DNA of 18,795 nt, from the NCBI GenBank assembly GCA_048939465.1, contig JBHLPL010000032.1, positions 1 through 18,795 of the forward strand, given 5' to 3'. This document shows positions 1 to 18,795 of this stretch, in pieces (positions within the stretch are counted from its first letter, which is position 1; each line of letters starts with the position of its first letter). This DNA is from Promethearchaeota archaeon. Its GTDB lineage: Archaea; Asgardarchaeota; Odinarchaeia; Odinarchaeales; JBHLKK01. The notes under the pieces are model-generated. The model made no database searches. It was not told the DNA's origin and saw only the letters and a program-made list of their open reading frames with translations. Made by a program: the position numbers and the translations under genes.

Positions 1-1
1 G

Positions 2-3000
2 GAGGGTGATTCCGAAGCTTTAATAGTGAACTCAACCATGGACGTTCAGGTCACTAGCGCAAAGAACATAACTATTAAAGATTCTTCTTTTGTCGGCATA
101 GAATCCGCGATTTCACACGGCCTTCATGTTGAATGGCTGTGGTGTGATCATTCGTCTGTAAACCTAACTGATATAAATTACGCCACATTGATTAATGATC
201 ATTCTATGATGGGTGTGATCATTCATGAGTATTTCAGCTCATTCACGGTCAATGCTACCCTTGAAGCTGATGCCCAAGCAGACATAGAATGGCCAGGACC
301 ATCCGACACAGATCCCATAGAGATTGCAGTTCTCAACACAACTTCTCCGTCTCTGGGTGACTTCTCGCCTTTCGACAGATATATTTATGCCTCTTCAAAC
401 GATATCATTAATTCATCCGAGATCCGCATATACTATACTGCTGAGGAAATAAGCTCCCTTGGACTGGATGAGAACAGACTCAGAATGTTTTACTATAACG
501 GAACTGAATGGGTGCTCTGCGACAATACTGACGTTAACAATGTAAGTCATTATGTCTGGGCAAATGAAACAGTACTAGGATATTATTACTGTATATCCTG
601 TTTCTTAACTGTAACAAATCTGACCGACCCCTCCACTGGTGTCGATTATAGCGATTCTTGCACGATCGGAACGTATCTTAAGGATATAGATGAGAATCCG
701 CTTGAAGGAAAAACTGTTCATTTTGAGTATATGGATGGCGGCTGGAATTACTTAGGTAGTGATACCACAGACTCTGGAGGATATGCCTCTTACACATTTG
801 ACTGCACTATAGTGCCCAGCACCTATCCGCTCAGAGTGCGTTTTGATGGTCAACCTTTTGTGTATTACGCATCAAGCAAAACAGGAACCTTGACTGTCAA
901 TAAGGAGAACGTAACCTTCTCCAATTTTGACCCATATATCGTAGTATATACAGATCCCTATATCCTGTCTGTGGATATAAGGGATCATGACAACTATGCC
1001 AACTATCAGAACCTGGATGGTGGCGTCTTATTCGACCTCTATGATTCCACTGGCACCTCAATCATAAAGTCTCTCGGGAGCGGAACGATTTCAAGTGGCG
1101 CAGCAACAATATCGTGGAAGATTGATGTTTTGCCGAATGACTACAAAGTCCGAGTTTACTATGCTGGCAACACTTACTACAACCTATCAGAGCAATTCTT
1201 TGACCTTACGGTCAATAAAGAGGATACTTCATTCTACAACTACAGTCCTTCCGCAATGACCTACGACGATACAGTTACAATAAGTGTTGATCTGCGAGAT
1301 GCCGATAATGCCAGCCACTACGAAAATCTGGACGGAGAGACAGTATACTTTGAGCTGTATGATTCCACCGGAACAACCTTCATAAAAAATCTGGGCTCTG
1401 AAGTGTTAGCCAGCGGTACTGCGTCAATAATGTGGACTGTTGATGAGACCGCTGGCGACTACGTTATAAAAATATCCTGGAACGGTAACAACTATTACAA
1501 CTCCTTGGAATACGGTTTCTCGGTTACAATCTATGGCAGACCTACTGAGCTCTCAGACCCTTCAACTTCTGGAACGTATAGCGACTATTCTACTATTACT
1601 ACGCGTCTAACAGATAATGAAAGCAATCCCCTAAGTGGCCAACTGGTCTACTTCGAATATAATGATAGCGGCTGGATGGCCCTGGGAAGCGACACTACGA
1701 ATGCAAGTGGTTATGCGAGCATTACAATCGTCATTAATCTTGAGCCTGGTAACTGGAATATTCGAGCAAGATTTGATGGCGATCCTTACTACGAAAGCTC
1801 GGCCCAAACTGGTACTCTTAATGTCTCAAAGGAGACTACAGAATTATCTGACCCGAGTACTTCAATCGAGTACGGAGATACCGCTGCCATCTCCACAACA
1901 CTTACCGATGATGAAGGAAGTCCTCTATCTGGTCTTCTGGTCTCGTTTGAGCTCAATGTAAGTGGCGGCTGGCAGGGAATTGGAACCGATACTACTGATG
2001 GAAGTGGCGTGGCATCAATTCAATATGCTGCTCTGGAGTTGCCAACCAGCTACTTTCTGCGAGTAATCTTTGTAGGGGATAGCTATTATTTGGCAGACAC
2101 CTATCCAAACGGAGTCCTAACGATTAGTAAAGAACAGACTCAGCTAACTGATCCGTCAGCCTCTGGTTTCTACGGTGAAAACGTGACCGTTGAGGTGTAT
2201 CTTACAGACAACGATCCGAACCCCGTACAAGGCGAGATCGTTATTTTTGATTATTATGATGGTGGTTGGATTCTGCTGGGCAGCAACACAACAAATTCAA
2301 GCGGCTATGCAAGCATCGTGGTCCTTCTTTCGATATCCGAAGGCAATTATACCTTGAGAGCACGCTTTAGCAGTACTGATTACTACAGCGGTTCTTCAAG
2401 GTCTGGCTTTCTCCTGGTCGGAAAGAAAACCACTCAACTCTCAGACCCATCTTCTGAAGTTGAACATACCGACTTTGTTGTTATGGAAGCCCAACTTGAA
2501 GACGACGATCTAAATCCAATCGATGGCAAACAGGTTGGTTTCTATTATTGGAATGGCTCGAATTGGAAGCTGATAGGAACAGATCTGACAAACTCCAGTG
2601 GCTGGGCCTCGTACGGATTTACGTGCCCATGGCTTCCGGGTACCCACCAGATCAGGGCCTGGTTTGCCGGAGATTCTAATTACACGTCTTCGTTCCGTAA
2701 CGGCAGTCTGACAGTGTTTAAAGAGAGTTCTATGCTTTCCAATCCTAGCCTGAGCGGTGCCTACTCCGACATGATAACGATAAGTACTATTCTAACCGAC
2801 GGAGATAGCCCATCTGCTATTGCGGGGAGGACAGTAGTCTTTGAGTATTATGACATCCTGTTTGACGAATGGCGTCTTCTCGGGACTGGCAGTGCTTCTA
2901 CTGATGCCAATGGCAAAGCAGAACTGAACCTCACCATAGATTTCATGCCAGGCCAACTGGCTATTCGTGCTAGATTCGAAGGAGACAGCTACTTCAACAG

Positions 3001-3499
3001 TACCTCCACAACCGGAACTCTCACGGTAGTCAAGGAGATTACTGATATTACAGTCGTATCGATGCCTAGCACAATAACTGGAGGATCTGCCTTTACAATT
3101 GTTATCTCTCTTGCTGACGATGATGGTAATCCTGTGGGAAGCATTCGTGTGCGTCTCTACGTAGACGGAGTGCTCCGCAAGGAGGAGTATACAAATGACG
3201 ACGGACAGGCCCAGTTTACGCTGAGCTTGCCTCAAGGCAATTACACAATAAGGTTCAGCGGAGAAGGCAACGCTTACTACCAAAGCAGCGAATTCAGCGA
3301 TACCATTGAGGTGGGATCTGGTCTCGGAATATTCGGTCAACCGCTTTTCTACATAGCAATTGCCGTTCCGATCTGTGCGATTGCTGTTGTAGCGTACCTA
3401 TATAAAAATAAAATCTTCCCCTTTAAGAGAACATATCAACTGATTCAGGTGCAAAACCCTTATATTAAACAAGCACCAAACATAAAGAAGGGAGCATAG
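2..3499 (+). CDS. Large membrane-anchored surface glycoprotein (5'-truncated by the window): PGF-pre-PGF-like domain, about 9 tandem ~100-aa Ig-like repeats, C-terminal TM helix
   Basis: Frame is open from position 2 (GAG GGT GAT...), so GTG at 26 is probably not the true start. Repeats follow the pattern T.LSDPS...Y.D...I...L.D....P..G..V.F.Y....W..LG.D.T...G.A......R..F.GD.YY..S...G.L.V.KE. Many N-x-S/T sequons; hydrophobic LFYIAIAVPICAIAVVAYLY followed by KNK. Confidence 0.9.
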   Translation, partial: EGDSEALIVNSTMDVQVTSAKNITIKDSSFVGIESAISHGLHVEWLWCDHSSVNLTDINYATLINDHSMMGVIIHEYFSSFTVNATLEADAQADIEWPGPSDTDPIEIAVLNTTSPSLGDFSPFDRYIYASSNDIINSSEIRIYYTAEEISSLGLDENRLRMFYYNGTEWVLCDNTDVNNVSHYVWANETVLGYYYCISCFLTVTNLTDPSTGVDYSDSCTIGTYLKDIDENPLEGKTVHFEYMDGGWNYLGSDTTDSGGYASYTFDCTIVPSTYPLRVRFDGQPFVYYASSKTGTLTVNKENVTFSNFDPYIVVYTDPYILSVDIRDHDNYANYQNLDGGVLFDLYDSTGTSIIKSLGSGTISSGAATISWKIDVLPNDYKVRVYYAGNTYYNLSEQFFDLTVNKEDTSFYNYSPSAMTYDDTVTISVDLRDADNASHYENLDGETVYFELYDSTGTTFIKNLGSEVLASGTASIMWTVDETAGDYVIKISWNGNNYYNSLEYGFSVTIYGRPTELSDPSTSGTYSDYSTITTRLTDNESNPLSGQLVYFEYNDSGWMALGSDTTNASGYASITIVINLEPGNWNIRARFDGDPYYESSAQTGTLNVSKETTELSDPSTSIEYGDTAAISTTLTDDEGSPLSGLLVSFELNVSGGWQGIGTDTTDGSGVASIQYAALELPTSYFLRVIFVGDSYYLADTYPNGVLTISKEQTQLTDPSASGFYGENVTVEVYLTDNDPNPVQGEIVIFDYYDGGWILLGSNTTNSSGYASIVVLLSISEGNYTLRARFSSTDYYSGSSRSGFLLVGKKTTQLSDPSSEVEHTDFVVMEAQLEDDDLNPIDGKQVGFYYWNGSNWKLIGTDLTNSSGWASYGFTCPWLPGTHQIRAWFAGDSNYTSSFRNGSLTVFKESSMLSNPSLSGAYSDMITISTILTDGDSPSAIAGRTVVFEYYDILFDEWRLLGTGSASTDANGKAELNLTIDFMPGQLAIRARFEGDSYFNSTSTTGTLTVVKEITDITVVSMPSTITGGSAFTIVISLADDDGNPVGSIRVRLYVDGVLRKEEYTNDDGQAQFTLSLPQGNYTIRFSGEGNAYYQSSEFSDTIEVGSGLGIFGQPLFYIAIAVPICAIAVVAYLYKNKIFPFKRTYQLIQVQNPYIKQAPNIKKGA

Positions 3500-3508
3500 G
3501 AGGGTGCG

Positions 3509-4852
3509 ATGAATTTGAATGTTAAGAAACTCGCAATATTATCCGCCATAACTGTACTATCTCTTACTGGATATCTCATACTCTCATCGATATCGTTTCT
3601 CCTGCCGCTGATTCTGTCTGGTCCTATTGTTATTGCGACCAAAGAACCCCCAAGTGAATATGACATCCTCTTAAAGAAGGCCAAAAAGCAACTAAAGAAA
3701 AGCCAAGTTGAAGTCTCCAAGTTATTACAAACATACAAGGAGATAGCTGGAGACCTGTTAGTTGAGGTCTCGCTACTGGATTTTGGTCGAAAGAAGGAAG
3801 ATGCTACTGCAGAGGATGGATTTAAAGTCTACGATATGGAAAGCTCTCATGCAGGACTGAACTTCCACTCACGTGATGAGCAACTCAAGGCTTTGAAGTA
3901 TGAGGCAAAAGCAATAATTGAAAGCCTAGCAGAGCTGGACAATGTCCCTCGAGATGCTCTGATAGGTAAGCAGGTTGAACCTCCCGTTAAGGTGAAAAAG
4001 GATAAGAATCTCGTTTCTTCTGGTATACCCAGACTGGACGTTGCCTTGGGCGGAGGATTTCCCAGGGGTTCCTCGATACTGCTCGTCGAAGATACCGGTA
4101 CCGGTGGGGATATATTTAGCTATCAATTTCTGCAGAATGGATTTGAATCCGGAGAAAGTGGATACTGCTTCTCAACGGACTTGGCCCCAAACCTCATCGT
4201 CAAAGAGTTGGAACGTAGAGGGATGAATACAGATTCATACGATAAGAAAGAGAGATTCATCCTTCTGGACGCCTACACCTACCCCGCCCTGATTACAAGA
4301 AAAACCATTAAGAAAGGCAGTAAGAAGAAAAAGAAAGAAAAAACCAAGCCCGAGGAATCCTCTGAAGTCTCTGTATCTGCCGATCCACGAAAGGTTGTAA
4401 CACTAATTACGACAATCCTTAATAAACTGGGCAAAAAGAAGATCAGAGGTTGCTTCTACACATATACAACCTATATCATGGGTCTGAAAGCAGACGATGC
4501 TATTAACTTGTTCCGTCGCCTGAGAGTTCTCGATAAAGAGTGTAACTCTACAAGCATCTATGTCGTCCACAAAGGACTGCACAACACAAGAATCATGGCA
4601 AGTCTGGAGCATATGGCCGATGGCGTTGTTGAGCTTTCTGTCAAGGAAGGTATTAAGGGCCAGCTGGAAAGATACATCAGGGTGCGCAGTATGAGAGGCC
4701 GTGACTTTGATGATGCTCCTATTCCCTACAATGTCTTGGGAAGGGATATCCGACCGATGGAAGACACTCAGATACGCCACAAGGCCCCTGAGGAATCAGA
4801 GATTGATATTGAGAAGGTTAAGGCTAAGCTCAATTCCTTCTATGAATCCTAG
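3509..4852 (+). CDS. Membrane-anchored KaiC/RAD55-like (RecA-superfamily) protein with degenerate Walker motifs
   Basis: N-terminal TM helix. SSGIPRLDVALGGGFPRGSSILL and ADGVVELS...RYIRVRSMRG are KaiC/RAD55 hallmarks. Walker A reads EDTGTGGD (no Lys) and the Walker B position lacks Asp. RBS GGAGGGTG upstream; 9 nt after the previous stop. Confidence 0.85.
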   Translation: MNLNVKKLAILSAITVLSLTGYLILSSISFLLPLILSGPIVIATKEPPSEYDILLKKAKKQLKKSQVEVSKLLQTYKEIAGDLLVEVSLLDFGRKKEDATAEDGFKVYDMESSHAGLNFHSRDEQLKALKYEAKAIIESLAELDNVPRDALIGKQVEPPVKVKKDKNLVSSGIPRLDVALGGGFPRGSSILLVEDTGTGGDIFSYQFLQNGFESGESGYCFSTDLAPNLIVKELERRGMNTDSYDKKERFILLDAYTYPALITRKTIKKGSKKKKKEKTKPEESSEVSVSADPRKVVTLITTILNKLGKKKIRGCFYTYTTYIMGLKADDAINLFRRLRVLDKECNSTSIYVVHKGLHNTRIMASLEHMADGVVELSVKEGIKGQLERYIRVRSMRGRDFDDAPIPYNVLGRDIRPMEDTQIRHKAPEESEIDIEKVKAKLNSFYES

Positions 4853-4858
4853 GGCTCA
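4833..4858 (+). other. Weak candidate 26-nt BHB intron spanning the stop codon of the KaiC-like gene
   Basis: Central helix AGCU(4827-30)/GGCU(4853-56), CAA bulges on both strands, 2-bp flanking helices containing G.U, GCTCAAT direct repeat. Excision gives ...KLNDD* (stop 4867-69). Confidence 0.3.
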
Positions 4859-5000
4859 ATGACGACTAGCAGCAACTTTTGAGTAGAGGAGCTTTGGGAT
4901 AAAACACATCCCCTTTCAGTTTTCTGATATTCTCTCACTGTCCAGTGGTTGTTATCCCCTTCTTTGTCTGATGTGAGAAAACCTCTTCCCGCAAGGAACT

Positions 5001-5016
5001 AAAAAAACATATAAGT
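5001..5016 (+). promoter_or_regulatory. Putative BRE/TATA promoter of the Yip1-domain gene
   Basis: A-tract followed by CATATAAG about 50 nt upstream of the TTG start. Confidence 0.5.
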
Positions 5017-5062
5017 TAATGATTCCCTTTATTCCATAGCTAGAAACGGACGGGATAAGAAC

Positions 5063-5752
5063 TTGAGTGATGAAAAAGTCGAGATTGAGAGGCTCAAGGA
5101 AGAATTGGAAAGCATCCGGTCTCAGATTCAGTATCTGAAGGAGCGAGCCGCTCGTGGAGAGATATCCACTCTGGATTTCGTAGGTGAGAAGAAAAGGCTG
5201 GAAGCAATCTTACTGCGTCTGATTAGAAAGCTGGATGAGTTTAAAGGAGAGGTACCTCCTACCCCGCCTGCGCCTCCTCTGTTTGGTAAGGTCATGGGTG
5301 TCTTATCAGTAGACGAACTCTGTTATAGGCAAATCCTGAATGATGATACGGGAGCCGCCGTAGGCATTGCCTTTCTAGTAATCGGCAGCTTGCTGCTGGG
5401 CGTAACTGCAAGTCTATCTACGTTGCCCTTGATCGGTCTATTGGATCCGAGAATCAGAGCTATTGTCGGGTTTGTAGGCCCTCTGGCTCTGGGCTTGGTC
5501 TTTGCCAAGGTTGTAGGGGGTTCGAAGGGAATATCGCTCTCCAGAAGCATATCCCTTATTGGCTTTGCCTCATCCCCCCTGCTATTCCTCGTAATCTGGT
5601 TGGCATTCCATTTCCCCCTCGTTCCGTATACAAACGAACTTACTGTGATGGCAGCCAACATTATTACAGCATTGATTCCTTTGGCCTGGACAATTATTGC
5701 TGAATTCAAAGCTCTGGGTGTAATGTCAAAGGAATCCCTGCAAAGAACTTGA
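5063..5752 (+). CDS. SHOCT-like/coiled-coil + Yip1-domain membrane protein (possibly extends to 5907 after splicing)
   Basis: N-terminal QYLKERAARGEISTLDFVGEKKRL resembles the SHOCT pattern; Pro linker; Yip1-like start LFGKVMGVLSVDELCYRQI followed by four TM helices. The unspliced ORF lacks the usual last Yip1 helix. Confidence 0.7.
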   Translation: MSDEKVEIERLKEELESIRSQIQYLKERAARGEISTLDFVGEKKRLEAILLRLIRKLDEFKGEVPPTPPAPPLFGKVMGVLSVDELCYRQILNDDTGAAVGIAFLVIGSLLLGVTASLSTLPLIGLLDPRIRAIVGFVGPLALGLVFAKVVGGSKGISLSRSISLIGFASSPLLFLVIWLAFHFPLVPYTNELTVMAANIITALIPLAWTIIAEFKALGVMSKESLQRT

Positions 5753-5772
5753 ATGGAAAACCGGGGCCTTCT
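5735..5772 (+). other. Candidate 38-nt BHB-like (bulge-helix-loop) intron in the Yip1 gene
   Basis: Central helix AAGG(5729-32)/CCUU(5767-70), AAU bulge, 5-bp intron stem CCCUG/CGGGG. Excision joins GAA|TCG in frame to SFIMYLFVSIIGF..., stop 5905-07. Confidence 0.5.
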
Positions 5773-5899
5773 TCGTTTATCATGTACTTATTCGTTAGTA
5801 TAATCGGCTTTTCTAAACTAAGCTACTCATCGATATGGTTAAATAACATCAAACATAAAGAGGTTAGTAGTAAAACCGGACAAATCAGTGTGAGTTACC

Positions 5900-6571
5900 A
5901 TGACTAGTGGTGAAATTAAAGCAGGGATAGTGATATCGTCGATTCTCAAAGAATTCCCTGAGATTTATATAAGCAGAGAGAAGGATTCAGGTGGTGCAGC
6001 AAAGTATCGAGTAGAGAGCCCGGAAGCATCCTTATGCGAATTCACGATCTCAAATGAAGAAATAAAGATCGCATCAGACTCTAGCTTTGGTGGAGGAGAA
6101 AAGGAGAGTGCAATCAGACACCAAATAGAAAGTCTTCTGAAGACGCTCAAGATTCCTTCTGAAGCTCTTGAAATGCCCGCTGCAAAAGCCGTGGCGTTTT
6201 CAACCCCATCCATGCAAGCTACGTCCGTAGCGGCACCCCCACCAGCTCCGGCCCCTACAGTACCGACGGCCGAATCAGATGCACCAGGTACAAAACCACT
6301 TGATATCAATGGAGTCCAGTTCATGCCTATCACAGGCTTGGTTCCCATACCTTCGACGTCCTATGTTGCCCAAATCGGGAAGATAGGCGATTCTTGGGGA
6401 GTTGGAGTATTTAGAGGAAGGCGAAGCATAGGGATTGAAAGAGTCTCCGAGCTCGAAAAAAACCTAGTTGTAGGTGCCATGCAGAAAATTATTGTCATTC
6501 CGCTGTTTTCCCCCTATGCAATGTCAAGAGCTGTTGATCGCCTAATGAAGATGGCCAGAGAACCAGAATAA
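5900..6571 (+). CDS. Hypothetical two-domain protein with Pro/Ala-rich linker
   Basis: 223-aa ORF with natural composition; two globular-looking segments separated by AAPPPAPAPTVPT. Confidence 0.8.
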   Translation: MTSGEIKAGIVISSILKEFPEIYISREKDSGGAAKYRVESPEASLCEFTISNEEIKIASDSSFGGGEKESAIRHQIESLLKTLKIPSEALEMPAAKAVAFSTPSMQATSVAAPPPAPAPTVPTAESDAPGTKPLDINGVQFMPITGLVPIPSTSYVAQIGKIGDSWGVGVFRGRRSIGIERVSELEKNLVVGAMQKIIVIPLFSPYAMSRAVDRLMKMAREPE

Positions 6572-6753
6572 TCAGATTATGATCCTCCAAAAGGCTCCAG
6601 TGTTCCATTCTCTCCTTGCTCCGACTTATTTTCGTCCCAGTCTGTCCGCCAATTCCAGAAAGCGATACGACCTGACATCTGGAATTCTTCACCGACCTCC
6701 TCCTTCTGCTTTAGGATTCTAGAATCCAAAGAAGTGGACAGACAAGGCCGTGG

Positions 6754-7452
6754 TCACCCTATCTCTCGGACTGAGCCTCCTTTTGTCACGTACGGGATCC
6801 AGTTCGAAGGAGGGACGCTTAGTCTTCTCTTAATTCTAAGCATGGGCCGCTCTTTACCTTCATACTCTCTAATCCTGAATTCCATTGCAACATCTGCGCT
6901 ATACTCTATCATCCTTGCGCATTTCTCATCCACGCTTTCTGGAACCAGTAAAAACACGATGCAGCCATACTTTTTGGTAATCTCTCGCATAAGCAAACCG
7001 AAGCCGACTGCATGTCGGAGAGTAAAAAGAGTGGATAGAGTCAGCATTGAATCTACCACACATACGGTCCTGTCTTTCATTTTTCCTTCAGTTATTTCGT
7101 TGATCTCTCTGAAGGCTTTCATGACCTCACGACCGCTGGAAGGATTTGTTATAGTAAGAGGGGCGGTTTTTTCGGCAAACTTGAAGCAGTTTACAAAGAA
7201 AAGCTTCTGCTCTTCTTCAAACTTCGTCGCGATTATTCCAGAGATCTTCAACTGTTCTCGCAGTAGGTCAGGAGAGTGACCGAAAGACATGATTACGCCA
7301 TAATTGCCCTTCTCTAATTCATGAGAGATTATGCTGGAAACCAGTGTCCATCCACTAGCCGTTGAAGTATCATTCATGGCTACAAGACTCTGTTGCGGAA
7401 ACCCTCCCCCGAGCAGTTTATCCAGAACGGGGAAATGTGTTTTTAGCCTCAA
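6754..7452 (-). CDS. Stand-alone KaiC/RAD55-like protein with degenerate Walker A (possibly extends to 6577 after splicing)
   Basis: KTHFPVLDKLLGGGFPQQS; Walker A reads NDTSTASG; Walker B VCVVDS is intact; IEYSADVAMEFR. TTG start with GGGAG upstream. Confidence 0.85.
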   Translation of the reverse strand: MRLKTHFPVLDKLLGGGFPQQSLVAMNDTSTASGWTLVSSIISHELEKGNYGVIMSFGHSPDLLREQLKISGIIATKFEEEQKLFFVNCFKFAEKTAPLTITNPSSGREVMKAFREINEITEGKMKDRTVCVVDSMLTLSTLFTLRHAVGFGLLMREITKKYGCIVFLLVPESVDEKCARMIEYSADVAMEFRIREYEGKERPMLRIKRRLSVPPSNWIPYVTKGGSVREIG

Positions 7453-7589
7453 TTTAGACTCCCGGTCAATTAAATTGTCTACTCATCCAGTATCTCATTC
7501 ATTGTATAATTGTCTTTTCATCTTGAATAAGGGCTGGAGATTCCATTCTTAAGAGTGGGCAAGAAAGCTAGCTTCTAACCAATGTTGAG

Positions 7590-7597
7590 TTTTAAAG
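7590..7597 (+). promoter_or_regulatory. Putative TATA box for the candidate ncRNA
   Basis: TTTTAAAG about 25 nt upstream of the GC-rich structured block starting near 7620. Confidence 0.4.
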
Positions 7598-7619
7598 TTT
7601 TGATACCGGTTGATAACGT

Positions 7620-7830
7620 GGGTGGAGCGTTAAGACGACTGTCATCGCTGCCAGATCAGCTCTGGTGCGGGAGCATTTTCAAAGTCCCGCCCTCTTTCCC
7701 AGTTTGCTAGAACGGGAGTCTCGGTAAACAGGCTCTTTCGTGCGCGTGATGAAGTTCCAAAGTGGTGTGGTACACTATACTTGGCCCCTGACGAAAGACT
7801 CCACGCGATAGCTGGAAGCGGTTGACATTT
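7620..7830 (+). ncRNA. Candidate unclassified structured RNA with a box C/D-type kink-turn
   Basis: Closing stem GUGGAG/CUCCAC; hairpins CCAGA/UCUGG, GCGGGA/UCCCGC and UCCC-GUUU/GAAC-GGGA; stem CUUUCG/CGAAAG flanking GUGAUGA(7746-52) and CUGA(7788-91). No ORF >60 aa in the track; upstream TATA, downstream T-rich tract. Confidence 0.5.
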
Positions 7831-8008
7831 AGTTTTCTCTCAGTCCTTTTGTGCTCTCAATAGTGCGTACTGACGTCAGGAAGTTGAGTTACGCATGGAA
7901 AGTTCTTTATATTGATACAGCAAAGCTTTAATTTCATAAACAGACATTTATACCGAATATCCCAAATATTTTACAGGAAAGAATGATTATCTCACGGGGA
8001 AGGCAAAA

Positions 8009-10770
8009 ATGGGAAAATCCAAATCCATTTCTTCTGTTGCGGTCTTATTCTTAATGCTCGCTCCGATTTTTCTGGCGGGCTCAGTCTATGGTATTGAACC
8101 AGGTATTCAGACTGAAAATCAATGGAGCCCATACTATAAGTTTCGCAGAATGGTTACAATAACCGAGCCAGGTATCTCTGATAGAATTCTTGAACCCGTA
8201 GATGTCTATCTGACCTTTCCACAGGAACAAGCAATCGTAAACAGTTGCAGAGTAGTTTACTTCAATGGTACTGCATGGAACGAAGTTACTAGTCAGGTCT
8301 GGAACGAAACAACATACATGGATTTAGGATCTACATATTACAACTCGTGCACCGTAACGTTCTTAGCCAACGTGACAGAGTCCACCCAGAAAATCTACTA
8401 CGTGTATTACGATGACGCGAACAATACAGCTCCAGACTATAACAGCAGAATTTGGGCGGTCGTTAGGAATAGTTCAGCTCCAGTGGACGAGTATTACCCC
8501 TGGATATTTGACAACTCCACGGGCACAAACTATACTTACTCAGATCTTATTGAAATAAGGACACCGATCGCAAATGAGACCGCCTCTATCATTCTGTCAG
8601 ACACCACGAGACCCGGATCCGACTGGGGCGGTCCCGTATGTGGCTTAATAACAGCGAAGTATAACGACTCGCTTGCTCTGAACACCTACGACGGATATAG
8701 GGCGAGTTCATTCATGTTTGTAGGGGAATTTGCCATAGATCCCTTCAATATGGATTCTACTGACGCAAGTATTTACAGGGTCAATGTGGGGCCTAACAAT
8801 CCGGCTGAGGCATGGATACCAGAGGGAGGAAGCGTGTATATTGAGCAAAACGGTCCGCTTTTTGTAGTTATAAGAATCAAGACAAGCGACGGTGGATATG
8901 AAAACGGAGCTTGGACAGTAAACGGAACGTCTGTGAGTTATACTGGGCATACGGATTCCTATTACCCATCAATGATTCCAGCTAATCATGGAAGCGGATT
9001 CTTCAATTACACATATACTTATCGGTTTTATTATCATGGATGTAACCTTCTGGCCGAACTGGATCAGAAGATTCAGGTAAACGTTCAAATCCCAGGAGCC
9101 GGGGCCTATGTTAAGAACTACGGTGATTGGCCTCACGTCTTAACCTTTACAGCGAATTCATCGGTCGAAGCAGCCCTGCAGAATCAGCATGCTTGGTACG
9201 GATCAAAATACGGTCTATACAATGAATCCTCAAGCTCCAAGCGAAGGGATTTCCCGATTGAACCTTGGTCTGCATGGTACGATAATGAATCTGGCAGCGA
9301 CCCCTCAATTGGAATTATTACTACAAACGATACAATTGGCTGGGAAGTATTGTCGCTTGTTGTTGGTGGCATAGGACCAAATATTATGCTTCAGCAAATC
9401 CTGAGAGAGGGCCACCAAGGGGATTTATATCTTATGCAGAATGGAACGGTTTTCACTTACCACTATTACATATACACATCGGCCTTTGGAACCAACTTCA
9501 CCGAAATAAGGAACATGGCATTCCAACTCAATGATCCTCTGAGCGTCTCCCTAAAAGATTCAACTGTTATGACAGTTGCCCCATCTATAACTCCCGTTAT
9601 GATGATCGCCAGCGAAGAAACAGCATTCACGGTAAATTTCACGGATCCGGGAACTAATGAACTGATTACGAACGCAATGGTTGAATATCACGCTGATTGG
9701 CAACCTGCAGGAACATGGACTATCATGTTTGAATCAACGCCTGGGGTATCGGGCGAATATCAAAGAAACATAGCCGCCCCCTCAGATCTGGGGTCTCACA
9801 GTATTACGATAAGAGCAGTAAAATCTGGCTATCCCACCGCGTCTCATACTATCGATGCGCAGATTCTGGCAAAAACCACGATATCTGGGCCTCTTGCCCT
9901 TAGCGTTCTCATAGGTGAAAACAAGACTGTTACCGTAACGTTGATGCGCACTGATCGGGGAGTTCAAGAGCCGATTGATGATGCGAATATAACTATTAGT
10001 GGCTGGAATGGAACACACGTTGTCACCCCGCTTGGAAACGGTCAGTACAGTGTGTCGTTTTACACAACAGGACTTGATGAATCCGATGTTGGGACATATG
10101 ATGTTAGTGTTACAGCCAGTAAAACAGACTATCAGAATCAAACAATCCTGATTGGAGTAACTGTAAGCTCACCACCAGGACAACCAGTCATAGTCTCATT
10201 CGACTGGCTGATAATCATCGTACTGTCGGCAGGGCTGGTGAGCGCAGTGGGTTACTCGTTATGGAGCAGCTACCTCCGTTATCCGCCAATAGTCAGGAAG
10301 ATCAGGAAACTGCACAAAGCCATAAGGAAGGACAGACCCCCCGCAAAGTCAATAGACGTAAAGGGAAGAGATGTTCTGGTGCATGAAACGTATCGTAAAA
10401 CAGCCGGGGAACCACCAAAAGTATCGAGAAAGGAAGTCCCTGAAGAACCTCCCATAATTGTTTCACATGAGCCGGATGTCGAATTATCGCACCCTCCCCC
10501 GGATGAAGCATCGCCTACCGAGGAGGTTGTTGAGGAAATGCCCCCAGAGGAGACTGAGGGAGCGCCTCCGGCAGAAACTGAAGAGATACCGAGGGCCGAA
10601 GAACCAGAACCTCCACCGGAGACAACTCCTGAAGAAGAGTAGCTTCATCGGGAACTGGTGAGACCGAGGGACCCATCAGATCTTTGAGGGAAGAAGTGTT
10701 ACACGAACTTCTCGGACTGCCTCCAGAAGAATGTAGAACGTTGCCTGAATCGATGAAAACGAAGGATTGA
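8009..10770 (+). CDS. Type I membrane surface glycoprotein (signal peptide, DUF2341-like N-domain, Ig-like domains, TM, acidic Pro-rich cytoplasmic tail). Unspliced 8009-10642 (877 aa); spliced join(8009-10635,10650-10770) 915 aa
   Basis: Signal peptide; RRMVTITEP...EPVDVYLTF...YYVYY N-domain pattern; TM WLIIIVLSAGLVSAVGYSLW; basic YPPIVRKIRKLHKAIRK segment; E/P-rich tail. Second exon inferred from the BHB intron. Confidence 0.85.
10636..10649 (+). other. 14-nt BHB intron containing the TAG stop codon
   Basis: UCC/GGA exon helix, UGAA/UUCA central helix, GAA and UCG 3-nt bulges, one G-C closing pair. Canonical cuts join GA|G in frame to a 39-aa protein-like tail. Confidence 0.7.
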
Positions 10771-10836
10771 AGGACAGCTTCGCAGAAAAGGAACTAGCGG
10801 TTAATCTGAAGTATCATCGACGTTTGAAATCAGACT

Positions 10837-10899
10837 GGGTGGTGGGTTGGACTGAGCAGGGACGAAAGAGAAAACGGCTCTGATGATTCCACTCCCCCC
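10837..10899 (+). promoter_or_regulatory. Hairpin with kink-turn over the likely translation start region of the glycosyltransferase gene
   Basis: CUGA(10852-55)-GC.../GC-UCU-GAUGA(10877-86) K-turn geometry; G-rich 10837-51 can pair with the C-rich 10888-99 tract. Confidence 0.35.
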
Positions 10900-10971
10900 C
10901 TTTCGAGACTTTTTAGAGAACTCTCAAACAGAAGACTGAATGACCTATTCCTGATTTCAGCTTCTTTTATC

Positions 10972-12948
10972 GTGATACTCTCTATCGATTTTCTGATTGA
11001 TCTGGGTGTTTTTTTCGGCGTCATCGTGCTGCTTTGTTTGGGTTACGTGTTCTCAGAGATGTTCTCAGGAAGAGAAAGGACCTTTATGGAAAAACTGGTA
11101 ATCAGCTTTGGAGCTGGAATGATACTCGTTATCATGACTGCAATCTTCTCTTCGCTCCTAGATCTCTGGCATATAATCGACGTTCTGCTGATCGCGGAGT
11201 TCTTCTTCTTAATACCCATTGTCATCTTTAAGCGATTGATCTTGAAGCATCAAGGAGGCTGTACTGCTCCCACCAAGTTTGAATTTGCCCTGATCCTTTT
11301 TATTATCTCTTTTGTTGTCATTCTATCCTTGCTAAGACATGCACCCTTTCACTCGAGGGACGAATATGCACATCTTTATGTAATTCGAAATCTGCTCCTC
11401 AACAAGTCCTTTGCTGAGGATTTTCCGATAGTGTCTGGTGAAAGCTTATGGGCGGGAGAAACATACGGAAGGTATTTCTTTGTCTACACTTATGCTGCAT
11501 TGGTGAAGTTCGGAGGACTCGACTTCTACTCAATAGAGCGCATTTCAATATTCTTTACAGCCATGATTATCCCGTCAGTGTATATCTTGGGAGCAAGGTT
11601 GTCTAAAGTCAAGAATGTTGAGTCCCAGTGGCTGGGTATTATTGCTGCTGTTTTCGTCAGCGTAAATCCTGCAATCGTATATTTTTCTATCAGGCTTTTC
11701 CCCGATCTACTTGCAGCAGCTCTTGTGATACCATCTCTTTTCTTTTTCATAAGCTGGAAAGACAAAGGATACAAAGAGGATATACTGAGTTGTGCCTTCT
11801 TTATCTTCTTGGCACTATTCACAAAACTTCACGGTCTAGTATTTCTATCAATTTTGGTAATCCTTGGAATAATAAGTCTTCAAGACAGGAGAAAGTCAGC
11901 CATCTTGCTCAGCCTTTGTATTCTGGTACTCATGTTTATTCTTGTTTTCGGATCGGAGATCCCTTTCCTAAGCGAAATAACTGTTCGTTTGCAGAATGTG
12001 GTTCAGACCCTTTATGAAAGCATGGCATCTATGGGCGAGACCATAGGTTCCATGTTTGTTCACACATATGGAGTCTATGGATACTTGGGGTATTACCCGC
12101 AGGCAGTGTTTGTGCTTCTCATATTGGGCAGTGGGTACTTCCTCCTTAATTACCCGAGAAAGCACATCTTGGTCCTATTCCTGCCGTTGGTTGCATACTT
12201 GGCTCTTTTCTGGTTTGGCTCATTCGGGGGAGGAACAAGGCACTTCTTACCGTGTTACCCGATACTGATGATACTTGCCGCAGAAGGAGCGTTGACGCTC
12301 ACAAAACGGGACTGGCTTGTTCCGACGATAATTGCCAGCGTCCCCCTTTTCCTTATCCTAGTAACCTCTCTATATCAGATCTCGGATTTACCTCTTTTGG
12401 GTATTCTCCCCTTCTACACAGCCATTATAGCATTCGTCGGCGGCACGCTAATAATCTCCAAAAAGATACTGGAAGGTCTGAATCTGAAGAATACGAGCAG
12501 TAAGATGATTTGGGGGATAACTGTAACGGTTTTGCTTGCTTCATCATTCAGTATCTACCAAAGCTATATTTTCATAAGCAACGGAGCGTACAGTGATAGT
12601 TTCTACCCTGACATTAACGTAGCAGGAGACTGGCTAAGGACAAACACCATGGTAAATGTTGTCATTCTCACAAACGGCTACGTTCCCCTGCCCTACTTCG
12701 CAGATTATCGTTCTGCCCGTGTTCCTCCCGAGACTGAGCAGGAGTTCTTAGACATAATAGAAAATGGTGAAGTCGACTATGTTGTTATTTTCACACAACC
12801 AATCCTAAGCGAGTTTGTGAAGTTTCCGTACTTGGAGAAATATATCGATATGCCAATCCCGGAAGCAGTGGAGATATTCCGCTACCACAATCCAACCATC
12901 ACACTATATAATGGGACATCATTCGTCATATGGAGAGTTATGACGTAA
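10972..12948 (+). CDS. Multi-pass GT-C fold glycosyltransferase (ArnT/PMT/GT39-like)
   Basis: More than 12 TM segments; luminal-loop acidic motif SRDEYAH; GGGTRHFLP motif; C-terminal domain GDWLRTNT...VILTN...YF...VDYVV. The frame is open upstream to 10828, so the true start may be earlier (CTG 10852?). Confidence 0.8.
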   Translation: MILSIDFLIDLGVFFGVIVLLCLGYVFSEMFSGRERTFMEKLVISFGAGMILVIMTAIFSSLLDLWHIIDVLLIAEFFFLIPIVIFKRLILKHQGGCTAPTKFEFALILFIISFVVILSLLRHAPFHSRDEYAHLYVIRNLLLNKSFAEDFPIVSGESLWAGETYGRYFFVYTYAALVKFGGLDFYSIERISIFFTAMIIPSVYILGARLSKVKNVESQWLGIIAAVFVSVNPAIVYFSIRLFPDLLAAALVIPSLFFFISWKDKGYKEDILSCAFFIFLALFTKLHGLVFLSILVILGIISLQDRRKSAILLSLCILVLMFILVFGSEIPFLSEITVRLQNVVQTLYESMASMGETIGSMFVHTYGVYGYLGYYPQAVFVLLILGSGYFLLNYPRKHILVLFLPLVAYLALFWFGSFGGGTRHFLPCYPILMILAAEGALTLTKRDWLVPTIIASVPLFLILVTSLYQISDLPLLGILPFYTAIIAFVGGTLIISKKILEGLNLKNTSSKMIWGITVTVLLASSFSIYQSYIFISNGAYSDSFYPDINVAGDWLRTNTMVNVVILTNGYVPLPYFADYRSARVPPETEQEFLDIIENGEVDYVVIFTQPILSEFVKFPYLEKYIDMPIPEAVEIFRYHNPTITLYNGTSFVIWRVMT

Positions 12949-13049
12949 AGACTTCTTAACTCAAGCCGGCGTGGATATTTGGCAGAGAGCAGTTCAATCC
13001 GAAACGCATATATTGGGTCTGCTCCAAATTGTCTTTAGGAGAAATTTGA

Positions 13050-13922
13050 TTGGTACTCCCTGATGTCCAATCAATCCATGATTATGGTGATTTTAGAGCT
13101 ATGGAGAAATCTTCCATGTCTGAAAAAGATGAAAGCAAACTTGAACACATTGCTGCTGGCATTGAGGAGTTGAGCGCGACATCTTCGGAACTGAAAATGT
13201 TTTTCAAGCAGTTTATGGATCACATGGCAGAGCAGCTGGGCGATATAATGAGTGCGATCGACTCAGTTAAGGCCGATATCACCAAACTTGGCCAGATTCC
13301 CGATGCTTTCGGTGAATCAGCAAAGCTCCTAGAAAAAGTTCAGAAGACACTGTCGGAGGAAGGCGTCCCCGCCGGTCAGGCCGGTGGCGCAGATCTTAGT
13401 GGATTCGAATCCAGAATCGAAGAGCTTGACAGTAGACTCGGAGGCATTGAGGGCGATGTAAAGTCAATTAGCAACGCTGTCACTGCATTAGGAAAAGCCA
13501 CAGCTGAAGTAATCAATAAGTTGTCTGGTATATCAGAAAAGGCAGCCGTTTCAACTGCGTCCGCTCCTGAACCTGCCCCGACTCCTGCCGTGTCTCCACG
13601 ACCCCCCAAACCTTCAAAGGCTGTAAGTCAGGCTACTGAGCCTGCCAGAGTAAAAATTGGCACTTCTACCGGTCCTGTTGCAGATATACTTGATGCGCTT
13701 GAAGCAGATATTCAGTCGGGGAAAACCGCGGAAGACCTGGCCAAAAGCTTCGAGGACTCCCGAGACCAACTGATGAAGCATATTTCATACCATCCAGCAT
13801 ACTTCGAAATGGGGAAGGTCATCAAAGCCCTCACGAAATATGGCGACAGCCCTCTTGATAAGAACTCGACAAAGCAGCTTATTGAAAAGATTGAGACCTG
13901 GAGAGAGCGTATGCGGACATAA
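13050..13922 (+). CDS. Hypothetical coiled-coil protein with Pro/Ala linker and C-terminal four-helix domain
   Basis: Heptad-rich N-terminal two-thirds, APEPAPTPAVSPRPPKP linker, ~80-aa helical C-domain. Start uncertain (TTG 13050 or ATG 13101/13116). Confidence 0.8.
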   Translation: MVLPDVQSIHDYGDFRAMEKSSMSEKDESKLEHIAAGIEELSATSSELKMFFKQFMDHMAEQLGDIMSAIDSVKADITKLGQIPDAFGESAKLLEKVQKTLSEEGVPAGQAGGADLSGFESRIEELDSRLGGIEGDVKSISNAVTALGKATAEVINKLSGISEKAAVSTASAPEPAPTPAVSPRPPKPSKAVSQATEPARVKIGTSTGPVADILDALEADIQSGKTAEDLAKSFEDSRDQLMKHISYHPAYFEMGKVIKALTKYGDSPLDKNSTKQLIEKIETWRERMRT

Positions 13923-13925
13923 TCT

Positions 13926-14889
13926 CTATATCCTTAATCCTTCTAATAGGGCAACCATTATTGAAGCTGCTGTCAAATCCGCTGTTGTCCCGGGATTCAA
14001 CAGCCCTTTTTTTTTGTTTAGCTGATCATCAAGCTTCCAAAGTAAGTCCGTTCCTTCTTGACTCAAAAGACCCCCTTCTTTGAGTATTATTCTTGCTTTC
14101 TTGCTTACAAGCTCTGCAGGTCCTTGACCAGCTTTTCTCTTTATTAAGGTATCTTGAACATGCGACAATATCGTAAGATAGGTGTGCACTGTTGCAATAT
14201 TGACATCATTTGTCTCTTTCAGTGTATCAAAGAAGGCTGGATATCCGATACCGAAGGTTATCTCGAAGTCTGTGACCCACTCTCGACTGACATCGTCCCA
14301 ATCTGAACTTATCTTAAATAAGTCAAGAAGTGTAATCTGACGTTCAAGGATATCAGATGTAGACCTAGAATCCGTTACGTCGAATTCGGGAGAATGACCA
14401 AGTCCACCAGGTTTTATTGCGGCTATGGCCTCGTATAACTCAACAGCATCTTGGGAAGTTGTATTTGTTAAGACATATCCAAGGTTTTCTCGCAGTCTCT
14501 TTGCATTTACGGTACCAGTTGCCAAGCTTATCCCTGCCGACACGCTAAGTGGGGACAATAGAAGGACAGTTCCGAGGTTTATGTTTCCTCCCCTTTGCCA
14601 CTTCTGTGTTTCTTCTACTGCCAGTCTCATATGCTTTCCGATTTCCACTTCTTCATATCTTTGACTCTGTGCGGCACTAACACCCTTCGTAGCTAAAGCT
14701 CGCATTTGGGGATTGATGGCAATGGCACCCGCTAAGAAATGTTCAAAGACTGTTTTGGCCGTATTCCTAGTTCGATGGACATTACCCGGTTTGCCGCCTC
14801 GCCACAGGTTTCGGCCATCCACTCACTTCCAAGAGTACGGCAAAACTAGCGCACTGAGCTACAAATTCTGCATCTTTTGAAACATTCAT
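13926..14889 (-). CDS. citG: Triphosphoribosyl-dephospho-CoA synthase (CitG) family protein, intron-containing: join(14889-14810,14790-13926), 314 aa
   Basis: Exon 1 MNVSKDAEFVAQCASFAVLLEVSGWPK plus exon 2 PGNVHR...GGNINLG...DTLIKRK...LNPGTTADLTAA give the complete set of CitG motifs. GGAG and TATA upstream of ATG 14889. Confidence 0.9.
14791..14809 (-). other. 19-nt BHB mRNA intron in citG
   Basis: Minus strand G-GCCG-AA|A-CCU-GUGGCG-AGG-CGGC-AA|A-C: 4-bp Watson-Crick central helix, two AAA bulges, 3-bp intron stem. Excision restores W-P-K-P-G-N. Confidence 0.9.
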
Positions 14890-14926
14890 CCTTATCTTCT
14901 CTCCGATAAGGGATTGAGTTTCACCT

Positions 14927-14934
14927 ATATTAAA
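14927..14934 (-). promoter_or_regulatory. Putative TATA box of citG
   Basis: TTTAATAT on the minus strand about 40 nt upstream of ATG 14889. Confidence 0.5.
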
Positions 14935-15094
14935 TATTAATATCTTCTTAGGCCTGCTCGCAACCCGCATGATTCTTTGGAAGTCCAGAACAGATACGCA
15001 CCGCATCACAAATTCTGCAGCAACACAGTCAATGTAAAACCAAAGACTGAGAGATCTATTCGAATTAAATCCGGGGGATCTTCAAAAGAAAAAT

Positions 15095-15120
15095 GAGTAA
15101 AAAACCTAGGTTTTTTACTC
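15095..15120. repeat. Perfect 26-bp palindrome overlapping the ferredoxin stop; possible terminator hairpin
   Basis: GAGTAAAAAACCTAGGTTTTTTACTC is its own reverse complement. Confidence 0.85.
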
Positions 15121-15297
15121 CAATGTTATCGCGGCCTCTGGGCAACTAGATTCGCAAGAACCGCATTCTATGCATGATTCAGGACAGACAACGTGTGATT
15201 TCTTGTCTTTTATTTCAAAGCAATTGGGTTCCGCAGGACATACGTCGTAGCAATCTCCACATCCTGTACATTTTTCTAGATCTACTGTAGGAGGCAT
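15115..15297 (-). CDS. 2[4Fe-4S] ferredoxin
   Basis: CTGCGDCYDVCP and CIECGSCESSCP motifs; strong RBS GAGGTGA at 15304-15310. Confidence 0.95.
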   Translation of the reverse strand: MPPTVDLEKCTGCGDCYDVCPAEPNCFEIKDKKSHVVCPESCIECGSCESSCPEAAITLE

Positions 15298-15425
15298 CTC
15301 TTTTCACCTCGCAAACCTTTAATCTATCCATATAAAAAGCTTTTTACCAAGTTCGTATGACTCTGGTCCTCAAATGAAGCAAAGAATTATAAATTCTGTT
15401 CAAGATAGAACTTAGCAAAAGTTGA

Positions 15426-15902
15426 GTGAGAGAAATGACTGCCAAGAGAACGATCTTCAGTCTGCTCAAGGCTGTTAGCCTAATCTTTGCGGCAACCTTT
15501 GCAGGTTTAGGTTTTGTTCTATCCTATGACTCGGCTACCCTTGCCTCTAGCCTTTCAGGACAGCAAATCAACATCAACCACACAGTCAACGCTACTCATG
15601 CTACTATTTCTGCTTCATGGAGCGTATCTCATAACGGATTTCTATACGTGTATGATATGAATATTACGATGCAGCTGTATGCGGACACTGTTTCAGGTCC
15701 CCCAGCGGATGGCTCCACGACACTATTCACACTCGCTCCAGGCACTAGTCAGCCCATCGGTATCGAATTTACGATACCCATAGCCGTGTGGATGTCAGCA
15801 TCTGCGTGGATAGTTTACGGAACAACGGAAGGGACTGCTATGATCGCACAGATAGCCTTCGTCGCATTCAGTCTTACATCGAACTATACTATTGCTGTCT
15901 AG
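15426..15902 (+). CDS. Membrane-anchored beta-rich (LEA_2/Ig-like) hypothetical protein
   Basis: N-terminal TM helix, then alternating beta-strand pattern with N-x-T sequons. Start may be ATG 15435. Confidence 0.7.
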   Translation: MREMTAKRTIFSLLKAVSLIFAATFAGLGFVLSYDSATLASSLSGQQININHTVNATHATISASWSVSHNGFLYVYDMNITMQLYADTVSGPPADGSTTLFTLAPGTSQPIGIEFTIPIAVWMSASAWIVYGTTEGTAMIAQIAFVAFSLTSNYTIAV

Positions 15903-15914
15903 GGGTGGTAAACG

Positions 15915-16373
15915 ATGGGTGTAAAGAAAGGAATATTCTACGCGATATGGTCCATCGTAAGCATGGCAGTTTTGCCATTCTTGGGAAACAGAGTTGCGGC
16001 CAGCTATGGATTTCACTTTGTCTTGCTCGAAAGCATGATGTATTTGATCATTGGAGTGGCAGCAATCTCGGCAACATTATCTTTCCTAGAGAATGCCCTT
16101 TTCGAAACACATACAGCCGCCAGTGCAGCATTCGGAATTAGCAAACACATAATCTACATATGGTACATCCTGACATTTCTAGGAGCAATGACGTCATTTA
16201 GCATCGGCCCTCCGTCGCTACCTGCAGCTATTGATATCCAGATTCGGTACCTATTGCTGGAAGTGCTGCTCATCATAGGAATAACTATCAAACTCATAGT
16301 GTACATGTATCAGGCAGCCTTTGCTAAAGATCTCCGTAAGGTTAAGGAGAAGCCATTCAAAGAAGTCAAATAA
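15915..16373 (+). CDS. Hypothetical 4-TM membrane protein
   Basis: Four hydrophobic segments and a basic C-tail; RBS GGTGG, 12 nt after the previous stop (operon). Confidence 0.8.
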   Translation: MGVKKGIFYAIWSIVSMAVLPFLGNRVAASYGFHFVLLESMMYLIIGVAAISATLSFLENALFETHTAASAAFGISKHIIYIWYILTFLGAMTSFSIGPPSLPAAIDIQIRYLLLEVLLIIGITIKLIVYMYQAAFAKDLRKVKEKPFKEVK

Positions 16374-16459
16374 CCAAATGTTACAGATGGCTCCCTATCC
16401 GGTAAATGACCTGCAAAAAGCACTTCTCTTATTCTATTCTTTTTCTTAGACGCTGTGTG

Positions 16460-16978
16460 TTACTGTTCGACCAGCAGTTGTCTCTGTTTCTCCAGCATCT
16501 TTCCTCTCAATCTGACGATCAGCTTGCTAAGTAGCCCGTCTACCCCTTCACCTGTTTCAGCATTGGTTGGATGAACTGGAATCTCCGGCAGATCGACCAG
16601 CCTGTGGATTTGCTCAGGAGACAAAGCTCCCGAGATGTCTTGCTTATTTGCAGCTATAACACAGGGCATCTTCCCGCAATCCAGTTTGCAGAATATGCTC
16701 TTCGCCTTATCTATCGATTCTTGATTGCTACTGTCAACAACCAGTATCGCTCCATCTGCGCCCTCTGCGAGGACTTCGCTCACAATCGAGAGGTGCTCTT
16801 GCCCCGGCGTTCCGAAGAAATGTATCTTCAAATCATCATAATCTCTGCTTCCATAGTCCAAGCCTATGGTCGTTCCCGAATTCTCAATATTGATAGTCTT
16901 TCCTGTGCTCAGCCTTTGAACCATCTTTGATTTTCCTGATTTGTATGGACCAGTAACCAGTACCTTTAGATGGTGCAT
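16460..16978 (-). CDS. Small GTPase, MglA/ARF-like (COG2229-type)
   Basis: G1 GPYKSGKS, G2 GTTIGLDYG, G3 GTPGQ, G4 NKQD. Likely start ATG 16978 after GAGGAGG (the track starts at GTG 17011). Confidence 0.9.
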   Translation of the reverse strand: MHHLKVLVTGPYKSGKSKMVQRLSTGKTINIENSGTTIGLDYGSRDYDDLKIHFFGTPGQEHLSIVSEVLAEGADGAILVVDSSNQESIDKAKSIFCKLDCGKMPCVIAANKQDISGALSPEQIHRLVDLPEIPVHPTNAETGEGVDGLLSKLIVRLRGKMLEKQRQLLVEQ

Positions 16979-17109
16979 ATCATCCTCCTCAGCAATTCCC
17001 TCGTACCCCACCTTATGCTCGCACCATTGTTAAATATTTTTCGGGGGTGCTTGGACTCCTGAGAAGAAGAGCAAAGAATGGATCAGAATTTCCAGAATGC
17101 GTGACTCAA

Positions 17110-17454
17110 TCAGTATGATTTATACTTCTCTCTACGGTGGATCAAAAGCAAGTTAGTTTTGCCGCCTCCTGAAATAACTCTTAGACCCTCATTAACCTCT
17201 CGGATATGCAAGAATCTTTTTACATACGGACGGATTCTGGATTTCGTTAACGCTGAATCTGATGTAACGATGACATCATTCCCATCCCTGACAGAATTTG
17301 ATTTCGGGAGTTTCTCTCCTAAGAATTTTGTCAACTCTTCTACCATTGCATCGTTGTGTTCCGACAGCTGATCTGCGTTAACAACTATTGTTACGCTTTC
17401 CTTATTCTTTTTGGATTTCGGCAATTCAGTCACACTCTTACTGGAGTGAACCAC
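17110..17454 (-). CDS. rpl22e: Ribosomal protein eL22 (L22e)-like
   Basis: VIVTSDSALTKSRIRPYVKRFLHIREVNEGLRVIS aligns by eye with eukaryotic eL22 [35 protein letters not shown]; basic N-terminus. Start may be TTG 17424. Confidence 0.7.
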   Translation of the reverse strand: MVHSSKSVTELPKSKKNKESVTIVVNADQLSEHNDAMVEELTKFLGEKLPKSNSVRDGNDVIVTSDSALTKSRIRPYVKRFLHIREVNEGLRVISGGGKTNLLLIHRREKYKSY

Positions 17455-17490
17455 CGCTGGTGATTCTGTTTACGTCCTACTACTGAAGAG

Positions 17491-17499
17491 TATAAAAAA
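17491..17499 (-). promoter_or_regulatory. Putative TATA box of the eL22-like gene
   Basis: TTTTTTATA on the minus strand upstream of the ORF. Confidence 0.5.
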
Positions 17500-17523
17500 G
17501 TTCCGAAGCGATTTCTGACGGGA

Positions 17524-18744
17524 TTATTCCGGTTTAACGGATCTGAGGAGGGAATACACTCTTTCTGCTACCTCATATGCATGACTGATCGCTGATTCTC
17601 TTGTGGTGTCCCATAATTGAACACTGCAAATAGGCTCACCTTTTTCGACAAACGCCCCAGGCGGTGGTATGTCCACGATATGCCTAATCTTCATCAAGTC
17701 TGGAATTATGCTTGCTTGTCTGGCAAACAATACCAGTTTTACGGAGCACCCCTTCGTCAAGATAGGGGTAGCTCTAAGATCTCCAAGACACGCTCTAATA
17801 TGCTCTTTAACCAAATTCAGACCTGAGACCTCCTCGATACATTCAAGAGTTCCTTGGAAACGAGGATTGCATTCCATGATGATTGGAGTGTCCTCCGGTG
17901 AGATTATGAAATCAAAACCATTTGAGCCGGCCAATTTGAAATCCTCTCCAAGTTTCAGTGAAGCCTGAATGATAGACTCGATGACATCTTCTTTGTCCTT
18001 TAGAGGCACAATGTTTCCACAGTAGCTAAAAGGTGCGGTAACGCCCAGCCCTCTCAAACCTATCAGCTGCTCGTTAGCGGTTACTGATACGCATTTCTCT
18101 CTGTCGCATAGGATAGAGACACTGACATCAAGCTTACCTTCTACATATTTCTGCACGTAAGCAGGTTCTCCCTTATGAGTCGAGATGATTTCCCATGCAC
18201 TTCTGAGTTCACTGTCTCTCTTTGCAAGCTTTAGCCTGAACCCCCCTGAAGTTGCATATGGTCTTAGAACGACTGGATATTGAAACTTGCTTGCTACAGA
18301 GATCGCATCCTCAAGATTTGTCACCCTCTCTGTTGGTGGTATCGCTAATCCAGATTTCCTGGCACGCTCAAGAAATTCGATTCTGTCTCTTACCTTCCGG
18401 ATTACTTGAGGCTGGTTCCCTAGGACCGGAGCTATTTCTCCCAGAGAGTCCCATAGATCTGGATAATCGTCAAGACCACTACTAACTAGAACATAGTCTA
18501 CCTCTTTGTGTTTCTTGGCCATTTTGAATGCAAGCTCCACCAGTTTCATGCCTAACGGGGCTTCAGATTCTGTTGGATGTTCTCCGAGGCCATATGTTTT
18601 GATCGCCTCGACATCATCTACGGTGCTTCTGAGGTCTTGGTCTCCCCAATAATCTACGGCGTATACTTCATGGCCTATTTTCTTGGCCGAGACCGCAGCT
18701 GGTCTGGAATTCGAACCGACTATAAGAATCTTCAATCTCCGCAA
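17524..18744 (-). CDS. ATP-grasp carboligase (COG2232-like)
   Basis: ILIVGSNSRPAAVSAKKIG..AVDYWGDQDL N-terminus; QKYVEG, YCGN, GSNGFDF, ECNPRFQGT and GEPICSV motifs. Confidence 0.88.
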   Translation of the reverse strand: MRRLKILIVGSNSRPAAVSAKKIGHEVYAVDYWGDQDLRSTVDDVEAIKTYGLGEHPTESEAPLGMKLVELAFKMAKKHKEVDYVLVSSGLDDYPDLWDSLGEIAPVLGNQPQVIRKVRDRIEFLERARKSGLAIPPTERVTNLEDAISVASKFQYPVVLRPYATSGGFRLKLAKRDSELRSAWEIISTHKGEPAYVQKYVEGKLDVSVSILCDREKCVSVTANEQLIGLRGLGVTAPFSYCGNIVPLKDKEDVIESIIQASLKLGEDFKLAGSNGFDFIISPEDTPIIMECNPRFQGTLECIEEVSGLNLVKEHIRACLGDLRATPILTKGCSVKLVLFARQASIIPDLMKIRHIVDIPPPGAFVEKGEPICSVQLWDTTRESAISHAYEVAERVYSLLRSVKPE

Positions 18745-18795
18745 GTTTTTTCCCTGTTTGTTCTTTTTGCTTCTTTCTTAACTTTTTTTCGATGC

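What the first reader, a model, noticed from the sequence alone, without database searches (positions are those of the whole stretch)
4833..14809. Possible widespread EndA-dependent mRNA splicing: up to five tRNA-type micro-introns in 10 kb, four spanning stop codons
Seen: candidates of 14, 19, 26, 33/42 and 38 nt in unrelated genes; one is required for function (citG), the others sit over stop codons and would swap C-termini. Established: BHB introns are typical of archaeal tRNA/rRNA and only sparsely documented in mRNA (cbf5). Inference: this lineage may have an expanded, spliceosome-independent mRNA intron repertoire that makes expression depend on EndA and an RNA ligase (e.g. RtcB). If the organism is Asgard, this bears on intron origins. 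Caveat: minimal BHBs occur by chance (see rejected items), so the non-citG cases need a statistical control.
Basis: inference. Interest (0 to 1): 0.88.

Follow-up and report, generated by a model that had tools for sequence, protein, structure and literature searches.

The report
tRNA-type intron splits Asgard citG
One of the five proposed micro-introns is very probably real: a 19-base tRNA-type intron that must be cut out of the citG messenger RNA of this Asgard archaeon, whose genome holds at least a dozen more like it; three of the four candidates lying over stop codons are chance look-alikes and the fourth is unresolved.

Summary
The citG insert (14791-14809, minus strand) is real. It breaks the frame inside the conserved PKPGNVHR motif and folds as a 4-bp helix flanked by two AAA bulges. 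Cutting after the second bulge base restores the motif.

- All five citG genes of this class carry an insert at this codon (19, 19, 27, 25, 25 nt). About 16 genomes of other Asgard classes have none.
- With the insert removed, each gene gives a 314-316 aa CitG, with dN/dS of 0.10-0.14.
- Contigs from three other studies carry the insert as DNA.
- Two EndA paralogs and RtcB are present.

The stop-codon class fails its control. A motif of that quality spans 97% of stop codons, 98% of internal codons and 98% of shuffled flanks. Relatives refute 4833-4858, 5735-5772 and 6723-6764.

At 10636-10649 there is a real anomaly: a C-terminal domain, in frame in three relatives, is cut off here by TAG plus a 1-nt deletion. 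The proposed intron is weak and unshared.

Genome-wide, homology searches find 13-14 such inserts in at least 10 genes (EF-2, aIF5B, gatA, pyrG, ahcY and others). So the lineage-level inference holds, but not "five in 10 kb". No RNA data exist. This scan noted such introns before, in this and other genomes.

The parts
14810..14889 (-). citG exon 1: ATG 14889-14887 to the 5' splice site (MNVSKDAEFVAQCASFAVLLEVSGWPK, ending ...CCG AA)
   Evidence: Read. The same N-terminal peptide is in frame with the rest of the protein in intron-less orthologs. It is conserved in all five class members.
14791..14809 (-). 19-nt BHB intron (A CCU GUGGCG AGG CGGC AA)
   Evidence: An insert sits at the same codon in G001, G003, G004 and G006. 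It is present as DNA in contigs of four runs from three other studies, with no gap or joint. A motif-independent comparison with outgroup G011 re-finds it as 19 extra nt.
14790..14815 (-). BHB core: helix H 14812-14815 (GCCG) pairs with 14793-14796 (CGGC). Bulge 1 is 14809-14811 (AAA) and bulge 2 is 14790-14792 (AAA). Inner helix h' is 14806-14808 (CCU) with 14797-14799 (AGG). The loop is 14800-14805.
   Evidence: The minimum-energy fold recovers this geometry in 5 of 5 orthologs. 95.5% of pair cells are paired, against 20-48% when the partner is slid. The outer helix is not canonical: 1 adjacent pair, or UGG:CCG beyond a 3-nt offset.
13926..14790 (-). citG exon 2 (A CCG GGU AAU ... to the stop at 13926-13928)
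   Evidence: Pfam PF01874 CitG, E 3e-64, profile 17-283 of 284. The spliced product is 314 aa.
10636..10649 (+). Candidate 14-nt BHL-type intron over TAG 10640-10642. Unresolved, probably not spliced.
   Evidence: H is UGAA:UUCA, the outer helix 3 bp, the inner helix 1 bp. The minimum-energy fold is a plain hairpin. G001 and L123 have no equivalent.
10650..10770 (+). Displaced C-terminal helical domain of the 877-aa protein (...EVLHELLGLPPEECRTLPESMKTKD, TGA 10768-10770), in another frame than ORF 8009-10642
   Evidence: The domain is contiguous and in frame in G003, G006 and L123. In the window it is cut off by TCG>TAG plus a 1-nt deletion about 15 nt downstream. In G001 it is cut off by an in-frame TAA 13 codons upstream.
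5735..5772 (+). Rejected candidate (38 nt) over TGA 5750-5752
   Evidence: In L121 a 1-nt indel puts the supposed exon 2 in another frame. In L122 that exon holds an in-frame stop. The inner stem is not kept. The region holds a conserved TTAAATAA promoter-like box.
6723..6764 (-). Rejected candidates (33 and 42 nt) over TGA 6754-6756 of the KaiC-like gene
   Evidence: The ortholog in L122 ends at the same ...IG*. Its continuation has stops and is not conserved. Paralogs align to the last residue, 232.
4833..4858 (+). Rejected candidate (26 nt) over TAG 4850-4852 of the KaiC-domain gene
   Evidence: The C-terminus NSFYES*, which the supposed intron would remove, is conserved in L121 with synonymous changes (TAT/TAC, TCC/TCT). 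The 3' strand of H is not conserved.

Best explanation

Inferred mechanism. The pre-mRNA folds into a 4-bp helix (GCCG:CGGC) flanked by two AAA bulges. The heteromeric (alpha-beta)2 splicing endonuclease cuts after the second base of each bulge. RtcB joins the exons, which rebuilds the AAA (Lys) codon and the motif WPKPGNVHR. The result is a 314-aa CitG. Without splicing only a 36-aa peptide would be made.

The intron was already present in the common ancestor of the class, as far as it is sampled. It is one of at least 13-14 such inserts in at least 10 genes of this genome.

Three of the four candidates over stop codons are chance BHB-like motifs. The fourth coincides with a real truncation or fission of the 877-aa gene, which most likely is not repaired by splicing.

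Shown: the sequence anatomy, conservation, purifying selection, presence of the machinery genes, and the statistics. Inferred: cleavage and ligation themselves.
For: - The frame break lies exactly inside the conserved PKPGN[VI]HR motif.
- The canonical cut restores it. The cut position agrees with PMC2738675.
- 5 of 5 citG genes in the class carry an insert at the same codon, of 19, 19, 27 (in frame, with TGA), 25 and 25 nt. H, both bulges and the base of h' are conserved, while loop sequence and length turn over.
- About 16 other Asgard genomes have an uninterrupted gene.
- After BHB excision all five give 314-316 aa proteins. dN/dS is 0.10-0.14 within genera.
- G004 has bulge 2 = AUA. This still gives AA+A = Lys under BHB cutting.
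- Four runs from three other studies show the insert as DNA, with no gap or joint.
- Two EndA paralogs and two RtcB genes are present. [quoted passage not shown]
- Motif-independent homology screens against G003 and G011 re-find citG. They add inserts in EF-2, aIF5B, gatA (2), pyrG, ahcY (3, with a 15-nt micro-exon), an amidohydrolase, a GTPase and others. Each has a BHB whose excision restores a conserved motif.
- Stop-codon control. Comparative refutations.
Against: - No double-sided compensatory change supports the helices, and only five sequences are available.
- Folding energy is not lower than in shuffles for G000, G001 and G003.
- The outer helix h is not canonical, so this is a relaxed HBh' substrate.
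- A motif-plus-ORF scan of the genome shows no excess of correct-cut over wrong-cut fusions. The repertoire is therefore visible only through homology.
Confidence: 0.85

Rival explanations
1. citG is a pseudogene. The 19-nt insert is a disabling insertion or duplication flanked by the AAACC repeat.
For: The frame is broken and an AAACC direct repeat flanks the insert.
Against: The same site is interrupted in 5 of 5 class genomes from two families. There is no other stop or frameshift over about 315 codons, and dN/dS is 0.10-0.14. Insert lengths differ while the BHB geometry is kept.
Confidence: 0.03
2. The ribosome bypasses the insert. This could be a hop from AAA to AAA, as in phage T4 gene 60 or the yeast mitochondrial 'byps', or a programmed frameshift. 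The mRNA would not be spliced.
For: Matched AAA codons flank the 19 nt in four of five genomes. A hairpin lies between them. In G003 a TGA follows soon after the take-off site.
Against: In G004 the landing triplet is AUA, not AAA. BHB cutting still rebuilds AAA there. The precise 4-bp helix with two 3-nt bulges is conserved, which a hop does not need. A dozen other inserts in this genome share the BHB but not matched codons. A frameshift alone would leave 6-9 extra, non-conserved residues inside the PKPGN motif.
Confidence: 0.06
3. The insert is an assembly or sequencing artefact of the MAG.
For: The window comes from a fragmented MAG (152 contigs).
Against: Independent contigs of four runs from three other studies cover 14287-15100 with no gaps and no joint. 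Four other genomes, one of them closed, have an insert at the same codon.
Confidence: 0.01
4. 10636-10649 is a genuine 14-nt bulge-helix-loop intron. Removing it deletes TAG and compensates the 1-nt deletion, which re-attaches the C-terminal domain to the 877-aa protein.
For: - The C-terminal domain is part of the protein in G003, G006 and L123.
- It still shows synonymous-type differences between species.
- Excision gives an open frame to TGA 10768-10770.
- H has 4 Watson-Crick pairs and the outer helix 3 bp. 14 nt lies within the known 11-175 nt range of tRNA introns (PMC2738675).
- The broad-specificity EndA type accepts BHL motifs (PMC5829648).
Against: - The inner helix is 1 bp, and the minimum-energy fold is an ordinary hairpin.
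- G001 has a different lesion, an in-frame TAA 13 codons upstream, with no BHB over it.
- L123 has nearly the same sequence in an intact frame, where excision would be harmful.
- By chance, 49% of stop codons allow an extension of at least 39 aa with motifs of this quality.
- Aligned GTG (window) and TTG (G001, L123) codons could start a separate 24-aa peptide.
Confidence: 0.18

Closest known systems
cbf5 pre-mRNA intron of Crenarchaeota (Watanabe 2002; Yoshinari 2006; Yokobori 2009, PMC2738675)
   Same: [quoted passage not shown] - It sits inside a conserved catalytic motif.
- It is linked to a heteromeric, broad-specificity splicing endonuclease.
- It is gained and lost among lineages.
   Different: - The gene differs: citG here, plus at least 9 other genes in the same genome.
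- The phylum differs: Asgard, not Crenarchaeota.
- Some genes have several introns, and one has a 15-nt micro-exon (ahcY).
- Splicing has been shown by cDNA for cbf5. Here it is only inferred.
Archaeal tRNA BHB introns, including the intron-rich tRNA sets of Asgard archaea (PMC11291895; PMC5829648)
   Same: The same motif, the same predicted enzymes (EndA, RtcB) and the same size range. This genome's tRNA genes are intron-rich too: 12 of the 15 that ARAGORN finds.
   Different: The host RNA is an mRNA. The exon context has no tRNA body, so recognition must rest on the BHB alone.
BHB intron in the 5' UTR of Haloferax volcanii HVO_1309 (PMC7714728)
   Same: An mRNA substrate of the archaeal splicing endonuclease.
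   Different: That intron lies in the untranslated leader, so it does not interrupt a reading frame. It was confirmed by circRNA-seq and in vitro cleavage. The enzyme there is not of the heteromeric, broad-specificity kind.
HAC1/XBP1 unconventional mRNA splicing (Ire1 cleavage; RtcB ligation in metazoa)
   Same: Spliceosome-independent, enzyme-catalysed excision of a short intron from an mRNA, which changes the reading frame. Ligation is by an RtcB-type ligase. This comparison rests on my own knowledge.
   Different: The nuclease is Ire1, which recognises twin stem-loops, not EndA with a BHB. That system is regulated by stress. Nothing here shows regulation.
Translational bypassing (phage T4 gene 60; mitochondrial 'byps')
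   Same: A short non-coding insert within a coding sequence, flanked by matching codons, with a hairpin.
   Different: No RNA is cut in bypassing. Here the landing codon differs in G004 and the BHB geometry is conserved.

Membership tests
Archaeal BHB (splicing-endonuclease) intron: citG 14791-14809 | Two 3-nt bulges on opposite strands, separated by a 4-bp helix | tested here: met
   GCCG:CGGC with AAA and AAA. Kept in 5 of 5 orthologs: G:C or G:U, bulge 2 AAA or AUA. Recovered by the minimum-energy fold in 5 of 5.
Archaeal BHB (splicing-endonuclease) intron: citG 14791-14809 | Cleavage after the 2nd bulge nucleotide gives correctly joined exons | tested here: met
   Excision gives ...WPKPGNVHR..., identical to intron-less orthologs. 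Products are 314-316 aa in all five genomes.
Archaeal BHB (splicing-endonuclease) intron: citG 14791-14809 | Flanking helices h (outer) and h' (inner), as in the strict hBHBh' form | tested here: inconclusive
   h' is present: 2-7 bp among the five genomes. h has only 1 adjacent pair, or UGG:CCG beyond a 3-nt offset. This makes it a relaxed HBh' form, which needs a broad-specificity enzyme.
Archaeal BHB (splicing-endonuclease) intron: citG 14791-14809 | A splicing endonuclease of broad specificity and an RNA ligase are encoded | tested here: met
   Two PF01974 genes with open frames of about 206 and 213 aa. Two PF01139 RtcB genes. The (alpha-beta)2 type with L1 loop in Asgard is taken from PMC5829648. 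The L1 loop itself was not checked here.
Archaeal BHB (splicing-endonuclease) intron: citG 14791-14809 | A spliced mRNA or a circular intron is observed | not testable with these tools
   No RNA run was listed for this DNA.
Archaeal BHB intron: candidate 10636-10649 | BHB or BHL geometry that is conserved in relatives carrying the same interruption | tested here: not met
   Inner helix 1 bp, not the minimum-energy fold. G001 carries another lesion with no BHB. L123 is uninterrupted.
Archaeal BHB intron: candidates 4833-4858, 5735-5772, 6723-6764 | The second exon is under coding constraint and the intron is dispensable in relatives | tested here: not met
   The C-terminus inside the 'intron' is conserved. 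'Exon 2' changes frame or holds a stop in close relatives. The continuation has stops and is not conserved.

The most novel reading that the evidence does not exclude
In this Asgard genus the tRNA splicing machinery may also act on facultative sites. The weak BHL motif at 10636-10649 would then be spliced in part of the transcripts. The result would be two isoforms of the 877-aa protein, with and without its C-terminal helical domain. That would be alternative mRNA splicing in an archaeon, arising by intronization of exon sequence.
Probability: 0.1. Interest if true: 0.9.

Novelty: new member of a known kind. Interest (0 to 1): 0.7.

Why it matters
In the papers I could search, enzyme-catalysed (EndA/RtcB) splicing of archaeal protein-coding sequences is confirmed for one gene only, cbf5, in Crenarchaeota (PMC2738675; PMC7714728).

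Here an Asgard archaeon carries such introns in citG and in at least nine other genes. Most are housekeeping genes: EF-2, aIF5B, GatA, CTP synthase, SAH hydrolase. One gene has three introns and a 15-nt micro-exon.

If RNA data confirm this, three things follow:
- Expression of core genes in relatives of eukaryotes depends on a spliceosome-independent splicing step.
- Gene callers mis-annotate these genes as split or broken.
- Gain and loss of mRNA introns can be studied in the lineage closest to eukaryotes.

The negative result matters too. Minimal BHB motifs are so frequent, about one per 19 nt per strand, that motif-only claims of introns over stop codons carry no weight. Comparative evidence is needed.

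Tried and rejected
- RNA evidence: no RNA holder was listed for the 10-kb stretch or for citG alone.
- Genome scan for relaxed or strict BHB motifs whose excision fuses open frames, with stop-to-stop frames and then with a hexamer coding score. Counts for the correct cut equal those for cuts shifted by 1 or 2 nt at every threshold. The background comes from same-strand gene boundaries. This route cannot count introns.
- Junction peptides against G003: 194 hits with the correct cut against 189 and 199 with wrong cuts overall. Only the subset with no gap in G003 shows a signal, 4 against 1 and 0.
- Covariation on the citG alignment: no double-sided changes.
- Folding energy against shuffles: not significant for three of the five.
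- G003-specific short introns relative to G000: none that is clean.
- Rfam over the whole window at E <= 0.1: no match.
- Pfam at E <= 1 for ORF 5063-5752 ('Yip1') and for the 877-aa protein: nothing.
- ORF 5063-5752 has no homolog in 40 relatives. Only two close homologs turned up in the large protein collection.
55% of it was used.
- A BHB over the TAA of G001 was sought and not found.
Full report
**Context.** The window is contig C62 of a 1.96-Mb MAG: 152 contigs, 91% complete, 43% G+C.
- A congeneric MAG is titled 'Candidatus Hodarchaeota archaeon' in its public record.
- The genome table used by the genome search places the window's genome in the same order and class as G003. G003 is a closed genome of 1,418,269 bp.
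- That size equals the 1.418 Mbp published for Ca. Odinarchaeum yellowstonii LCB_4 (PMC9246712).
- The class name is therefore probably Odinarchaeia. That the organism is Asgard is not in doubt.
- The window's genes include two KaiC-family ATPases, an Arf/Ras-like GTPase, a ferredoxin, an ATP-grasp enzyme, a large Ig-repeat protein and citG.

**The citG insert: what the sequence shows.**
- On the minus strand, an ORF opens at ATG 14889, reads MNVSKDAEFVAQCASFAVLLEVSGWPKP and then runs into TAA.
- The Pfam CitG match (E 3e-64, profile 17-283 of 284) lies in another frame and begins ...KPGNVHR.
- Intron-less orthologs in about 16 other Asgard genomes read LLEVSG[WFY]PKPGN[VI]HR without interruption. 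Exactly 19 nt (14791-14809) are therefore extra.
- The RNA reads UG GCCG AAA CCU GUGGCG AGG CGGC AAA CCGGG. That is a 4-bp Watson-Crick helix, two 3-nt bulges on opposite strands, and a 3-bp inner helix with a 6-nt loop.
- Cutting between the 2nd and 3rd bulge base is the rule documented for cbf5 (PMC2738675). It removes 19 nt and rebuilds CCG AAA CCG GGU AAU = PKPGN.

**The citG insert: comparative evidence.**
- The class holds seven species genomes. Five have citG, and all five carry an insert at this same codon: 19 nt (G000, G001), 27 nt (G003, in frame but with TGA) and 25 nt (G006, G004).
- H, both bulges and the base of h' are conserved. The loop and the length of h' are not.
- On the alignment, 95.5% of pair cells are paired, against 20-48% when partners are slid. 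There is no double-sided compensatory change, only G:C to G:U and U:A to U:G. I therefore claim conserved geometry, not covariation.
- The minimum-energy fold recovers the helix-bulge-hairpin in 5 of 5. The energies beat shuffles only in G004 and G006.
- After BHB excision all five genes give proteins of 314-316 aa. dN/dS is 0.10-0.14 within genera, at dS of about 1. The gene has thus stayed under purifying selection while interrupted, which excludes a pseudogene.
- Contigs of four runs from three other studies cover the site with no gap and no joint. This excludes an assembly error.
- G004 has AUA as its second bulge. BHB cutting uses only its third base and still gives AAA (Lys). A ribosomal hop between matched AAA codons would not work there.
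- The machinery is encoded: two EndA paralogs of about 206-213 aa open frames and two RtcB genes. Asgard EndA, LCB_4 included, is reported as the (alpha-beta)2 type with the L1 loop. That loop confers broad specificity for relaxed motifs (PMC5829648).
- This fits, because the citG motif lacks a canonical outer helix.

**The stop-codon class: statistics.**
- A relaxed HBh' motif (H of 4 bp with at most 1 G:U, h' of at least 3 bp, 17-120 nt) occurs 206,897 times in the genome. That is one per 19 nt per strand.
A motif spans 97% of stop codons, 98% of codons 150 nt inside genes and 98% of stops with shuffled flanks.
- Excision allows an extension of at least 39 aa at 49% of real stops and 41% of shuffled ones. 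Strict hBHBh' motifs span 8%, 9% and 8%.
- Four such motifs among the nine or so genes of this stretch is what chance gives.

**The stop-codon class: case by case.**
- 4833-4858. The C-terminus NSFYES*, which would be removed, is conserved in the 87%-identical relative L121 with synonymous changes. The 3' strand of H is not conserved. The predicted product would merely end ...NDD*. Rejected.
- 5735-5772. In L121 a 1-nt indel puts the supposed exon 2 in a different frame relative to the gene. In L122 it contains a stop. The inner stem CCCUG:CGGGG is lost. The best-conserved block is a TTAAATAA box upstream of the next gene. There is no Yip1 Pfam hit, even at E <= 1. Rejected.
- 6727-6759 and 6723-6764. 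The ortholog in L122 ends at the same ...IG*, and its continuation holds stops and is not conserved. Paralogs align to the last residue. Rejected.

**10636-10649: a real anomaly with a doubtful explanation.**
- The 877-aa protein has an ortholog in G003, 56.5% identical over 876 aa. There an acidic linker runs in frame into a C-terminal helical domain...VLKELKGLTPEEVNEFL...*.
- The same holds in G006 and in L123, a species 76% identical.
- In the window the domain (...EVLHELLGLPPEECRTLPESMKTKD*, to 10770) is still recognisable. It is cut off by TAG, where L123 has TCG and G001 has TCA, and by a 1-nt deletion about 15 nt further on.
- In G001 the domain is cut off by an in-frame TAA 13 codons upstream.
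- The proposed 14-nt excision would remove the TAG and compensate the deletion.
- Against it: the inner helix is 1 bp, and the minimum-energy fold is an ordinary hairpin. G001 has no BHB over its TAA. L123 has almost the same sequence in an intact frame.
- The more likely readings are two independent truncations in sister species, or a fission with a separate start at the aligned GTG/TTG codon. I give splicing about 0.18.

**Is mRNA splicing widespread in this genome?** By motif alone this cannot be shown. Fusions from correct cuts are no more frequent than fusions from cuts shifted by 1 or 2 nt, whether judged by open frames or by a hexamer coding score. By homology it can be shown.
- I compared all G000 open frames with those of G003 (whole genome) and of the outgroup G011 (55% of its genome). 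I asked where one protein of the other genome matches two adjacent G000 frames with at least 10 extra nt between them.
- This screen uses no motif. It re-finds citG (19 extra nt; E 5e-6 and 7e-94).
- The inserts it finds, each with a BHB whose canonical excision restores a conserved motif:

| Gene | Place in G000 | Insert | Restored junction |
|---|---|---|---|
| aIF5B | C69:18515 | 29 nt | REAGGI/TQHIGA |
| gatA | C77:44591 | 32 nt | NMDEFA/MGSS |
| gatA | C77:44413 | 29 nt | GSDTGG/SIRQP |
| EF-2 | C68 | 31 nt | EQERG/ITIK |
| pyrG | C116 | 31 nt | GGVMSGI/GKG |
| amidohydrolase | C118:3291 | 27 nt | HTHAAM/TLLRG |
| GTPase | C113:448 | 24 nt | strict hBHBh' |
| ahcY | C118:377 | 32 nt | KWDFD/NIYGTGQS |
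| ahcY | C24 | 30 and 22 nt | flank a 15-nt micro-exon |
| unnamed gene | C77:10778 | 17 nt | (not assigned) |

- gcvPA (C150:6525, 29 nt, YTPY/QAEISQG) is supported at motif level only.
- The total is 13-14 inserts in at least 10 genes. That is a lower bound of about one per 150 kb, not five per 10 kb.
- G003 shows no clean short introns of its own relative to G000. Most gains therefore seem specific to the window's family, while the citG intron is older.

**Literature and earlier notes.**
- In the library searched, confirmed archaeal mRNA BHB introns are cbf5 (PMC2738675) and a 5'-UTR intron in Haloferax (PMC7714728). The latter states that cbf5 was the only earlier example.
- A 2025 paper on these enzymes cites only the cbf5 work for pre-mRNA (PMC12397907).
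- Asgard tRNA genes are known to be exceptionally rich in introns (PMC11291895).
- I found no paper on mRNA introns in Odinarchaeia.
- Earlier notes of this scan flagged gatA, gcvPA, mre11, eS30 and elf1 in this genome, and similar introns in many other genomes. I re-found gatA and gcvPA independently. I did not test mre11, eS30 or elf1.

**Verdict.** One of the five is a very probable intron, three are chance, and one is unresolved. The lineage-level inference is supported by sequence evidence but still lacks RNA proof.

Noticed in passing
window 10828-10971 (upstream of ORF 10972-12948): The protein-level conservation of the 658-aa ORF continues about 48 codons upstream of its first ATG/GTG/TTG, back to the stop at 10825 (...WWVGLSRDE...LSNRRLNDLFLIS). 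A TTG in G001 and L123 is CTG in the window. An 18-nt block, GGTGGTGGGTTGGACTGA (10838-10855), is invariant in three species. The start codon, or a missing first exon, is unexplained.
   Followed up: partly
G000 contigs C24 (about 7290-7370, minus) and C118:377: The ahcY gene (S-adenosylhomocysteine hydrolase) appears to hold three BHB introns. Two of them (30 and 22 nt, both with 4 Watson-Crick pairs in H and a 4-bp inner stem) flank a 15-nt micro-exon that encodes part of AAAEGHPSEV.
   Followed up: partly
G000 C31:2961-5708 (minus): One of the two RtcB genes has its Pfam match split (profile 1-57 and 45-426) by about 1.4 kb within one 973-aa open frame. The size fits an intein inside the splicing ligase.
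   Followed up: no
window 10505-10539: Contigs of all four independent DNA runs break here and continue with other sequence. The acidic linker of the 877-aa protein seems to vary in length or sequence among strains.
   Followed up: no
window 8009-10642: The 877-aa protein is 56.5% identical to its G003 ortholog over 876 aa, yet has no Pfam match even at E <= 1. It is a well-conserved protein of this class with unknown family.
   Followed up: partly
window 16460-17454 (minus): An Arf/Ras-like small GTPase (183 aa) lies beside a 114-aa ORF without a clear family. This is a typical Asgard 'eukaryotic signature' neighbourhood.
   Followed up: no
whole genome G000: ARAGORN finds only 15 tRNA genes, 12 of them with introns. 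This suggests many tRNA genes are too disrupted, by multiple or non-canonical introns, to be detected.
   Followed up: no
window 6701 and 10755: Minor-depth contigs of run X3 show single-base insertions (C after 6701, A after 10755). These are strain variants or errors, and neither lies in citG.
   Followed up: no

What the first reader, a model, noticed from the sequence alone, without database searches (positions are those of the whole stretch)
14791..14809. 19-nt bulge-helix-bulge intron interrupts citG at its conserved PKPGNVH motif
Seen: the CitG N-terminus (...LLEVSGWPKP) and the rest of the protein (KPGNVHR...) lie in different frames, separated by 19 extra nt with an AAACC direct repeat. 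On the minus strand these fold as G-C / GCCG:CGGC (4 Watson-Crick pairs) / AAA bulge / CCU:AGG stem / AAA bulge, with a possible further exon helix GUGGAU:GUCCAU. Cutting after the 2nd nt of each bulge removes exactly 14809-14791 and yields GGA TGG CCG AA|A CCG GGT AAT (GWPKPGN), a 314-aa full-length CitG. Established: archaeal splicing endonuclease EndA cuts BHB motifs this way, and the well-documented mRNA case is cbf5 of Crenarchaeota. Inference: this is a spliced mRNA in a gene family not known to me to carry introns, and pipelines would call it a pseudogene.
Basis: partly seen in the sequence, partly recalled or inferred. Interest (0 to 1): 0.96.

Follow-up and report, generated by a model that had tools for sequence, protein, structure and literature searches.

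The report
Spliced mini-intron inside archaeal citG
A 19-base insert breaks a CitG-family gene of an Odin-group Asgard archaeon; it folds into the RNA shape cut by the tRNA-splicing enzyme and sits at the same codon in every relative found in its class, so it is very probably a true messenger-RNA intron, a kind shown experimentally inside the coding sequence of only one archaeal gene (cbf5).

Summary
On the minus strand a CitG-family gene (PF01874) is split into two frames by 19 nt (14809..14791). Removing them gives a 314-aa ORF reading ...LLEVSGWPKPGNVHR..., as in uninterrupted homologues.

The insert is real DNA: three separately assembled public runs carry it unchanged. It is not gene decay. 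All five citG-bearing genomes of the class (Odinarchaeia, including Ca. Odinarchaeum yellowstonii) and five further contigs are interrupted at the same codon, giving ten distinct sequences. Insert lengths are 19, 24, 25, 26 or 27 nt.

All ten keep GCCG / AAA / hairpin / CGGY / A(A/U)A. Cutting after the second nucleotide of each bulge rebuilds GWPKPGN every time. The hairpin shows compensatory changes (C-G to U-A, G-C to A-U) and its loop varies freely. Both exons are under purifying selection.

The genome encodes a catalytic EndA subunit, a His-less structural paralogue and RtcB. I verified similar introns in kae1, pyrG and ahcY of the same genome.

No RNA data could be obtained, so splicing is inferred (about 0.85). 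The outer exon helix is weak, which makes this a relaxed motif.

This is a new member of a known kind, like the cbf5 intron. This scan has noted similar candidates in many other DPANN and Asgard genomes.

The parts
14810..14889 (-). citG exon 1: ATG at 14889, 26 codons plus the first two bases (AA) of the split Lys codon
   Evidence: The amino-acid sequence aligns with the N-termini of uninterrupted homologues. pN/pS is 0.04-0.46 in this frame among relatives.
14791..14809 (-). 19-nt predicted BHB intron (ACCUGUGGCGAGGCGGCAA)
   Evidence: Homologous inserts of 19-27 nt sit at the same codon in 9 other sequences. It is unique in the genome.
13926..14790 (-). citG exon 2: third base of the Lys codon, 287 codons and the stop; carries the CitG domain
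   Evidence: PF01874, E 3e-64, profile positions 17-283 of 284. pN/pS is 0.18-0.36.
14812..14815 (-). Central-helix 5' strand GCCG (exonic; last G of the Trp codon plus the Pro codon CCG)
   Evidence: Invariant in 10 of 10 intron-bearing sequences, including the synonymous third base of CCG. Uninterrupted homologues use CCT and AAG here.
14809..14811 (-). 5' bulge AAA; predicted cut between 14810 and 14809
   Evidence: The rule of cutting between the 2nd and 3rd bulge residue is taken from PMC2738675.
14797..14808 (-). Intron hairpin: CCU / loop GUGGCG / AGG
   Evidence: The stem is 2-7 bp in all 10 sequences, with C-G to U-A and G-C to A-U double changes. Loop sequence and length vary freely.
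14793..14796 (-). Central-helix 3' strand CGGC (intronic)
   Evidence: CGGC in 6 sequences and CGGU in 4; always pairs with GCCG.
14790..14792 (-). 3' bulge or internal-loop strand AAA; predicted cut between 14791 and 14790
   Evidence: It is AUA in one relative (G004). There, only a cut after the 2nd or 3rd base keeps the Lys codon.
14926..14943 (-). A/T-rich box 37-54 nt upstream of the ATG; possible TATA-type promoter element (inference only)
   Evidence: Read; not tested.

Best explanation
The 19 nt are an archaeal bulge-helix-bulge (BHB) intron in the citG pre-mRNA.

Inferred mechanism: the transcript folds locally so that exonic GCCG pairs with intronic CGGC. On one side this helix is flanked by a 3-nt bulge closed by the intron hairpin. 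On the other side it is flanked by a 3-nt AAA strand closed only weakly by exon-exon pairs. The heteromeric splicing endonuclease (catalytic alpha plus structural beta) cuts after the second A of each AAA. RtcB then joins the exons and probably circularises the intron. The joined message reads GGA UGG CCG AA|A CCG GGU and encodes a 314-aa CitG-family protein. Unspliced RNA yields only a 35-aa peptide.

Shown here: the DNA anatomy, its conservation and covariation, selection on both exons, and the presence of the enzymes.

Inferred: that cleavage and ligation actually occur, and which enzymes carry them out.
For: 1. Same-codon interruption. It is found in all 5 citG-bearing genomes of the 7 in the class, in both families. 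One of them is Ca. Odinarchaeum yellowstonii. Five more contigs carry it. 23 citG loci read from other Asgard families are uninterrupted, and 2 more show no break by the search's own report.

2. Insert lengths. They are 19, 24, 25, 26 and 27 nt, covering all three frame classes. The in-frame ones carry TGA. The BHB cut rule restores GWPKPGN in 10 of 10.

3. Pairing. 90.5% of cells are paired, against 20-47% when the partners are slid. Three pairs change on both sides. The covariation score is 0.163 against a shuffled mean of 0.112 (0 of 500 shuffles reach it). The central helix pairs in 100% of cells.

4. Variation pattern. The loop differs at all six positions among the four 19-nt versions, while the BHB nucleotides are invariant. 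That includes the synonymous third base of the exonic CCG.

5. Selection. Exon 1 has pN/pS 0.04-0.46 and exon 2 has 0.18-0.36, at pS 0.3-0.57.

6. Local folding. The local minimum-free-energy structure contains the central helix, the 5' bulge and the hairpin in all 7 sequences folded, with P >= 0.97.

7. Enzymes.
- EndA alpha best matches the A. pernix catalytic chain 3P1Z_B.
- A paralogue has Val in place of the catalytic His.
- Two RtcB genes are present.
. Asgard EndA is reported as the (alpha-beta)2 type with the broad-specificity loop (PMC5829648).

8. Other introns in this genome verified here. These are kae1 (25 nt, 8-bp outer helix; split at the same profile position in four relatives), pyrG (31 nt) and ahcY (28 and 32 nt).

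9. The DNA is real.
Against: No RNA evidence exists here.

The outer exon-exon helix is poor. It is a single G-C pair next to the central helix, or GG:CC across a 3x3 internal loop. The 3' site therefore departs from the canonical hBHBh' motif.

A 71-nt fold does not show the motif and is not unusually stable.

The central helix shows no double compensatory change. Its exonic strand is also constrained by coding.

The ten sequences are related, so the counts overstate independence.

In the CitG protein tree the two main intron-bearing families are not sisters. Monophyly is not rejected (AU p 0.124).
Confidence: 0.85

Rival explanations
1. Recoding at the ribosome: translational bypassing from the take-off Lys codon AAA to the second AAA (as in phage T4 gene 60), or a programmed frameshift, joins the two frames without RNA splicing.
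For: The AAACC direct repeat gives matching take-off and landing codons in 9 of 10 sequences. A hairpin lies in the gap. A stop codon follows the take-off site by one codon in the 24-27-nt versions that start CCT or TCT.
Against: G004 has AUA at the landing site. The precise spacing of a 4-bp helix and 3-nt bulges, and the G-C/G-U conservation of GCCG:CGGY, have no role in bypassing. A frameshift cannot serve inserts of 19, 24, 25, 26 and 27 nt, and it would add residues inside the invariant PKPGN motif. Inserts in kae1, pyrG and ahcY have the same BHB geometry without such repeats.
Confidence: 0.04
2. The exons are never joined. The functional product is an N-terminally truncated CitG that starts downstream of the insert, as public annotation has it. 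Exon 1 is a leader or a separate small peptide.
For: NCBI and other pipelines call proteins of 259-284 aa. In the window a GTG at 14822 opens the second frame.
Against: Exon 1 is homologous to the N-termini of uninterrupted CitG proteins and is under purifying selection in its own frame. The conserved motif would be cut in two. In Ca. Odinarchaeum the second frame has no start codon between the in-frame TGA and KPGN.
Confidence: 0.05
3. citG is a pseudogene broken by a small insertion.
For: The frame is broken, and no full-length protein of this clade is in the protein collections searched.
Against: The break is kept at one codon in two GTDB families and a further, more distant group of contigs, while synonymous sites have diverged by 0.3-0.57. 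pN/pS is about 0.2 in both exons. The insert keeps a structure and changes length without any other disruption of the ORF. The genome holds a single citG copy.
Confidence: 0.03
4. The insert is an assembly or sequencing artefact.
For: The window is a MAG contig.
Against: Contigs of runs from different studies carry the identical 601 bp, at depths 6, 8 and 13.5 (two runs look like one data set). Nine other sequences from other projects have homologous inserts.
Confidence: 0.01

Closest known systems
BHB intron of the cbf5 pre-mRNA in Crenarchaeota (Watanabe 2002; Yokobori 2009, PMC2738675)
   Same: Both are short introns in a coding sequence (16-44 bp for cbf5, 19-27 nt here). Both lie inside a highly conserved motif. 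Both have an unconventional or relaxed BHB. In both, the cut predicted between the 2nd and 3rd bulge residues fits the exon borders. Both hosts have a heteromeric EndA. Both introns are kept across an order- or class-level clade, and lengths may or may not preserve the frame.
   Different: The gene family differs (CitG-family, PF01874), and so does the lineage (Asgard, Odinarchaeia). cbf5 splicing was shown by cDNA and in vitro cleavage; here it is inferred. In this genome the TruB_N domain of cbf5 is not interrupted.
BHB intron in the 5' UTR of Haloferax volcanii HVO_1309 (PMC7714728; PMC10485636)
   Same: EndA acts on an mRNA at a BHB motif.
   Different: That intron lies in the UTR, the host enzyme is of the single-gene dimeric type, and no reading frame depends on it.
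Abundant non-canonical tRNA introns of Asgard archaea (PMC11291895; preprint 10.64898/2026.10.13.758758)
   Same: Same presumed machinery and motif, and a lineage background rich in BHB introns.
   Different: Those papers treat tRNA genes only. In the passages of them that I read and searched, no protein-coding BHB intron is mentioned.
HAC1/XBP1 unconventional mRNA splicing in eukaryotes (from my own knowledge; PMC8718801's abstract names RtcB in XBP-1 splicing)
   Same: It works alike: a small intron whose removal changes the reading frame is cut by a non-spliceosomal endonuclease at stem-loop sites, and (in animals) rejoined by RtcB.
   Different: The endonuclease is IRE1, not EndA/TSEN. The motif is twin stem-loops rather than a BHB. 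That splicing is stress-regulated; no regulation is known here. It is an analogy, not a membership.

Membership tests
Archaeal BHB (EndA-type) intron | Central 4-bp helix flanked by two 3-nt bulges on opposite strands | tested here: met
   GCCG:CGGY pairs in 10 of 10 sequences. The 5' bulge AAA is present in 10 of 10. The 3' strand is AAA in 9 and AUA in 1.
Archaeal BHB (EndA-type) intron | Flanking helices on both sides (strict hBHBh') | tested here: inconclusive
   The inner (intron) helix is 2-7 bp. The outer exon helix is only one G-C pair, or GG:CC across a 3x3 loop. This fits only the relaxed classes that (alpha-beta)2 and epsilon2 enzymes are reported to cut (PMC5829648).
Archaeal BHB (EndA-type) intron | Cutting between the 2nd and 3rd bulge nucleotides yields the functional product | tested here: met
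   In silico, GWPKPGN is restored in 10 of 10 despite five different lengths. The cut rule is from PMC2738675.
Archaeal BHB (EndA-type) intron | Structure maintained in evolution (covariation) | tested here: met
   3 hairpin pairs have double changes, and the covariation score beats 500 of 500 shuffles and all slid controls. The central helix shows only G-C to G-U.
Archaeal BHB (EndA-type) intron | Host encodes the splicing endonuclease and RtcB ligase | tested here: met
   Two EndA paralogues (catalytic alpha; His-to-Val beta-like) and two RtcB genes.
Archaeal BHB (EndA-type) intron | Excision and exon ligation observed in RNA | not testable with these tools
   No RNA run was listed.
CitG family (PF01874) | Pfam domain above the gathering score | tested here: met
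   217.8 bits against a cut-off of 27.
CitG/MdcB equivalogs (triphosphoribosyl-dephospho-CoA synthase of citrate lyase or malonate decarboxylase systems) | NCBIfam equivalog score above the cut-off | tested here: not met
   Best score is 46.9 bits against a cut-off of 282. 'citG' is a family label here; the biochemical role in Asgard archaea is open.
Pseudogene | Relaxed selection and further disruptions | tested here: not met
   pN/pS is about 0.2 in both exons, and no other break occurs in 10 sequences.

The most novel reading that the evidence does not exclude
EndA/RtcB splicing of protein-coding messages is a routine and ancient layer of gene expression in Odinarchaeia. Some micro-introns have been fixed since the class's common ancestor (citG, kae1). 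Others are present in one family only (ahcY). There may be tens per genome, and standard annotation misses them because it calls truncated or split ORFs. If removal is conditional, a frame-restoring intron such as this one could act as a switch in the manner of HAC1/XBP1.
Probability: 0.4. Interest if true: 0.85.

Novelty: new member of a known kind. Interest (0 to 1): 0.62.

Why it matters
By the papers I could read (PMC7714728, PMC10485636), endonuclease-type splicing of archaeal mRNA rests on cbf5 and one haloarchaeal 5' UTR.

A class-wide, frame-restoring intron in a metabolic gene of Asgard archaea, together with similar introns in kae1, pyrG and ahcY of the same genome, suggests the process is broader than thought in the closest prokaryotic relatives of eukaryotes.

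There is also a practical consequence. Public records, including the closed Ca. Odinarchaeum yellowstonii genome, list this gene as a 5'-truncated protein. Gene content and metabolic reconstructions of such lineages are therefore distorted wherever these introns occur.

Tried and rejected
Only one true locus (L070, an Odinarchaeota MAG) came out.
- A genome-wide screen for BHB geometry plus ORF joining gave no excess over a mirror-rule decoy. The ORF-join filter is dominated by neighbouring-gene junctions, and an early version even missed the kae1 intron. The screen gives no intron count. My first decoy was unfair and was discarded.
- RNA: no RNA holder was listed for this stretch.
- The 71-nt fold gave no BHB and z 0.24.
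- With only 7 sequences there was no double compensatory change. This changed with 10 sequences.
- Tandem duplication as the origin of the insert: the flanks are not similar beyond AAACC.
- Mobile-element reading: the insert is unique in the genome, and no homing-endonuclease gene lies nearby.
- Rfam: nothing in the window.

Full report
**What is there**

On the minus strand an ORF starts at ATG 14889 and reads MNVSKDAEFVAQCASFAVLLEVSGWPKP. It then runs into VARRQTG and a stop. The rest of a CitG-family protein (PF01874, E 3e-64, profile positions 17-283 of 284) lies in another frame, from KPGNVHR onward.

Removing 14809..14791 (19 nt) joins GGA TGG CCG AA to A CCG GGT AAT. This gives a 314-aa ORF. 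Its junction region matches uninterrupted homologues such as ...LLEVSGYPKPGNIHR.

They are GCCG:CGGC, two AAA triplets, CCU:AGG around the loop GUGGCG, and one closing G-C. A random or shuffled 19-mer at this place gives an ORF-restoring bulge-helix-bulge (BHB) in 0.1-0.4% of trials.

**It is real DNA**

Contigs from four public runs cover 14500-15100 without a single difference, at depths 6, 8 and 13.5. Two of the four look like one data set. One run is labelled a mangrove metagenome.

**Who carries it**

The genome is an Asgard MAG of 1.96 Mb, 91% complete.
- Its class in the genome collection holds seven species-level genomes in two families.
- One member is the closed 1,418,269-bp Ca. Odinarchaeum yellowstonii genome.
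- Another is labelled Odinarchaeota.
- NCBI labels the nearest CitG proteins 'Hodarchaeota', which conflicts with this placement.

Five of the seven genomes have a citG, and all five are interrupted at the same codon. Five more contigs, found through truncated protein calls, are interrupted too. One of them duplicates G001 and one duplicates G004.

That gives ten distinct sequences with inserts of 19 (four versions), 24, 25 (two versions), 26 and 27 (two versions) nt. 23 citG loci that I read from other Asgard families are uninterrupted, and 2 more show no break by the search's own report. I found no uninterrupted citG within the clade.

**Anatomy across the ten**

All ten read GCCG / AAA / hairpin / CGGY / A(A/U)A / CC. 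Cutting after the second nucleotide of each triplet restores GWPKPGN in all ten. PMC2738675 reports this cut position for cbf5.

The inserts of 24 and 27 nt are in frame but carry TGA. In G004 the second triplet is AUA, so only a cut after its second or third base keeps the Lys codon.

On the ten-sequence alignment:
- 90.5% of cells pair, against 20-47% when the partners are slid by 1-3 columns.
- Three hairpin pairs change on both sides (C-G to U-A next to the 5' bulge; G-C to A-U deeper in the stem).
- The covariation score exceeds all 500 shuffles.
- The central helix is always paired, with only G-C to G-U variation.

The six loop positions all differ among the four 19-nt versions, while the BHB nucleotides never change. 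That includes the synonymous third base of the exonic Pro codon CCG. In windows of about 40 nt the minimum-free-energy fold contains the central helix, the 5' bulge and the hairpin in all seven sequences tested, with P >= 0.97.

**Weak points**

The outer exon-exon helix is a single G-C pair, or GG:CC across a 3x3 loop. The 3' site is therefore relaxed, as reported for cbf5.

A 71-nt fold shows nothing. The sequences are related, so the counts are not independent. In a CitG tree the two main families are not sisters, although a single clade is not rejected (AU p 0.124). Given the near-identical core and position, one origin is the simpler reading.

**Not a pseudogene**

Synonymous divergence among relatives is 0.3-0.57. 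pN/pS is 0.04-0.46 for exon 1 in its own frame and 0.18-0.36 for exon 2. Both pieces are therefore translated, each in its own frame. Something must join them.

**Machinery**

The genome has two EndA paralogues.
- One is 204 aa. It has Tyr, His and Lys in place and an N-terminal insertion. Its best solved relative is the catalytic chain of the Aeropyrum pernix heterotetramer.
- The other is 191 aa and has Val in place of the catalytic His.

Asgard EndA has been described as (alpha-beta)2 with the loop that confers broad specificity (PMC5829648). Two RtcB genes are present.

**Other introns in the same genome**

I took these from earlier first-reader notes and checked them myself.
- kae1 has a 25-nt insert with an 8-bp outer helix, a 4-bp central helix and a 5-bp inner helix, rebuilding ...QGPG|LGPCLR. 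kae1 is split or carries in-frame stops at the same profile position in four relatives.
- pyrG has a 31-nt insert rebuilding VMSGIGKGATAAS.
- ahcY has inserts of 28 and 32 nt rebuilding GGCEE|TTTGV and TKWDFD|NIYG. These occur only in the window's own family.
- The TruB_N domain of cbf5 is not interrupted.

My own genome-wide screen was too unspecific to give a count.

**Rivals**

Ribosomal bypassing from AAA to AAA is the only rival that uses the direct repeat. It fails on the AUA variant. It also gives no role to the conserved helix-bulge spacing, and it does not fit the other introns of this genome.

A downstream start, as in public annotation, ignores the selected and homologous exon 1. 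In Ca. Odinarchaeum it also lacks a start codon before KPGN.

Decay and artefact are excluded as far as sequence data can exclude them.

**Known and new**

In the library I could search:
- Coding-region BHB introns are documented only for crenarchaeal cbf5, plus a 5' UTR case in Haloferax.
- Asgard papers report tRNA introns only.
- Searches for Asgard or Odinarchaeum together with mRNA introns found nothing.

This scan itself has noted similar candidates in many DPANN and Asgard genomes. Those notes are mostly unchecked, and I did not test the ones from other genomes.

I file this as a new member of a known kind. The probability that it is truly spliced is about 0.85.

Noticed in passing
L276/L277 (G000 contig C69, about 30126-30160, minus strand): kae1/tsaD is split by a 25-nt insert with a textbook hBHBh' motif (8-bp outer, 4-bp central, 5-bp inner helix) inside GPG|LGPCLR. 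The gene is also split, or carries in-frame stops, at the same profile position in G001, G003, G004 and G006.
   Followed up: partly
L278/L280 (G000 contig C118, about 350-520, minus strand): ahcY carries at least two BHB inserts (28 and 32 nt; inner helices of 9 and 11 bp). The three Odinarchaeum-family genomes have an uninterrupted ahcY, so these introns are specific to the window's own family.
   Followed up: partly
L275 (G000 contig C116, about 17805-17841, minus strand): pyrG has a 31-nt insert after codon 15. A BHB-rule cut rebuilds the GKG nucleotide-binding motif. The inner helix is poor by my simple count.
   Followed up: partly
L272/L274 (G000 contig C31, 2961-5708, minus strand): One of the two RtcB genes lies in a 973-aa open frame, with the RtcB profile split (positions 1-57 and 45-426) around an insert of roughly 460 aa. 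This looks like an intein.
   Followed up: no
window 17110-17454 (-); L287 272-607; L289 356-694: A small ORF with a weak ribosomal-protein-L22e-like match lies about 2.2 kb from citG here. A similar ORF lies about 0.5-0.6 kb upstream of citG in Odinarchaeum-family contigs.
   Followed up: no
window 16460-17011 (-): An Arf/Ras-type small GTPase (Pfam Arf, E 3e-14), typical of Asgard genomes.
   Followed up: no
window 26-3499 (+) and 3509-4852 (+): A protein of at least 1157 aa with Ig-like repeats (Big_3_5, Big_1, MG4) that runs off the contig start, followed by a KaiC-like ATPase. Four further ORFs of 181-877 aa have no Pfam match.
   Followed up: no
whole genome / P0002, P0003: Naming conflict. 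The genome collection places this MAG in the same class as Ca. Odinarchaeum, while NCBI labels the nearest CitG proteins as from 'Candidatus Hodarchaeota archaeon' MAGs.
   Followed up: no
window 13926-14822 (-): The protein scores far below the NCBIfam cut-offs for bacterial CitG/MdcB (47 against 282 bits). The role of this CitG-family protein, widespread in Asgard and Bathyarchaeia, is unclear. A 60-aa 2x[4Fe-4S] ferredoxin gene sits just upstream here and in same-family contigs.
   Followed up: no
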